A stretch of 64,000 nucleotides of DNA from Tetramitus jugosus. Taxonomy: Eukaryota > Protista > Heterolobosea. A program made the position numbers and the translations under genes. The notes below the pieces were generated by a model. The model ran no database searches and was not told where the DNA came from. It saw nothing but the letters and a program-made list of their open reading frames with translations. Below, piece after piece: positions 1-64,000 of the stretch (position 1 is its first letter; each line of letters begins with the position of its first letter). The stretch is from positions 124,001-188,000 of the forward strand of contig OW569375.1 in assembly GCA_937625935.1 (NCBI GenBank). Reading direction: 5' to 3'.

Positions 1-455
1 CTATTATGGTATTGATTCTTGTTGTTGGATGATTGTAGTTTTGTGGATGGACGAGTCCATGGTGCGGTTACTGTTGTCGTTGTTGTTGTTGTTGTTGGGA
101 ATCGTTGCTGGATTCTAGGATCAGAACCGTAGTAGGGCGACAGGAATTGCTTCTTTTTTGAGCGGGAACCAGAGGAGCGCACCGGAGAATTTTTGCTCGA
201 TTTACTGCGTCGCAAGAGTTGTTTTTGAAGCTTGAGTTTTTGGATTTGTTGTTCGTTTAGGTTGATTGTTGATGCAGTGTCAATGACCAAGTGTGGTGTG
301 CTGGATACACACACATGTGCGTTCAACAATGATGAGGACGATGATTTTTTCGGTTGTTGAGAGGCACTATTACTATTGTTGTTGCTAGTGAGGGGAGTGG
401 TAGGTTTGACACCGGAGCCTTTCGTGCCCACAGAAGGAACCTTGTTGTTGTGCAT
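1..455 (-). CDS. 5' part of a low-complexity protein, runs off window edge
   Basis: ATG at 455 opens a stop-free frame to position 1 (MHNNKVPSVGTKGSG...LRRSKSSKNSP...). It is absent from the ORF track because it has no stop in the window. Confidence 0.6.
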   Translation of the reverse strand, partial: MHNNKVPSVGTKGSGVKPTTPLTSNNNSNSASQQPKKSSSSSLLNAHVCVSSTPHLVIDTASTINLNEQQIQKLKLQKQLLRRSKSSKNSPVRSSGSRSKKKQFLSPYYGSDPRIQQRFPTTTTTTTTVTAPWTRPSTKLQSSNNKNQYHN

Positions 456-712
456 GTCGCGTGTTTTGTTTGTTGTTTGTTTTGACCAAACTGAATTTTT
501 AGCTTTGGGCTGTCACTCAGTGACGAATTCTCCAACAAACAACGAACTGTGCACGAACATACGACGGTGGTAAACACCAAGATAATCTCTCAATATTTTA
601 TGAAATAAACATTTCGGTTTCTCCTATCATTCATGAAACGACGCCATTCACTCAAATTGTTTGGGCGCCAATAATTTTTTTGGTACATCCATGAAAATTC
701 TATTAATATCTA

Positions 713-785
713 GGTCGTTTAGCTCAGACGGTAGAGCGTTGGTCTAATAAGCCATTGGTCGCAGGTTCGATCCCTGCAACGACCA
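713..785 (+). tRNA. tRNA-Ile (AAT)
   Basis: GGTCGTT/AACGACC acceptor stem, D arm GCTC/GAGC, anticodon loop CT-AAT-AA, T arm GCAGG-TTCGATC-CCTGC, followed by a T-run. Confidence 0.95.
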
Positions 786-1141
786 TTCTTTTGAGTGTCT
801 ATCAAGTATTTTTAGAATAATCTCATAGTTACAACAAGCGCAGAATTTATCGGTGAAAAACATTCTGATAACAACAGCCGAACAACAACAAAATAATTTC
901 ACTTCTTGTCATTGTCCAACGTTGTCCAACCAACGAAACATTTTATATTGAGAGAATTCACAGCTCCCCTCTCTCTGTACATAGCTAACTACAACAACAA
1001 CAACTCTGGAAACAAAACTGCACAAAACATTGTTTTCTTCAATCGCCCAGTCTCACAGTATTTCCTATCTATCGTACCATCCATATATCATTGAAGATTA
1101 CCTATTTCTGAAAGTTGACAACTGAAAACAATCATTACGCC

Positions 1142-1724
1142 ATGAAGAGAACACTTGAAGACAGGTAAGTGACTAGCTGTTTGTTTCGAAAGATGGATGA
1201 TTGATTTTTTGTGTCTTGTTCGTTCAATGTGTGTGACTTTGTATGCTCATCATTGCTTGTTTTTAACTGTCGATCAACAACAACAACAACAAAAACTTGA
1301 TACAAAAAATTATCATCGTCATCATGATTTGTCAAAACAACGTCGAATTGGGAAACATGATCACAGAAACACCACCACGACCACCACGACTACAATATCA
1401 AATAGTAACAATAACAACAATAACAACAACAACAATAGTAGCAGTGAAAGAAGAAAGAGAAGAAGAACAGCTGTTGCACCATCATCATCCACAGCATCAT
1501 CATCATCATCTCATTTGCACATTAGTGAACTGTTACCATCACCTTCATTGTATGATGCAATTCAGACGTTGCGTGATGATGATTTGCCATCCAAAAATCA
1601 ATTGCTTCATTATATTGAACAAGTAGAGAATGCAATTTCAAATCTGAGTGCAAGAGTCGAAGAATACAATTTTAATCATCAAAACAACAACCACAGTGAT
1701 CATCATCATCATCATGTGATCAAC

Positions 1725-1759
<35 letters not shown>

Positions 1760-4478
1760 TAATAGGAAGGATGAATTCAACAATAGTAATGACGATCAAC
1801 TGATACGCAACAAGAACAAAATTCAACAAATTTACTTTGAAAATCGGAAAAAGTGTCAAGAGGCATACAGTCAGTTTGATTCACTGCTGCCAGACAGTAT
1901 GCTACACTCATCTGCATCACCTGCTTCTTCTTCTTATTCTTTGTACAGTAGTGATGCAACATTGTTGGAGCCATTGAAACATGTGGGCAATTACAGTGAG
2001 ATACCCATTGTCAAAAATTGCATTCAACAGTTTGATGCCATCTCTAGCGAATTGGAGCGGAATATTCTTACAGAGTGGCGGATGACACATCGGAGAAATG
2101 TACAATTAGGAAGAGAGCACCGAGAGCGGATGCAAAAGTGGAAGGATGACCACGAAAAGACAAAAAAGAGAAGAAAACGAGGAGCACAGTCAAAGGAAGA
2201 TGAAGAACGAGAAGAGTTGGAGCAATACACTTCTCTGACTGCAGTGTGTCCACCAATGCTCACTCCAAGAGAGAAGGAATTGGAGGTATTAACAAGGAAT
2301 GGATACGTTTCACCTGATACGCTGCGTAGACAGTTGGACGAACAGAGAAAGTATGAGTGTGCGTGGACAGATGAGGAACGGAAGATTTTCATGGACAAGT
2401 TTGCAGAGTTTCCCAAGAATTGCAAGAAGATTGCCACGTTCTTACCGAACAAGACCACCTATGACTGTGTCAACTATTATTATAACCATAAGCTGACACC
2501 GGATTTCATTGAATTGAAAAAGCGATTGAAGAAGAAGAGAAAGTACATGAAGAGAGTGTACGATGAGGGTCCAGGAACGAGAAATAGAGCCAATCATAGA
2601 CCACCAGAGTCGCCTGTGGTGGATGATGTGGAAACTGGCCGTCCTAGACGATCTGCTGCCACCCAGAGTAAGACGAAAGAAGAGTGGTCCGAAGTGGAGG
2701 CCAAGAAATATATTACATTGCTCAAGGAGCACGGCACCAAATTCTCTCTCATTGCCCTCGCGATGAAAACCAAGAATGCGATACAGTGTCAAAAATATTT
2801 TACAAACAACAAATCCGATCTGAGTGTTTATCTGCCCAAGCCCAAGACTGCAGAAAAACCTGCCACAACATCAAACAAGAGCAATCAACAAGCTGCACAA
2901 CAACCACAGCGCATTACTGAGGTGACAACTTCTCCATCAACTGTAGAAGTAGAATCCACTTTACTTGCACCACCTGTATCCTCCAAGGAGAGTGATGAAG
3001 ATCGAGCTCTAACAAAGACGAAGAAACAGGTGTCTATTTGGACGAATTATGAGCGAGATACCTTTTTGCAATTGTTACTCGATTTTGGTAAGGATTGGAA
3101 GAAAATTGCAGAGCAATTGCCTTCAAAGAACGAAAATCAAATCAAAAACTTTTATCAAAACTACAAGGTGAAGCTTGGAATCGCAGCACCTCCTGGCATA
3201 CGGAAGCCCAAGCGAAAAAAGAGATATATATTGATTGAACCTCCTGCAAGCTTATGTAAGCTCGCTGACATTGCACAACAAGTGAACAATATCGGAATGG
3301 ATAGTGTATATAACTTACAGTCATTGTTGTGTGATGAGCCTGCTGTTTCTTTCGAAATGCGCCATGCGAGTGCGACACCACCTCCACCTCCATCACTCTC
3401 CACCATCACTCCTGTACAAACAAAGAACACGACCGAGGATGACTCCAATTTTGTTAATTTATTGGCATTTGTTTCCGATCAAAATGTGCCAGTTACAAAT
3501 CAACAGGCTCAACCACAGCAACAAATCACACCAGATACCAACACCACCAAGAAGAAGGCCACTAATAATAACATCAAGAAGAAATCTGGACCTGGGAGTG
3601 GCCGAGGCAGGAAGCCACTGGATTATCCCAAGCCTGTTGTTAGTCAGCCACACCAGCAAACAAATAATTTCTTCCTCAATAATCAAGCCATATATGGAAT
3701 GCCTACCAGCAATGGAAACACTGGTACAATTAACAATGAGAACACAATAGCAAGTGTGAACGAAGCTGGGAAAGCAACGAGGAAAAAGACGAAGAAGAAC
3801 ACTCCTCCAAAAACTGTACCTCAGGCTGCACAATCTTGGCTCTTTCCACTCATATCCCCACGATCTGAAGTTGCTGAAGTAGGACCATTCCTCCTTCCCG
3901 CTACTCCTCCACCCGACCTTGTATCGAACGAGCACTTGACACACAACGCTCTATCACGATATTTACCAAATCCAATTGTGAATGCCATAAGTTCTTCCCC
4001 ACCGAATAACCTACCACCAATCCATGCCTTCTCCAGTGTTCTCTCTCAACTAAAACTCTCTGATGTGACCCACGGCAATCCTCCATCATCAAGTAACAAC
4101 TCAGCTACCTTCGAGAAAGACAAAGGAGAAAGGAGAAATTTGATTGATCAGTTGATACGTAATCGAGGAAATGACCGGTCAAATGTTCATGCCGGGACAC
4201 AACCAACAAGTGTGCATGAACTTGATGGAGGAAAGGTACCTGATTATGTATCCTATTATCCTCTGCCACCCCAGAACATATTTTCATCTGTTGTGAACAA
4301 TCAGCCGGCAATCTCACAACAACCCGGAACTTACTTCGGTACTCCATTGCCCTCCACAGCATCCAGCTCCGAACCACAACAGGGTTCTCAACCATTGCAC
4401 ACTTACTCTGCCTTCCATCCTGTCCTCCCATTACCTGTGGGTGATAATGCCACAAAAGCAAATGTAAGCACTAAATAA
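1142..4478 (+). CDS. N-CoR/SMRT/Snt1-like SANT-domain corepressor (intron 1165-1366)
   Basis: ATG 1142, GTAAGT donor 1165 and CAG acceptor 1366 join in frame to the long ORF. Motifs: IYFENRKK (N-CoR GPS2-binding-like region), AVCPPML..NG..WTDEERKIFMDKF..KIATFLPNKTTYDCVNYYY (DAD/SANT1), and two further SANT repeats (WSEVE.., WTNYE..). Confidence 0.85.
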
Positions 4479-4496
4479 ATAATTTATTTCCCATGA

Positions 4497-7400
4497 TCAA
4501 TAATTTAACATCGCACGAAAAATATCTTGTTCTTCGATGATTGAACCAGAATCTAGAGTTTCCACATGTGTGTCACTCTCAGCAATCTTTTCTGCTTCAT
4601 TGGTAGGTAAGAATTCTTGTTTGTCACCTGCCATTTCCTGTTGGTTCACGTCCTCATCGGTAAGAGGTGTATCAGGTATCGATTCTGTCATGGTTGATGT
4701 TTGTATTTCTGTTTCAGTCTCTCCTCCTGTTGGAATACTATCTGGTGCACTACAAGTATTTGTATTTGATATAGGTGCTGGGGTTGTACTGGGGGCTGGA
4801 TCCTCGAAAAAGTTAATGTCATTTGGTCCAGTGTCCCAAGTCCATTCGTTGTGTACAATTTCTTTTCTTGGGACAAGATCAGAGCTTGGCTTTCTCCATC
4901 GTGTCTCAGTAGCTGAATTCATGTTATCTTGATTGCTGCCACTAGCAAAGAATTCCATCTGATTATCGCTATTGGCTCCCCAATCTGATTCAATTTGGGT
5001 TTCTCTCCATTCATCTCGTATTTCTGGTGCTAGCTCATTCTGCTTCTCCATATGCTTATCCTCGGTCGTACTGAGAATTACCATGTTTGGAGCAGCTACC
5101 AAGGATATATGTTTAAGAATTTCTTGCATTTGTTTCTTCAAACTATCAATCTCAAGTGATTTCTTATCGTTTTCCTGTAGGAGCTGTTTGATTGCATCAT
5201 TCGCTTGACCTGAGTAACGAGTCTCGGATCGCTCATATCTATCTTGACTGCTTCTGCGATGATAACTACGGTGTGAATCCTCTCGCGCATGTGGACGCCA
5301 ATGATCATTATCCCTCTCTCGACTATCTCTATCCTTTCTGCGATGTTGATAGTCATCACGCACTTCATCTCGAGACTTATTTCCACGGGACGAACAATTG
5401 TCACGATCTTTGGGTCGCTCCTTCTTATTGAATCTCGCCTTTTTGTTTTCCTTTTCCCTCTTATCGCGAGAACTTTCTGGAATGTTGTGGGCCGTCAAGT
5501 ATCTATCAAGCGCTGAAAGTTCCTGTTGTGGAGGGACAGAAGAGCTTGGAACATCGTTGGTGTTTTCAGCGACAGAACTTTCTTCCCCCCTATGCTCAAC
5601 CATCGTTTCCTCCCGGAGACGAGTTACCGTTGTTCTAGATATGAAAGGAGTTTGGACATTTGTTGCATCTTGAAAGAATTCAACTCCATCAGAAGTCCCA
5701 CCCCAGCTATTTTGCCACTCAGACTCTGAAGTTGTGGGCTGTTCTGAGACCCTTGTCTCCTTATTCTGTCTATCAGTGGATAATTCGCTTCCCCAACCTC
5801 CAGATACATTCTTGTCTGATCTCCACGAAGATGAAACGCTCATGTTTTGCTCGCTCGCTGTTGAAGTATCCATTTCAGACCCCCATCTTCCTTCGGAAGC
5901 AGCTGCCGTGTAGGACGAGCGAGTTATAGTACTGGTTGAGATCGAATTTGCTTCAAAAAAGTCCATAGTTTGATTACTTGAGCCCCATGAGTCCCAAGAG
6001 TTGGCATCATTGTTCGTTGTCTTGTGTGACCGGTCAGAGGCTTTATCAGATCGACCACTGTCAGAAGTTGAGCCCCAACCACTAACCCTTTGTTCACTAA
6101 CTGAACGACTGTTGTTGACCTCTTGTGGTGTATCATTGTTGGTATTCAAATCACTTCCCCAAGAGCCCATGTCATTTGTACTGTGACTAGTTACAGTATC
6201 AGAATTAAAGAACTGCATTGCGCTATCTCCCCCTCCCCACTCATTACCTGCGTCATTTGTGGTGTGACTGACAGATTTTGATGCTGGTGATGTGTCGTCG
6301 GTGTTTCGCGAGCCCCACTCCACTCTCTTCCTAGTAGAGCTTGATGGTGTACTGCTCGATTTTAAGGCAGATTTTAGTGGAGTTGCATGGTTTGATGAAA
6401 TACCTCGGAAAGATTCACTATGGGAATTATCGGTTTGTTCGGTAAAGAATGATACTGCATTGTCGCCACCACCAAATTCATCAAACTCGGAGCCAAAGTT
6501 ATTATCATTGGATCGAATACTACTCCTTCTATCAGTTGAGGTGCTATTGGATGCTGATATAGGAGAATTGTTGTCTGATGACCTCTTTGGAATTCTAGGA
6601 AGTTTAGAAATTTTAGGAAGATCAGAGGGAATGGCTGATTCTGGCAACAGCTGCTTTGTCATATCAGAATTGTTGATGAACACTGTTTCACGAACATCCT
6701 TCCTCCTGAAACCAAACTCTGTTGGATTATCACGAATTCTCTTAGCAGGTTGAACTATTGGATCCAACGAGCTCACTTTTACTGTCCTTGTGGGTCCTAC
6801 GACCATTGCAGCAGGCATTCGTTTTTTGCCAAATTTAGCAGCAGCAGCAAAGGATACATCAGCAATGGATATTCCTGGAATCTCTACAGGCTTTTGCAAT
6901 GCAGCCTCCATTTCAACCTGAGCTAGTGCTGCATTGAAATCAAAATCTTCGTCTTCGCCAAAATATAGATAGACAGACTCTAAACTGTTGAATCTTGCTT
7001 CTTTGCCCTTATGTTTCTTACTCTTGGCAGTAGTCTTTCTCATTCTCTTTCTCGGCTTTCTCGCTGCTGCTGCTGTATCCTCATCACTGTTCTGCGCTCT
7101 CTCTTCTGGCATGAAATCGGAATCTTGATCATCATCCTTCTCTTCCTCACTGTGATGCTGCACAATGTCTTGATCATTGGAATCCAACAGTGATGACATT
7201 GTCGGAATGGAAGAAACAGGCGGGATGTTAGACAATTGATCCATTTGTGCGAACCCATCCTCTTGATCATCAATAAACGAGTCACCATCACCTCCCAAAT
7301 CATAATCTCGAGGAATAATGTTTGATGGCGTCATCATAGCAGAACTCTCATGTTGCTTCTTGCGCTTTCTTCTCACTGATCCAGATTCAGACCAAGAGAC

Positions 7401-7904
7401 CCGAGCAGGCACTGCAGTCATTCTTGGAAAATTCTTTTTTTTCGATTTTTCCGACTCTGCATCATCACTCGCTCTCGTTCGCTTTCGTGAGTTGGATGAT
7501 GTTGTTGATGATGATGATAAATGACCATTGCTATTGTTGTTGTTGTTGTTGTTGTTGGAGGATCTCCTTCTTTTCGAAGATTGAGGTTCACTGGTCATTA
7601 AATGATCGTCATCGTCATCATCAAGCACCGTTGTCACCACATTGATATCATCATCGTCATCATCGTCATCAACAATCAACGAATAGGCTGAACCACCACA
7701 GCCATTCTGCCCTCCTGATTGTTGAGAACGTGCATTGAATTGGGCAATCAATTCTACATCAATTACATTGGACTCGGGCTCCCACGTGTCATCTGCTTCG
7801 CCATACCCCTTCCATCGAATACGGTAATACGCAACACCATCAATCACCTTTTTCTCTAATAATTGCTCCACGACAAAAATGTCATCTTCTTCTACACTTG
7901 TCAT
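4497..7904 (-). CDS. Chromodomain protein with long disordered WG/GW-repeat tail
   Basis: N-terminal FVVEQLLEKK..YRIRWKGYGEADDTWEPESNV chromodomain; nine WG dipeptides in a Ser/Thr/Asp-rich tail; late coiled coil. Confidence 0.9.
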   Translation of the reverse strand: MTSVEEDDIFVVEQLLEKKVIDGVAYYRIRWKGYGEADDTWEPESNVIDVELIAQFNARSQQSGGQNGCGGSAYSLIVDDDDDDDDINVVTTVLDDDDDDHLMTSEPQSSKRRRSSNNNNNNNNSNGHLSSSSTTSSNSRKRTRASDDAESEKSKKKNFPRMTAVPARVSWSESGSVRRKRKKQHESSAMMTPSNIIPRDYDLGGDGDSFIDDQEDGFAQMDQLSNIPPVSSIPTMSSLLDSNDQDIVQHHSEEEKDDDQDSDFMPEERAQNSDEDTAAAARKPRKRMRKTTAKSKKHKGKEARFNSLESVYLYFGEDEDFDFNAALAQVEMEAALQKPVEIPGISIADVSFAAAAKFGKKRMPAAMVVGPTRTVKVSSLDPIVQPAKRIRDNPTEFGFRRKDVRETVFINNSDMTKQLLPESAIPSDLPKISKLPRIPKRSSDNNSPISASNSTSTDRRSSIRSNDNNFGSEFDEFGGGDNAVSFFTEQTDNSHSESFRGISSNHATPLKSALKSSSTPSSSTRKRVEWGSRNTDDTSPASKSVSHTTNDAGNEWGGGDSAMQFFNSDTVTSHSTNDMGSWGSDLNTNNDTPQEVNNSRSVSEQRVSGWGSTSDSGRSDKASDRSHKTTNNDANSWDSWGSSNQTMDFFEANSISTSTITRSSYTAAASEGRWGSEMDTSTASEQNMSVSSSWRSDKNVSGGWGSELSTDRQNKETRVSEQPTTSESEWQNSWGGTSDGVEFFQDATNVQTPFISRTTVTRLREETMVEHRGEESSVAENTNDVPSSSVPPQQELSALDRYLTAHNIPESSRDKREKENKKARFNKKERPKDRDNCSSRGNKSRDEVRDDYQHRRKDRDSRERDNDHWRPHAREDSHRSYHRRSSQDRYERSETRYSGQANDAIKQLLQENDKKSLEIDSLKKQMQEILKHISLVAAPNMVILSTTEDKHMEKQNELAPEIRDEWRETQIESDWGANSDNQMEFFASGSNQDNMNSATETRWRKPSSDLVPRKEIVHNEWTWDTGPNDINFFEDPAPSTTPAPISNTNTCSAPDSIPTGGETETEIQTSTMTESIPDTPLTDEDVNQQEMAGDKQEFLPTNEAEKIAESDTHVETLDSGSIIEEQDIFRAMLNY

Positions 7905-8118
7905 TCTGTTCGCTTGCTCTGTGTGATCTGTTCAATCAATATATTATCCTTTTATTATTATTGCAAAAATTGTGTATTACAGAGCAGAGATCTCTTTTGT
8001 CCACAGATTTTGTGTATTTTTTTGTATCAATCTTTTTTTTTTGAGTGATGTCGAGAATACTCCGAAACTTCAATGAGCGCCTGGAAGCGATAAAAAGATT
8101 TACAGACTCCATTTATTA

Positions 8119-9723
8119 TTATTGAAAGGACTCTTGTATGATGTTGAATCGATGTGTTTTCGACCAGGTTTCATAGTCAGAGGTTGTTTTGAATCGATTG
8201 AATGTATCTGCCATGCACAATTCAGCATGGAGCTGGGCATCGTCAAATGTGTCATCCAAACCATTTTGGTAGGATGCTGCTAGAGCAGATGCAACGTAAC
8301 TAGGTAAATTGAGAGAAAGAGGTGAAGATTCGCGAATAAAGAGCCTAAAGAGTCCAGTTCCAAACTGAATTCGATCTTCGCGCTCAGCCAACATTCGATA
8401 ATGTTCTACTTCCTCCCAAAAGATAACGTTCTCTCCACTCAACTCGTGTTGAGCAAACGTTTTGAATGTCTGCCGAATTGTTTCACCTTGAAGCATAATC
8501 ATAAGTGAACCTCTTCTCGAATACTTTCTCTTGGCTGGAATGGTCTTGAGCGCCATCTGCTTTGGATTGTATGTGTATTCATTAGTCGTCGTATTTGGAG
8601 TTGTTTTTGGTACTGCCTGAGCTGTCTTACTTGTTTCTGCTTTTGGTTTAGTTGGTGTATCATTTTGTCTTTCATATTCCTCATAAGAATCTGACCCAGA
8701 GTCGGGTGTTGAGTCTGGTAGCAGTCTCGAGAAAAATTGTGGCAAAAGTTGTTTTCTTTCTGAGGCACTGATATGTATTGTATGTCTCTTGGAAGGATCA
8801 GATAGCTTGCGAGCTGCGGGTTGTCCGGTCTCAGTCTGTGTTGTCGGTTCGTTAATGTTGCTAGTCTGTGAGTTCATACCCCCCGATTTGTTGGTCAACG
8901 ATGGCAGAGGTAGGATCGGATTAGAGGGTCTTCTTGTGGCACTAACATCAATCTTCAATGCATCAGCTCTCGTCCTTACGACACCAACACCAGTATCATG
9001 TCCTGGATTGAATCGTAATGAACTATCAGTCGGTAATAGCGAGTATCGTGGATTCTTCTTTCTTCTACCATGGAAATCTCTCTGTAAGTCTGACAACTCA
9101 TTAAAATACTCTTCAAACTCAGCACTTTCTCTCTGTCGTTGCATCGTTTGTTGATCCATTCTCTGGTGTTCTTGAACATCCATTTGAATGATATTAACAG
9201 AATTATCGGCACGCATCTGTGGCGTATTGTTTTGACCTGAACTCGGCTCAGGAAACCTTCGACTCTTGACCTGTGCTCTATGATCTTGGGCTCGTGAGGA
9301 ACGTGTGAATGCCGAAGCAGACGAGGAAGAAAGGCTCTGAGCTGCAGATTGTGCTCCCTTGCCCTGCTTTGCAATCATACTCCAATTGTTTCTCACGAGA
9401 GCCATCTTCCAATTGGAATTGAATCGAAACACAACAGAATCCGAATTGACAAACGGGGACTGATGAGTCACATGCAGAATATACTTTTTGCGCAGTAACA
9501 GGTTGCCAAACATTACACTGTGAGATTCAGATGTGATCCCCAACAAGTCTCCCAAGTGAGGCACTGCCAAACTACCATAAAAACAATCAACACCATAGTT
9601 TGCATGAACAAACAAATCATTCTTCAACTTTTGTTTCAGATCATGCATACAAGTGACAAATTCCTCCTCTTGAAAACAATGAGCGGAAGAGTCATTGAAC
9701 TGTCTCTCTATTCTTTCTTCCAT
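8119..9723 (-). CDS. RGS (regulator of G-protein signalling) domain protein
   Basis: C-terminal FKTFAQHELSGENVIFWEEVEHY..FIRESSPLSLNL..FDDAQ..DTFNRF matches the RGS pattern. Confidence 0.88.
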   Translation of the reverse strand: MEERIERQFNDSSAHCFQEEEFVTCMHDLKQKLKNDLFVHANYGVDCFYGSLAVPHLGDLLGITSESHSVMFGNLLLRKKYILHVTHQSPFVNSDSVVFRFNSNWKMALVRNNWSMIAKQGKGAQSAAQSLSSSSASAFTRSSRAQDHRAQVKSRRFPEPSSGQNNTPQMRADNSVNIIQMDVQEHQRMDQQTMQRQRESAEFEEYFNELSDLQRDFHGRRKKNPRYSLLPTDSSLRFNPGHDTGVGVVRTRADALKIDVSATRRPSNPILPLPSLTNKSGGMNSQTSNINEPTTQTETGQPAARKLSDPSKRHTIHISASERKQLLPQFFSRLLPDSTPDSGSDSYEEYERQNDTPTKPKAETSKTAQAVPKTTPNTTTNEYTYNPKQMALKTIPAKRKYSRRGSLMIMLQGETIRQTFKTFAQHELSGENVIFWEEVEHYRMLAEREDRIQFGTGLFRLFIRESSPLSLNLPSYVASALAASYQNGLDDTFDDAQLHAELCMADTFNRFKTTSDYETWSKTHRFNIIQESFQ

Positions 9724-9828
9724 TTCTGCTACTCACCAAAAAATTAGATGTCACGCACAAGGGTAATGATATCACACACAAAGAGAGAGTTCGTTCTTGT
9801 TTCTTGTGAATTTTCGTTTCTTGGTTCT

Positions 9829-9935
9829 TGTCCCTCCCCTCACAATCTGACTTGTCATCGGGGAAACCGACCATCCCTGTCCGCATAGGAACAGAACATT
9901 CAAGGAAGTGAGGGGATGTCTTGACGACTGGGACA
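9829..9935. ncRNA. Candidate structured RNA/DNA element, unassigned
   Basis: Nested stems TGTCCC/GGGACA and TCCCCTCAC/GTGAGGGGA enclose two small hairpins. Confidence 0.3.
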
Positions 9936-9975
9936 TCAGGAGTGATATTGACGATGATACTTTTATTTCTGTAGT

Positions 9976-11028
9976 TTACATGATATAATAGGTCAGGATG
10001 AGTGCGAGCAGCGTCATGGCCAAGGCAGAAGCAGCGGTAGTGAATTTGCTGGCCGAACCGACAGGCATGCTAATGACACTTCGTTTCTGTGGTCGTGAAC
10101 AAGAAGAATCACTTACAGTCTCCAGTTTTGGTGTTGGTCCTGAAGGATAGTGGGTCTCCACAAGAATGGGAATGTTATGGGCCAAGAAGTAATACTCGTA
10201 CCATTGCTCCCGCGCTCTCTTTCCATGACCACTGCAATAGTCTCTGAGAACTTTAACTTCAACCAGGTTTGGAATAGATTCGAGTGCAGTGTCGGTCGTC
10301 CGTGCTGAAGTCGCTTCTTCATTCGTCTCGTACCAATCATAGTACCGCGTGATGTTGTAGCCTGTGATCGTAGCAACAATTGTGTTCTCTGTCCGTTCTG
10401 TTTCTGTGACCTTCCTTGGTATATTTCTACCTGCTTTTCCAAACTGTTTCTTGTATTCTCGTACGACTGTAGTATGTATTATTTGTTTCGATTCACCTTG
10501 TGTGACAAAATCTGAGGTCGAACCAACCATAACTCTTCCCTTACCAACGGAATCTGATGAATCAAAGTAAGATACCTCTGGAAAATCATAGTGTTGATGT
10601 TGGGCTTGTCTTACGACTTTCCGTAAAACAAGGGAAGAAGTTAATTCATCCTCAGAAGGATCAATTAATTTGTAATGCTCAAGAATGATGATTTCGTTGT
10701 TCTGATCTGGAGGGATATGGGGACAAAATGTTGATGTCCGCTTCACATTTTCCAAGTAACTCTTCATAAGGGTTCGCTGAACGATGACTTCGTTGTTGAT
10801 GTTGTAGCCCAGTATTTGATTGTGAAACATTTGAACAAGTTTTGTGGGTCGATCATTCGACCATGGAAGAGTTGGTTGCGCTGTTGTTGTGATAAAACTA
10901 TAGAATTGAGTGGCATCCACTTCCATGCTTCTCCGAAGTTGTATCCTCGGAGGAGAAGAACCCTCCGAGAACTGAAGTATCGTTATGAGAAACAAGTAGA
11001 GGATGAATGTGATAAGAGTATAGTGCAT
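9976..11028 (-). CDS. Secreted, probably GPI-anchored surface protein of unknown function
   Basis: Signal-peptide-like start MHYTLITFILYLFLITILQFSEG; C-terminal small residues then a hydrophobic tail (SAS..ALAMTLLALILTYYIM). Confidence 0.7.
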   Translation of the reverse strand: MHYTLITFILYLFLITILQFSEGSSPPRIQLRRSMEVDATQFYSFITTTAQPTLPWSNDRPTKLVQMFHNQILGYNINNEVIVQRTLMKSYLENVKRTSTFCPHIPPDQNNEIIILEHYKLIDPSEDELTSSLVLRKVVRQAQHQHYDFPEVSYFDSSDSVGKGRVMVGSTSDFVTQGESKQIIHTTVVREYKKQFGKAGRNIPRKVTETERTENTIVATITGYNITRYYDWYETNEEATSARTTDTALESIPNLVEVKVLRDYCSGHGKRAREQWYEYYFLAHNIPILVETHYPSGPTPKLETVSDSSCSRPQKRSVISMPVGSASKFTTAASALAMTLLALILTYYIM

Positions 11029-11437
11029 AGTACTGTCTTCTATTGTTTTTTGGAAGAGGATTGTTGCGGTGTCAATATTATCTTCATGTTCTTGATAATA
11101 TTCCAAGAATGGTTTGGCGGATGAGACAAAAAACCATTCGAGGCCACCGAAACAGATTACACAGTCGAGTGGTCCAGTCATTCATGATAAAAATCAGCCA
11201 CACCTTATTCATAGATTTTCCAATGCATGGAAAAAACATCATGATTCTCAACCAGGAGAGTATTACCAACAGGATAAATCTAATTCTGCCACTTGATCTT
11301 CAAGAATTCCCAGATTTTTGTTTTCTCAAGTTCAACCAGTTCCAAGTAGAACCGCCTTCGAACTGGAAGTCGCTGAAATCAAATTTATGACACAAACATG
11401 TTCAAAGCGAGAGAAACACTCAACAAACAACAGAATC

Positions 11438-12601
11438 ATGCAAGAAGATCACACCAGCTCTAATGTCACCGTTTCTTGTTCCTATGTGTTCAACATTGTG
11501 AACAACAAGAGGAAACGATTTTACAACAATCATGTGCTTGTCGATCTACAATCAGAAGCACACTTTCAACAGTGTCATATCGCCACTGCACTCTCCCTGC
11601 CTGCTTCCTTTGTTGCTCTTGCAAAGAATGATAACAGCGGTAATTTAGATCAGAAATTTCTGAGCAAGCTCGATGCTGTGATTCAACAATTGTCCGAGAG
11701 ACAATTGGCACGAAAACCAGATGCCCCGCCCACTACTCTCATCTTTTACTCCTCCAATGTTGTACAGCAGTGCTCAGAATCCAGTACGGATTCATCAAAT
11801 TCAATATGTCACGAGTTGACTTCGTCCTTTAATTCTGAAATCTCTCAAGTCATTGTTGATTTGTATCAGATGATTCAGAAGAGAATGGATGAGAATTCTG
11901 TCCTTCCGAACAAGCTGGATATGAAACGAATCAAGATTGCGATTATGGAAGCTGGAATCGAAGGTTTCGTTAAAAAGTATGGAGGTCTCATGTGCAATGT
12001 ACCATTACCATCGGATGAATCAACGGTCAATGATGGAGAGCCGAGTTTCTTCACAGTCAAGAATCCCTCACCTCTCATGCCACATGTGTTTAATCCAAAT
12101 TGTTATGAAATAACACGCAACACTGCATATCCCAGCGAAATTATCGATGATTTTTTGTTCCTTGGCACAAGATCTCATGCCAATGATGAGTATATTCTGA
12201 ACAAATTGAATGTACGTCATGTGTTGAATGCTACCAACGTTCCAAGTGATCTATTTGGTAGAAGAAGGGTTAAGGATCGTATTATGCATTTGCAAATTTC
12301 ACTGATTGATCTTCCCCATGTGGATATCAAGAGCAAATTTACTGAGGCTATCGAATTCATCACCAAGGTCAAGAATGAACGACAACCTGGCGAAAAACTG
12401 TTGGTTCATTGCGAACAAGGTATTTCCAGATCTGCCTCCCTTGTCATAGCCTATCTCATGGTCACAGACAAACTCACATGCGAACAAGCAACCAACTACG
12501 TCAAAATGAGAAGGAAGCTCGTTCAGCCCAATCCTGGTTTCCGCAAACAATTGGCCGCTTTCGATGTCGAACTTGAACTCAATTCTTCGAATAACATTTG
12601 A
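11438..12601 (+). CDS. Dual-specificity (MAPK-type) phosphatase with N-terminal rhodanese-like domain
   Basis: VHCEQGISRS catalytic loop, YPSEIIDDFLFLG, AYLM, PNPGFRKQL; N-terminal LVDLQS..F..CHIATA and AGIEGF motifs. Confidence 0.92.
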   Translation: MQEDHTSSNVTVSCSYVFNIVNNKRKRFYNNHVLVDLQSEAHFQQCHIATALSLPASFVALAKNDNSGNLDQKFLSKLDAVIQQLSERQLARKPDAPPTTLIFYSSNVVQQCSESSTDSSNSICHELTSSFNSEISQVIVDLYQMIQKRMDENSVLPNKLDMKRIKIAIMEAGIEGFVKKYGGLMCNVPLPSDESTVNDGEPSFFTVKNPSPLMPHVFNPNCYEITRNTAYPSEIIDDFLFLGTRSHANDEYILNKLNVRHVLNATNVPSDLFGRRRVKDRIMHLQISLIDLPHVDIKSKFTEAIEFITKVKNERQPGEKLLVHCEQGISRSASLVIAYLMVTDKLTCEQATNYVKMRRKLVQPNPGFRKQLAAFDVELELNSSNNI

Positions 12602-12696
12602 TTTCCCCGAATATTCTCGCCCTTACAAAAATTCTTGTTCCTGAAGAACCAAAATCCATGAGAATCAAAAGCTTTTGGCTCAAAGCAACAAAAAAA

Positions 12697-14556
12697 ATGT
12701 CATCACCATCTTCGTCAACATCGACAGCAGCATCCTCCTTACCTCCCCATGTCCTACTCGTAGCTCTGGGTGACGGTCAATCGAAGGTCTGCCAAGAAAC
12801 AAACCGCATCTTCAAATTTCTCAAGTGTCAATTTGCTGGTCTTCCCGTCAATCAATCCAACTCACCATTGAATCACTTGGTGCCAACAGATCGAGAAAAT
12901 CAATTGATTTTGGCCCACACACTTCACGATCTCCTATTCAAGTTCTGGGCTCGTCTATTGAGGTACTTGAAATGGAAGGAGAGTGAACTGGAATCAAAGC
13001 ACATTTCATTTGAGAGTGACTTGTTGCATTTGATGAACGTGTTGAGAATGTCGAGACGCAAGAGTGCAGCACACTCTGAAAACGCTGATAGTGGAATCAT
13101 TGGAGATGATATGAGCTTTTTGAGTGATGAGGACGGAGAAGACAATGGAGAAGAAGAGGACGATGAAGAGGAGGAAGAAGAGCAACAACAACAACAGAAA
13201 AACAACAACAAAACTGCCAATAATGGGCAGCAACAATCAGAGAACAACAAGCAACAAAAAACTTGGACAAAGAGACTGAAATTGAAGCCAACCACTGCGT
13301 TCACAACAGAAAAATCCACAAACGACATTAGTGCCGTCGTGACGAGTGATTTTTGTGACTTGTTGTTGCGCGTTTGGGATCAAGATCCATTGATTCGAAG
13401 GTTGTTCAATTCAGAGGAATCTGATGAGTATGCTCAATCATTGCTCGACAATAGTATTTTCTCAGAATTCACCTATGTGACATGTGAGAGCATGATTTAT
13501 TATCTGATGGGTGATTTCTTGCCTCGATTGAAGAGTCATCTGAGTGAAGGCAACAAATTGAAGGACTTTGTGTGCGATCAAAACGACTATATCTTCTGTA
13601 GTTATAAGCCAGATTATCGTGATTTGATCTTGAACTTGAACGGACAGGAAGTGTTGATCACTACTGTCAATCTAGAAAGCAAAGACACCATTGCAATTGC
13701 TACTTTATTGGAACAGTGTGATCTGTTGTTGTTCAACTTGGATTTGGCAATCTATTGCCGAAACGATCTGCGTGATATTGTTGAAATGTTCTGTGCAAAG
13801 TCTCGCTTCGAGAACATGTCGACTCATGACGCAATTGCTACACGCGCAAGAGTGCCTCCTATTGCTTTTATTCGATCTGGTATCGATAATATGCACATGA
13901 ACTTAGCTAGATATGGATTGGGAATGTTGCCTAGTGAGATGTTTGATGACTCTTTGACTTTCTTGGCTCCAGAGAAAGTTAAAGCCCCTAAGAAATATAC
14001 TTCACCTGATGTACCATTGAAACAGTGGACGTACGGCAACAATGCGCCTCACGATGAAAATGAAGAAGGAGAGTACCTCGAGCAGTTATCTCAGGATGAA
14101 TGGTCACAAATCATTCGATTCATTGGCAACCCAGATGACATGTTATCATTGTCTCAAGTCTGCACGACATTCCGTCAGCTCATTGACGAGAATGAAAACT
14201 TTTGGAAGGGTGTAATGATTGGAAGAAGTACCACCTTTGCTAAAGAGAAGAAGAGAGAAGCACTCCAAAATTATGTTCTAACTAGCACTGATTCCTCTGA
14301 AAATGCGCTTTCTCCTTCCTGGAAACGTTTCTATTTGTTCGCCAGACAGCAGGTGCACAACCTATTACCAGGTGAAATTTGTAACTTTATCGTAGCAAAC
14401 AAGACACTCAGATATGTGACAAATCAAAGAGAAGAACGACTGCCGCTTATTGAGAATTTACCTTTCTTTGATGTCGACTCGATGCATTTGTCACAATTGA
14501 AGGAAACTTTGCCAAGAGCGATTGAACTTGCCGTTCTCCACAAGACCGCACAATAA
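12697..14556 (+). CDS. Degenerate G-alpha-fold protein containing an F-box
   Basis: F-box LEQLSQDEWSQIIRFI..DMLSLSQVCTTFRQL..FW. Flanking segments align collinearly by eye with G-alpha, but the G1-G5 motifs are lost. Confidence 0.7.
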   Translation: MSSPSSSTSTAASSLPPHVLLVALGDGQSKVCQETNRIFKFLKCQFAGLPVNQSNSPLNHLVPTDRENQLILAHTLHDLLFKFWARLLRYLKWKESELESKHISFESDLLHLMNVLRMSRRKSAAHSENADSGIIGDDMSFLSDEDGEDNGEEEDDEEEEEEQQQQQKNNNKTANNGQQQSENNKQQKTWTKRLKLKPTTAFTTEKSTNDISAVVTSDFCDLLLRVWDQDPLIRRLFNSEESDEYAQSLLDNSIFSEFTYVTCESMIYYLMGDFLPRLKSHLSEGNKLKDFVCDQNDYIFCSYKPDYRDLILNLNGQEVLITTVNLESKDTIAIATLLEQCDLLLFNLDLAIYCRNDLRDIVEMFCAKSRFENMSTHDAIATRARVPPIAFIRSGIDNMHMNLARYGLGMLPSEMFDDSLTFLAPEKVKAPKKYTSPDVPLKQWTYGNNAPHDENEEGEYLEQLSQDEWSQIIRFIGNPDDMLSLSQVCTTFRQLIDENENFWKGVMIGRSTTFAKEKKREALQNYVLTSTDSSENALSPSWKRFYLFARQQVHNLLPGEICNFIVANKTLRYVTNQREERLPLIENLPFFDVDSMHLSQLKETLPRAIELAVLHKTAQ

Positions 14557-14650
14557 ATTATTAGACTCATTCTCCAACACCTGACAAGCAACTGATATCT
14601 AATGAATGATTGATCAACTATTGACAAGCATTTTATTTGTTAGAGTTCTA

Positions 14651-15923
14651 CTACTTTTTGAGCTTCTCTCGCAAATTCTTGACTTCTTTCACCAAGAGTT
14701 TCTTGTGACTCTTGAGCTCCTTAATGTCCTTTTCGGTCTGTTCTCTTTGTTTATCGATCGTCAAAAGATAGTTGTTCATTTTGACGAAGACTGTTAATAA
14801 ATTATCTAAATCCGCATTTAATTTTTCAAGGCTCGAAACACGTTTGCTCTTCGATTTTAGAGTATTTTGTCTCTTTCTGGATTTTGGTTGTGGTGCAGGT
14901 TCTTCATCTGACTCCTCCGATTCTTCTTCATCCTCTTCCTCACTCGATTCTTCATCATTGCTGTCAGATCTCTGATCTTCGTTATCATCAACGTCATCAG
15001 TGTCCTCTTCATCCGAATCGTTGTTGCTCGACTTTTTGCCCTTCTTGTTATTGCTCCGCGACGAAACATCCTGCTTGTTCGAAGCTTCAGCAACAACAAC
15101 CGAAACACCACCACCATAAATATTTGTGGCATTGGAAGTTCTCATCGTTGATTCCATGTCGTCCTCTGCGTCTATATAGCTCGGTGCGTTCGGAATTCGC
15201 GACTCAAAACTGTTCGCATGTAATATACAATCTGAAATTTTCTTGTCCAATGTCACAATCTCTCTATCAATGCTCTTGAGTTCAGCAGGATCAATCATTG
15301 CCATTCCATTGGGCCTAGGCGGTGAAGAAGACAAATAAAAATCAGCGTTCGATGCTCGAGTAGACACACTGATCCTTGAATCAGCAGCCATCTTCATTCG
15401 AATATTCAACTGAGAGATCACACGTTCAATATTCTTGATCCAAATCTCCTTGTCAGAGCTCGATTCCGTACAGAGAACAAATCGACGTGTGGTAGAGCGA
15501 ACAACAAACGAATGAGGTCGATTTCGTTCACATTGTTCGGCAGTTAAACGATCCAAGAATGCACCATGCAAATATCTGTTTGTTTGGTTTTGTTGTTGAG
15601 CTTGAAGTTTAACAAGAATAAAATAACAATAAGATCAAAAAAAAAAACATCGTACATGATACCCAATGGATGATGCAAATCATCAGATTCCTTAAAATAA
15701 ATGAGAAAACCGTCGGGAATCAAAATAAAGTAACGTTTTCTCCACGTCTTGTAATTTGCTCCTCGTTTTGTCATGAATCCTTGATGTGCAATGACACCGT
15801 TGGGAGGTGAACCAAAATTTCTATCATCATCATGAGTTAGTAGTGTTGGAAAATAGTTGATATATTGTTATTGTTGTTGTTTCATTGATTGTTTCATTGT
15901 TTGACATACTTTTTCGTGGACAT
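14651..15923 (-). CDS. PH-domain protein with acidic tract and C-terminal coiled coil (2 introns)
   Basis: ATG 15923; GTATGT..CTAAC..TAG intron 1 and GTACGA..CAG intron 2 both restore the frame: HQGFMTKRGANYKTWRKRYFIL..YFK..PLGII..HSF..RRFVL..WI. Confidence 0.85.
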
Positions 15924-16152
15924 CAAAGTACAGAGCAGAAAATTTTAGGGTGATTGTTGCAACTGTTGTTGTTGGTGAGTCGTACTGTTCGTTGTTTGCT
16001 CTCTGTTGTGATGCTGTTCGTTGTTCTTGCTGTTCCAAAGTTGATTGCTTTGGCGATAGGATGGCGTTTTTGGGCTTTCTCTTTTTCCTGCTGGTCCATC
16101 AGCGGGATTTTGGAGGCGGCAGTTTGAATCTACAAAAAACAACACGTTGGGA

Positions 16153-17622
16153 ATGGACTTTTCAAAGATAAGGGCAATAGTATTGAAGAATGCTATTGAA
16201 ACAAAATCAGAGAGAGATGATAATACTGTTTTCAGAGTTTACCAACATGCTTCCTCTTTGATTGAGGAGATCAATCCAAGCGAAGATAAGTCGTCTCTTG
16301 TGCTGTGCTTTGGAGGAGAAGATCAGAGTGGAACATGGGTAAATGATATGTACGCTCTTAACATCAACTCTTTCACATGGAAAGTGATTTTCTTCCAAAA
16401 AAGTCCACAGACAGTAGGGTTTCCCCCGAAGGTCGATGGTCATTCGATGATCCAACATGAAAGGGAGCTCTATGTATTTGGTGGAAACAATAATCAAATT
16501 CCTGATGGAGGAGATAATCGATTATTCTCGTTGAATCTAGATTCATTCGAATGGAGAGTTGTTGAGGTTCAGAATGAGGAATGTGAGCCTGTTCCTGAGG
16601 GTAGAACATTACATTCTTGTGCCTACAATCCAGTTGATAAGTGCATGTATGTTTTCGGAGGCAGATCAACAACATACCAAAACAATACAGCGTTCAACGA
16701 TCTATACAAGTTCGATTTAGAAAAGAAAAAATGGCATCATATTGCAAGTGATGATGCACCATCACCTCGCTCGGGACACAGCTGTTGTTTCTATCCAACG
16801 AGAAATAGCTTAATAATTTTGGGAGGTGTTGACTCGAGCGGGAAGAAATATTTGAATGATGTCCATGAATTTGATTTAGAGAAGTTAAGGTGGAAGAAGC
16901 TCGAAACCCCAGAGGCTCCCACCGGAAGAGAACGGCATACAGCCAGTTTACTTGAAGATTCCATTATGATGTATGGTGGTTGGTGTCAAGGTGGTCCTGT
17001 GGAAGAAATGCATGTTCTCGACCTAAACACTCTACATTGGAGAGTTATCCCTTGTTTCGAAAATGGACGTGTCAGGGTGGAAAATGATAGAAGAAGATAT
17101 GGCCACACAGCTACTATTCTGAATCATAATCAATTGTTGATTATCGGAGGCAAGAATCATATGTGTCAAAACACTCCCTACTCGATAATTTTTTGCCTCG
17201 ATGGTCAAGAGCATATCGTTTCTCAATCGACATGCACTTCCAAGTTCGATTCCGCATTCAAAGAAGGAATCACTACTTTGGTTATTGATAAGAATCATCT
17301 CCCTACTGATGCTTATCGATACACAATTCTGGAAGAAGAGAAGATTGTTGACGAAGAACTAGTGAACAAGAGTTATGATTCATTAGAAAGAATGTTCAAC
17401 GAAGGAAAAGAAAAGCAAAATACAATCAACCAAAACTCCTCATTCAACTTGGACGATCTGATGCACGATATAAGGTCACAAATTGATGAACCAGCCAATC
17501 AACCTCCAATCGAACAGAACGTTCAAGAAAATTTTGTTGAGGAAACCACTGCAGAAGAACTCCAAGAGTTAGGCGGTTCAAAACTGAACGTTGACACTGA
17601 CAGCCACGAGATGCTGGAATAA
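16153..17622 (+). CDS. Kelch-repeat protein
   Basis: About six repeats of R.GH/H..LYVFGG..ND...D....W. Confidence 0.9.
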   Translation: MDFSKIRAIVLKNAIETKSERDDNTVFRVYQHASSLIEEINPSEDKSSLVLCFGGEDQSGTWVNDMYALNINSFTWKVIFFQKSPQTVGFPPKVDGHSMIQHERELYVFGGNNNQIPDGGDNRLFSLNLDSFEWRVVEVQNEECEPVPEGRTLHSCAYNPVDKCMYVFGGRSTTYQNNTAFNDLYKFDLEKKKWHHIASDDAPSPRSGHSCCFYPTRNSLIILGGVDSSGKKYLNDVHEFDLEKLRWKKLETPEAPTGRERHTASLLEDSIMMYGGWCQGGPVEEMHVLDLNTLHWRVIPCFENGRVRVENDRRRYGHTATILNHNQLLIIGGKNHMCQNTPYSIIFCLDGQEHIVSQSTCTSKFDSAFKEGITTLVIDKNHLPTDAYRYTILEEEKIVDEELVNKSYDSLERMFNEGKEKQNTINQNSSFNLDDLMHDIRSQIDEPANQPPIEQNVQENFVEETTAEELQELGGSKLNVDTDSHEMLE

Positions 17623-17702
17623 AATTATCCGTTGCATTTTTTCCGAGGCGAATAATCTTGCATATTACCACACACAAACAAGCTCATTTCGCTCGCGAGA
17701 CA

Positions 17703-18524
17703 ATGGATTACTTGACACACTTTGCAAAGACCATTTCAAACGTGCAAAACTTTGAATTCAAATATGGTGAGACTCCACTCTCCCATCCGGCCATACCCAT
17801 TGCCACAGTCATCATCTATGTGATCACCATCTTTTCATTGCAAGCCATTTTCAAGAAGAGACCATATGATGCACCATGGTTGAAAAAGTTTACCAACTTT
17901 CACAATTTGTTCCTGTGCATTCTCAGTATTTTCATGGTTGGTTTCACATGTGTCTACTATGTGATTTATGGTGTCCAGGATGGCAGTTGGTTGAGCTTGG
18001 TGTGTGACGCAGTTGACACTGGAAAGGGTTACACTGCCAAGGGTCCATTGAACTGGATTACTTACATTTTCTACTTGAGCAAGTTTTATGAACTGATTGA
18101 CACATTGTTGATTGTTGTTCGCGATAAGCCATTGATCTTCTTGCATTGGTATCACCATGTGGTCACTCTGTTGTTGGTGTATGTTGGTATGGTGGATCAA
18201 ATGTCTCTCCAATGGGTGCCTGTCATCACCAATGCAGGTGTCCATATCATCATGTACTATTACTATTATTTGACTGCCAAAAAGCAGCAACCATGGTGGA
18301 AAAAGTACATTACTCAGTTGCAGATTGTTCAATTTGTTTTTGATCTGATTCTGCCTCAGGTGTGGATCTTCAACGTCTATGTCCAGGGACAAAAGTGCAG
18401 AGGAAGTTTGCCTGTCTTCTTGTTTGGTGAAGTGATTATTCTCAGTTTCCTATTCCTGTTCATCAAGTTCTTCTTCGCTAGATATACACCAGCAAAGGTT
18501 CCTGTTGCTTCCAAGAGAGAATAA
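17703..18524 (+). CDS. ELO/GNS1 fatty-acid elongase
   Basis: FYLSKFYELIDT, FLHWYHH, NAGVHIIMYYYY, WWKKYITQLQIVQF. Confidence 0.97.
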   Translation: MDYLTHFAKTISNVQNFEFKYGETPLSHPAIPIATVIIYVITIFSLQAIFKKRPYDAPWLKKFTNFHNLFLCILSIFMVGFTCVYYVIYGVQDGSWLSLVCDAVDTGKGYTAKGPLNWITYIFYLSKFYELIDTLLIVVRDKPLIFLHWYHHVVTLLLVYVGMVDQMSLQWVPVITNAGVHIIMYYYYYLTAKKQQPWWKKYITQLQIVQFVFDLILPQVWIFNVYVQGQKCRGSLPVFLFGEVIILSFLFLFIKFFFARYTPAKVPVASKRE

Positions 18525-19070
18525 GCATCCTGCAGGTTAGCATCTGAATTGGACTATCTCAAACAAATAAACAAAAGTGTAAATCTGTTCTTGAAAACCC
18601 GATTCAGCTTCACTTCACTCTTTTCGAATCATTTGATGGACAATTGCAGTGAATATCCCCGCCCATCCTTTTCCCCGCAGTATGGATGAAGATTCGACCT
18701 AGAATATTTTTTTGTAAGAATCAACGTCGAGTGTCATTTGTCATCCTTGTCAGTCGTCAATCTCGGTGACATGAAAATTCGCAAAGATCCACACCTCAGC
18801 AAGTCTCAGCTCCTTTGTTAACTCGCATCACATCCTCAGCTTGTTGTTCATTCCAAACAAAACAACTTGACAACAAACAACAACATCTTCTTCCCCTCAA
18901 CTGTACATCACCCCTTTGTTACATAGTTCACTCTACGACAACAAACAAAACCCATTAGCATATATATATATCTATCATCAATACTTATATATATATCTTA
19001 AACAAACGACAACACAGATTATCAATTAACAAACACTAACAACAACAACAACAAATAACAAAGAGAGAAA

Positions 19071-22000
19071 ATGGACGTGACTGACCAAATTCAAGACAAT
19101 ACCGACGGTGGAAGAAGAAGAAGAAGACGAGCAGACAAGGGCGATGCCACTGCTGCTGAAGATTCACCATCTCCAACACCAACTGCCGCTGCTACTGATG
19201 CTGCTCCAACTGAGGGCAGAAGAAGACGCAGAGACAAGGATTCTAGTGCAGAATCGGGAACAGACTCATCAACACCTGCTGCTGCTGCCACTGCTTCTGC
19301 TTCTACTCCTGCTACCAAGAGAGTCGCAGCAGTTGATGATGAAGAGCCACTTCAATCAGACGATGCTGTCGAATCCAAGTTCAGATGGATACCAGATGAA
19401 GAACAAGGTTTCATTCTATCAGAGATTGAAAAACAGGAGGGCAAGCTCATCTACTACAGAAATGATCAAGGTGAGATGAAGTCTTGTGACGCAAAGACCG
19501 TGTGCAAGGTGAATCCACCTCATTTGGACGGTATTGCCGACATGGCCGGATTGTCCTACTTGAGTGAGGCATCCGTGTTGCACAACTTGAGAACCAGATA
19601 CGACAGAAATCAAATTTACACCTATTCTGGTCTCTTCTTGGTTGTTATCAATCCGTACAAGAATTTGCCAATCTACACTACTGAAATGGTCAAAAAGTAC
19701 CAGGGACGTAGAAAGGACGACGTGGATCCTCACGTGTTTGCCGTCTCCGATGCTGCCTACAGACAATTGTTGCAGAATCAGAGAGATCAATCCATGCTTG
19801 TGACTGGTGAATCCGGTGCAGGTAAGACTGAAAACACAAAGAAGGTCATTCAATACTTGACTCAAGTTGCCGGTTCCGGAACAGGTGGTGGTAAGCTTGA
19901 ACAACAATTGATCCAGACGAATCCATTGTTGGAAGCGTTCGGTAATGCAAAGACCTTGAGAAACAACAACAGTTCTCGTTTCGGTAAGTTTATTGAGATT
20001 GATTTCAATGCCAAGGGCTACATTGCCGGTACCAAGATTGATCACTACTTGTTGGAGACTACTCGTGTCACCAGTCAAAACAATGACGAAAGAAACTTCC
20101 ACATCTTCTACCAGGTTACCTCTGATGCCGACACCAGAAAGAAGTACTTTTTGCAAACAGCTGGCAACTACAAGTATTTGGCCGGAAGTGGATGTCTCGT
20201 CGTCGAAGGTATCAACGATGAGAGAGAGTTCAAGGACACTATCGAATCCATGAGAATTATTGGTATGACCGAGTCTGAGATTGATAGCACATTGACTACC
20301 ATTGCTGTCATTTTGCACTTGGGTAACATTGAGTTTGCTGCCAATCACGACGATTTGTCAGTCATCAAGGACAGAGATCCATTGAACTTGGCTTCCAAGC
20401 TTTTGGGTGTCAACCCTGATACCATGTTGCAAGCATTGCAAAACCCAACTTACAAGGTCGGAAATCAAAACATTCAAAGACATGTGACTCCAAAGGAAGC
20501 AAAGGCAAATCTTGATTCCTTGGTCAAGAGTATTTACTTGAGATTGTTCGAATGGTTGGTTGCCAGAATCAATCAATCATTGGCCACCACTGAAAAGATC
20601 AAGAACTTTATCGGTGTGTTGGATATTGCTGGTTTCGAAATCTTTGAGCACAACTCCTTTGAACAGTTGTGTATCAACTTTACCAACGAAAAGTTGCAAC
20701 AATTCTTCAACAATCACATGTTCAAGAAGGAACAAGAGGAGTATGCCGAAGAAAGAATTCAATGGACATTCCAAGACTTTGGATTGGACTTGCAACCAAC
20801 TATTGATTTGATTGAAGCTGTTCCACAGGGTGTCTTGGACATCTTGAACGATGTCAGCAAGTTCAACGGTGCTACCGATGAGAACTTCTGTACTCAAGTC
20901 GTCAAGGTTCACGACAAGAAGCCAGTGTTCAGCAGATTCAAGTTTGATCAATTGAGCTTCGTCGTCAAGCATTATGCTGGTGAAGTGACTTACAACACTC
21001 GTCAATGGTTGGTCAAGAACGTTGATCCATTGAACGACGATTGCAGAGCTTGCATGCAAAGAGCATCCAACGATTTCGTCAAGAAGATGTTCTCTACTGC
21101 TGAAGATTTGGACGCTCGTATGAGAAGTACCAAGAAGAGCACTGTTGCATTCAAGTACACTGTCCAATTGACCAAATTGATGGACAACTTGAGAAGAACT
21201 GAACCTCACTTCATCAGATGTATTAAGCCTAATGAGGTCAAGAAGCCTGGTATCATTGATGCACAGAGTGTGATGGATCAATTGAGATGTAATGGTGTGT
21301 TGGAAGGTATCCGTATCTCCAGACAAGGTTACCCTGGTAGAATCAAGTATCAAGACTTTGTCAAAAGATACAGCTTGTTGGTGCCTGCAAGAGAATTGGA
21401 AGAGCACGCAACTGCCAAGGCAAAGACTGAGTACATTGTTAAGTCCAAGGGTCTTGAGTACATTAAGATGTACCAGATGGGTCTTAACAAGATCTTCTTG
21501 AAGTCTGGTATTGAAGCCAAACTCGAAGAATTCAGAGAGGGTAAGCTCAACGGTATTATCATCACCGCTCAAGCTGCTTTGAAGGGAGCTGTCGGTAGAA
21601 AGAGATACGCCAACTTGTTGAAGCAAGTTTCATCTGCTCAAATGTTGCAAAAGAACTGGAGAGCATACATGAGACTCAAGGAGTGGCCATGGTTCCAATT
21701 GTATCAGAGATGTAAGCCATTGATCCAAAAGGTCTTGGAAGAGAGAAAGTTGAGAGATGCTAGAAAGCAAATTGAGGACTTGAAGAACAGAATTGCCACT
21801 GAAGTTGACAACCAAAAGAAGTCTGAGGAGGCAAAGCAAACCTTGACCAGAGATCTTGAAAAGATGAGAGCTGAGATTGAGTTGAGCAACGACAAGTTCG
21901 ACAGATTGAACCAACAATACCTCGACTTGAAGGACGAGTTGGTTGCAAAGGAGAGAGAAAGAAGCATCTTCACCAACGATAAGGAAAGCGCAATCAGCAG

Positions 22001-25000
22001 CTTGCAACAAATCAGAACCGCTATCAATGACTTGAATCAAAGATTGGAGAGAAAGGGTAGTGAGATTGACCAATTGAAGCAACGTATCACTGAATCCGAA
22101 TTGCAAATGCAAAGAATCTCCGGTGACGTCAAGGGTAAGGAGAATGACATTTCCAAGTACACCAAGCGTGTTCAAAACTTGAACAAGGATTTGAGAGACT
22201 TGAAGGACAAGTTGGACAATGATCACAATGAAACTTTGGGACAAGTTCAAGTCCAAAGAAACTTGGATAACAAGTGGAGAGAAGCTCAAGCTCAATTGGA
22301 AGCCGAAGAAAGAATCAAGCTCGACAAGGAGACCGAGATCAAGAAGGCTGACGAAGAGTTGTCCAAGCTCGACAAGGACTTGAACAAGATCAGAAAGTCT
22401 GGCTCTGCTCTTGAAACTGACATTGACAAGATCAGAAAGGAAAAGACAACTTTGGCTGAAAACATTTACACCAAGCAAAAGGAACTCGAAGACTTGCAAA
22501 GACAAAAGCAACAAGCTGATGCCTCCAACATGGACTGGCAACGCAAGTTGGATGAAGAAACCAGAAACAGACAATCTGCTGAGACCAAGCAAAGAATGTT
22601 GAAGAGTGATATCTCTGACAGCGCATCCAAGAGTGCTCAAGCAATTGAGACCAACAGCAACTTGGAAGACATTATCAGTCAATTGAAGAACCAAATTGCT
22701 GATTTGCAAGACAAGATGAAGTCTTTGACCGATCAAAAGGCTGAAGCTCAATCAAAGAATGATGAGTTGAACAGAACTTTGAAGGACACCAGATTCAACT
22801 TGGAAGATGAATTGCAAAGAACCAAGACTGACTTGGACCGTGCTAATAAGAAGTACGAGGCTGCTATGAGAGACTTCAACGATCAAGTAGATCAAGCCAA
22901 CCAAGCTAAGGCTGCTTTGGAGAAGAAGTTCCGTCAATCTGACAATGATCAAAGAACATTGAAGAGACAATTCGATGAATTGACCAGACAATTGAACGAA
23001 GCTGAGTCCAAGATCAGAAAGCTCGAACAAGAGTTGAACGATGGTGACCAAGGCAAGGAGTCCATCAGAAGAGACATTACTCAAGTCGAGAATGAGAAGA
23101 GAGAACTTGAGAGCGCAAAGAAGGATTTGGAGTCTCAATTGCAAGCCACCAAGGATGACCTTGCAAGAACTGCCTCATCCAGAAAGCAACTCCAAGTCGA
23201 ATTGGACAATGAGAAGGAAAGACTCTCTGGATTGGAGGGCGAGAAGGAAGCTTTGGAACAAGCAAAGAGCTCTAATGATGCCAAGAAGAAGAAGCTCGGC
23301 GAGGAGTTGACTGCTGAGAAGAACGCTCAAGGTTCATTGAGATCTGAGTTGCAATCCACCACCTCCAGCTTGGAAGACTTGCAAAGCAAGTACTCTCAAT
23401 TGCAAGGACAAGTTGAATCAGCTTCTGGTGACTCTAAGTCATTGGGTGACAGAATCCAAGAATTGAACTCTGAATTGGAGAATGAGAGATCTGCCAAGCT
23501 CTCTCTTGAGAAGAAGAAGAGATCATTGGAGACTGATATTAAGAAGCTCAAGGAAGACTTGTCTAACGAGCAAGAAAAGTTGAAGAGAGAACAAGCTCAA
23601 AAGCAAAGCGTTGAAGGTGCTTTGAGAGACTCCCTTGCTGCTCAAGAAAGTGAAAAGAGAGCTAACGAAGACTTGCAACGTCAATTGTCAGACTTGCAAT
23701 CTGAACTTCAATCTACCAAGAAGAAGTTGGCTGATTCTGATGAGAAATTCAGTCAACTCAAGGGAGATAGGGCTGAGCTCAAGAGATGCAAGGAGGAGTT
23801 GGACGAGGAACTCGAAGAGTTGCAAGGACAATTGTCTGATCATGAGAAGGAGTTGAAGTCTGTTGAAGCTAAGTTGAGAGACGAGAACAACAAAGCAACT
23901 CAACTCACTGCCCAAAGAGGTCAACTCGAAACTGAAAACAACAGATTGAAGTCCGAGTTGGATAGAGTCAGAGAAGAAGTCGGTTTGGACAAGAAGAACT
24001 TGTTGAACGCTATTGATCAACTCAAGACTCAATTGGCTCAACAACAGTCCGATAAGGAACGTGAGATCAAGAAGTTGTCTGATGAACGTAATGACTTGAA
24101 GAATGACTTGAAGTCATTGAAGAAGAAGTTGGATGCTTCTGCCAAGGACCCTCACAACACCAAGGAGTATGAGAACTTGAGAAGAGACTACGAATTGCAA
24201 TTGACCAAGCTCAAGAAGCAATACGAAGAAGAACAAACTGCAAGAATGGACTCTGAGGCAAAGAAGAAGATGATTGAAACTCAAATCGAAGACTTGAAGA
24301 ATCAATTGAGCAATGCTGAGAAGAGCAGAAAGAAGGTTGAAACTCAAAAGAGACAACTCGCCATGGAAGTTGATGAACTCAGAGACTTGGCTGAAGAAGC
24401 CGACAACTTGAGAGAAGAAATTGTTCACTTGAAGGGTGACGGTGAAGTCTTGTTGACCTCATTGAAGTCTGACTTGTTGAGCGAGAGAACTCGCAGAATC
24501 CAAAGCGAGGAGAGCTCTTCCAGAACCAAGAGAGAAAATGAAGACATCAAGTCTGACTTGCAACTCGAGAGAACCAAGGTTGAAGATCAACAAAGAAGAC
24601 TCCAACAACAGTACGAAGCTGAAATCGAAGACTTGCACCAACTTTTGGCAAAGTCCAAGAGAGACAAGGCTTCCGACTCTCGTTCATCCAAGAAGAACGA
24701 CAGAGAAGTTAAGGAGTTAGCTAGAAAGGTCCAACAAGAGCAAGAAGAAAAGACTGAAGCTCTCACTAAGGCTTCTCAAATCGAACGTGATGTTAAGAAC
24801 TTGAAGATTAAGCAAGATCAAGCCTCTGTTACTTTGAACAAGATCGAAGCTGACAAGAGAAGATTGGAGCAAACTGCCCAATCCCTCAAACAAAGAGCAA
24901 TTGACTTGGAAGACGAAATTGCTCGTTTGAGAGCTGATGCTGATGATGAGAGAGTCAGAAGAACAAAGTTGAACAAGAGAGCAAGTGCTTTCCGTGATGA

Positions 25001-25010
25001 AGATTATTAG
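19071..25010 (+). CDS. Myosin II heavy chain
   Basis: GESGAGKT P-loop, LEAFGNAKT, NNNSSRFGK, DIAGFE, QLRCNGVLEG, IQ-like neck, WPWFQLY..KPL, then about 1080 aa of heptad coiled coil. Confidence 0.97.
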   Translation: MDVTDQIQDNTDGGRRRRRRADKGDATAAEDSPSPTPTAAATDAAPTEGRRRRRDKDSSAESGTDSSTPAAAATASASTPATKRVAAVDDEEPLQSDDAVESKFRWIPDEEQGFILSEIEKQEGKLIYYRNDQGEMKSCDAKTVCKVNPPHLDGIADMAGLSYLSEASVLHNLRTRYDRNQIYTYSGLFLVVINPYKNLPIYTTEMVKKYQGRRKDDVDPHVFAVSDAAYRQLLQNQRDQSMLVTGESGAGKTENTKKVIQYLTQVAGSGTGGGKLEQQLIQTNPLLEAFGNAKTLRNNNSSRFGKFIEIDFNAKGYIAGTKIDHYLLETTRVTSQNNDERNFHIFYQVTSDADTRKKYFLQTAGNYKYLAGSGCLVVEGINDEREFKDTIESMRIIGMTESEIDSTLTTIAVILHLGNIEFAANHDDLSVIKDRDPLNLASKLLGVNPDTMLQALQNPTYKVGNQNIQRHVTPKEAKANLDSLVKSIYLRLFEWLVARINQSLATTEKIKNFIGVLDIAGFEIFEHNSFEQLCINFTNEKLQQFFNNHMFKKEQEEYAEERIQWTFQDFGLDLQPTIDLIEAVPQGVLDILNDVSKFNGATDENFCTQVVKVHDKKPVFSRFKFDQLSFVVKHYAGEVTYNTRQWLVKNVDPLNDDCRACMQRASNDFVKKMFSTAEDLDARMRSTKKSTVAFKYTVQLTKLMDNLRRTEPHFIRCIKPNEVKKPGIIDAQSVMDQLRCNGVLEGIRISRQGYPGRIKYQDFVKRYSLLVPARELEEHATAKAKTEYIVKSKGLEYIKMYQMGLNKIFLKSGIEAKLEEFREGKLNGIIITAQAALKGAVGRKRYANLLKQVSSAQMLQKNWRAYMRLKEWPWFQLYQRCKPLIQKVLEERKLRDARKQIEDLKNRIATEVDNQKKSEEAKQTLTRDLEKMRAEIELSNDKFDRLNQQYLDLKDELVAKERERSIFTNDKESAISSLQQIRTAINDLNQRLERKGSEIDQLKQRITESELQMQRISGDVKGKENDISKYTKRVQNLNKDLRDLKDKLDNDHNETLGQVQVQRNLDNKWREAQAQLEAEERIKLDKETEIKKADEELSKLDKDLNKIRKSGSALETDIDKIRKEKTTLAENIYTKQKELEDLQRQKQQADASNMDWQRKLDEETRNRQSAETKQRMLKSDISDSASKSAQAIETNSNLEDIISQLKNQIADLQDKMKSLTDQKAEAQSKNDELNRTLKDTRFNLEDELQRTKTDLDRANKKYEAAMRDFNDQVDQANQAKAALEKKFRQSDNDQRTLKRQFDELTRQLNEAESKIRKLEQELNDGDQGKESIRRDITQVENEKRELESAKKDLESQLQATKDDLARTASSRKQLQVELDNEKERLSGLEGEKEALEQAKSSNDAKKKKLGEELTAEKNAQGSLRSELQSTTSSLEDLQSKYSQLQGQVESASGDSKSLGDRIQELNSELENERSAKLSLEKKKRSLETDIKKLKEDLSNEQEKLKREQAQKQSVEGALRDSLAAQESEKRANEDLQRQLSDLQSELQSTKKKLADSDEKFSQLKGDRAELKRCKEELDEELEELQGQLSDHEKELKSVEAKLRDENNKATQLTAQRGQLETENNRLKSELDRVREEVGLDKKNLLNAIDQLKTQLAQQQSDKEREIKKLSDERNDLKNDLKSLKKKLDASAKDPHNTKEYENLRRDYELQLTKLKKQYEEEQTARMDSEAKKKMIETQIEDLKNQLSNAEKSRKKVETQKRQLAMEVDELRDLAEEADNLREEIVHLKGDGEVLLTSLKSDLLSERTRRIQSEESSSRTKRENEDIKSDLQLERTKVEDQQRRLQQQYEAEIEDLHQLLAKSKRDKASDSRSSKKNDREVKELARKVQQEQEEKTEALTKASQIERDVKNLKIKQDQASVTLNKIEADKRRLEQTAQSLKQRAIDLEDEIARLRADADDERVRRTKLNKRASAFRDEDY

Positions 25011-25151
25011 ATTATATCAAAGTAATTCAGTTGTAAAAAAAATAAATGTTGTCAAGTTAATTAATTCAATGGTGACTGTTTCTTCTCAGCTGAGGCAATG
25101 ACCAGAACAACGAACAACGAACAACATTGTCATAAAAATACGAGAATAAAT

Positions 25152-26924
25152 TTATCGTCGCTTCTTGGCAAACTTCTTTTCCAAAGATTGGTGTGTTGGG
25201 TTGGCAAAGGCAGAACTTGAGCCATCCTTATCTTCGAGTCTGTTGGGTGGTCTCTTCTGGAAATCAAAGTTAATCCTCTGTGGTGTTCGAGCTCGAGTGG
25301 AGGTTCTTATCTTTGCTTCCTCCTCCTCAGATAGTCGAACCTTCTGGTTGAGTGATGTAGCAGAAGGTCTTGGAGTGCGGTCTCGATGCACAACAGGCAC
25401 ACTGAATTGTGAGTAGTCGTCTGGTAACTCATACAGCAGTCTCTTCCAACGTTCAATCAAATATTTTGCCTTCTTTTTGTTGTCTATTGTTTCCTTTGGA
25501 TGAGACGCTAGCATACCAACAGCTCGCGTAATACCAATAGTCTTTTCAATCAACTCCTTTGTAATTCCGTCGTCTTCATGTTCTTCATTGTCTCTTGACC
25601 TCTTTCCAGAGTGCTTGTCGCCTTGAATTGGCAACTTTGTCAAAATATCTAGTACAGCATTTCTGAGATTGATATTGGGCAATTGTTTGTGAGGTGGAGT
25701 TAACCAGTTTGCCAATATGGCCAAGAAATCTCTGTCCAACAAAGGTTGTTGTAAATACACTTTGGATGCAGCCTTTTGAACCTCTGACAGCATGCTAAGC
25801 TTAGCCATTGCAGGTTGTCTGTTCTGCATACTAATCTTGTCCTGTTCAATCGCAAAAGACATTTTTGCAATCAAATCATCGGCCAATCGAGCAGCTTCAT
25901 CATCAATCTGTGTCAGTTCACCTGTTGTGTGTCTCTTGGTCTTAATTCGTTCCAAAACCTGTGCAAATTCACTATTTCCACTCCTTCTGGACTCTGATGA
26001 TGCACTAAATGTCTCATCTTCATCATCTGCAATGACACTAGACGATGCTCTTGCACTCGAAGAAGATACATCATCCTCCTCATCATAATCGGCTGGCGTA
26101 CTGCTCGATGATGATTTTTTGCCCTTCTTCTTCTTCTTTTTTTTCTTCTCTTCTCCGTCATCACCCTCGCCTTCTTCTTCTTCTTCTTCATTGTCGTCTT
26201 CACTCGATGTTTTTTGCTTCTTGTTCAATCGCTTGGAAGTTCTCTTCTTCTTGTTGTTGGACTTGCTCTTCTGTTCGTCTTCATCACCCATAATTTCATC
26301 TGCTTGATAATCTTCGTCTTCTTCTTCTTCGTCTTCCTGTTGTTCTTCATTGTCATTTTCACCGGATTCATTCTCGGGAGATGTCTTGGAGGAACGCTTT
26401 CTCTTCTTCTTGCTGCTGTCCTTATTCTTTTGTTTTTCAGACTTGCTTGTTTTTGATTCATAATCGTCTTCTTCATCTTCAAACTCGATGCCTGTTGATG
26501 AAGAGGCTTCTTCTTCTTCTTCTTCTTCTGCTTCAGTTGCCGTTGTTGTTGTTGGTGGTGGTGAAGATGATTCTTCTTGTTGCTCAGTAGCTGATGATTC
26601 TGTTGATGATGATGGTGGTGGTGATGATGATGATGATTCCTTTTCTTCTCCATCATTGTTTTCATCATTTTCAACATGATCAGTTGTTGTGGCAGTAGAT
26701 GCAATTGCTGTTGTTGTTGATTGATCGTTATCACCATTGTCATCAATGTTTGTTGTTTGTTTATTTTCAGTTTCTTGTTCTTCTTCTTGATTCACATTTT
26801 TTTCGATTTGATTGTCATTCTGGCCTTCATCGTCATTCTCTGCTTGTTGTTGAGAGTTGTTGGTTTTGGTCTTTGGAAGACGACTAGGGTCTGAAACCGG
26901 TGAAACAAATGATTTTCTGCCCAT
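25152..26924 (-). CDS. IWS1: Transcription elongation factor IWS1/Spn1
   Basis: Acidic disordered N-terminus; PAMAKLSML, WL.P....LPNINLR..VLDIL..LPI, HPKET..NKKKA..LIERW, RARTP. Confidence 0.9.
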   Translation of the reverse strand: MGRKSFVSPVSDPSRLPKTKTNNSQQQAENDDEGQNDNQIEKNVNQEEEQETENKQTTNIDDNGDNDQSTTTAIASTATTTDHVENDENNDGEEKESSSSSPPPSSSTESSATEQQEESSSPPPTTTTATEAEEEEEEEASSSTGIEFEDEEDDYESKTSKSEKQKNKDSSKKKRKRSSKTSPENESGENDNEEQQEDEEEEDEDYQADEIMGDEDEQKSKSNNKKKRTSKRLNKKQKTSSEDDNEEEEEEGEGDDGEEKKKKKKKKGKKSSSSSTPADYDEEDDVSSSSARASSSVIADDEDETFSASSESRRSGNSEFAQVLERIKTKRHTTGELTQIDDEAARLADDLIAKMSFAIEQDKISMQNRQPAMAKLSMLSEVQKAASKVYLQQPLLDRDFLAILANWLTPPHKQLPNINLRNAVLDILTKLPIQGDKHSGKRSRDNEEHEDDGITKELIEKTIGITRAVGMLASHPKETIDNKKKAKYLIERWKRLLYELPDDYSQFSVPVVHRDRTPRPSATSLNQKVRLSEEEEAKIRTSTRARTPQRINFDFQKRPPNRLEDKDGSSSAFANPTHQSLEKKFAKKRR

Positions 26925-27122
26925 TGTCTGTGTCAATCTGAGTGCGCGTTTGTTGTTTTGAGAGTTGTTCGTTTGTGTGGAAAACGGGGCAAGATCTGTT
27001 TTTTTGTTATTTTGACGATTCTTCTGCAAGATTGTCCGCCGAACATTTGAGAGACGGTTTCAGGTTGACCTGCGAACGCGAGTTTTATTGAGAGATATAG
27101 CCCCGCGCAGTAGTTGCCAAAC

Positions 27123-27231
27123 CCTCCGATAAAGTGGGTTGGTCTGTTGCGATACGCAATGTGATGTAGGAACATCACAACCCAAAAGAAACAGACCAAA
27201 CTGTCGTGTCCCACTATTTCAAAGTTGGAGG
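27123..27231. ncRNA. Candidate structured RNA element, unassigned
   Basis: Three nested stems (8 bp including G-U, 6 bp, 10 bp) capped by a junction with two hairpins. Confidence 0.4.
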
Positions 27232-27837
27232 AGCTGGTCCACAGAAGGTGAGCGCCCGAATCCGACTAGGAAATCATGTCAAAATTACAGTGCGACATAA
27301 CTGACATCATATAAATAGGCAACCTTGTTTACAGTTTGTTGGTCGAGAACCCTCAAATGTACAACAACAACCTTTGATTTTCGAACCCTTGATCCTGTCA
27401 CATTGGTAAAACATAGGTGAAACCATTCGCTGAAACGAAAATGCAGTGTAGCACATGATCATACTGTCAGTAGTATTTAGACTTGGATGAACGCTTACTG
27501 TGCTCTGAATTGTGCTCCAGTACCTAAACAACTTTGTGTACTACTACTCGGAACAGCCTTCATTCTTGTTTCAATGTGGGAATGATCATCAGTAGTTTCG
27601 TAGTTGTTGGTACAGCCGACAACGCAAACAATCTACCGACCCATCACATGTCGGCCCAAGATTGGTTCTTTCGATCATTCAAGTTTAGAAACTACAGCCG
27701 GCGGGACCCTCGCATGCGCGGAGGCATTCGACATCCTGTAACCTTCGCTGTGCAGCTAACAGCTGTTTCAAAAAACCCTGAAAACCCAACAACAACAAAC
27801 AACAACACCAACATCTCATAGATAATTAACTTATACC

Positions 27838-28344
27838 ATGGCAGCACAGAAACATAATATTAATTCTCAGGGAGACATCAACAGCCTCTCACCATTAGAA
27901 TGTCCTTCCAACAAAACCAATAACAACAACAGTCAACAGCGGTTGAGCAGTAGGTTGCAATTGTTTTTCCACAATATTATAGGCTATAATAATGGAACAT
28001 CCCCTGTTTCATGCTCACCCTCAAGACAAGAGTCATTTGTTGTTGCAACTGCATGTCATGATGCAAACAACAACAACAACAAGGACAACTATACGAATAA
28101 ACGACAAACTGCATCTTCAAAGTCACTATTCTCAATGAACGGAATGGAGCAGAGTCGCCATGACTGTTCAGACAGTGCTAGCAACAACAGCAGAAAATCA
28201 AGAGTGCTATCTCTCCAAATCAAAACCAATGTGGACAGAAGAAGTAGTAGTAATAGTAGTAGTAGTAGTGCTAGGCAATATCCATTGACACCGACAACGC
28301 CTGAATCTCCATTCTATCCGCTAGGTCTCAACTCAAGTTCATAG
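27838..28344 (+). CDS. Hypothetical low-complexity protein
   Basis: 168-aa ATG ORF with Asn/Ser tracts typical of genes here and a C-terminal PLTPTTPESPFY; no domain recognised. Confidence 0.45.
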   Translation: MAAQKHNINSQGDINSLSPLECPSNKTNNNNSQQRLSSRLQLFFHNIIGYNNGTSPVSCSPSRQESFVVATACHDANNNNNKDNYTNKRQTASSKSLFSMNGMEQSRHDCSDSASNNSRKSRVLSLQIKTNVDRRSSSNSSSSSARQYPLTPTTPESPFYPLGLNSSS

Positions 28345-28648
28345 ATGGAGAACAATGAATGACCGATCGGTCGCTGATGCAGGACGAGAAAAAAATGAGT
28401 GGTTGAGATTTAGCATCATTTGTGATTGGTACCACATGACAGTGTACTCACGGTCTCCCAAGTCGCATTCAGAGTGAATTGTTTTTGGGAGTTGCATCAA
28501 ACTTTTTTTCTTCAAGGGAAGAACAAAACGAAGACACTACCTAACAAGCTTAACCACACATGAGAGCTAGCACAACATGAATCATACAAGACATTAAAGA
28601 GAACTTTCTTTGTACATATGAGACATGTTGAGATTTTTTATACATAGT

Positions 28649-29483
28649 TTAAAAGTCAAAATCCAAGGTGTTATTGTTGCCTGTGGAGGTGTTGCCACTT
28701 GTTGATGATGGTGCAGCACCTCTAGCACGAGAACGACCAGAGGATGGAGGTGGTGCAAATGAAAGCGATGTAGCACTGGCTGCTGCGGATGATCGCTCAG
28801 TGCCGGATGTACTGGCAGTGTTCAACTTGCCCTTGGTTTTCACCTTGAAATTCACCTTAATCTTCTCGCCATCAGTCAATGAGTAATCAGTCTTTGGCTC
28901 ATTGTCAAAGTCAGGTGCTGGTTGACTCATACGAGTTGTGTGTCTGTTTGGTAAATCAATCGAATATCATATGATGCAGCAATGATGATGATGGAGGTGA
29001 GTACATGACGCAATTTAAAAAAAATAGTTGTTGTTCGAGAAAAAAACAGCATGTTGGTCAATCAACAACAGCTGCATCTGACGCAACAACAACAACAACA
29101 ACAGCATTCACATACTTTTCATGATCTTGCAATGCAACATTGAAATCAAAGGCATCACTTCTCTCGGAGAATCCAATACCAATGAACGCATGTCTTCCTG
29201 TTCTTGCGTCTTCAATTCTCAACACAAAATATCTGCTGCTGTCGGTCACTGCTTCCACTGAACCCTTTCCATTGACATGACACGTGGCAAAATTTCTACC
29301 AGTTTGTGGGTCTTCGAGACGAACTTCACACTTGTCACCAATGGCCACTACTTTACATCTGCCAGACCACAAATGATTTGCTGTCCAGCCTTCTGCTTTG
29401 TAACCCTCTGATGATTGCATAGGAGGGATTCTAAACACGTGAACCTCTTGAATCGTGCACAATATTTGTTCGTAATCGTCCAT
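28649..29483 (-). CDS. NECAP: Adaptin ear-binding coat-associated protein (intron 28944-29115)
   Basis: VHVFRIPP..GYKA.GW, VEAVTDSSRYFVLRI, HAFIGIGFSERSDAFDFNVALQDH, DYSL.DGEKIKVN; GTATGT/CAG intron in frame. Confidence 0.93.
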
Positions 29484-29670
29484 TTTTGAGTTGTGATGGT
29501 GGTGATGATGCTTTTTGATAAGGTTTGCAGAACAATCAACGTTGCTTGAAGAACCATCCCCAAAAAAGATTCTTTTTCGGCGCGGAATTATGATCCAGTT
29601 ACAATCGAACTGAAAATTTACAGAAAAGTGGCGGTAAACACAACGCACATTTTCTTGAAAGAACTGCACG

Positions 29671-30052
29671 ATGGTATGTTATCAATTTTGCCTAGTTGAT
29701 ATTTCAATAAAATTATTAACACCAGTTCAATCTCTAACATTCTCTTGATCTGATATAGTCTGAGATTGAAGAAACATTAAAGAGAATAACTTCTCATAAA
29801 GGAGTAACAGGAATTGTGATCGTTAATTCAGAGGGAATTCCAATTCGTTCCAATCTTGACAATGATGATAAAGTGAAATATGCAAGTTTAATTACTCAGC
29901 TAACAGCAAAAGCTCGAAGTGTTGTGAGGGACATTGATGCCACCAATGATCTGACCTTTTTACGAGTGAGAACCAAGAAGGACGAAATTCTCATTGCACC
30001 TGATAAGGAGTATATTCTAATTGTGATTCAGAATACGAACTTCGAAAACTAG
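29671..30052 (+). CDS. DYNLRB: Dynein light chain roadblock (intron 29674-29758 directly after ATG)
   Basis: ATG|GTATGT..CTAAC..TAG|TCTGAGATT gives [45 protein letters not shown]. Confidence 0.95.
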
Positions 30053-30172
30053 TGATATCTCGTAGCGAGTGTACAAATAGAATACAACTGTAAATTTGAC
30101 TCATTCTCATCTATATTTTGTACATTTATTCACTGTGTGTTGAGTAACTAAATTCAACAGACGTATATTGGA

Positions 30173-31335
30173 TTAGAACCATGTGTTCTGCATTGAAAAG
30201 AGGCGATTATTCTGGCGCGCCTTTGCTTCATTCACGTATCTTGTGGCTTTGCTCGTTGGAGGAAGATTTGTAACAGCTTTGAGAGCTGGCCTATTTGCTC
30301 TTGTGTTTTGTAACTTTGTTGTGCTGGCAATCGAGCTTCCAATGTGGAACTTGCTGGGTGATTTGCCAGTCAGATCATAATCGAAAAAGTTGCCGGTTGT
30401 TGATCTGTTTGGATTCGTTGGGGGCTTCGAAAGGAGCTTACATGGTGTAGTCGTAGACTTATTCACAGTTCTTGGCACTTGATCCCGATCTTCATACACT
30501 GAAAAAGGTTTTGCACTTGTTTTTTCAGGTACCTTTGTTGTGACAAGTCTAGCTGATCTTCTGGCATCCATTCTCTTCTCCATTTGTTTCCTATTTTCGA
30601 TAATCTTACTCTCGGCAGCAATCTGATCAGCAGCGCTTGAATACTCTGGGCCAATCATTAGACTGACAGCGTTAGACCGAATCTTGGGTGAATGAGGATT
30701 CCTGAGTGTGGACAGTTGCGATTGTTTCATTAGGCGGGGAGTTTTTGCAGGACTTCGCATGACAACATCCCCATCATTCTCATACTCGGTCATATATTTC
30801 ATGGTGTCGTTATCGCCATTTCTGAGTGTTCTGAATGAAAGGGGAGGAGAGACTGTTGCGGATGTAGTCGTATGAAATGAAAATATATCAGAATGACAAT
30901 TACTCTTATACTTTGTTGAAGCACCAAATAAATCAGTACTCAGTGTTGTATGATTGGAGCTCATTAATTGAGTGTTTGGGGGAGATTGATATGCAGATAA
31001 TTGAGTAGTGAATTGAGGAGATTGATAGCGTTTGTTATCACAGCTCGATCCATGAATCACAAATGGAGAAAAACTGTTTCAAAGTAATGACATTAGTTAA
31101 GTTAATAAACGAGATCATCAGTGACACATAGGGCAACTTGTTCAAAGACATACACTGAAGGGGAGGAGCTGGCTGCACACGAAGAAAACTGAGGCCGGAA
31201 TGATGGCGGAGACAACGATCGGTTGTTGATGTTATGTTGTCCCACAGGTGACACAGCAGAATTCCTTTTTGCAAATGCACTCATAAACTCATCTGCATAT
31301 TTTGTGTCGAAAATTTCATGGTGGTTGCGGCTCAT
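30173..31335 (-). CDS. Disordered protein with ABBA motif and D-box (intron 31074-31153)
   Basis: GTATGT..CTAAT..CAG intron joins the 77-aa and 295-aa ORFs; KPFSVYED, RPALKAVTN and many SP/TP sites. Confidence 0.7.
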
Positions 31336-31631
31336 GTGTGTTGTTAAGCAGTAATTCCGTTTCGAGTGTTTGATGATGTACGAATGGTGTTCGTGTTGTT
31401 GAAATTTCGAAGAGGCAGAATTGAAGAAACAGTGTAACGGTAAAAATTTTGAAGAGCGGAAAATTGCAATTTACTGTGGTTTTTGGCGGATGACAGCTAA
31501 TCCCATATTCATACATTGAGAACTAGAGCACGTTCTCGTGCCATCTCATGAAAATCTGATGACCCTATCTTGAGCCATCAGAATTCTTCTTTGATATTGA
31601 CCAAATGTGTAACTGTACAATGTGTACTTAA

Positions 31632-32519
31632 TTAGGCCAGCAGTGGTACTTGATCGTCTGGCGTCTGTTGTCTAGGTGAATGACTCGTCCGTCTTTCTCT
31701 CAATATTTGTTTCCTTCTGATATGAATCAACATGCACTGAAATAGTACTACTATGCAATCTATGAATAGAGCCAAGCCATAATGATATTCATCCACTGTC
31801 GATATCCAATCACACACATACATACATCGAATAACCATGTGAGCTCTACTATTAAGCAATGTTCAAAAACAGAGAGAAAATTCAAAAACAAAGAGACACA
31901 ACATACACTTGAAGAAATGAAGAATAAATGGATCATAAGAGAAGACAGCACTGGACGGTGATGATGTTGTTGCTGTCACTCTCCTCCTATTGTTGTTGTT
32001 GTTGTTGTTGTTGTCATTCAGTATGTTTGAACGACTCCGACTACTGCTCGCACCACCATTCGTCGTTATTCCACGATGATAGGAATACGATTGAGCACTA
32101 TTGGCATTGTACAAGATGAGATGAGTCATGAGATTGGGAATGTTGCCCAACAGCACTGCTACAAAAAACACCCAACGATTCTTCAGCACAGACAACTTGA
32201 CTTTTTTGAGATGATAGATGCCATAGATGAAAAAGAGACGAATCACGAATAGAAACAGACTGAAATCAACATAGTAGCACAACACGGATTCAATCAACAA
32301 AAAATGAAGCAATAAATCTTTTGTCTGTTGTTCGTTTCGTTCAGTAATTTGCAATTGTTGTTGTTGCAGGGGTGGAAGAGTAATGGTGGTGGTCGTAGTG
32401 GCAGTGGTCGTGGTGGTGTTCATCATGGTGGTGGGCATAGTTGAAGATGATGCTTGTTCGTCACCACCACCACCATTGTCGTTGTTATTGATGATGATTG
32501 TTTGATTGTTGTTATTCAT
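31632..32519 (-). CDS. DUF1746/Dsc4-like membrane protein (spliced 3' end, exact junctions uncertain)
   Basis: CYYVDFSLFLFVIRLF, a second TM segment, PFILHF, and a downstream exon LFIDCIVVLFQCML; GTATGT donors present. Confidence 0.55.
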
Positions 32520-32678
32520 ATGATGATAATTGTTATTGTTGTTGTTGTTGTTGTCGGTAGTATTGTGGTGGTATTGTTAACCGTGTCATTCAATGAAGTG
32601 TTGTTCTTTATTGATCACTTGTTGATTTTTTTTGCTTTGAACTTGAATTTGTCCGATGAAAAGCAGACCGGGTAGTGT

Positions 32679-33431
32679 TTACATGGCTTGAAGCTTTTGG
32701 AGCAATAGTTGTCTCTTTCGTTCCAATGCCTGCCTTCTCCATTCTTCTTCGTCCAACAATTGTTGTGAAAAATCAAAAGAGCTACCAATGGTTGACGATT
32801 CACTCATGCTGAGCAACAACGATTCATTATTGTCGGCCTCAGATGCAAGATTAGAATTCTCACAATCATGGTCATAGTAGTAGTACTCTGATGGCAATAA
32901 CCGATTATGACTGCTGCCCTTTTGATCACTCTTCTGCTGAACTTGCTTCTGCTTGTTCAACAGTTCTCTCACAGCATCCAACTCCCTTGCAGCACCAAAG
33001 TACATGTATCGATTGGCACCAGATCCCACTCCTATCGCACTCTCCACATCATACAACTTGCCTCTGTTCCTATAGTCAGGACCATTCAACTCTACAATTC
33101 TCCGCTCCCATGCATACTTTTCTCTCAAGAGTTTGTTCATGTCGTCGTTCAAGTCACGAATCTTGTGTTCACCGAGTGATGCATTTTGAATGAGACCTAG
33201 TTTGTCATTGAAATCTCGAATGACTTGTTTTCGCCAATATTCACACTCGCGTATCGTTTTGGACAGAGAGACGTGTGGAGGTCGTTTTCTGCGCTGAAGT
33301 TCTTCAATGGATAGAGAAGTAGTGGATTCATCATCATCACCACCACCACCAGCACCAGCACCACGACCAATAACTTTAAAGTTGTACCATCGATTGAGCA
33401 CGGATTGCGACTTTTCTTGATTTCTTGCCAT
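32679..33431 (-). CDS. ISY1: Pre-mRNA splicing factor ISY1
   Basis: MARNQEKSQSVLNRW, IQNASLGEHKIRDLNDDMNKLLREK..WERRI.EL.GPDY, YMYFGAAREL. Confidence 0.96.
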   Translation of the reverse strand: MARNQEKSQSVLNRWYNFKVIGRGAGAGGGGDDDESTTSLSIEELQRRKRPPHVSLSKTIRECEYWRKQVIRDFNDKLGLIQNASLGEHKIRDLNDDMNKLLREKYAWERRIVELNGPDYRNRGKLYDVESAIGVGSGANRYMYFGAARELDAVRELLNKQKQVQQKSDQKGSSHNRLLPSEYYYYDHDCENSNLASEADNNESLLLSMSESSTIGSSFDFSQQLLDEEEWRRQALERKRQLLLQKLQAM

Positions 33432-33485
33432 TGTTTGATGTTGTCTTATGTTTCTGATCTGTTTCACTCACCAAAGAGGCAAAAC

Positions 33486-33558
33486 TGGAGCCACAGGGAA
33501 TCGAACCCTGGACCTCATGCATGCAAAGCACGCGCTCTACCAACTGAGCCATGACCCC
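33486..33558 (-). tRNA. tRNA-Ala (TGC)
   Basis: GGGGTCA/TGGCTCC acceptor with G3:U70, anticodon loop TT-TGC-AT, T arm CAGGG-TTCGATT-CCCTG. Confidence 0.97.
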
Positions 33559-33601
33559 CATATTTTTGGGTATCTAAATATAGACATCAATATAATTCTC
33601 C

Positions 33602-33900
33602 GCGTGCAAGATTGGTGCCCGAGCTGTAAGAAAGAAGACGACACTATTGTTCATCTGTTAGTTGAGTGTGTAGTACGCCTGCACAAGAGGCTAGGTGTAG
33701 AATTAGAGAGGTATTTGCCTTACAGCTTAGCAAACTGAACATGTCTAAGGATACATGTTCACTGCCTCAAAGGAACGGTGGAGAGAAACAATGCTCAGCA
33801 CTACAAATGTTAGCCCGCACAGACTTGAAGACGATGGGGAGTGATACAATACTCTGCACCTTCGGTGCCTCTATGTGTAGTGTTGATAATGAAGTTGGCA
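33602..33900 (+). mobile_element. Degenerate 3' fragment of non-LTR retrotransposon upstream of tRNA-Ala (ends approximate)
   Basis: CPSCKKEDDTIVHLLVEC = CX2CX8HX4C; the 3' hairpin and TGTAGTGT motif are shared with the element at 56133. Confidence 0.65.
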
Positions 33901-33988
33901 TTGGAAGAATATCCATAATTGTTGAGTTCGGGTTGATACCTTGATCATACTCTTCCAATCCAATTTTATTAAACAATGTTTTGTTTCA

Positions 33989-35569
33989 TTACATTAACCT
34001 GGTGCGTTCTACATCATCTCCCTTTCCCATCACTTTGAAGAATGCAAAAGCACAAATAGCAATAATGACTGCAATGAAGGGGATTGATATACCCAAAGAA
34101 AGACCCACAATGAGTTTTGTGTAGTTCAGTGGTCTCTTTGGAGGTGGGTTAGGTGGATTAAGTGGATTGCACCACTTGACATTCAGGGAGGTGGTTACTG
34201 CACTGGACGCTGCTCGTCGTTCGATATAGTAAATCTTCCCATCAACGATTTGCATCATGTTCGCAAATAGATCTGCATTGGATGACCAGGCTATGCCATA
34301 ACTATGGACAGCTTTGGAGTCAAACTCTCGTAGGAATGCATTAGAATGACGGAATATTGCTGGAGAAGAACCACCCGAAATAACTGCAGTGTATTCATCC
34401 TTCGCCACTATATTCATAGGAATTGGAGATATGTTGCCACTAAAGTTGAACACTGAAAAAAAGTTTGGATCTAATCGAACTGTCCTCTCCATCTTTTCAA
34501 TGCCATCGTATCTGAGATACAAGAACTTATTTGAGTTGCCCATAGGAACTGTTCCAATGACATGCATAGTAGAAGTGAATGTTTTAGGATCAACATAGAT
34601 GTCCATATCTATCAAGTGTTCTGTTGCGATACTGTCATAGACTGAGATTTGTTTGATACCGAGGATAACACCTGATCCACTGTCAATCTTAAACAGGACA
34701 TGAACAGTCATGTTTGAGCCTGCATGCTCTGGAAATTGTATCACCGAATTATGAGCCAATTGGTGCATAGTCTCAACAGCAATTTGCATCTCTTTAGTCA
34801 TCATAACAAATGCATAGATGAAACCATGATTTGCATCAACCCTAAGCTTACCGGCAATTTCATGATCAACCTCCACACCAATTACCTGAGGAAGTAGTAC
34901 AGTATGTCTCAACATGTTCATGTCTTTAAGATCATAGTGTGCAACTACAACAGAACCCTTGTATGATTTGACCAGCAGTGCTCCTGTATCTAGTCGAGCA
35001 GGATTCACAACAAAAGACATACAACCTCCCGTTGCAGATACCACACTAGCATCTGGTCCGTTCATCACCCCAGATACAGTTCCATCCACATTATACACTG
35101 GAATATCGGTCACTGAAGGCTCAGTATATTCAACAGTTCTACCCGTAGCACCTTGATTTGTGACCACTTGAGTAAGCTTCAATGGAGATTCAACCTGATT
35201 GATATCTTTCAAAAAGGTAACTACATAGACGTTGCCATGGTAATCTGCATCACTCATACCACACAATCGTCCATCCACTTGTGCATCTGAATCAATCAGT
35301 GTCTTCACTTGCCCTGTATGGCTCATGTCTTGCAAAAACTTCAACTTGGATTCACTCTTTGCATAATTGCGTTGATTTTCAATGTAGAGCAGTTTTGAAC
35401 CCTGAAGAATTCTATAGTCCACAATCAAGTTCTGGAGGAAGGAGACTCCAGTGCTGGAAACCACTTGGCGCTCATGCAGCTCAGTGAAATTCCTGGCACA
35501 TGACAAGAGTGAGGCAAAAGCTGTGGAGAAAAGCAGAGCTAATGTAGCCAGTAGAAGATAGGTATTCAT
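33989..35569 (-). CDS. Type I membrane protein of unknown function
   Basis: Signal peptide MNTYLLLATLALLFSTAFA, beta-rich ectodomain, Pro linker, one TM, short tail ending ERTRLM. Confidence 0.85.
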   Translation of the reverse strand: MNTYLLLATLALLFSTAFASLLSCARNFTELHERQVVSSTGVSFLQNLIVDYRILQGSKLLYIENQRNYAKSESKLKFLQDMSHTGQVKTLIDSDAQVDGRLCGMSDADYHGNVYVVTFLKDINQVESPLKLTQVVTNQGATGRTVEYTEPSVTDIPVYNVDGTVSGVMNGPDASVVSATGGCMSFVVNPARLDTGALLVKSYKGSVVVAHYDLKDMNMLRHTVLLPQVIGVEVDHEIAGKLRVDANHGFIYAFVMMTKEMQIAVETMHQLAHNSVIQFPEHAGSNMTVHVLFKIDSGSGVILGIKQISVYDSIATEHLIDMDIYVDPKTFTSTMHVIGTVPMGNSNKFLYLRYDGIEKMERTVRLDPNFFSVFNFSGNISPIPMNIVAKDEYTAVISGGSSPAIFRHSNAFLREFDSKAVHSYGIAWSSNADLFANMMQIVDGKIYYIERRAASSAVTTSLNVKWCNPLNPPNPPPKRPLNYTKLIVGLSLGISIPFIAVIIAICAFAFFKVMGKGDDVERTRLM

Positions 35570-35966
35570 CAGAGTGCTTGTTCTGGTTTTGTTGTTTTGT
35601 CACCTCCTGAGGCAAACGGGAAAACTCTGAAAAAGTTCAACACTGTTGAATGCAGGAGAAGGACCCCTAGATTCATTTCTGTTCAACTGATAACCATTTC
35701 CTTCCATTTGCCCAGTGGATCCTGCTAAACATGTTCACGCAGAATATCTGAGGATTGTTCATAGTTTACCATGAGAAATGAAGTGAACTCAAACAGACTA
35801 GAAATCAATACTTACTTATTGAATTCTAGTAGAATTGAGCCAAAGTTTCCCACAGTTAACTTGAGAACGAAGGCAAAAAGCAAGCACTCTCCAGAGTGAC
35901 AATAGATGATAACTTTACAAAATAGATTTAGCAACATGGACACACACGTGCAAACAGTGATTCACT

Positions 35967-37016
35967 CTACTTTGGTGGATCCACCTTGACAGCCAGTGTA
36001 AAGATTAGAATCGTTGCCAGATAAAAGATGAATGTCAATCCAGCACCCAGTGTCATACTCACAATCCGAATCGACTTTCTTTCAATCTCATGACTGAACA
36101 CGAGTGGTGATAAAACGAGACCGACGAGGAAACCACCGAGATGACTGGCCCAATCGACATTGGATCCAAAGAAACTCATCATGACAATAAACAGCAACAT
36201 GATGGCAATGTTGATCGAGTTGGAAATGCGTCCTGGTTGAGACATTTTGGGCCATCTGCATGCCACATCACCCACACGTGCACCAATGATGCCCATGATG
36301 GCACCAGAGGCACCCACAGACACTGTCAGAGGCAATGCACAGCTAGACAACAGATTACCACCCACTCCAGCCATCACATAGATTAAACTGGTTCTCAGTG
36401 CACCCCATCTGCGCTCATACGCCATACAGATCATAAACTGGACATACAAATTGAAAAAGAGATGAATGAAACCGGCGTGCATAATAATAGGCACTACAAA
36501 TCTCCACACTTGATACTGGTATTTGATCTTGGGCACATATTTGGCACCCAGTAGAATCAATGTCGATGTCGGAGGACCGAGACTGCTATTGTCCGATGCA
36601 TTGGTCACACCTCCGACACAAATCTCCACCAAAAAATAAATCAAATCCACAATAGTAATCCAAAAGAGGAAACACCGCAGCATGACCTTGTAGTCGGACT
36701 TTCTCACATCGGAGCACATGGGCCCGACAAAGCAGGGACAGCAGCACATGAGAACCATGTGATACCATTGAATGGACTCACCTTGGAGATTGTAGCTCCA
36801 GAATGATGATTCAGATGTGTCTGGAGATGGTTGTTGCATGAGTGATGATTGTTGTTGAGGTTGTTGTTGTTGTTGACTCTCCATGGAATTGAGATCGACA
36901 AATGTTCCACCACGATTGGTGGATTGTGATGATTGTGATGATGATTGTTGCCACTGTGGAGGGACAGGGGCAGCAGCAGAATCATTGTCATAGTCTCTTA
37001 ACGTACGAATCACCAT
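35967..37016 (-). CDS. Rhomboid intramembrane serine protease
   Basis: QVWRFV..MHAGFIHLFFN, SVGASG catalytic Ser, DWASHLGG catalytic His. Confidence 0.95.
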   Translation of the reverse strand: MVIRTLRDYDNDSAAAPVPPQWQQSSSQSSQSTNRGGTFVDLNSMESQQQQQPQQQSSLMQQPSPDTSESSFWSYNLQGESIQWYHMVLMCCCPCFVGPMCSDVRKSDYKVMLRCFLFWITIVDLIYFLVEICVGGVTNASDNSSLGPPTSTLILLGAKYVPKIKYQYQVWRFVVPIIMHAGFIHLFFNLYVQFMICMAYERRWGALRTSLIYVMAGVGGNLLSSCALPLTVSVGASGAIMGIIGARVGDVACRWPKMSQPGRISNSINIAIMLLFIVMMSFFGSNVDWASHLGGFLVGLVLSPLVFSHEIERKSIRIVSMTLGAGLTFIFYLATILIFTLAVKVDPPK

Positions 37017-37511
37017 ATTGTTGATATAGTATATTATGGGTGTGTATGTGTGTGTGTTATTTACAATGTTGGTTGTTGAATATCAACAGATGATGAAAAT
37101 GAATAGTGTGTTTTTTTTTGTTTCTGATCTCTCAAAAGAGTTGTGGCGCCTCCCTTCCAACTCTCAAGTGGCTGCTCGCTATTTTTGTTGTTGGATTTCT
37201 TCCGACCGAAAATGATTTGGCGCCCGCCCTGTAGTTGACAGTCCAATTTGACAGGGGTGTTAGAATTCCGCGTACCCGAACTAAAACACAACATGAGGTC
37301 TCATGGAAGTTGAATACCACACCCATCCAACCAAAACAAAACAAAAACAACAAAGCACAACAATATCTTGACCATCGGCATCATCAGCACTATCTTTCAA
37401 CAAACTGCCACTATCACTTTTTTGTACAACAACAATAATACTGCTGCATCAACATCACAAACATACACCAAACATACACCAAACAAATAACATCAACAAG
37501 AAGCAAACAAC

Positions 37512-39482
37512 ATGGGCAAAACAATCAGTAAAGGAGCCATTCTTTTTGAAGAAGCAGATGTAAAGCATTGGGACAGAGATTCTGTCAGAGCCTGGATGGA
37601 ATCTCAAGGATTTACCAAACCAAAAGGTACTGTTCTTTTGTGTTGATGTCTTTTTTTTGTATTCTAAAGACCAACATGCACCATATCAACTGACAAGTAT
37701 CCATCGTTATACACACAATCACACATACACAATCATACATACACACAATTACACATACACACACAATACGTCTCTATAGACTTGTTCTATAAGAAGAGTG
37801 TAGATGGTGCAAGATTGTTGCGTTTCAATGAAGAAACAATCAAAGAAATGGGTGTGTCAGACACTGAACTCATCAAGAAACTGGCTGCCAAGATTCAAGA
37901 ATTGAGAGAAAAGAGCAAGGCAAAGACTGATGACTGGACAACGGAACAAGAGAGTCAATTGATTGAGTTGGGAGTGAAAAAATTGGAAAAATTGAGAGGA
38001 TTACAAAACATGAGTGATGAACAAAAGAAGGACAAGTCAAAGAATCTTGTTCTCAAACCATACTTACTCGAAACATATTTGAATCAGAATTTTGTCGCTA
38101 CACAAAAAACATTGACTCGATTGTTGGAGGAACCAGAGCCGAACAGTGTCAATCAGAGTAACATTGTAGAGAATCCAACAACGAGTTCCACTACGAATGC
38201 AGCTGCTGCACTTGTTGGAACAAGTACTGCTGTGAATCATGTCAACAATAACGCGAATAATCAGAGTACCAGTGGTGGTGGTGGTGGTGGTAGTGGTGCA
38301 TCAAAGTCATCTGGTTTTGCAGTCAGTGTGGCAGAGAGTCAACATCAGGATGTCATTGGTGATGCCACTCCTCATCAAGAACAACAACAATCATCATCAT
38401 CAATCGATGATAGTAACAACAATGGTGAATCCAACAATGGTGAAGTAGATGAATTATTGGCCAAACAAACAAAACAAGACACAAAGAATCTGTTGAGAAT
38501 GAAGAATGAGATTGAATCGATTCACAAGTATGAATCACAAATCTCTGCCATGAAACAAGTCAACATGGTACACAATCACTCGAATAGTCATGGCCTTACT
38601 TCACCTTCCTCACCCACCACCACCAGTATTGCATCACCTACCACCTCTTCTATTAACCCCTCACCTACACCTTCAGCCACCAGTATCATGACTGTTACAG
38701 ATGAAGAATACTTGAGAATCAAGTTGGTTATTGTGGAGATTCATCAGAACACGAGTCAGAGAACATTTAGAAAAGTGTTGTCTCCGATTATGGACGCATT
38801 TGATATTTCACCCACATTTGGCCTGTTCCACAGTGCATTGATTGTTGGTCCATGGTATCTCGAATGGAATGACAGTGGTCTCATTGTACCACGAAAGTGC
38901 TACTCTGGTGCTGCAGTGCTGGCTGCCGATGTATCCAAACAGTTCAAGGGCGGTAAGCAAGTCAAGGAAGCACTGGACAAGATGGCAGACTTGATTTGCC
39001 ATTGGAACGCAAATTATCAATATTCTCAGAATCAGAGAAATTGTCAGACGTTTATCGATGAGGTGTGTGAAGCATTGGACATTCAATTGAGCTTTACAGG
39101 TGCGCTCAACGATTACTTGATCCAGTTGAGAAAGAATGGCAAGTGTGACCTCAAGTACTTTTTACCAGATCATTTGAGAACATTGTTGAACACGGATGAA
39201 AAGTACATGACATTTACGACACACAAGCAATTGGATGATTTTGTAAAGTTGGTGCAGGAGAAGGATAGCATCTACTTTGATATTACGGCACCAGATGATT
39301 GGACACTGCTCAAGAGTTTTGATCGAGCCTTTTGGTTGCGTTGGTTCAAGAACAAGGGCGATGAGAATTGTAGTCCACATGTGGTGGATGAGACGAATCG
39401 AGTGTTCAACACGAGTTGTCCCTTTGGTCATCCACACAACACATTTTCCATGGTTGAAAACTTTTTCACCTACAAAAAGTAA
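37512..39482 (+). CDS. N-myristoylation-motif SAM-domain protein with C-terminal PPPDE-like domain (intron 37627-37779)
   Basis: MGKTISK start; spliced SAM pattern W.RDSVRAW...GF....LF....VDGARLL....IKEMGV; GLFHSALIVG and Y....RNCQTF. Confidence 0.75.
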
Positions 39483-39522
39483 AAACAAACAAAATTCAAC
39501 ACATCCGCAGCCATTCTTGTTC

Positions 39523-40149
39523 ATGTCCACCAAACAATCCAGTGCATCTCTGGTTCAATCATTGACCAATACGCTGAAACATTGGTTGTCATTTGATCGA
39601 TCCATCAACTCGTACGATCACCACAACAATAAGAAGCAACAACATGATGACATGAGCGATCAACAACAACAACAACAATCACCATCATCATTTGAGATTG
39701 AATACTTTTATGATGATACAACAACCAACAACAATAAGAGTCGACAGTTACTCTCACATGCACACATTGAACAATACTTGAATCATTATTTTTATCAAAC
39801 AGAGCATTCTCAATTGGTGAACAAGGTGATTGCATACACGTTGATACGGCACTTGTCCATTTGGAATCTATCTTCTCTGAATCATCATCACAATCGTCAT
39901 CAGAAACCATTGTCCATGTTGTTTGTGGGTCCTCATAGCTCTGGAAGGATCTATGTTTCCAAATTGATTGCTCAAGTATTGAACAGACCATTTGTATTCT
40001 TCAATATGCAACACTTTTCATCATTATCATCATCATCATCATCATCACAACAACAACAAGTATTTATTACGACTGCAACACCTACTACTCCTACTACTAC
40101 TACTGAATCACAACAACAACAACAATCTCAACAATCATACAAGAAAAAG

Positions 40150-40183
<34 letters not shown>

Positions 40184-41982
40184 CAGCAGGATCAAAGAAG
40201 AAACAAGAAGTGTCATCATCGTCAGCAGCAGCAGAAAAAGTAGTAGTTGAAGGACAGTTGAATACAGTGCTGGCAAAGGTACCTAATGCTGTCATTGTAT
40301 TGCATCATTTGAACAAGTGTCATCCCATTGTGTTGGATCAATTGTCTCAAGTATTGAATAATAATAATCATAGTATGAATGCATCCAATGCCATTTTCAT
40401 TTGTCTAGTAGAGATGAATCAACATCAACAACATCAACAACAACAACAACAGCATTCAAATGAAACATCATCAAGTAGCAGTAGCAGTAGTAGTAGTGGT
40501 AGTAGTAGTAGTAGTAGTAGAAGTGATAGTAATGTTGAGTTGTCCTCCTATAATGGATTGCTGCGTTCCTTGTTCAATGACATTGTCCCCTCTTCACATT
40601 CTCAATTGATATCATCAAATGATTCCACCACAACAAGTCCTGACAACAGTAGTAGTGGTAGTGGTAGTAGTACTCGATCCAACAACAACAACAACAACAA
40701 CAACAATCCATATCCATATCATCATCATCAACAATCACATTCACATTCACACAGACATCCAAACTTGTGGTTCAATCAGAATCACACAAATACAATCAAT
40801 GAACAGCAACGTGAACAAGAGAAACGGAATCAATTGGTCATGAATTTTGCATCCTCTACGACTCCCTCTATCAATGAATCATCGAATATAGCAACAACAA
40901 CAACCGCACCACAAATGAGTAGTACACAACAACAACAACAACAACAAAACAAGAAGAAGAAAAAGAAGGGTTCAATCAATGAATCAGCTCATCATGCGAA
41001 TAGCAATATAAAGAATGTGATGAATCCAATGACTCACACGACTAGTACCAGTACCATACATACGCAAGATCCTAACCAGTATCATCATAATTACAATAAT
41101 AATAATAATAATATGAATAAGAATAGTAATAATACGTATAATCATTTAATCAAGGACAATGAGCTCAAAACAGCATCATCATTACTACCTCCACAATCAT
41201 TCGAGCGAAATGCATGGACCATGAATCATCCAATGAACACTCATCATACGTACACGAGCAACAAGGACAATATCAACAATATCAACAATCATACAAACAC
41301 TACAAATACTACTGTTGCTCATAATAACAACAACAAGAATACTGAAAATACTGGGAAGATCACTTCTCATACGAGTAGCAAACACAATGAGAGTGATACC
41401 TATTTGCTGACTCAAATGTTACACTATAGAGAAAAGTTGTATCCCTATCTGTTCTCACTATTCAATCAGAATCGATCCATGAATTCATCCTATGCCCTGG
41501 ATTCGTTTTTCAACACATTCAGTGTTGTTGTTCCCTTCTTCTCATTCTCTAATTATGATCTGTTTGTCACGATTCAGAGAGTGTTGTATCAGTTCAAGTC
41601 TGTTGCAAAGAATGATCGTTTGATTGTGCTCACGTGGAGTGAAGATGTCATTTTGTGGCTCATGGGTCAATACATTACTCACATGACTCATTATGATCAT
41701 AGCAGCACCAGCATTAACAATAATGATGATGTTGGTGATGACGATCAAAAGGATGGTTATATAGGAGTGTATCGATTGATAGAGATGCATGTGTTGACTC
41801 GATTGGCCGTAGTGGATCACTTGATACAGAATGGGGATCATGTTCATTTGAATGTTGAATTGTCATCCAACACCTATAACTCTAACAATCAGAGCCACAG
41901 TTTCATTACTGTTCAGATACTGAACAGGAGAATAGATCATGAGTTGAAAAGGAAGATTTCAACCTTACAATCCAAGCTATAA
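39523..41982 (+). CDS. Skd3/ClpB-NBD2-like AAA+ pseudo-ATPase with low-complexity insertions
   Basis: PLSMLFVGPHSSGRIYVSK, GQLNTVLAKVPNAVIVLHHLNKCHPIVL, NAIFI, VPFFSFS..L, IVLTWSEDV are collinear with the ClpB second AAA domain. Confidence 0.7.
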
Positions 41983-42316
41983 ATTGCATTCTGATACTCT
42001 TGTCTATCAGTTCATCACACTATGCGTTTGCTCTGAGGTTATATGGAGAGAGTTTATAGTTCGAATGTAGATAGCAGTGTATTGCTGGGACTCCGTAATA
42101 TGATTCCTGGTGGTGTACTGTGTGATTCCTCTTGAGGTTCAGAGTCACTTCTTTCTTTTGTCCTATGGAAATCTCGTTTCAGATCTGCTGTCATGAGCAA
42201 TGTATTGACCAGGTATTACTTTCGAAGAACTTCGGAGTATCATACCTTCCAAAAAAACACACACAAAAACACCGGTGCCAACACACAGAAGAAGTAACAC
42301 GGTACTATCACCAACA

Positions 42317-45300
42317 ATGAATGATACAACCAATGACTCAACAATCAATTCATTTCACATACCATGGTTCAAAGAATTAAATGTTGAAATGAATCATACA
42401 GTTCAGAGATCATCTCTCTCCTTTATTGCATCCAATAGTAGTAGCAGTGGTTCTTCATCATCTGGATCATTTCTGTCATCATCTACATCCTATCTCTCAT
42501 CCATGATACCTACACCATCTTCTCTCATACCCAGTCGATTGAAATCCAAGAGAGCACGATCCTTTCACAATACTACTACGAACAGTAGTACTAGTAGTAC
42601 TAGTAGTAGTAGTAGTAGTCATTCAAGTGGTAATAATACGAGTAGTAGTAATAGTAATAGTAGTACTAGTATTAGCACAAGCGGTGGTACCTATTATACT
42701 AGTTTTATGATTCATGTGCAGGCTGCCATGTTTATAATCACCACCACCACCACCAATAGTGATGATAAAGAACATGATAGTAGTGATAGTAGTAGTGATA
42801 GTAGTAAAAATAATAGTAATAGTAATAGTAATGGTAGAGTGTTGAGAGATGAGTGGACCGTAGAGCGCAGATACAGTGAATTTGTGAGATTGGATGAACA
42901 TGTGAGATTTATTGTCAATTATTATGATGACAATAGTAGTAGTAACAACAGCAGAAGCAACAACAGTAAGAGAAGAAATACACTTCCAACAATAGCGACA
43001 TCTTCAACAACAACAACAACATCATCCACCGCCACCACCACCACTCTTCAATCCAATCCTTATTCATTGCCTACTCTCCCACCCAAATCCTATGTCAAGA
43101 GACATACGGAAGAATACATTCAACAGAGAAGAATTGCACTTGAGATTTATCTCCAACAATTGATACAATACACAATGTACCATCATCATCATCATCATCA
43201 TGACAATCATCAACAACAATCAACGACAAGTGTGGAACAACAACAACAACAACAAGAATTACAACAGCAAAAACAACAGCATCTCTATGAATTATTATTG
43301 TATTTCTTGGATGTGGAATCATGTCCATTTCATTACTTGTTCTCACCCATCTATCATCAATACAATAATAACAACAATAACAACAATAACAACAATAACA
43401 ACAATAACAATACATCATCATCATCATCATCAGTCATGCAATTAAAGTATGAAAAATTAAAGTTGCAACAATTGATTCATCAAGAACAATTGAAATTGAA
43501 TGAAATGGAAAAGATGTCATCACTCAATGATCATCAACAAACCATGACTGCTGACACTGATGCAACTACTACTACTACTATGACAATAACAACTCTGCCA
43601 CATCATGATGGAACAGTAGTAGATGGCAGTCACCAACATTCATCATCATCATCATCTCTCATTGATTATAATACAATATTTGAAAAGTGTGAATCATTGC
43701 AATTTGAATTGTATCAAAAGAGATGTTTGAGTGATGAGTTTATTGTATCATTTGCACCATTGAATCACAAGTCTATGAAATCACTATACTACTCCTATTA
43801 CACAAATAACAAGAATCATCAGCAGCATAAGAGAAACTCCACTAGTACTACTGCTACTGCTACTACTGCTACTAGTTCTATTGTCATTGATCCAATGAGT
43901 AATGTTGCAGCCATGGCAGCGGAAGGTGATACGATACATGATGATGATAATGATGATACCAAAGACGACAAGACAATTGTAACAACTGAAACTACGCCGC
44001 CGCCGACTATGACGACAACAACAGCAGTCGATGCGACTACTGCTCCTACTGCTACTACTATTCACAGTAGTGATAACCATAATGATGCGACTTACAAGAT
44101 TCATCTGATGACGAACAATAACAACAACCATGGCAATACTACTCCCAATGATACAGCAACTGAAAAGACATCATCATTCCTGAGCACGATATCATTATCG
44201 TCCAAATCCATGATCAAATCTGCCTTTTCATCAAAAACTCCATCTCCTACATCAACAACAACCACATCAACAACAACATCTAACACTCCAACAACAACAA
44301 CAACAGCAATAGAAACACAAACAGCAGCTACAACAGCAACAGGAACAGGAATAGCAGTAAATACATCAACAACAAGAAGACCAACACTGTGGAACAAGTA
44401 CATTCATTCATTGCCCAGTATGATTGCAAATACAACTACCAATACCACGAGTTCAGTTGCCAGTGCCATTACAAGTGTCACAGGATCAATTGCTCGAAAC
44501 ACTATTGGCAGCAGCAGCAGCGGCAGTACGAGTGCTTCTACAGATGTCAGCAACAGTAGTCACATGGATAATCACTTGCTCATCTCACCACCCAGTCCAA
44601 TGGCTGCTGACGATACTTGTCATCCTAAAGGTGCAAGTAACAATAGTCGTAATCGAAATCATATGAGTAGTAGTAGTAGTAGTAGAAGCCTGTCATTCAT
44701 CTCTCAATTAGATGATGATGACGAACAACAGGATGGACAGGATGAGAATCATGATGATGTCAATGGTGTCAATGGTGGTGGTGGTGGTGGAGCTGATGAA
44801 CACACTTCCTCTACTAGTCAACAACCCAGTGCAACACTATTGCCACTCGTATCAACAGTAGCAACAGCATCAATTGTTGCTGCTGCCAAGGATCACAAGT
44901 GGTACACATTTCGAACATCGATCCATGGTCGAATCGAAATCTATCAACATTTGACTGATGAGAGTACAGTGGATCAAATCATGAACAGTAGAGCTCACAT
45001 GATTTCATTCAATGTTGAGAACATCAAGTGCATCATGAAACTGTACAATACGTTCCAGGGTAACACTGGTCTCAGTGTCATTCACATTGCTCTATCTCCC
45101 ATTGTTCTCAATGTAGCATGCTGCAACAAGTGGATTCATCATTACACTTCCAGCAGTACTCACAGCTGCATGATTGATTCTACAACGATTCAATTATTGA
45201 GTCGAGAGTCCAATGAATTGATCAGTGTGCTCGGTGCTCAGGTCAAACTGTTGAACATGAACTGTCACAAGATGATTCAATACCTCAAGACACATATCTT

Positions 45301-45880
45301 GAATCGGAAACAAGTCACGTACAACTCGGAATCGTCGGATCATGAGAGTCAGTTGATGAGACTGTGGGATCTAGCTAATTTGAACGATGTACCATTGCAG
45401 AGCAGAAAGAGTGAACAATGGGTTCACATCGGATTTCAAGGCAACGATCCAGCAACAGACTTTAGAGCCATGGGATTGTTGGGACTCGATCTGCTCATCT
45501 ACCTGTTTGAGCACTACAATCAACGATGCAAGAATATACTGGCACAGGACAGAGATTATCCTTTTTGTGTCGCAGGCATCAACATTGCCCACATGCTGCT
45601 GAGTATGATGAGCTGCACTGATGCTAACAATCTGAGCAATCAGAGCTGGGATAACCTAGTGTTCAATTTTGTTTGCCGTCAGTGGGAACACACACCAAAC
45701 TCCTTTGAGGAAATGTTCTGTGTCATGGTAGAGGTTCTGGACAACGTATGGGTGGAGATGGGAGCCACATACATGATGTTTAATCAAGTGCTGCAAGAAA
45801 CGCGTCAAAGAATATTGAACAAGTTCAACGAGCATCAACCTCTCCACTTTGACGAGCTACGCAGCCTGTTATCTATATAA
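42317..45880 (+). CDS. PX-domain plus ELMO/CED-12-domain protein
   Basis: WTVERRYSEF, LPTLPPK, YIQQRRIALEIYLQQL (PX); WVHIGFQGNDPATDFRAMGLLGL, YPFCVAGINI (ELMO). Confidence 0.9.
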   Translation: MNDTTNDSTINSFHIPWFKELNVEMNHTVQRSSLSFIASNSSSSGSSSSGSFLSSSTSYLSSMIPTPSSLIPSRLKSKRARSFHNTTTNSSTSSTSSSSSSHSSGNNTSSSNSNSSTSISTSGGTYYTSFMIHVQAAMFIITTTTTNSDDKEHDSSDSSSDSSKNNSNSNSNGRVLRDEWTVERRYSEFVRLDEHVRFIVNYYDDNSSSNNSRSNNSKRRNTLPTIATSSTTTTTSSTATTTTLQSNPYSLPTLPPKSYVKRHTEEYIQQRRIALEIYLQQLIQYTMYHHHHHHHDNHQQQSTTSVEQQQQQQELQQQKQQHLYELLLYFLDVESCPFHYLFSPIYHQYNNNNNNNNNNNNNNNNTSSSSSSVMQLKYEKLKLQQLIHQEQLKLNEMEKMSSLNDHQQTMTADTDATTTTTMTITTLPHHDGTVVDGSHQHSSSSSSLIDYNTIFEKCESLQFELYQKRCLSDEFIVSFAPLNHKSMKSLYYSYYTNNKNHQQHKRNSTSTTATATTATSSIVIDPMSNVAAMAAEGDTIHDDDNDDTKDDKTIVTTETTPPPTMTTTTAVDATTAPTATTIHSSDNHNDATYKIHLMTNNNNNHGNTTPNDTATEKTSSFLSTISLSSKSMIKSAFSSKTPSPTSTTTTSTTTSNTPTTTTTAIETQTAATTATGTGIAVNTSTTRRPTLWNKYIHSLPSMIANTTTNTTSSVASAITSVTGSIARNTIGSSSSGSTSASTDVSNSSHMDNHLLISPPSPMAADDTCHPKGASNNSRNRNHMSSSSSSRSLSFISQLDDDDEQQDGQDENHDDVNGVNGGGGGGADEHTSSTSQQPSATLLPLVSTVATASIVAAAKDHKWYTFRTSIHGRIEIYQHLTDESTVDQIMNSRAHMISFNVENIKCIMKLYNTFQGNTGLSVIHIALSPIVLNVACCNKWIHHYTSSSTHSCMIDSTTIQLLSRESNELISVLGAQVKLLNMNCHKMIQYLKTHILNRKQVTYNSESSDHESQLMRLWDLANLNDVPLQSRKSEQWVHIGFQGNDPATDFRAMGLLGLDLLIYLFEHYNQRCKNILAQDRDYPFCVAGINIAHMLLSMMSCTDANNLSNQSWDNLVFNFVCRQWEHTPNSFEEMFCVMVEVLDNVWVEMGATYMMFNQVLQETRQRILNKFNEHQPLHFDELRSLLSI

Positions 45881-46471
45881 AGGAAGTTTATGTGGCACTT
45901 GCATCCCAACTTTAATGAAGCAAAAAGCCTACATTACTGAGGGTTCTCGAGTAGTCTCCTATCTCGATACGAAACAAGTAACAAGAGGATTAATGAAGAA
46001 TGGGATGACGAAGGAGGTCGCAGAGACAAAAGCCAAACTATTTGTGTACAGCACCAAATAAAAACGCAACCAATTTTCATCTGAACAGCAGGGCGTAGAG
46101 GAAATGAAGCATCTTCGTCGTCCAACGTTCCCTTGTATACAACCAAGGGGTTGCGCCTCTATTTAATAGTTCGGTTTTTTGTTGTTAATGCCAGGAACCG
46201 TCAAGCTAACTAATGAAGGCCTGTATGCTTCGTATCCTCTTATTTATTTGTGTACCACTCGAAACAACAGGCAGTATGTTACAAAGAGGTGAGTTAAATT
46301 AAACTATATGTAAGTTTGAATGGATAAAGAAAAATATCTTAAAATTAAAATAATTGATAATTAATAAAGTATGTTGATTAATCAACTTTTATATTAAGTA
46401 TCTTTGTTTACGTGTAGTGTATGATTTACGCTGTTAACTTCTGGTCCGATTACTAGATGAAGATTGTATGG
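45881..46471 (+). mobile_element. Possible degenerate copy of the same retroelement family (ends approximate)
   Basis: Peptide L..NG.TK..AETKAKLFV...K resembles L..HG.KK.RETKVKRLV...K of the 56133 element; TGTAGTGTAT at 46413 and TTGTATGG at 46464 are shared with it. Confidence 0.4.
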
Positions 46472-46616
46472 ATCTTTGGATAGTTGTCCGTTTTGATGTG
46501 CCCTTTGATATTTGGTTTGAGTCCCTTTGCATGTCTGCGGTTGGCTTTCACATGGATAGTCTGCACCAAGCAAATTTTTCCATTTTATCCGAAACGGAGT
46601 CGAATAACATCAAACA

Positions 46617-47996
46617 ATGAAACGACTCCTTTCTTGCTCTCGAATCGTTCATCAGAATGGGCAATTGCCATCGATCCTCCATTATCCTTCTCCTGTGTGT
46701 AGATCTACACCATCATTGTCTCTCGTGAAGCCATCATCGTTCAGGTTGATTGGCTCATGTTGTCAATATGCCACGAATCATCATCACAACAAGAAGATTT
46801 CAACTCCTCCACCATCATCATCGTCTCTCGCACCCATGTCTGATGCCCCTCCACTTGTTCCCACCCATCCCCTCAACAGCAATCATAATTTCATCATTGA
46901 TTTTCCTGCCACAACAACAACCAATAATGAACAACAACAACAACAACACAGCAACAACCATAAAGTGAATGACGATGATGATGATACGACAACAACATCA
47001 ACAACAAGTACAGGACAACAGATGACGACCTCCACCACCACCAATCACTACTACTTTGTTCAACAAATGAAGGATGGAGTCATGAGATTGATGCCCATTG
47101 TCTCCCGTGCTCAACTCTCTGCTCTTGTTCACAGTGTAGATGAGAGAACACACATTCGTGGTTACTCTAGTCTCAAGATTCTGTTGGCTGTAGGTGCAGT
47201 AGGACTCGTGTTCTGGTACGTGTTCCATGACGAGATCAAGGATGTGGCAGCACAGCACACGGCCGATGTTGCCAGTCGTTCACTGTCCTCTGATTCATTG
47301 CAGGGATCAGCCAGTACACTGAGCAAGAGTGTGGTGTCTGATGTGTTGAATGATGCAGTCATGAGAGATCAAGCACTCGTGTTCATTGTTGACTTGTTGC
47401 ACAGGGAAGAAACAAGACAAGCAGCCACTCAATTCCTCAGTCAACTGTGCAATGATGCCTATGTGCAACAAGAGTTGTCCAAACTGTTGAAACAGCAGTT
47501 GAATGTCTTGTTGAATGATCCATCGACTCTGCAACAAGTCACTCAACTCATGTATCATGTCATATTGCAAGACAGTACCATGAATGCAATGAATCAACAG
47601 TCTCAGAATGTCATCAACAGTGTATCCTTCCAGGAATCAATCAATCGATTGTTCATGAACAGCTTGTACAGTGCATCTGTTCAGGAGGCGAGTACACAGT
47701 TGGCCAATCGAACCGTGTCTCAAATGTTGAACGATGATCATGTGAATCAACTGGTGCGCACATGGCTCAACTCTCTATTGAATGATGAGACAATCAAGAT
47801 GAAGGGCAGTGAAGCACTGTGGGATGTAGTTCGATTGGGTGTGTTGCCTCGATGGTGGATCGGTGGAGCACCAGCAGCAGCAGCATCTGAATCAGGGAAC
47901 GCAAGTGGTGTTGATCAAGTTGGTCGTACAAGTGATACTTCAGCAGCAACAATGAGCGATCCTTTGACGACGAGTGCACCTGTTGCACCAGTCTAA
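46617..47996 (+). CDS. Putative mitochondrial single-pass membrane protein with helical C-terminal region
   Basis: Arg/Ser/Leu-rich, acid-free N-terminus, one TM (ILLAVGAVGLVFWYVF), amphipathic helical repeats. Confidence 0.7.
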   Translation: MKRLLSCSRIVHQNGQLPSILHYPSPVCRSTPSLSLVKPSSFRLIGSCCQYATNHHHNKKISTPPPSSSSLAPMSDAPPLVPTHPLNSNHNFIIDFPATTTTNNEQQQQQHSNNHKVNDDDDDTTTTSTTSTGQQMTTSTTTNHYYFVQQMKDGVMRLMPIVSRAQLSALVHSVDERTHIRGYSSLKILLAVGAVGLVFWYVFHDEIKDVAAQHTADVASRSLSSDSLQGSASTLSKSVVSDVLNDAVMRDQALVFIVDLLHREETRQAATQFLSQLCNDAYVQQELSKLLKQQLNVLLNDPSTLQQVTQLMYHVILQDSTMNAMNQQSQNVINSVSFQESINRLFMNSLYSASVQEASTQLANRTVSQMLNDDHVNQLVRTWLNSLLNDETIKMKGSEALWDVVRLGVLPRWWIGGAPAAAASESGNASGVDQVGRTSDTSAATMSDPLTTSAPVAPV

Positions 47997-48263
47997 AAAC
48001 CCTTGGATCACACACATTCGCGTGATAATAGTATTTGAATGTTTTCGTTCAGAATTCTGTGCATGTCTCATCACGCATGGAGACAAGTCAACACCACATT
48101 CGCAAGCATCCATGTCACCCCTCACTTGTGTGGTTACAACACAAGTCGGATAATTGACAAGGCGCCACCAGAAAAAAACAAATTTCATAAGGTTTGACGA
48201 GCCGCCACACACAAAAACGAAAAACCACAAACAAACAACACACATAAAACACTCTTTACGATC

Positions 48264-50313
48264 ATGTCCAATTTGGGTATGTTGTTCTGGCAAGCTTCTC
48301 ACACCCTGAATCTCTCCACTCGAAAGAATCAATGAACTGACTCGAATTTTTTTTGTATCGTTTTTTTTTCTATTCGTCATTCATTTTCATCAAATCATCA
48401 TTGTTATCAATCAACACCTTGTCATCAACACCTTGTACTGTTAATAATAACAATCATCATTGTACTCCTCCCTCCTATTGTTCTCTGAATCACTATCACC
48501 ACCACTATCATCAATATCATCAATATCATCAAACACCAAATGAACAACAACAATAGTAGAAGAAGGAGAAGAGTCAGCACTGTACCCAATTGCTATTCTA
48601 ATTGATGAATTAAAGAATGAAGATGTTCAATTGAGACTCAACTCAATCAAGAGACTAGGCACCATTGCCAATGCACTGGGTCACTATAGAACGAGAACAG
48701 AATTGATTCCATTCCTCAATGAGTCATGCATTGATGATGAAGATGAGGTGTTGTTGGCACTGGCTCAAGTATTGGGCACATTTGTTCCCCATGTCGGTGG
48801 AGCAGACAAGGCAGTGTGCTTGTTGACTCCATTGGAAACTCTGTGCAATGCAGAGGAGGCAACAGTCAGAGAGGCCGCAGTCAAATCACTGGTCAAGATT
48901 GCCAATGAGATGAAAGTCGTACAGCAAACAGAACAACACTTTTTGCCCTTGTTGAGACGGTTGGCCAGTGGTGACTGGTTCACTAGTCGATCCAGTTCCT
49001 GTGGTCTGTTTGCCGTACTGTATCCACTCGTAGGTTCCGATGTGAGAAGTGAATTGAGAGCATCGTTTGCCAAGTTGTGCAAGGATGAGACACCCATGGT
49101 CAGAAGAAGTGCCAGTGCCTATTTTGGAGAGTTTGCTGCACGTGTCGAAAAGGAGTATCTGACCAGTGAATTGGTGCCCATGTTTCTCGCTCTCAGAGAA
49201 GACGAACAGGACAGTGTGAGATTGTTGTCTGTGGAGAATTGTGTCCACTTGGCAAAATTGTTGACACCAAAAGAGTCGATTGCGCACGTGTTGCCCACCA
49301 TTAAGAATTGTGCGACGGACAAGTCATGGCGCGTACGGTACATGGTGGCTGAACACTTGAAGAGTGTGTGTGAGAGCATGGGACCCGATGTGACCAAATC
49401 CGACCTTGTCTCACACTATGTCTCTCTCATGAGTGACAGTGAGGCAGAAGTCAGAACAGCCAGTGCATTCAAGATTGCTCAAGTGTGTGAACTGTTTCCA
49501 CGCGACACCATTATCAATCAAGTGTTGCCCCATGTGAAACAGTTGGTGACTGACAAGAGTGAGCATGTGAGAGCTGCATTGGCCAGTGAGATTATGGGAT
49601 TGGCGCCTATTCTGGACAAGGAGAGCACCATTAAGCACCTGTTGCCATTCTTTCTCCAATTGTTGAGAGATGAGTTCCCAGACGTTCGACTCAACATCAT
49701 CTCCCGACTCGGCGTAGTGAACAAGGTGATTGGTGTGGATTTGTTGGCTCAGAGCTTGTTGCCTGCCATTGTTGAATTGGCAGAGGACAAGCAGTGGAGA
49801 GTCCGGTTGGCCATTATTGAATACATTCCACTGTTGGCCAGTCAGTTGGGTGTCAAGTTTTTTGATGAAAAGTTGAGTAATTTGTGCATGACATGGTTGG
49901 CAGATTCCGTGTATTCGATACGTGAGGCAGCCACCAACAATCTCAAGAAACTCACAGAGATTTTCACAGTTCAGTGGGCAAAGGACAACTTGTTGCCACG
50001 TGTGCTCGCCATGTCCAACAACTCCAACTACCTCTATCGAATGACCACTCTGTTTGCAATATCGGCACTGAGCAGTGTCATGAGTCAGGATGTCATTGCA
50101 GAGAACATGCTCGGTGTTTGTCTCAACATGGCACGTGACCCTGTTCCAAACATTCGATTCAACGTGGCCAAGACATTGGAGACCATTATCCCCACAGTGG
50201 AGCCAAAGGTTGTCCAGGATCACATTAAGCCATGTCTCGTCACTCTGCAACAGGACTCTGATGCCGATGTCAAGTTTTATGCCTCTCAAGCCCTAAGTCA
50301 CATTAACTTTTAA
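48264..50313 (+). CDS. PPP2R1A: PP2A scaffold (A) subunit (intron 48277-48556/48559)
   Basis: Spliced [59 protein letters not shown] repeats. Confidence 0.97.
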
Positions 50314-50575
50314 TTTTGCATGTGGACGACTCTCACTCGCAAACACATCCCCACCACTCCCAAGCCAACAACAAATATTTGTCTTATTAAACCCAACTTA
50401 TGTACCAATATCAAAATGACATTTGAACAAATTCTCTTGTTTCTGTTCATATGACCTTTTTGAGGTCAAAAACACGCCTAGCTCTCTTGGAGAGATAAAA
50501 AAAGATCATTCTTCCCTTTTCACAACAACAACACACAGAACAAATCAACAACAAATCAACGACACAACAAGTGAA

Positions 50576-53500
50576 ATGACAAAAAAGAACCATAAGAAGA
50601 AGTCATCCTCACAACAACAACGACCAGTGTCATCATCAACAACTACAAGTACGAGCAGCAGCAGCAGCAGTGATACACCGATTGTTGATGATTCAACAAC
50701 AAGACAACAACAAATCAATCACCATGATGATCAGAGTAGTGATGTGAACAACAATGAGATGATGATTCAACAAGACGACAATAGTCATCATCATAATAGT
50801 GATGTCACTGATGAAAAACAAGTTGTATTAGGAACACAGAGTGATGACAACAAGAGCAGTCAAACTACAACCATTGATTCTTCATCAACGAATGACAGTA
50901 CAACTGACACTAACAACAACAACAACCACAACAACAACACTACTACTAATACTACTACTACTACTAATGATAATCATAGCCACAACAACAACAGCAGCAG
51001 TAGTGATCATGATGAAAATCATCATGCTGGTGGTGATGATGAGGATTTGAAATCAATGACAAATAGTACTGATACTGTTACTGTTACTGTTACTACCGAT
51101 AGTGATGACAACACGGCAACGAACAATGATCATGTTGTAATTCATGGCGATCAGAATGATACTACGACTCCAGTTGTTGAATCCTCTCCATCATCATCAT
51201 CATCATCCTCATTATCAACATTACAAGAATCATCATCATCACAAGCAGAGAATGATGACAATGAAGTTCATAAGAATGACAATACTACTACTACTACTAC
51301 TGCTGATATCAGTGCTGATAATGAACAACAAGAACAACAAATCATCATCTCTCAAATGTTGTCATCATTCATGAATAGAGTATCAAATGATATGGAATCC
51401 AATCTCATTCACAAGGTCAATCAATTGAATCAACAATTGGATCACGTGACTCATCAATACAATCAATTGAAACAATTGAATCAACAACAACAACAACAGA
51501 ACACTGCCAATACTACTACTACTACTACTACTACTACTGCTGATGCTACTGCTGATCATAACACGAATACTACACTAGATGCAGAGACAACAAATACGGA
51601 TAATCATAATCATAATCATAATCATAATACATCATCATCATCATCATCGTCATCATCACATTTATCAGAGTTGGAAAAGCAATTGAATGACAAGACATTG
51701 GAGTTGAATGAACTAAAGACAAAGATGAATGATTGGAAGGACAAGGTGAAGAAAATTACAACAAGGGATGCTCAAAAGATTGAATCATACAAGAAACAGC
51801 TCCAGTCCAGAGAAGAAGAATTGAATCAATTGAAACAACGGTATGAGAGTGAGATGGATGAGTGGAATCGTTCGATCGAAGCATTGAAACAAGAGCAACA
51901 ACAACAGCTAGAGCAAGCACAACAAACGCAACAGCAGCAACAAGAGGCACAACAGCAGACACAACGGGATTCTCTGCAACAATATGAACAACAACATCAA
52001 GCACTGTTACTCAAGATGGAACAGGAGAAGCAGGAATTCATTTCTGCTCACAATACGATGCAATTGATTGAGAAACAAGATGTCATTCAAATTCTCTACT
52101 CTGTTCAACTACCCATGGCATCATTATCATCATTATCATCATCATTATTGGCAAATGATAGGAATCAAGAGAATGGTAACAGTGAAAATGGTGGTACCAA
52201 CAATGCTGATACGAACAATAATAATAGAGATGACAAGAATAAGCATACGAGTGATGATCATCGTTTGAACACATGGTACTATGTTCAATTGAGATCAGCA
52301 AAACCAATGCAATCCAATCTCTCTCATCCATTTATTCTCACAACAAACAATGTGAACACTGTGAATCAAGATGAGCAGAATAAGAGTGATTCATATGACT
52401 ATTATTGTTGGCTATTGAGTGATTACTACAACGAGTTGATGGCAGCGGAGGATGGTGATGATGTGACAACAGAGACTACAACAACAACAATACCACAGAC
52501 ATGCACAAACATTAATCAACTGTTGAGTCAACAAGTGAGTCAAGCAACTCAATTGAGCGAGGAACTAAAGACGTACAAGAACAGGGCTCAAAAGGCACTC
52601 AAGAACAAGATGGATCAATTGCACGAATTGAAGGTTGAGAATGAAAAACAGTTGAATCAATTAAAATTGGACAATGATCAACTCATTCTCAACAATAATC
52701 AATTGAAGTCGTCAATGGACGAGTACAGAGATCAATTGAATCAATTGATTCACATTCAAGACGAGTTTGTGCAGTTGAGTGTAAGGCATGAAGAATTGAA
52801 TCAGCAGTACCAGACTAGCTCTCGCGACTTGAGTCAAACTCAACTCCAATTAAGTCAACAATCATCTCAACACTCGATCGAGCAATCCAAAATGGAACAA
52901 TTGTGTCAATCAAAGATTGAATCATTGAACGAATCAATGAAACAAATAGAGGTGCAATACAAGAAGGAATTACAGGTCAGTCGAGAGAGAACAAGACGAT
53001 TGTTGGACGAGAAGGAAAAGGAGATTGCAAAGTTCCAAATCAAATTACAAAATGTCAAGAGTGAACAGTTGCAACAGTTGCAAATGCGTCAGTTGGAGCA
53101 ATTACAGGAACAACAGGAGATAGAGCGACAAAAGAAGGAACGGGAGGAAAGAGAGCAACTGAAGCTCTCGAAACAACAACAAGAACACCAAGCCACAAGC
53201 AACAGTCAGAGTGTTCAATCCACTCCTGAACAAGAAAGTCACTCAGACGACAAGGATATACTGTCAAGTGTTCTCTCGGACATACTGTCATCGACTACGG
53301 ATGCAACTGCGCAACAGGATGAAGTTGTTCAGTTGGATCCCACGAGTCAAACTCTTAGTATGCATGCTCCATCCTCACCATCGGTATCGTTGCTTGAATC
53401 CTCGACAAGTGCAGTTCTGAACGATTTTGACAAAATGTTTGCATTGGCTCAGATGCAAGCAACAAGAGATGTTGAAATATCAGAGTACAGAAGGAGTATT

Positions 53501-53830
53501 CAATCGTTGCAGAAGCAGATTGAAGATCATGAATTGAGAGAAGAACAGTTGAAATCAATGGAGCAACAACTGCGGTCACAGATTGAACACTTGGAAAAAT
53601 TGTACTCGAATGGATCTGGCCCCAATTTGGAATATTTGAAGAATGTGTTGTGTAAATTCCTGGAGACTGTCAATGATGACAAGAATGAGGCAATGAAGCT
53701 CAAGTTGTTCAATGTCATTGCCACCATTCTCGATTTATCGAATCAAGAGCAACAACAAATTGTACAAAAGTGGAAGGATAAGTCGGACTCCAACGCAGGC
53801 ATCACTCGGTGGAGTTTGTTTGGTAAATAA
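50576..53830 (+). CDS. GRIP-domain golgin
   Basis: Long coiled coil; C-terminal NLEYLKNVLCKFL..LFNVIATILDLS.QE. Confidence 0.9.
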   Translation: MTKKNHKKKSSSQQQRPVSSSTTTSTSSSSSSDTPIVDDSTTRQQQINHHDDQSSDVNNNEMMIQQDDNSHHHNSDVTDEKQVVLGTQSDDNKSSQTTTIDSSSTNDSTTDTNNNNNHNNNTTTNTTTTTNDNHSHNNNSSSSDHDENHHAGGDDEDLKSMTNSTDTVTVTVTTDSDDNTATNNDHVVIHGDQNDTTTPVVESSPSSSSSSSLSTLQESSSSQAENDDNEVHKNDNTTTTTTADISADNEQQEQQIIISQMLSSFMNRVSNDMESNLIHKVNQLNQQLDHVTHQYNQLKQLNQQQQQQNTANTTTTTTTTTADATADHNTNTTLDAETTNTDNHNHNHNHNTSSSSSSSSSHLSELEKQLNDKTLELNELKTKMNDWKDKVKKITTRDAQKIESYKKQLQSREEELNQLKQRYESEMDEWNRSIEALKQEQQQQLEQAQQTQQQQQEAQQQTQRDSLQQYEQQHQALLLKMEQEKQEFISAHNTMQLIEKQDVIQILYSVQLPMASLSSLSSSLLANDRNQENGNSENGGTNNADTNNNNRDDKNKHTSDDHRLNTWYYVQLRSAKPMQSNLSHPFILTTNNVNTVNQDEQNKSDSYDYYCWLLSDYYNELMAAEDGDDVTTETTTTTIPQTCTNINQLLSQQVSQATQLSEELKTYKNRAQKALKNKMDQLHELKVENEKQLNQLKLDNDQLILNNNQLKSSMDEYRDQLNQLIHIQDEFVQLSVRHEELNQQYQTSSRDLSQTQLQLSQQSSQHSIEQSKMEQLCQSKIESLNESMKQIEVQYKKELQVSRERTRRLLDEKEKEIAKFQIKLQNVKSEQLQQLQMRQLEQLQEQQEIERQKKEREEREQLKLSKQQQEHQATSNSQSVQSTPEQESHSDDKDILSSVLSDILSSTTDATAQQDEVVQLDPTSQTLSMHAPSSPSVSLLESSTSAVLNDFDKMFALAQMQATRDVEISEYRRSIQSLQKQIEDHELREEQLKSMEQQLRSQIEHLEKLYSNGSGPNLEYLKNVLCKFLETVNDDKNEAMKLKLFNVIATILDLSNQEQQQIVQKWKDKSDSNAGITRWSLFGK

Positions 53831-53970
53831 TCTGACACAGCTATAAAACATGTCTTAAGTTATAGAAGTTGATTCTGTTCGTTAATTCCGTTGCAGCATT
53901 TGTGTGGAAAAACTGATTGGCTCATTCACGAAAAGAAACTCAACGAACGGAGCAACAGTACTTCACAGAA

Positions 53971-54633
53971 ATGAAGAGATCGAGCTACTACACCTCTAAA
54001 GAAGTTGAATACCATAACACACATGATGATTGTTGGGTCTCTCTGCTAGGAAAGGTGTTTGATTTAACAAATCTGATAAAAGAACACATTCATTCACCAT
54101 TAATCGACCCAATAATCAAGTACTCGGGTGAAGATATTAGCCATTGGTTCGATGCCAAAACTGGAGATGTTAGGACACGAATCGACCCCGTCACGAATGA
54201 GGTTGGATACTTTACGCCATTGGGAAGATTTGTTCATGTTCCCTGTCCTCCCTATGAACAACCATTTGGGAATGAGAAGCCAATAGCTTCCAGCTCGAAA
54301 CCATGGTGGAAGGATGACAAGTACGTGATTGGACAGATTTCAAAGAAAACTCGTACAATCAGAATCATTAATACATTGACACATCACGATCACCTACTGG
54401 AAGTGTGCCAAGAGGAAACAATGAATGAGATTCTAGCTCGATACTTGCAGCACAATTCTCATGCAGCATCATACACTTGGAAACGCATGGGTCGAGTGTT
54501 AGACATGGAATTGACACTGGAAGAAAATGGTGTAGAAGATGAAGATGCAGAGTTTGAACAGTTGCTCATACGGGATGATTTCTATTATCCTGCAATCCAC
54601 TTGTACTTTAACGATGACTTGACTGTTGCCTAG
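53971..54633 (+). CDS. CYB5D1: Cytochrome b5 domain-containing protein 1 (flagellar)
   Basis: YYT.KEV..HN..DDCWVS.LGKVFDLT, DISHWFD, NSHAASYTWK, PAIHLYFNDDLT. Confidence 0.93.
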   Translation: MKRSSYYTSKEVEYHNTHDDCWVSLLGKVFDLTNLIKEHIHSPLIDPIIKYSGEDISHWFDAKTGDVRTRIDPVTNEVGYFTPLGRFVHVPCPPYEQPFGNEKPIASSSKPWWKDDKYVIGQISKKTRTIRIINTLTHHDHLLEVCQEETMNEILARYLQHNSHAASYTWKRMGRVLDMELTLEENGVEDEDAEFEQLLIRDDFYYPAIHLYFNDDLTVA

Positions 54634-54731
54634 AGAGAGAAAATGCTCTTTATTAAATCAAAAATTGAACCGTAGTGGAGAGATCACTCTCGTTCACACA
54701 TACACACATCTATAAACATTAATCTCTACTA

Positions 54732-55949
54732 CTATACAATGATATTATACAGTCTACACTGATCACATTTCATGACAAGAAACCGAGGAGTGTTCAAAAA
54801 TGCTGCTGCTGCTGCTGCTGTGGATGACTGTACCATACTTGATTGACTAGTAGCCGCATTTGTAGTTGTCATAATGCCAGGCATCATACTATCCATGGTA
54901 AAGACTGGTGTACTCTTACAAAAGGAATTCTTGTGTTCCATGTACGATTCAGCAATCTGACTCTGCACATGTCTCATGGGCAATTCTCCATCAAACTAAA
55001 CAGACAGCATTCATGTGTGTGGTGTCAGTATTGTTGTGTCTAGCAATAAAATTAATAATAATAATAATAATAAAAAAACAGAGAAGACAGCAGCTGTTGA
55101 ATGTTGCTTGTTGTACACATGTACCTCGGTTCGAATCCTGAGACCACACTGACAAAACAGAGCGTGTTTTGTTTGACATAAATCATGCTGTTTACACACG
55201 GGGCAACAAATGGATACACACATGTCATCTTTATCATCATCATCATTGTTGTTGTTGTTGTTGTGATTCATATTATTATTGTTATGATGGTGATTGATTG
55301 AGTGAGATTGATTCCTGTTCTTATTGTTGTTCTTGTTATTGTTATTGTTGTTGTTGTGAATGTGAATATTGTTCATTGACATCATCAATTGTCTCTCAAA
55401 TTGTTCATTTCGTTCATATTCATCCATGAGACTGGACATTTCATCTTCTTCAATTGTTGAATCATCATGATGATGATGATGATGATTGTGATTGTGATTG
55501 TGATGATGGTTGAGAAGAAGATGACTCTCTTCATTTCTCATGTATTCATCCATCTCTGATTGCATCTCCAACCAAATGTTCATGTATTCTTCATTTGATA
55601 AATAATAGGAAGAGTGATTGTTGTTGTTGTGACTGTTGTTCGACATGCTTGACAACTCTTGTTGACACTCTTCCAAAATATTTTGTATTTGTTGTTCGAG
55701 GTAAATCTTGTCCATTTCATCTTGTTCTTCTAATGAGAGTTTCACACCTGTTTTACTGTCTCTCATCTGAGAGAGCATGGATTGTCTTTGTTGTCTCACT
55801 CGATCACGACACGATTGTCTCAATCGATCTTTCATATGAGTCATTGCACTACTCTTGAGCAATGGTCGGGTAGTTGCTGTTGTTGGAGCAGTAGTGGTTG
55901 TTGATATTGGCATCATGGATGATGAGGTTGTTCGTGTTGTATTATTCAT
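54732..55949 (-). CDS. RPAIN: RPA-interacting protein-like (intron 54996-55124)
   Basis: KDRLRQSCRDRVRQQRQSML N-terminal motif; C-terminal CPVC..CQCGLRI..H...C..P.F..CDQC zinc finger across a GTACAT/TAG intron. Confidence 0.8.
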
Positions 55950-56005
55950 AATTTTTCTTTTCTCTTTTTTTTTGCTTCCACAAATCAATGGAAAATGTAA
56001 AACTA

Positions 56006-56087
56006 TGCATGCGGTGAGATTTGAACTCACGCATCCGGAGATATCCGAACTTGAGTCGGACGCCTTAGACCACTCGGCCACGCATGC
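56006..56087 (-). tRNA. tRNA-Leu (CAA)
   Basis: GCATGCG/CGCATGC acceptor, TCCGA-CT-CAA-GT-TCGGA anticodon arm, long variable arm, GTGAG-TTCAAAT-CTCAC. Confidence 0.97.
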
Positions 56088-56116
56088 TTCATATTGTTCT
56101 TATTCTGCTGATTGTA

Positions 56117-56132
56117 GGCCCCGCGAGCGCGG
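56117..56132 (+). repeat. Left target-site duplication GGCCCCGCGAGCGCGG
   Basis: Identical to 56394-56409. Confidence 0.9.
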
Positions 56133-56393
56133 GTTACAGGGAACGGAGGATGACCAGAAGGATGTGTTGATGAAGGAGCTGGTTGTGCACGGTCGCAAGA
56201 AGAGGGAAACAAAAGTTAAAAGGCTGGTGAATGCAATGAAGAGGTCTTGCATCAAACGGTTACACAAAGTCTGGAGAGACTCAGTAGCGAAGAGATGTGA
56301 ACAATAGCTCAGAACCTGCGGTTCTGAGCGACAACACGTCTCACTGTAGTGTATAGAATAAAGGGGCAACAAATGTTGTATGGAAAAAAAAAA
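56133..56393 (+). mobile_element. 5'-truncated non-LTR retroelement insertion with poly(A) and TSD
   Basis: ORF end (..KRLHKVWRDSVAKRCEQ stop 56307), perfect 10-bp hairpin 56307-56329, AATAAA 56357, A10 56384-56393, flanked by a 16-bp direct repeat. Confidence 0.85.
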
Positions 56394-56409
56394 GGCCCCG
56401 CGAGCGCGG
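56394..56409 (+). repeat. Right target-site duplication GGCCCCGCGAGCGCGG
   Basis: Identical to 56117-56132 and directly follows the A10 tract. Confidence 0.9.
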
Positions 56410-56853
56410 CCGAATCTGGCTTACACGGGAAACTTGCAGATAGAGGAAACATCCACAATCGATACTCGATCAAGAGAGGACAGGGAGAGTAGACGCGTGA
56501 GAACTTTGGTGGTTGCAGCGAGTAGCGAACAACAGTGGAGTCGACTTCGGTTTCATGAAGAGATAGTTTTAGCGACATCTGGTTTGACTGAGGGAAGGCA
56601 AATTGTGCGAAGACCAATCAAGAAAGCCAGCAAAGAATACCTTCAAGGAATGATGGGCATCGAGGTTGCTCATAACAGAGGATGAAGAGGTCAGTAGCCG
56701 CCAAGAAAAACAAAACTTTCGTCAACCAAAGAGAAACAGAAGCAATGACGCTCTACGAGGCTCACTGGGACATAATGTACAGATAACCTGTGAGTGTTGG
56801 CCAATGTAAACGAAAGACAATAAAAAGAGCAACTGCAGGTTGTATGAAAAAAA
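56410..56853 (+). mobile_element. Older degenerate tandem copy of the same element family (5' end uncertain)
   Basis: Ends AATAAA-AAGA-GCAAC-TGCAG-GTTGTATG-A7, matching AATAAA-GGG-GCAAC-AAAT-GTTGTATGG-A10; ATGAAGAGGTC is also shared. Confidence 0.65.
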
Positions 56854-57102
56854 GTTTACAACGGTTCGGGGCCACTGGAGCTCAAGAAAGCGAGAACTTA
56901 CATGAACAGGATGAAAAGGACCTTTCCATTCTCCTTCACCCTCCACAAACGTCCTCCTATTCTTCTCCTTCAATGAAGAAAATAAACAATGAAGCTCTAC
57001 GAGCGTCATTGTTAGAAATGAAAAGTAATGAGATAACGAGCCATAGCAAAATTGATTCAACGATTGAAAAAGAGTTTTACTGGCGAATGTTGAGAAGTTC
57101 CA

Positions 57103-57924
57103 CTAGAAACTCAAAGGAACTGAGTTTTCGAACAATAATGATACCATCATTTCCAACATAGAATTCGTAGTTATGTTGTTCTTCTTCTTGGCAAACTTGC
57201 ATGACTTGCAGTACCTGTTTATGAGACCCCAGGCAATAAGACCAACAATTCCGAGTGCTATAAGAGCAACAAATAGCATTATGACTCTCTCAGTAGCAAG
57301 TTTCCTCATTAGAGATTTCAGTTCTCTACCTCCTCTAGTAATCGCTGATCCTAATTCATCCATCTTTGCATCTATTCTTGTAATTTGTTCTCCTTGAATC
57401 TTAAGCATCTCCATGGATTCTTCAGCCAGAGCTTGAGACTCGTCAGCTTTATTAATCATCCTCTCCATGATGGCAATACTAGCTTCCTGTGTTTGGAAAA
57501 TCTCCTTGAACAATTCCTCTCCCAAATCCTTATCCTCCCCTCTCTTTTCTTTCTTCCTTTTGTAGCCTACGTCACCTTCATCATCGCTACCATTCTTACC
57601 CTTCTTTTTTTCCTTCTTGTCTCCCAACAATTCCTGCCTATCACTCTGCTCCTTTGCCATTTCCAACTTTGTCTCCAAGTCCTTGATCTGTTCTTTTCTT
57701 CTCCTTCTCGCATTGTCGAGTTTCTCTTTAACAGACTTATCTTCAGAGTTCTTTCCAGCTCTTCTCATAGCCTTCAGAATCTTTTCAGCTTTGGTAATCT
57801 TCTCTCTGATATCACCGCACAATTGCTCCTTTTCCTTTCCCTTCTTCTTCCGGACAGACAAAATCATCTTGGCCATATCTTGTTGCAGTTCATCCAAATC
57901 GGCTTCATAGTAATCTACGTCCAT
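57103..57924 (-). CDS. NPSN: Qb-SNARE, NPSN-like
   Basis: Helical N-terminus, SNARE motif LKIQGEQITRI...DEL...I....REL..L.RKLATERVIM, then TM. Confidence 0.75.
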   Translation of the reverse strand: MDVDYYEADLDELQQDMAKMILSVRKKKGKEKEQLCGDIREKITKAEKILKAMRRAGKNSEDKSVKEKLDNARRRRKEQIKDLETKLEMAKEQSDRQELLGDKKEKKKGKNGSDDEGDVGYKRKKEKRGEDKDLGEELFKEIFQTQEASIAIMERMINKADESQALAEESMEMLKIQGEQITRIDAKMDELGSAITRGGRELKSLMRKLATERVIMLFVALIALGIVGLIAWGLINRYCKSCKFAKKKNNITTNSMLEMMVSLLFENSVPLSF

Positions 57925-58403
57925 TTTTGTTGTTCAATCTGTTATGTACAAGAAAGGTAAGTAGTAGTTCGTTACACCAGAAAGAGATGAGTCGTTTGTG
58001 TTCAGTTGATACTGTTTCGTTAACTGAGTTCTTTGAAAGCTTCTATGGAGAGAAACGGCGCGCCAAGGAGCTAAAATTGTTTGTAGAAGAATCTTCGGAA
58101 AATTGGAGAAGCGTTGTCGTCCCTGTCGCAGTAATCTACACAAACAATAGAGACACGCTTGTGGTTGAATTGAATTGTCACAACTTTACATTGATTTATT
58201 TAAATTGTGGGGAGTTGTTAACCCTCGTGCCAATTCAAGAGAGAAAACTGCAAAAGCAGATACAACCTTCCCTGTGCACTCGATTGACCATCAAAGCAAC
58301 TCTTTCTGTGAGTACCAACACAGGTTGACCATAAGTTTGCAGAACAGCGCTCATTATGACATAAAAGATCCATCTTCCCAATCGCAGTTTGGGAATCGTT
58401 GAA

Positions 58404-59732
58404 TCAAATAAAGTCTTCCAAATCAGAGTCGTCACCCTCAAAGTCCTTGTAAGCATTAATGTCTTCAAAGTTGACACGATATCTCAAGATGCCACCAATA
58501 CCACCGAATCCCTTGACAAACTGAGATCCTTCCTGAGATCTGTTACTCACAATTTCCAATGAACATCCAAACTTTTTAAAGTTGTTTGCCAACCATTCCA
58601 ACAATGCCAATGACTCGTATTCATATTGAGTACCGGTGGCAGGATCGTGAAAGTTCTTTGGATCCTTCTCCTGTTCAGGAGTCAACAAAACAACAGACTC
58701 TTCACCAGTGTTCGGGTTCTTCATCTGATATCTGGTCATGTCCAAATTTTCCCAGACCAAAATAGTCTCGACAGCACCCATCTCAATCGCCTTCATCGTA
58801 TCTTCGATACCAAACACATACTTTCCAGAGTCTTGAGCAATCTCGGAGAAGAAACTCTCAATTGCCTTCTTTTCTCTCAAAAACTTGACATTGGACAGTG
58901 CTTCCTGAGAGAGTTCAATGGCTTGATTGAAACCAGATTCACCACCATAGGCCACATCGACCACCTTGACAATAATGGCCTGAAGTCTCTGATCAAACAT
59001 GTCAGATGAACTCAACTCAGTCTTGAAATCAGCAGAACCAGCCAAGATCAAACCAGACACGTTTGGTCTATCATTGGAGACAAAGAATTGAGTGGCCAAC
59101 TCTGCCACCTTTCTCAAGTAATTGTGACGCTTTTCGAGACGCAAACGAGCAAAACGAAGAGCAGATTGACCACCACGACCATGCTTCTTTGGCAATTCAA
59201 CTGTAATTTTGTGCAAAATTTCACGAGTGTTACCAGTCAATGTACCATACAGTGCACCACTACCATCCATGACAATAAAACCAAACTTTTCATCACTCTC
59301 CAACAAATCACTCAATGGACCAGTGTGGAACTTGTTGTCGCACAAGTAGAGAGAAGTGTTGATTGGCTTGAATGGCTCAAAATCAATAGTCACCTTCTTT
59401 TCCTTTCCTTCATCAGTGAGAATGGTTCCACAGTACACAACGAGACCATTGTCTGGAACTTTGGTGTAGAGTTTGAGACGTTGTTGAGTCGATGTGATGG
59501 CATCGAGAACAGAGAGACGATTGACACGGGATTTAATGTTGGAAGCAGTTCCATATTCTTCAGCCAACATTTTTGTGATACGTGAGACTTGATCCTTTGG
59601 TGGAATAATGAGAGAAATCATGCTCGTGCCGTTACCTCTGGCCGCTTGCAGATTTTTGATCAATTTTTTGACCTTCCACTGTTCAATTGCCTTGTCTTCT
59701 TCTGTTTGTGCTTGTTGACCGGAAGAGCTCAT
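58404..59732 (-). CDS. ETF1: Eukaryotic peptide chain release factor 1
   Basis: [38 protein letters not shown]. Confidence 0.99.
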
Positions 59733-60123
59733 TGTTGTATTTGTTGTTGTGTGAATGTGAGTTGTTGTTGGGTTTTTTTTGTTGTTGTTGTTGGTGTGAA
59801 TGTGTGAGCTTTTTTCCTCTCGCTGCAGTCGTCGTGATGTGTGTGGGAGAAACTCTGTTCGTTCTGTCGCTGAATCAATTCATCGCGATTGATAGGAGAA
59901 ACACGGGTGGGTGAAATCAGAGAGTCAACCCAGATTCAACATTGTGATTGAAAGTCGTCTTGTGTGCTCTCGGTAAAGAGTTTGCGCAAGAAGAATTTGT
60001 CGGTTGTATTGGAATCTTGCTTGTATCATTCTCTATTAATAAAGAACGAGTTATTTATGATATTGGCAAGGTATCGTTGAGTGATCTGACTCATCTTTCT
60101 GATTGTGCTTTTTGTTGTTTCGA

Positions 60124-60735
60124 ATGGTTCAGACAAACAGTATGCTGTATTCAGACATTGAAGATCCAACAGGACGATTCCTCACAAGTAAGGAGTCACA
60201 AGTTAGAGTTAACTCTCTGCTCATTGTTATTTCAAGTTTGTTTCTGGTTCTGGGTGGAGGACTGGGGATCACATTTACTGTTCTTTCAATGAACATGATG
60301 TGGGGTCCTTCGTGGGTCAAAGTACTCTCCTTCATGTTGGACACCTGGACCGTTGCTATTGGAATTTGTGGGCTATTGAGTGTGTATCGCATGACAAGAT
60401 ACAGATTCTTCTTTGCCAATCTGTTCTTGTATGGTGTTCTATCTGTTATCATCACTCAATCCATTCGTTGTATCATTGAGTTGTGTATCGTGAATCAGAT
60501 TACATTTTCAAAGAAGAATCATGTTCGAAATCAGAGGATGAAAAAGTGGCAGTATGTAGTATTTGGCGCAATACTGTTCTTTATAGTGATAACGAGCTGT
60601 TGTTGTATTGGATCTGCCTGGCATCACAAGAACATTCGCAAGGAGATGGTGCTTCAACGAACAAGCACAATTGATCGTTCCAAACCAACACAAGAACACC
60701 ACGCTGCACAAACAACAACTGTTACTATGCCATAA
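60124..60735 (+). CDS. Four-TM membrane protein of unknown function
   Basis: Four hydrophobic segments, Cys-rich last TM. Confidence 0.7.
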   Translation: MVQTNSMLYSDIEDPTGRFLTSKESQVRVNSLLIVISSLFLVLGGGLGITFTVLSMNMMWGPSWVKVLSFMLDTWTVAIGICGLLSVYRMTRYRFFFANLFLYGVLSVIITQSIRCIIELCIVNQITFSKKNHVRNQRMKKWQYVVFGAILFFIVITSCCCIGSAWHHKNIRKEMVLQRTSTIDRSKPTQEHHAAQTTTVTMP

Positions 60736-60847
60736 TGTGAAATATAGGTATCAAAGTATAGAAAGAAATCAATGTGAATAAATTAGTACCCATTTCTCCT
60801 TTTTGTTTCTTCCTGATCGTATGATGAAGGAGCCAGTTTGATACTCC

Positions 60848-61516
60848 TTAATCAAATAGTCTCCTTGTCTGCAACAGTGCGAAAGCAGCCATTCCAATAC
60901 TTGTTCCCACTACACTGGAACGTAGCACACGGTATGTCTTCGAATAATTGTGCAACACAGAGGTAGCTGCACTCTTCTTGTTGACTGTCCATAGTCCAGC
61001 AACGAGACCTGATACGGACCCACCCATGCCACACAACTCCCACTCCTTCAATGTCGGATTGTGATAGACACGGAAGGCAATATCGTTCAATTCATTGTCA
61101 TCATAGTAGTTGCGAGCAAGTACAACACCAGATGCACTCAACAATACGAATCCAGCCACAGCACTCCACACACTGTATCTCATCATGGATTGGATCAATG
61201 CCCGACGGTCAACTTTTGTAATGTTGAAAGCGGACTTGTCAACCCAAGCCATGGGAACTCCGGCACATAGTCCTGCAACTGCACCAAGTTGGTATCCCTT
61301 GGTGGCCAAATGATAGAACAGGAGCCACTTTGGGTATTGGATTTTGTCTTCATCTGGTATGTGAACTGTTTCGGTCAATCGATACATTTCCCACGGTAGA
61401 ACAAATTTGTCTTCTGCTGGTGGTGCTTTATGTTTCTTCTCATCTGATCCTATTGGTGAGTGAGTTGCGTTCCCGCTTGTTGTTGTTGAGTTGTTCGTTG
61501 TTGTGTTTGATGACAT
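60848..61516 (-). CDS. Small membrane protein, possibly DUF1757-like
   Basis: P....YH...KGYQLG...G, D.AFRV..N and Gly-rich hydrophobic helices. Confidence 0.55.
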   Translation of the reverse strand: MSSNTTTNNSTTTSGNATHSPIGSDEKKHKAPPAEDKFVLPWEMYRLTETVHIPDEDKIQYPKWLLFYHLATKGYQLGAVAGLCAGVPMAWVDKSAFNITKVDRRALIQSMMRYSVWSAVAGFVLLSASGVVLARNYYDDNELNDIAFRVYHNPTLKEWELCGMGGSVSGLVAGLWTVNKKSAATSVLHNYSKTYRVLRSSVVGTSIGMAAFALLQTRRLFD

Positions 61517-61656
61517 GTGTGCTTTGATGGTGTGTTGTTTTTTGGGTCTGCGAGAATGCCAAGCCGGCGAAGTTTGAACAAGCAGAAGAGGACAAGTGAT
61601 GAATGAAACTGTTTGTTTTGGTATTTTATATCGACAATGTACATATCTATATGAGC

Positions 61657-63535
61657 TTATCTACGGCGAGGATCCTCTTGCTCCTTTTGAGCAATGTTTA
61701 TCATATCATCAATTCTCAAGATGGTGATAGCAGCTTCGGTGGCGAATTGGATATACTTAATCTTCGTCAAGGCAGGTTCTATGACACCAGCAGTAATGTT
61801 ATCTCTAATCTTGCCATCCACCAGATCCAAACCAGTTCGGTTCAAATGCTTCTTGGATTCATCTTGTTGAGAATCATTGTGGGCGGCTCTCAATCTAGCA
61901 ACTAATTCTGTTGCGTCTTGGGCGGCATTCACAGAGAGAGTCTTTGGAATGACCAAAAGAGCCTCAGCAAATTCAGCAATAGCCAATTGTTCTCTTGTTT
62001 TGATGGAAGTTGCAAACTTTTCCAAATAAATGGACAAGGCAGCTTCAACAGCACCACCACCTGGAACAACATATTTGGATTCCAATACTCTCTTGACAAC
62101 GCACAAAGCATCATGCAGAGATCTGTCCATTTCATCGAGAATAAACTCGTTAGCACCTCTCAAAATGATAGATTGAGCTTTGCTGGACTTTCCTCCCTTG
62201 ATATACAATAGTTGATCATCAGCCAAAGTCTCTTCTACAACTTCGTCAGCCTCTCCCAAATAAGAAGGATCAAAAGATTCATCACCTTCCAAATTAGCCA
62301 AAGAGGTGACAAGAGTAGCACCAGTCAATTTGGCAATTCTTCTCAAATCGTCCTTGTTACATCTTCTAGCAGCCATAGCTCCAGCCTCAACGAAATACTT
62401 CAAGCACAAATCATCAATACCCTTCGTGGTGAAAATGACATTTGCACCGGCATCCAAAATCATTTGGATCTTATCTCTGATAAGAGTAATTTCACGCTCT
62501 TGAACACCTTGCAATTGAGTTGGGTCAGTAATTTGAACTTGAATACCCATCTTCAATCTTTGTCTGTTTAAGTTAAAGTCCAAGACGGCAATCTTTGCAT
62601 TCTTTACAGTTTGTGGCATCTGTTGGGATGCTCTTCTCACGTTAATAGCATAACCATTGATCAAAGCAGATTCCTTCAATGATCTACCGTGTTGCTTCAA
62701 CACATTTACACTCTTAACTGGATATCTTTCCTTACCAGATCCAGTGATCACCTTCACGTTTTGAATAGCATCAACACACATCTCTGAGAAATGCTCACTC
62801 TCAGCGCCAATAATCTTGGAAGACATGGAGGTCTTGGCAGCATTGACTAAAGCATCCTTGCCAAGAGTATCAGTCTTGATTTGCAAGTCAGAACGAATGA
62901 ATTCAATTGATTTCTTAGCAGCCAATTTCATGCCAGCAATCACATTGGTTGGATGTATTCCGTTCTTGATCAATTCATTGGCTCTCTGTGTACAAGAACA
63001 TCAAAAGCAGAAAAAGTCACAAATGTGTCAATAAAAATTGTTGTTTCATGATTTCACAATGAAAGATGATTTCACACTTCGATTTGAGAGTGTAAAGATA
63101 AACGATTGATAAATTTGTACCTTCATCAATTCAGCAGCAAGGATGACAACACTGGTTGTACCATCACCAACTGCTTCATCTTGAGTTTGAGCCAATTCGA
63201 CCAAAATCTTAGCAGCAGGGTGCTTAATTTCAATTTGAGACAAAATGGTGGCACCATCATTGGTAACTACAAAAATAAAAATGATTGTGTGGTTAGCTTT
63301 CACTGTCATTTCAATGGTTACATGTGCGTTCATCACACAATGAAGAGATCAACCTACCAGTCACATCACCAATATCATCAACAAGCATTTTATCAAGACC
63401 TTGTGGACCAAGGGAAGTCTTCATAATTTGTTGAACAGTGGACACAGCGTGTACATTTTCGTCTCTAACGTCTTGACCAGATGTTCTAGTACCATCAATC
63501 TGGAGCATGGAGTTGCTTCTTTGTGCTGCGAACAT
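61657..63535 (-). CDS. TCP1: Chaperonin CCT alpha subunit (introns 62986-63120, 63267-63357)
   Basis: [73 protein letters not shown]; both introns restore the frame. Confidence 0.97.
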
Positions 63536-63711
63536 TGTATTTACTGTGTGAGTGTTGATGTGTGGATGCGATTGATGAAATGATTTGTTCAAGATGAAAA
63601 AATGGAGACTGTGGAAATTTTGGTTACAATAGGAGTCGGCTGTTGTAAGGAAAATATTCCGACAAAAATTTGGGCGGTAAAAACTTCCACGGAATGCACG
63701 ATGTATTGTTG

Positions 63712-64000
63712 TTACTTCTTGGCCCGAGCTCTGGTTGGTCCTTTCTTTGGAGGAGGAGCTTTTTCTATCAATATTATATTTCTATTACCTTCCTTCTTCT
63801 CTTTGGCAACTTTGGACAAGTAGTCGTAGTTTTCACCTTCTTGGAGAAGATCCAGAATTTCCTTGTGGTCGTACTCCTTTGCCCAATAAGCTGCTGTTTT
63901 CCCTTGGGCGTCCAGTGTTGTTGCACAACACCCCCTACTTATCAAAAGTTTAGAAATAGTTGACATCCCTTTCTGTGCAGCAAGATGCAACGGTGTAAGG
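63712..64000 (-). CDS. 3' end of ankyrin-repeat protein
   Basis: TPLHLAAQKG...ISKLLISRG and D.QGKTA..WA....H.EI..LL. Confidence 0.85.
   Translation of the reverse strand, partial: LTPLHLAAQKGMSTISKLLISRGCCATTLDAQGKTAAYWAKEYDHKEILDLLQEGENYDYLSKVAKEKKEGNRNIILIEKAPPPKKGPTRARAKK

What the first reader, a model, noticed from the sequence alone, without database searches (positions are those of the whole stretch)
4497..7904. Chromodomain fused to a WG/GW-rich tail: candidate single-chain RITS-like adaptor
Seen: N-terminal chromodomain with the three aromatic cage positions intact (F of FVVE; W and Y of WKGY). The disordered tail has nine WG motifs (VEWGS, NEWGG, GSWGS, SGWGS, DSWGS, GRWGS, GGWGS, NSWGG, SDWGA) in Ser/Thr/Gly/Asp context, plus a coiled coil. 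Established: WG/GW repeats in such context bind Argonaute (GW182, S. pombe Tas3, plant NRPE1/SPT5L, Tetrahymena Wag1), and in RITS the chromodomain (Chp1) and the Ago hook (Tas3) are separate proteins. Inference: one polypeptide could link methyl-H3 to small-RNA-loaded Argonaute/Piwi, implying an RNA-guided heterochromatin pathway in this lineage.
Basis: partly seen in the sequence, partly recalled or inferred. Interest (0 to 1): 0.82.

Follow-up and report, generated by a model that had tools for sequence, protein, structure and literature searches.

The report
Chromodomain protein with tryptophan-glycine repeat tail
A soil amoeba related to Naegleria encodes a one-off nuclear protein that joins an HP1-type reader of methylated histone H3 to a repeated tryptophan-glycine array of the kind that docks Argonaute proteins, so it may link small-RNA silencing to silent chromatin, but that binding is not shown.

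Summary
Window 4497-7904(-) is an intact, intron-free, transcribed ORF of 1135 aa. It has a Pfam chromodomain with an intact aromatic cage and all nine WG dipeptides (about 0.8 expected by chance).

New here:
- The WGs lie in 3.5 tandem units of about 90 aa, in which almost only W-G and F-F are retained.
- Six copies of a longer motif, W-G-x5/6-[MVI]-x-FF, are private to this gene.
- The tail has no detectable relative among 1.84 billion representatives.
- The host is a heterolobosean amoeba.

The genome has two Argonautes, three RdRPs, several Dicer-like genes, three Pre-SET/SET methyltransferases and canonical H3 tails. Its Spt6 also carries a WG array, as in plants.

The Argonaute-hook reading is only partly supported:
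- A re-implemented plant Ago-hook score is positive, but weak to medium.
- Both Argonautes are PIWI-clade.
- Key human AGO2 Trp-pocket residues are replaced (K660 to F/Y, R688 to L).
- The complex prediction gave no answer.

Plant NERD already combines a histone reader with a GW hook. The best reading, at about 0.4, is a RITS-like adaptor between methylated H3 and Argonaute.

Another first-stage note (s1-548100) covers the same stretch.

The parts
4497..7904 (-). Complete single-exon gene, 1135 aa plus stop
   Evidence: ORF list. RNA-library contigs lie colinear without joints, and strain indels preserve the frame. Single copy in the 26.35-Mb genome.
7728..7877 (-). HP1-type chromodomain, aa 10-59, with aromatic cage F10/W31/Y34
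   Evidence: Pfam PF00385 at E 6.7e-12. Alignments to CBX5, CBX1, dHP1 and CBX3.
7035..7574 (-). Acidic and basic disordered linker with Asp runs, poly-Asn and four basic clusters (KRRR 111-114, RKRTR 140-144, RRKRKK 178-183, RKPRKRMRK 282-290) that look like nuclear localisation signals
   Evidence: Direct reading of the translation. The NLS function is inferred.
5505..6509 (-). Tandem array of 3.5 diverged units of about 84-94 aa (aa 466-800). Each unit has a W-G-x5-[MVI]-x-FF site and up to two [GS]-W-G-S sites.
   Evidence: Adjacent units give alignment z-scores of 6.1-8.5 against shuffles. Unit identity is 17-36%, and the columns kept in at least 3 of 4 units are almost only WGG, FF and WGS.
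5673..6359 (-). WG-rich core, aa 516-744: eight WG motifs. W-to-W spacing is 26, 26, 28, 27, 34, 20, 10 and 26 aa, plus two close W-x2-3-W pairs (3 and 4 aa apart).
   Evidence: Composition S 22%, T 11%, G 8.4%, N 8.4%, D 8%, W 4.9%, with L, I, Y and C each under 1%. Dos-score fragments 516-562, 580-644, 667-676, 691-706 and 730-740.
5205..5504 (-). Arg/Asp/Glu/Lys-rich mixed-charge segment, aa 801-900 (R 22%, net charge +10)
   Evidence: Composition. AF2 helix at 845-865.
5097..5243 (-). Predicted long helix or short coiled coil, aa 888-936 (heptad at 905-936); candidate dimerisation element
   Evidence: Heptad pattern by direct reading. AF2 helix at 888-936 with pLDDT 60-65 in an otherwise poor model.
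4806..5009 (-). Two further W...FF motifs outside the tandem array (WGANSDNQMEFF at 975-986 and WDTGPNDINFF at 1023-1033), plus W966, W1003 and W1021
   Evidence: The 248 nt spanning both motifs show no difference from a 97%-identical metagenome contig, although the flanks differ.
4500..4805 (-). Acidic, Thr/Pro-rich C-terminal tail, aa 1034-1135, evolving almost neutrally between strains
   Evidence: most strain differences here are non-synonymous.

Best explanation
The gene encodes a lineage-specific nuclear scaffold.

Shown:
- An HP1-type chromodomain with an intact methyl-lysine cage and no chromoshadow domain.
- A long acidic disordered tail with several basic clusters.
- A tandemly duplicated array in which exposed Trp (W-G) and Phe-Phe residues are nearly the only conserved positions.
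- A probable helix or coiled coil.
- Transcription in environmental samples, and an open frame preserved across strains.

Inferred:
- The chromodomain docks on H3K9me2/3 (possibly K27me3) laid down by one of the three Pre-SET/SET enzymes.
- The helix dimerises the protein.
- The multivalent Trp array recruits a Trp-binding partner to methylated chromatin.
- The most likely partner is one or both of the genome's PIWI-clade Argonautes, loaded with RdRP/Dicer-derived small RNAs.

On this reading the protein does in one chain what Chp1 plus Tas3 do in fission-yeast RITS. It holds Argonaute on already methylated chromatin so that nascent-transcript targeting and H3K9 methylation reinforce each other. 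The longer W-G-x5-[MVI]-x-FF sites would be bipartite, higher-affinity versions of the simple W-G-S sites.
For: - Chromodomain and cage.
- WG excess: 9 observed against 0.8 expected, with 0 of 200,000 shuffles reaching 9.
- W-G and F-F are what survives in units that are only 17-36% identical. This is the pattern described for NRPE1-type hooks (PMC2910046).
- Composition and low L/I/Y/C content fit the published hook signature (PMC2910046).
- Trp spacing is at least 10 aa apart from two close W-x2-3-W pairs, as required for TNRC6 sites (PMC9262622).
- The re-implemented dos score gives six fragments above the 6.99 threshold, the best at 36.5, summing to about 111 half-bits. Other ORFs in the window score 7.5 or less.
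- The machinery is present: two Argonautes, three RdRPs, several double-RNase III genes, three Pre-SET+SET genes and canonical H3 tails.
- A second WG array sits in Spt6 of the same genome, as in plant SPT6L and Physarum Spt6 (PMC2910046, PMC9864664).
- Strict genome-wide DNA-pattern scans for three WG codons 9-18 aa apart, and for three W-G-S 9-18 or 23-33 aa apart, found only these two genes outside telomere-like G-rich repeats, apart from a few isolated near-chance hits. 23 of the 123 matches of the first scan were not displayed.
- PIWI-type Argonautes can bind GW proteins (Twi1p with Wag1p/CnjBp: PMC5666084, PMC2910046) and aromatic motifs in disordered GTSF1 (PMC13650160).
Against: - Both Argonautes are PIWI-clade.
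- Of the hAGO2 pocket residues, K660 is F or Y, R688 is L, Y698 aligns to a gap and P700 is C or T. Only F653, L694 and P590 are kept.
- Published analysis finds these pockets variable outside the AGO clade (PMC12477606).
- Phe and Met are disfavoured in known hooks, and the FF motif breaks the predicted hook into fragments.
- Scores are weak to medium (8-36) against about 90-107 for TNRC6 and over 150 for NRPE1 (PMC2910046).
- No orthologue exists outside near-identical strains, so deep conservation cannot be tested.
- Strain polymorphism is too sparse to show constraint on W, G or FF.
- No experimental or structural evidence of binding.
Confidence: 0.4

Rival explanations
1. Same chromatin reader, different Trp-binding partner. 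The W array recruits another effector with Trp pockets or aromatic-binding grooves, such as CCR4-NOT (CNOT9/CAF40, NOT1) or an unknown lineage-specific protein. That would bring RNA decay or another activity to methylated chromatin without touching Argonaute.
For: - Trp in a Ser/Gly/Asp context is also the recognition element for the CNOT9 pockets used by the GW182 silencing domains (PMC5303829 and PMC12819147 were listed but not read in detail).
- The AGO-type pockets are not conserved in this genome's Argonautes.
- The private W-G-x5-[MVI]-x-FF motif looks like a specific bipartite linear motif, not a generic hook.
Against: - No partner was identified.
- CNOT9 presence in this genome was not tested.
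- The parallel WG array in Spt6 matches the plant Argonaute-hook precedent more closely than a CCR4-NOT one.
Confidence: 0.2
2. No dedicated partner. The evenly spaced aromatic residues (W, FF) in a polar Ser/Thr/Asn/Gly spacer act as stickers. Together with the coiled coil and the mixed-charge segment, they drive self-association or condensation of methylated chromatin. This would be an HP1 substitute in a genome where no chromoshadow domain was detected.
For: - Aromatic residues recur every 9-30 aa through aa 470-754 in a low-complexity polar context.
- A probable helix or coiled coil lies at 888-936.
- The own-genome search for Chromo_shadow found nothing.
Against: - The array is acidic (net -25 over aa 466-800), which disfavours homotypic condensation.
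- A sticker model does not explain why Gly follows Trp in 9 of 20 cases, nor why the precise W-G-x5-[MVI]-x-FF register is kept.
- The chromoshadow search had no positive control.
Confidence: 0.15
3. The acidic aromatic motifs are histone-binding or other chaperone-like or trafficking-type linear motifs. The FF parts could be FFAT-like or cap-anchor-like motifs that bind VAP at the nuclear envelope or H2A-H2B. The protein would then tether or handle nucleosomes and would not recruit RNAi.
For: - The FF sites sit in an acidic context. One copy (DFFEANS) resembles the FFAT core EFFDAxE; this rests on recalled knowledge of that motif.
- The whole protein is very acidic (net -61).
- Other first-stage notes report F/WG acidic motifs in trafficking-type proteins of this genome (s1-551553, s1-541913); these were not checked.
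Against: - Five of the six copies lack a small residue at FFAT position 5 or an acidic residue at position 4 (listing).
- FFAT does not explain the Trp conserved nine residues upstream, nor the five FF-less W-G-S sites.
Confidence: 0.1
4. The repeat array is a recent, largely neutral low-complexity expansion. Only the chromodomain is functional, and the WG excess is a by-product of duplicating one unit.
For: - The tail has no homologue anywhere.
- Listed strain differences are 27 non-synonymous against 13 synonymous, and the C-terminal comparison with L006 gives roughly equal rates.
- One metagenome contig carries a TAG at codon 953.
Against: - The units have diverged to 17-36% identity yet keep W-G and F-F.
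- Two more W...FF copies lie outside the tandem array.
- All strain indels keep the frame.
- The 248 nt around the last two motifs are invariant although the flanks differ.
Confidence: 0.1

Closest known systems
S. pombe RITS (Chp1 chromodomain subunit + Tas3 GW subunit + Ago1)
   Same: An H3K9me-reading chromodomain is combined with a WG/GW Argonaute hook, in a genome that also has RdRP, Dicer and SUV39-type enzymes.
   Different: - Here both elements are on one chain.
- There is no similarity to the Chp1 C-terminal domains or to Tas3 beyond the dipeptides.
- The available Argonautes are PIWI-clade, not AGO-clade.
- Binding is untested.
Arabidopsis NERD (GW repeats + PHD finger; binds histone H3 and AGO2; PMC7544125)
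   Same: A single polypeptide joins a histone-tail reader to a GW Argonaute hook in a chromatin-silencing pathway.
   Different:
- There is no sequence relationship.
- It is plant-specific.
Plant NRPE1, SPT5L and SPT6L/GTB1 Ago-hook platforms (PMC2910046, PMC11127964)
   Same: These are repeat arrays in which only WG/GW and a Gly/Ser/Asn/Asp-rich, Leu/Ile/Tyr/Cys-poor composition are conserved. This genome's Spt6 also carries a WG array.
   Different: - There are far fewer motifs here (9 against 12-45).
- Spacers are longer (20-34 aa).
- An embedded Met/Val-x-Phe-Phe element is atypical for hooks.
- Dos scores are lower.
HP1 / CBX1, 3, 5 and MPP8 chromodomains
   Same: They are the best sequence matches to aa 3-64, with an identical cage architecture.
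   Different: No chromoshadow domain (HP1) and no ankyrin repeats (MPP8); Pfam finds only the chromodomain.
Tetrahymena Wag1p/CnjBp with Twi1p, and animal GTSF1 with PIWI
   Same: Both are precedents for disordered Trp or aromatic motifs binding PIWI-type Argonautes in nuclear small-RNA pathways (PMC5666084, PMC13650160).
   Different: Neither has a chromodomain, and neither shows sequence similarity. Their binding sites on PIWI are not defined well enough to be checked here.
GW182/TNRC6
   Same: Multiple Trp residues at least 10 aa apart in a Ser/Gly-rich disordered region.
   Different: No UBA, RRM, PAM2 or silencing domain. GW182 is cytoplasmic and acts in the miRNA pathway, and its partner pockets (K660, R688) are not conserved in this genome's Argonautes.

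Membership tests
Chromodomain (Pfam PF00385) | Profile match above the gathering score | tested here: met
   45.6 bits against 25.1, E 6.7e-12, aa 10-59, covering the full profile 1-53.
Chromodomain (methyl-lysine reading subtype) | Three aromatic cage residues at the HP1 Y24/W45/Y48-equivalent positions | tested here: met
   F10, W31 and Y34 align to Y/F, W and F/Y of CBX5, CBX1, dHP1 and CBX3. Which methylated lysine it binds cannot be decided from sequence.
HP1 family | C-terminal chromoshadow domain | tested here: not met
   No PF01393 match in the protein at E 0.01 or better, and none in the genome (that search had no positive control).
WG/GW Argonaute-hook platform | Several WG/GW dipeptides in a disordered region, beyond chance | tested here: met
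   9 WG and 2 GW. None of 200,000 shuffles reached 9 WG. AF2 finds no order there, although the model is weak.
WG/GW Argonaute-hook platform | Compositional signature: rich in G, S, N, D and W, poor in L, I, M, Y and C; dos score at or above 6.99 half-bits | tested here: met
   My own re-implementation of Table 1 and the extension rule of PMC2910046 gives fragments of 22.6, 36.5, 8.2, 17.5, 15.6 and 10.9 half-bits. The ics score was not computed because its table was not available. Phe and Met in the FF motif count against.
WG/GW Argonaute-hook platform | Trp residues at least 10 residues apart, so that they can reach separate pockets | tested here: met
   Spacings of 26, 26, 28, 27, 34, 20, 10 and 26 aa, apart from two close W-x2-3-W pairs at 3 and 4 aa; criterion from PMC9262622.
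WG/GW Argonaute-hook platform | Trp-dependent physical binding to an Argonaute | not testable with these tools
   The one complex prediction returned no answer and counts neither way.
WG/GW Argonaute-hook platform | Partner Argonaute with hAGO2-type Trp pockets (K660 and L694; F653; R688) | tested here: not met
   Mapped through a cucumber AGO1 / hAGO2 alignment. K660 is F (AgoA) or Y (AgoB, Naegleria, Willaertia) and R688 is L. F653 and L694 are kept. Other binding sites on PIWI-type proteins are not excluded.
RITS subunit Chp1 orthologue | Chp1-type domains after the chromodomain that bind Tas3 | tested here: not met
   No Pfam domain besides Chromo. No full-length relatives.
GW182/TNRC6 family | UBA, RRM, PAM2 and silencing domain | tested here: not met
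   None found by Pfam.
FFAT-motif VAP ligands | Core E-F-F-D-A-x-E with an acidic residue at position 4 and a small residue at position 5 | tested here: not met
   Only DFFEANS fits. The other five copies have E, D, S, Q or A at the critical positions (listing). The consensus is from my own knowledge.
Polycomb CBX | C-terminal Pc box, and PRC1/PRC2 present in the genome | tested here: inconclusive
   The Polycomb chromodomain is a weaker match (8e-11) than HP1 (1e-13). The Su(z)12 VEFS-box was not found, but that search had no positive control. The Pc box was not searched.

The most novel reading that the evidence does not exclude
A natural single-chain RITS in Discoba: one protein reads H3K9me and, through a new bipartite Trp...Phe-Phe motif together with simple W-G-S sites, holds PIWI-clade Argonautes on chromatin. 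Combined with the WG array in Spt6, this would mean co-transcriptional, small-RNA-guided heterochromatin in Heterolobosea, built on PIWI-type Argonautes that bind Trp motifs at a site other than the human AGO2 pockets.
Probability: 0.25. Interest if true: 0.75.

Novelty: new variant of a known kind. Interest (0 to 1): 0.55.

Why it matters
Coupling of RNAi to heterochromatin is understood mechanistically in fission yeast, plants, ciliates and animals. Nothing comparable is known for Discoba (Heterolobosea, including the Naegleria group).

A gene that fuses the two halves of the RITS logic works as Rosetta-stone evidence that the two pathways are linked in this lineage. It also gives a compact, testable handle: one reader domain plus a short array of about 11 Trp residues.

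If PIWI-clade Argonautes bind this array although they lack the human AGO2-type pockets, that would reveal a second Trp-binding mode. It would also bear on whether the Ago hook is ancestral to eukaryotes.

If the partner is not Argonaute, the private W-G-x5-[MVI]-x-FF motif is a new linear motif that still needs a receptor.

Tried and rejected
- **Complex prediction:** the AgoA core (770 aa) with tail aa 548-655 returned 'no answer' (ipSAE 0.00 and 0.01). This is neither support nor evidence against.
- **Structure prediction:** single-sequence AlphaFold2 of the whole protein was uninformative (mean pLDDT 35.7). Even the chromodomain was not folded, so no fold search was run.
- **Relatives:**
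  - The word-index search found none with the full length or with the chromodomain region.
  - The exhaustive representative search found chromodomain-only hits plus one 153-aa, 94%-identical fragment.
  - None of the 150 best hits has a WG-rich tail.
  - The ESM Atlas gave no usable hit.
  - The metagenome locus scan found none.
- **Paralogues:** none for the tail. Four other chromodomain genes that I inspected have no WG tails.
- **Transposon cargo:** rejected. The gene is single copy, sits between host genes, and has the same neighbour in a related strain.
- **Polymorphism test on W, G and FF:** underpowered. No hit was seen among 27 listed non-synonymous changes, but only about 1 was expected.
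- **PIP-box reading of the FF motif:** rejected. The hydrophobic residue is one position too close and Gln is not in register.
- **FFAT reading:** rejected for five of the six copies.
- **Deciding K9 against K27 specificity from sequence:** not possible. The PRC2 marker search was silent but had no control.
Full report
**1. What is there**

Window 4497-7904 on the minus strand is one uninterrupted ORF of 1135 aa. Pfam finds a single domain, Chromo (PF00385), at aa 10-59 (E 6.7e-12, 45.6 bits against a cut-off of 25.1).

Against solved structures, the first 75 residues match HP1-class chromodomains best: CBX5 at 1.1e-13, CBX1 at 6.8e-13, Drosophila HP1 at 2.4e-12 and CBX3 at 3.1e-12. MPP8, Polycomb/CBX2-8, CDY, SUV39H1 and Chp1 follow. 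In the printed alignments F10, W31 and Y34 occupy the three cage positions, and the TWEPE segment is conserved. There is no chromoshadow domain.

The rest of the protein is acidic and polar (S 14%, D 9.5%, E 8%, net charge -61). It contains:
- Asp runs and a poly-Asn tract.
- Four basic clusters that look like nuclear localisation signals.
- An Arg/Asp/Glu-rich segment (aa 801-900).
- A segment with a clean a/d heptad at 905-936, which a poor single-sequence AF2 model also draws as a helix at 888-936.

**2. The WG observation**

With 18 W and 47 G in the 1065-aa tail, about 0.8 WG are expected. None of 200,000 shuffles reached nine, and the binomial P is 2e-8. In four other chromodomain genes of this genome, W is followed by G in 0-1 of 13-23 cases.

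**3.

The WGs belong to 3.5 tandem units of 84-94 aa spanning aa 466-800. Adjacent units align with z-scores of 6.1-8.5 over shuffles. The units are only 17-36% identical, and the columns kept in at least three of four units are almost exclusively W-G-G, F-F and W-G-S.

Each unit has two kinds of site:
- A longer site, W-G-x5-[MVI]-x-F-F. There are six copies in all, counting one with F in place of W and two more C-terminal copies at 975-986 and 1023-1033.
- Up to two simple [GS]-W-G-S sites.

A DNA-level scan for W-G-x5-[MVI]-x-FF gives 12 genome hits against 7 for the reversed control, and three of the 12 lie in this gene. A triple W-G-S pattern at 23-33 aa spacing hits only this gene outside telomere-like repeats. 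The tail has no paralogue.

**4. Is it a real, expressed gene?**

Contigs from soil metatranscriptomes lie colinear on the ORF without joints. They include a 2083-nt contig from an oligo-dT library covering 4502-6521. Groundwater and soil DNA runs hold the gene too. Because these are contigs, they show presence, not expression level.

Strain differences include eight indels of 3, 6 or 30 nt. In the poly-Asn tract the listed pieces (1+11 in one run; a 10-nt piece inside a 12-gap record in another) come to 12 per record. The frame is therefore always kept.

Listed substitutions are 27 non-synonymous against 13 synonymous, so most of the tail is weakly constrained. None touches a WG tryptophan, its glycine or an FF, but only about one such hit was expected, so this test is underpowered.

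A 950-nt metagenome contig (L006) is about 97% identical and keeps the same convergent neighbour. The 248 nt around the last two W...FF motifs are unchanged although both flanks differ. L006 also carries a TAG at codon 953.

**5. Whose genome?**

The nearest named relatives of the genome's Argonaute are Naegleria lovaniensis (48% identity) and Willaertia magna (44%). The organism is therefore a heterolobosean amoeba outside those genera. It is widespread in soil and groundwater data.

**6. The pathway context**

The 26.35-Mb genome encodes:
- Two full-length Argonautes with ArgoN-PAZ-Piwi domains.
- Three RdRPs.
- At least four genes with two RNase III domains.
- Three Pre-SET+SET methyltransferases.
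- H3 tails with canonical QTARKS and AARKS sites.

Following an earlier scan note, I confirmed that the Spt6 orthologue carries six tandem 11-aa GNWGRDxPSD repeats at aa 297-353 and a C-terminal GWG. That is 7 WG among 13 W. WG arrays on Spt6 are known in plants, where SPT6L/GTB1 is an AGO-hook protein, and in Physarum (PMC2910046, PMC11127964, PMC9864664).

My DNA-pattern scans were strict: three WG codons 9-18 aa apart, or three W-G-S 9-18 or 23-33 aa apart. Under those definitions, Spt6 and this gene are the only WG arrays found outside telomere-like G-rich repeats. A few isolated near-chance hits also appeared, and 23 of the 123 matches of the first scan were not displayed.

**7. Does the array look like an Argonaute hook?**

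Yes by composition and spacing.
- Region 520-745 is rich in S, T, G, N, D and W, with L, I, Y and C each below 1%. Trp residues are 10-34 aa apart, except for two close W-x2-3-W pairs (637/640 and 730/734).
- I re-implemented the published plant scoring matrix and its extension rule from PMC2910046 (Table 1, dec 8.6, threshold 6.99 half-bits).
- This gives six significant fragments of 8.2-36.5 half-bits, summing to about 111.
- Other long ORFs in the window score 7.5 or less, whole-protein shuffles have a 95th percentile of 18.5, and the Spt6 array scores 42.
- The paper classes 25-150 as medium. It reports about 90-107 for TNRC6 and over 150 for NRPE1.
- The Met/Val-x-Phe-Phe element is compositionally foreign to hooks and is what fragments the domain.

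**8. What argues against Argonaute binding**

Both Argonautes are PIWI-clade: Piwi structures match at E 1e-160, human AGO1 at 1e-64.

I mapped the human AGO2 pocket residues named in the literature: K660 and L694 (pocket 1), F653 (pocket 2) and R688 (pocket 3) from bioRxiv 10.1101/2025.10.18.683247, and C691 and P700 from PMC9262622. The mapping used a cucumber AGO1 / hAGO2 alignment and a MAFFT alignment. The result:
- K660 is F in AgoA and Y in AgoB, Naegleria and Willaertia.
- R688 is L.
- Y698 aligns to a gap.
- P700 is C or T.
- F653, L694 and P590 are kept.

This agrees with the published finding that the three pockets are variable in the PIWI clade (PMC12477606).

It is not decisive. 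The PIWI-type Twi1p binds the GW proteins Wag1p and CnjBp (PMC5666084, PMC2910046). Animal PIWIs bind aromatic residues in the disordered centre of GTSF1 (PMC13650160).

**9. Verdict on mechanism**

Shown: a transcribed, frame-conserved, lineage-restricted gene for an HP1-type methyl-lysine reader without a chromoshadow domain. It is fused to a tandem array whose only conserved residues are exposed Trp-Gly and Phe-Phe, and it has a probable dimerising helix.

Inferred: nuclear localisation, H3K9me binding, and multivalent recruitment of a Trp-binding partner.

I rate the readings as follows:
- Argonaute as the partner (a one-chain RITS-like adaptor): about 0.4.
- Another Trp-pocket effector: about 0.2.
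- Partner-less aromatic sticker scaffold: about 0.15.
- Histone, VAP or other motif readings: about 0.1.
- Neutral expansion: about 0.1.

**10. Novelty**

The tail has no detectable homologue among 1.84 billion representatives. No chromodomain-plus-hook fusion turned up in the literature searches.

The logic is known, however. Fission-yeast RITS splits it over Chp1 and Tas3, and Arabidopsis NERD already unites a histone reader (a PHD finger) with a GW hook on one chain (PMC7544125). I therefore class this as a new variant of a known kind. Interest is moderate, and would be high only if binding to PIWI-clade Argonautes is demonstrated.

Noticed in passing
L011:1203-5735 (G000 C20:247702-252234), Spt6 aa 295-354 and 1449-1466: The Spt6 orthologue carries six tandem 11-aa GNWGRDxPSD repeats inserted near aa 297-353, plus a C-terminal SSGWGNK. 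That is 7 WG among 13 W, with a dos-type score of 42. It parallels plant SPT6L and Physarum Spt6.
   Followed up: partly
L006:1-950 against window 4300-5300(-): A JGI metagenome contig, 97% identical, has TAG in place of the AAG codon for K953. It also has a 3-nt insertion and a changed last codon. The stop variant does not appear among the displayed differences of the four sequencing runs laid on the gene (45 further differences were not shown). It is either a truncated allele or an assembly error.
   Followed up: partly
window 5602/5603 (after aa 767): Two environmental RNA-library assemblies carry an in-frame 30-nt insertion. It replaces M by STSSVDPFAAL, a net gain of 10 residues, just after the repeat array.
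   Followed up: partly
L007:2111-4972 and L008:2091-4859 (G000 C41 and C52): Both Argonautes of this genome, and their Naegleria and Willaertia relatives, have an aromatic residue (F or Y) where human AGO2 has the pocket-1 lysine K660, and Leu where it has the pocket-3 arginine R688.
   Followed up: partly
whole genome G000: No chromoshadow domain (PF01393) and no Su(z)12 VEFS-box (PF09733) were detected, although at least nine chromodomain genes and three Pre-SET/SET genes exist. Neither search had a positive control, so absence of HP1 or PRC2 is only a lead.
   Followed up: no
proteins P0002-P0014: The best chromodomain matches in the 1.84-billion-protein library are unnamed proteins of 300-970 aa. 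The query chromodomain matches each of them at 4-7 separate stretches, so they are proteins with many tandem chromodomains.
   Followed up: no
window 4479-4496: This gene and the three-SANT/Myb (N-CoR/Snt1-like) gene at 1197-4478(+) end tail-to-tail only 18 bp apart. The arrangement is the same in the related metagenome contig L006.
   Followed up: partly
G000 C14:556193-556455, C24:490526-491083, C36:453197-453580, C21:410-559, C22:6-181: Long degenerate TTTGGG/TTGGG telomere-like repeats run into near-pure poly-G stretches of tens of bases. Whether the C14, C24 and C36 sites are contig ends was not checked.
   Followed up: no

Follow-up and report, generated by a model that had tools for sequence, protein, structure and literature searches.

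The gene at positions 12697-14556 (+) of the window, i.e. of the whole 64,000-nucleotide stretch of Tetramitus jugosus DNA that was analysed, encodes a protein of 619 residues that is probably a G-alpha-derived pseudo-GTPase with a nested F-box, serving as a nucleotide-independent substrate receptor of an SCF ligase. In the mechanism we propose, the gene would be a highly diverged descendant of the alpha subunit of a heterotrimeric G-protein. It would belong to a lineage-specific family of Naegleria-like amoebae in which an F-box was presumably inserted into the loop between alpha-G and alpha-4 of the Ras-like domain. All five nucleotide motifs and the switch sequences have disappeared, as have the lipidation site and the N-terminal helix that binds G-beta; GTP switching and heterotrimer formation would have been abandoned, and the G-alpha-shaped body was most likely kept as a nucleotide-independent substrate-binding domain. 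According to modelling, the F-box and the helices after it may dock on Skp1, and the protein would then recruit substrates to a ubiquitin ligase of the SCF (Skp1-Cul1) type.

In this soil amoeba, the open reading frame spans positions 12598-14556 (+) of the window and its first ATG is found at 12697. The resulting coding sequence (12697..14556) is intronless and complete, comprising 619 codons plus stop. Contigs from RNA libraries tile positions 12685-14572 and fade out in the spacers on either side. Their comparison with the gene revealed zero joints, and the sole indels are in-frame and 3 nt long; one of them is a GCA indel polymorphism after position 13226. Such contigs are present in at least nine libraries, namely eight soil metatranscriptomes from separate studies and one oligo-dT run, and a single contig of 1873 nt from the oligo-dT library covers positions 12728-14572. 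The gene model is therefore sound, and the gene is intronless and transcribed. The strain variants seen in the RNA contigs comprise 22 synonymous and 13 non-synonymous changes, which corresponds to a pN/pS of about 0.15, as only 20% of the possible single changes are synonymous. Five of the 13 amino-acid replacements are located in a low-complexity insert. The gene is thus under purifying selection.

A word-index search with the 619-residue protein yielded P0001, a copy with 98% identity, and the orthologues P0002 and P0003 (46-48% identity). Beyond these, a profile search of all 1.84 billion representative proteins retrieved only a pair of fragments and the distantly related P0006 (E 3e-11). 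The sample that contained the orthologue P0003 is also the source of P0006, which is therefore a paralogue in a related organism; an upstream exon was not seen for it. For one of the orthologues the gene is placed behind a dual-specificity phosphatase gene, as in the window. The phosphatases of the two organisms are merely 34% identical, compared to 47-48% for the pseudo-G-alpha/F-box protein, which is therefore the better conserved of the two. An RGS gene at 8170-8496 (-), 4 kb upstream, had been named in the sequence-only reading as a partner for co-folding. The 26-Mb genome contains at least 130 RGS domains, so that an adjacency of this kind is expected by chance in about 1 of 20 cases, and the RGS gene was not found at the orthologous locus. 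Because RGS domains are too common, the adjacency carries no meaning. Likewise, a conserved signalling cluster consisting of the RGS gene, the phosphatase, the gene studied here and a PH protein was considered and rejected: only the adjacency of the phosphatase is kept at the orthologous locus.

All elements of the protein are encoded on the forward strand. Strand beta1, a degenerate P-loop 'GDGQSK' (no GK[ST]) and helix alpha1 (aa 19-47, 12751..12837) were assigned by means of the secondary structure of the model and an alignment with G-alpha P-loops. Conservation of this part across the family is strong, columns G25-Q28 and C32-R37 being invariant, and the remodelled P-loop region (aa 20-41) is near-invariant. 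It is followed by an all-helical domain (aa 64-300, 12886..13596), the hallmark insert of G-alpha, which was deduced from the matches of a model based on the family only and from an 'LW..P' match found with hhalign. Within this domain lies an acidic/poly-Gln low-complexity insert (aa ~118-205, 13048..13311). It is lineage-specific, being absent from P0002 and P0003, and its pLDDT is below 50. The Ras-like core with beta2-beta3-alpha2-beta4-alpha3-beta5-alphaG (aa 309-406, 13621..13914) was identified from the model, fold matches and the comparison of motifs. The linker that connects alpha-G to the F-box (aa 407-459, 13915..14073) is predicted to be disordered (pLDDT <50) and nonetheless carries a near-invariant motif block at aa 407-444; invariant columns of the linker are G407-F416, F422-A424, E426-V428, A430-K432, Y434, S436 and P437. 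The F-box itself (aa 460-508, 14074..14220) is nested in the G domain and is indicated by PF12937, PF00646, the model and a co-fold with Skp1. It consists of three helices, which occupy residues 466-476, 479-486 and 490-498 in the model. The post-F-box helices (aa 509-558, 14221..14370; modelled at 513-531 and 542-556) were delimited by alignments and the model, and contain a 'WKxFY' motif that is common to the G-alpha/F-box paralogues described below. Finally, the G domain is resumed with alpha4, beta6 and alpha5 (aa 559-619, 14371..14553), as deduced from an hhalign comparison with the canonical G-alpha profile and from the model.

The loss of nucleotide and catalytic motifs that had been claimed from the sequence was borne out by the alignment, in which all five motifs G1 to G5 are gone. 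The canonical GxxxxGK[ST] of G1 is replaced by 'GDGQSK', whose Lys is an Arg in the orthologues. Switch I reads 'ILNLNG' and lacks the canonical Thr. The DVGGQ of G3 corresponds to 'TTVNLE', the NKxD of G4 to 'RSGID', and the TCAT-type motif (T/S-C/A-A-T/I-D) of G5 to 'FDVDSM'. Furthermore, beta1 is preceded by 18 Ser/Thr/Pro-rich residues only, with a Ser at position 2, no Gly2 and no nearby Cys. An N-terminus of this kind offers neither an alpha-N helix nor a lipid anchor. With the nucleotide motifs, the alpha-N helix and the lipidation site lost, the protein can therefore act neither as a GTP switch nor as a conventional subunit of a heterotrimer.

At the level of sequence, no match of the 619-residue protein to the Pfam G-alpha family PF00503 was obtained even at E <= 1, and a six-frame scan of the 26-Mb genome with PF00503 detected more than 20 G-alpha genes, none of them from the window. 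A sequence search of solved structures gave chance matches only (TssA, E 0.1). In a comparison with canonical G-alphas by means of hhalign, the sole local match was the 'LW..P' motif of the helical domain (probability 1.6%). The stretch concerned, 'LLRVWDQDP', had already been paired with G-alpha by eye and is the only local match to G-alphas in both hhalign and BLASTP. By means of MAFFT, the by-eye pairings of beta1/P-loop, helical 'LW..P', 'TTVNLE' opposite 'DVGGQ', beta4 and beta5 were reproduced. For a statistical assessment with hhalign, the F-box was split off, and 60 column shuffles and the reversed query served as controls. The segment after the F-box (aa 540-619) aligned to the canonical, F-box-free G-alpha profile over alpha4-beta6-alpha5 with a score of 27.1 (P 0.0015), as had likewise been suggested by eye. 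None of the 60 shuffles reached this score (12.3 +/- 2.3, maximum 18.5), and the reversed query scored 10.3, which results in a z of about 6. The core before the F-box aligned in the expected beta4/beta5 register, yet 7 of the 60 shuffles reached its score. The similarity of the sequence before the F-box is not above chance; the case rests on the fold, the C-terminal block and the intermediates.

For the analysis of the fold, an AlphaFold2 model was generated from an alignment that contained only the family's own four sequences. Because the alignment held no G-alpha, this family-only model is an independent test. Its overall quality is poor (pLDDT 38), and it is confident in helices 70-120 and 210-290 alone. 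Among 48,161 representative solved chains, exactly four matched at Z >= 5, and all four are G-alphas. The match to G-alpha-s has a Z of 8.0 with an rmsd of 2.8 A over 111 residues of the helical domain; that to G-alpha-i1 has a Z of 7.6 with an rmsd of 2.6 A over 107 residues at 18% identity. In the latter case, residues 66-302 of the model were aligned to residues 64-180 of the chain, which constitute the all-helical domain that defines G-alpha. With the G-alphas of rice and Entamoeba, 195-201 residues were aligned, spanning residues 16-398 of the model. Note that Z values of 6-8, as reached by the family-only model, are middling. A Foldseek search with this model gave no significant match; most of the top 50 hits were still G-alphas.

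A second model was computed from an alignment of 25 rows, in which the family was combined with seven paralogues and with canonical G-alphas cut in two where the F-box is inserted. Its pLDDT is 66 and its pTM is 0.62. The elements follow the complete G-alpha order, with beta1, alpha1, helical domain, beta2-3, alpha2, beta4, alpha3, beta5 and alpha-G; then come the disordered linker, the F-box helices (aa 466-498), further helices, alpha4, beta6 and alpha5. Compared to G-alphas, Z values of 19.2, 18.3, 18.3 and 16.0 were determined over 271-316 residues, and Ras-like and small GTPases reached 13 at most. The Foldseek top 50 are G-alphas throughout, and the look-alikes in the Atlas are G-alpha clusters. 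Since G-alphas were part of its alignment, the second model is not independent and is merely consistent with the hypothesis. It displays what the sequence-only reading had anticipated from structure prediction, namely the combination of a Ras-like and a helical domain, from which the F-box bulges out between alpha-G and alpha-4. Taken from the models, the predicted fold is that of a Ras-like domain which, as in G-alpha, accommodates an all-helical domain between alpha1 and beta2.

The architecture is not peculiar to this gene, as the same genome harbours seven clearer paralogues, i.e. G-alpha genes with a nested F-box. They are located on contig 1 (156661-158445), contig 13 (433754-435430 and 291108-293321), contig 3 (407172-408842), contig 50 (65758-66903), contig 28 (307886-308980) and contig 6 (178342-179082). 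In these seven paralogues, the G-alpha match ends at about position 280 of the 333 positions of the profile, directly after alpha-G, and is followed by the F-box and then by alpha4-beta6-alpha5. Two of the seven have an F-box that exceeds the Pfam cut-off (37.5 and 32.5 bits), and a G-alpha HMM built without the F-box recognises both flanks of the insert in two of these seven genes. With G-alpha HMMs, six of them obtain 68-239 bits, and several G motifs are retained in most; the paralogue on contig 6 is degenerate and was missed altogether by the G-alpha HMM. The seven form a decay series, and at least one G motif is altered in each of them.

The relationship between these paralogues and the family of the gene at 12697-14556 was assessed by profile comparisons. 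With hhalign, one collinear alignment of 253 columns was obtained (probability 27%, P 7e-4), which passes through beta4, alpha3, beta5, the F-box, 'WKxF' and beta6-alpha5. A direct HMM comparison of the 619-residue protein with the paralogue profile gave 6.3 bits, and a scan of the genome with this profile did not find the open reading frame at E <= 1. These direct matches in sequence are weak, yet collinear throughout. P0006 scored 29 bits against the same profile in three collinear pieces, the part after the F-box having an i-E of 5e-6, and when the genome was searched with P0006, the second match shared its reading frame with a strong PF00503 match. Word-index searches with P0006 and with the F-box plus C-terminal part of one paralogue retrieved only the query itself or a 96% copy. 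As judged from sequence, P0006 appears to bridge the seven paralogues and the family of the gene at 12697-14556. This gene is probably an eighth member of the G-alpha/F-box family, one that was missed by the G-alpha HMM, and it is plausible to assume that the gene and the paralogues descend from one insertion event.

The position that the sequence-only reading had assigned to the F-box agrees well with the Pfam matches, which together cover aa 462-504 (nucleotides 14080-14208). F-box-like PF12937 matches aa 471-504 with an E-value of 7e-5 and 23.0 bits (cut-off 24.3), and F-box PF00646 matches aa 462-503 with an E-value of 0.002 and 18.4 bits (cut-off 20.5). The Pfam scores of the orthologues' F-boxes are lower than those of the 619-residue protein. 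The F-box block is among the best-conserved parts of the family, whose orthologues are about 47% identical. It carries 'LS' in place of the canonical 'LP'. In order to predict docking, the excised fragment aa 455-560 was co-folded with the Skp1 of the same genome in three runs and with three controls. The score was 0.85 in each of the three runs compared to 0.01 for the best control; of 78 solved complexes, 51 attain the pass mark of this procedure, as do 2 of 108 mismatched pairs. With a partner pLDDT of 64-65, the three runs had at least 90% of the contacts in common. The predicted interface is canonical, with aa 461-493 contacting the C-terminal helices of Skp1 (aa 106-165), which is in line with the premise that the F-box may dock on Skp1. 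As many solved structures are complexes of Skp1 with an F-box, a pass shows likeness and may reflect solved complexes known to the prediction method. The co-fold thus supports, rather than shows, that the F-box binds Skp1; that it does so in reality, and that the protein functions in a ligase, is what we infer.

Several other explanations have to be weighed. The protein might not be derived from G-alpha at all and might instead combine an F-box with a helical and alpha/beta region of other origin, in which the motifs have arisen by chance and the AlphaFold result was steered by the alignment. This would agree with a core before the F-box that is not above shuffles and with the blank searches against the Pfam G-alpha family, PDB sequences and the language-model Atlas. 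We consider it very improbable: the only matches of the family-only model at Z >= 5 are four G-alphas and include the helical domain, the C-terminal block is significant compared to canonical G-alpha, P0006 connects both families, and bona fide G-alpha/F-box genes have the same insertion site and 'WKxF' motif. Hardly to be expected, too, is a protein that is still a switch regulated by a nucleotide or another ligand via a non-canonical pocket. All motifs from G1 to G5 are lost, and the Lys of the P-loop is unconserved, being an Arg in orthologues, even if the near-invariance of aa 20-41 suggests that something is still bound there.

The two remaining alternatives accept a G-alpha-derived pseudo-GTPase and differ in its role. 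The Pfam score of the F-box below the gathering threshold (23.0 compared to 24.3 bits) and its 'LS' instead of 'LP' would fit a relic F-box in a scaffolding or inhibitory protein that is not part of an SCF ligase; moreover, the internal position could impede the assembly with Cul1 and Skp1, and the co-fold relates to an excised fragment only. A relic is nevertheless unlikely, given that the block is among the best conserved in the orthologues, that the co-fold yielded 0.85 compared to 0.01 with a canonical interface, and that an F-box is kept at the same site in seven paralogues, two of them above the Pfam cut-off. The other alternative concerns the substrate. RGS proteins and G-beta-gamma dock on the switch regions and the N-terminal helix of G-alpha, and an SCF receptor could mimic G-alpha in order to ubiquitinate RGS proteins, G-beta-gamma or 7TM receptors. 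The overall G-alpha shape including alpha5 is retained in the model, G-alpha genes and RGS domains (at least 130) are extremely abundant in the genome, and an RGS gene lies 4 kb upstream. Such a mimic is quite unlikely: other sequences stand in place of switch I and II, neither the N-terminal helix nor the lipid anchor is present, and the RGS adjacency, expected in about 1 of 20 cases by chance, is not conserved at the orthologous locus. The initial proposal of a G-alpha decoy acting as an SCF receptor can accordingly be kept in part. Its pseudo-GTPase with a nested F-box and predicted docking on Skp1 stands; a decoy for RGS proteins, G-beta-gamma and receptors is not supported, because the surfaces used by RGS proteins and G-beta-gamma are gone.

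The reading that we prefer remains a nucleotide-independent SCF receptor derived from G-alpha. With more reserve, one may speculate that a whole clade of Naegleria-like G-alphas has turned into substrate receptors of cullin-RING ligases, ranging from possibly nucleotide-sensing members to a nucleotide-blind, constitutive SCF receptor that would recognise a specific signalling protein with its body and the linker motif. If this were true, recognition of the G-protein type would be coupled directly to ubiquitination, a wiring that to our knowledge is not known from any other eukaryote. G-alpha subunits are among the best-studied switches in biology, and, if the inference holds, the family would represent a new route for recycling a signalling GTPase fold into a degradation adaptor, parallel to FBXO4 and starting from a different GTPase. 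The family is also a natural series from near-intact to fully dead members, which can reveal those G-alpha surfaces that survive once switching is abandoned. Its most diverged members escape family HMMs and are revealed only by fold prediction and intermediates. In the literature that was searched, we found no paper on a fusion of G-alpha and F-box, an earlier description remaining possible, and no G-alpha-derived pseudo-GTPase that serves as the recognition module of a ubiquitin ligase.

Compared to canonical G-alpha (PF00503; G-alpha-i1, PDB 2gtp; Entamoeba EhG-alpha-1, PDB 4fid), the 619-residue protein has the same predicted order of elements including the C-terminal alpha5. In contrast to G-alpha, it lacks the nucleotide motifs, the switch sequences, the alpha-N helix and the lipidation site, and its alpha-G and alpha-4 are separated by about 150 additional residues, which make up the linker, the F-box and helices. 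With the seven paralogues it shares the F-box in the alpha-G/alpha-4 loop, the adjoining 'WKxF' and the resumed alpha4-beta6-alpha5. It differs from them in that it has no G-alpha HMM score and has lost all five motifs; furthermore, it does not have their long extensions at the N-terminus and carries an acidic/poly-Gln insert of its own. FBXO4 (Fbx4) is an animal F-box protein whose substrate-binding domain adopts an atypical small-GTPase fold; this domain serves as a substrate-recognition module of an SCF ligase without nucleotide cycling. A kinship with FBXO4 was considered and rejected, as the sole link is a language-model Atlas score of 0.80 between the whole protein and F-box clusters of the FBXO4 type, the closest lead of that search, and such a score is matched by shuffled proteins a third of the time; an Atlas search with aa 1-372 of P0003, the part before the F-box, gave no usable match. 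By analogy, the two proteins may have in common the concept of joining an F-box to a domain with a GTPase fold but no nucleotide cycling. However, the F-box of FBXO4 is N-terminal and its GTPase-like domain is of Ras/Arf size and has no helical domain, whereas the F-box of the 619-residue protein is nested.

In the pseudo-G-alpha protein, alpha-G is joined to the F-box by a linker that is predicted to be disordered, with pLDDT values below 50. The linker contains a near-invariant block (residues 407-444, window positions 13915-14028), composed of the elements GLGMLPSEMF, FLA, EKV, APK and Y.SP, in orthologues that share just 47% identity. The block may serve as a site of docking or of phosphorylation. 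The acidic, poly-Gln/Asn low-complexity insert within the helical domain (residues 118-205, window positions 13048-13311) is missing from the orthologues P0002 and P0003. In-frame indels of 3 nt vary among strains at window positions 12725 and 13226.

Approximately 100 bp upstream of the pseudo-G-alpha gene lies a gene coding for a rhodanese and dual-specificity (MAP-kinase-phosphatase-like) phosphatase (window positions 11318-12601, plus strand), whose counterpart occupies positions 6950-7900 of L001, the orthologous locus of another organism. In both organisms the two genes are arranged head-to-tail at this distance, and this adjacency is the sole neighbour relation conserved between the two loci. 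The downstream gene on the minus strand (window positions 14651-15774) codes for a PH domain and is apparently split. Two ORFs share the domain, 15544-15774 holding its N-terminal half and 14651-15571 its C-terminal half, which suggests a short intron near position 15560.

The G-protein signalling repertoire of the 26-Mb genome is very large: RGS domains were matched at least 130 times, and G-alpha genes number at least 20. A further unusual G-alpha architecture is found on contig 35 (positions 409508-412147, L015:8-2647, plus strand), where a protein of at least 880 residues carries both Kelch and TPR repeats and, at its C-terminus, matches G-alpha weakly, with 52.5 bits. In addition to the canonical Skp1 of 168 residues (contig 12), there is a second, truncated Skp1-like match of 58 bits within an open frame of 877 residues (contig 34, positions 118146-118244, L025).

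The G-alpha/F-box paralogue on contig 6 (positions 178342-179082, L017:1834-3468, minus strand; a frame of 608 residues) is likewise strongly decayed. The G-alpha HMM gave no match, and the gene was detected solely by the F-box plus C-terminal profile. In P0006, a paralogue from a related organism (L023:3195-4364), beta1, the P-loop and the first helices are missing, and an upstream exon was not observed. P0006 retains more G-alpha-like strings, including the C-terminal ...RNNI, which recalls G-alpha-i.
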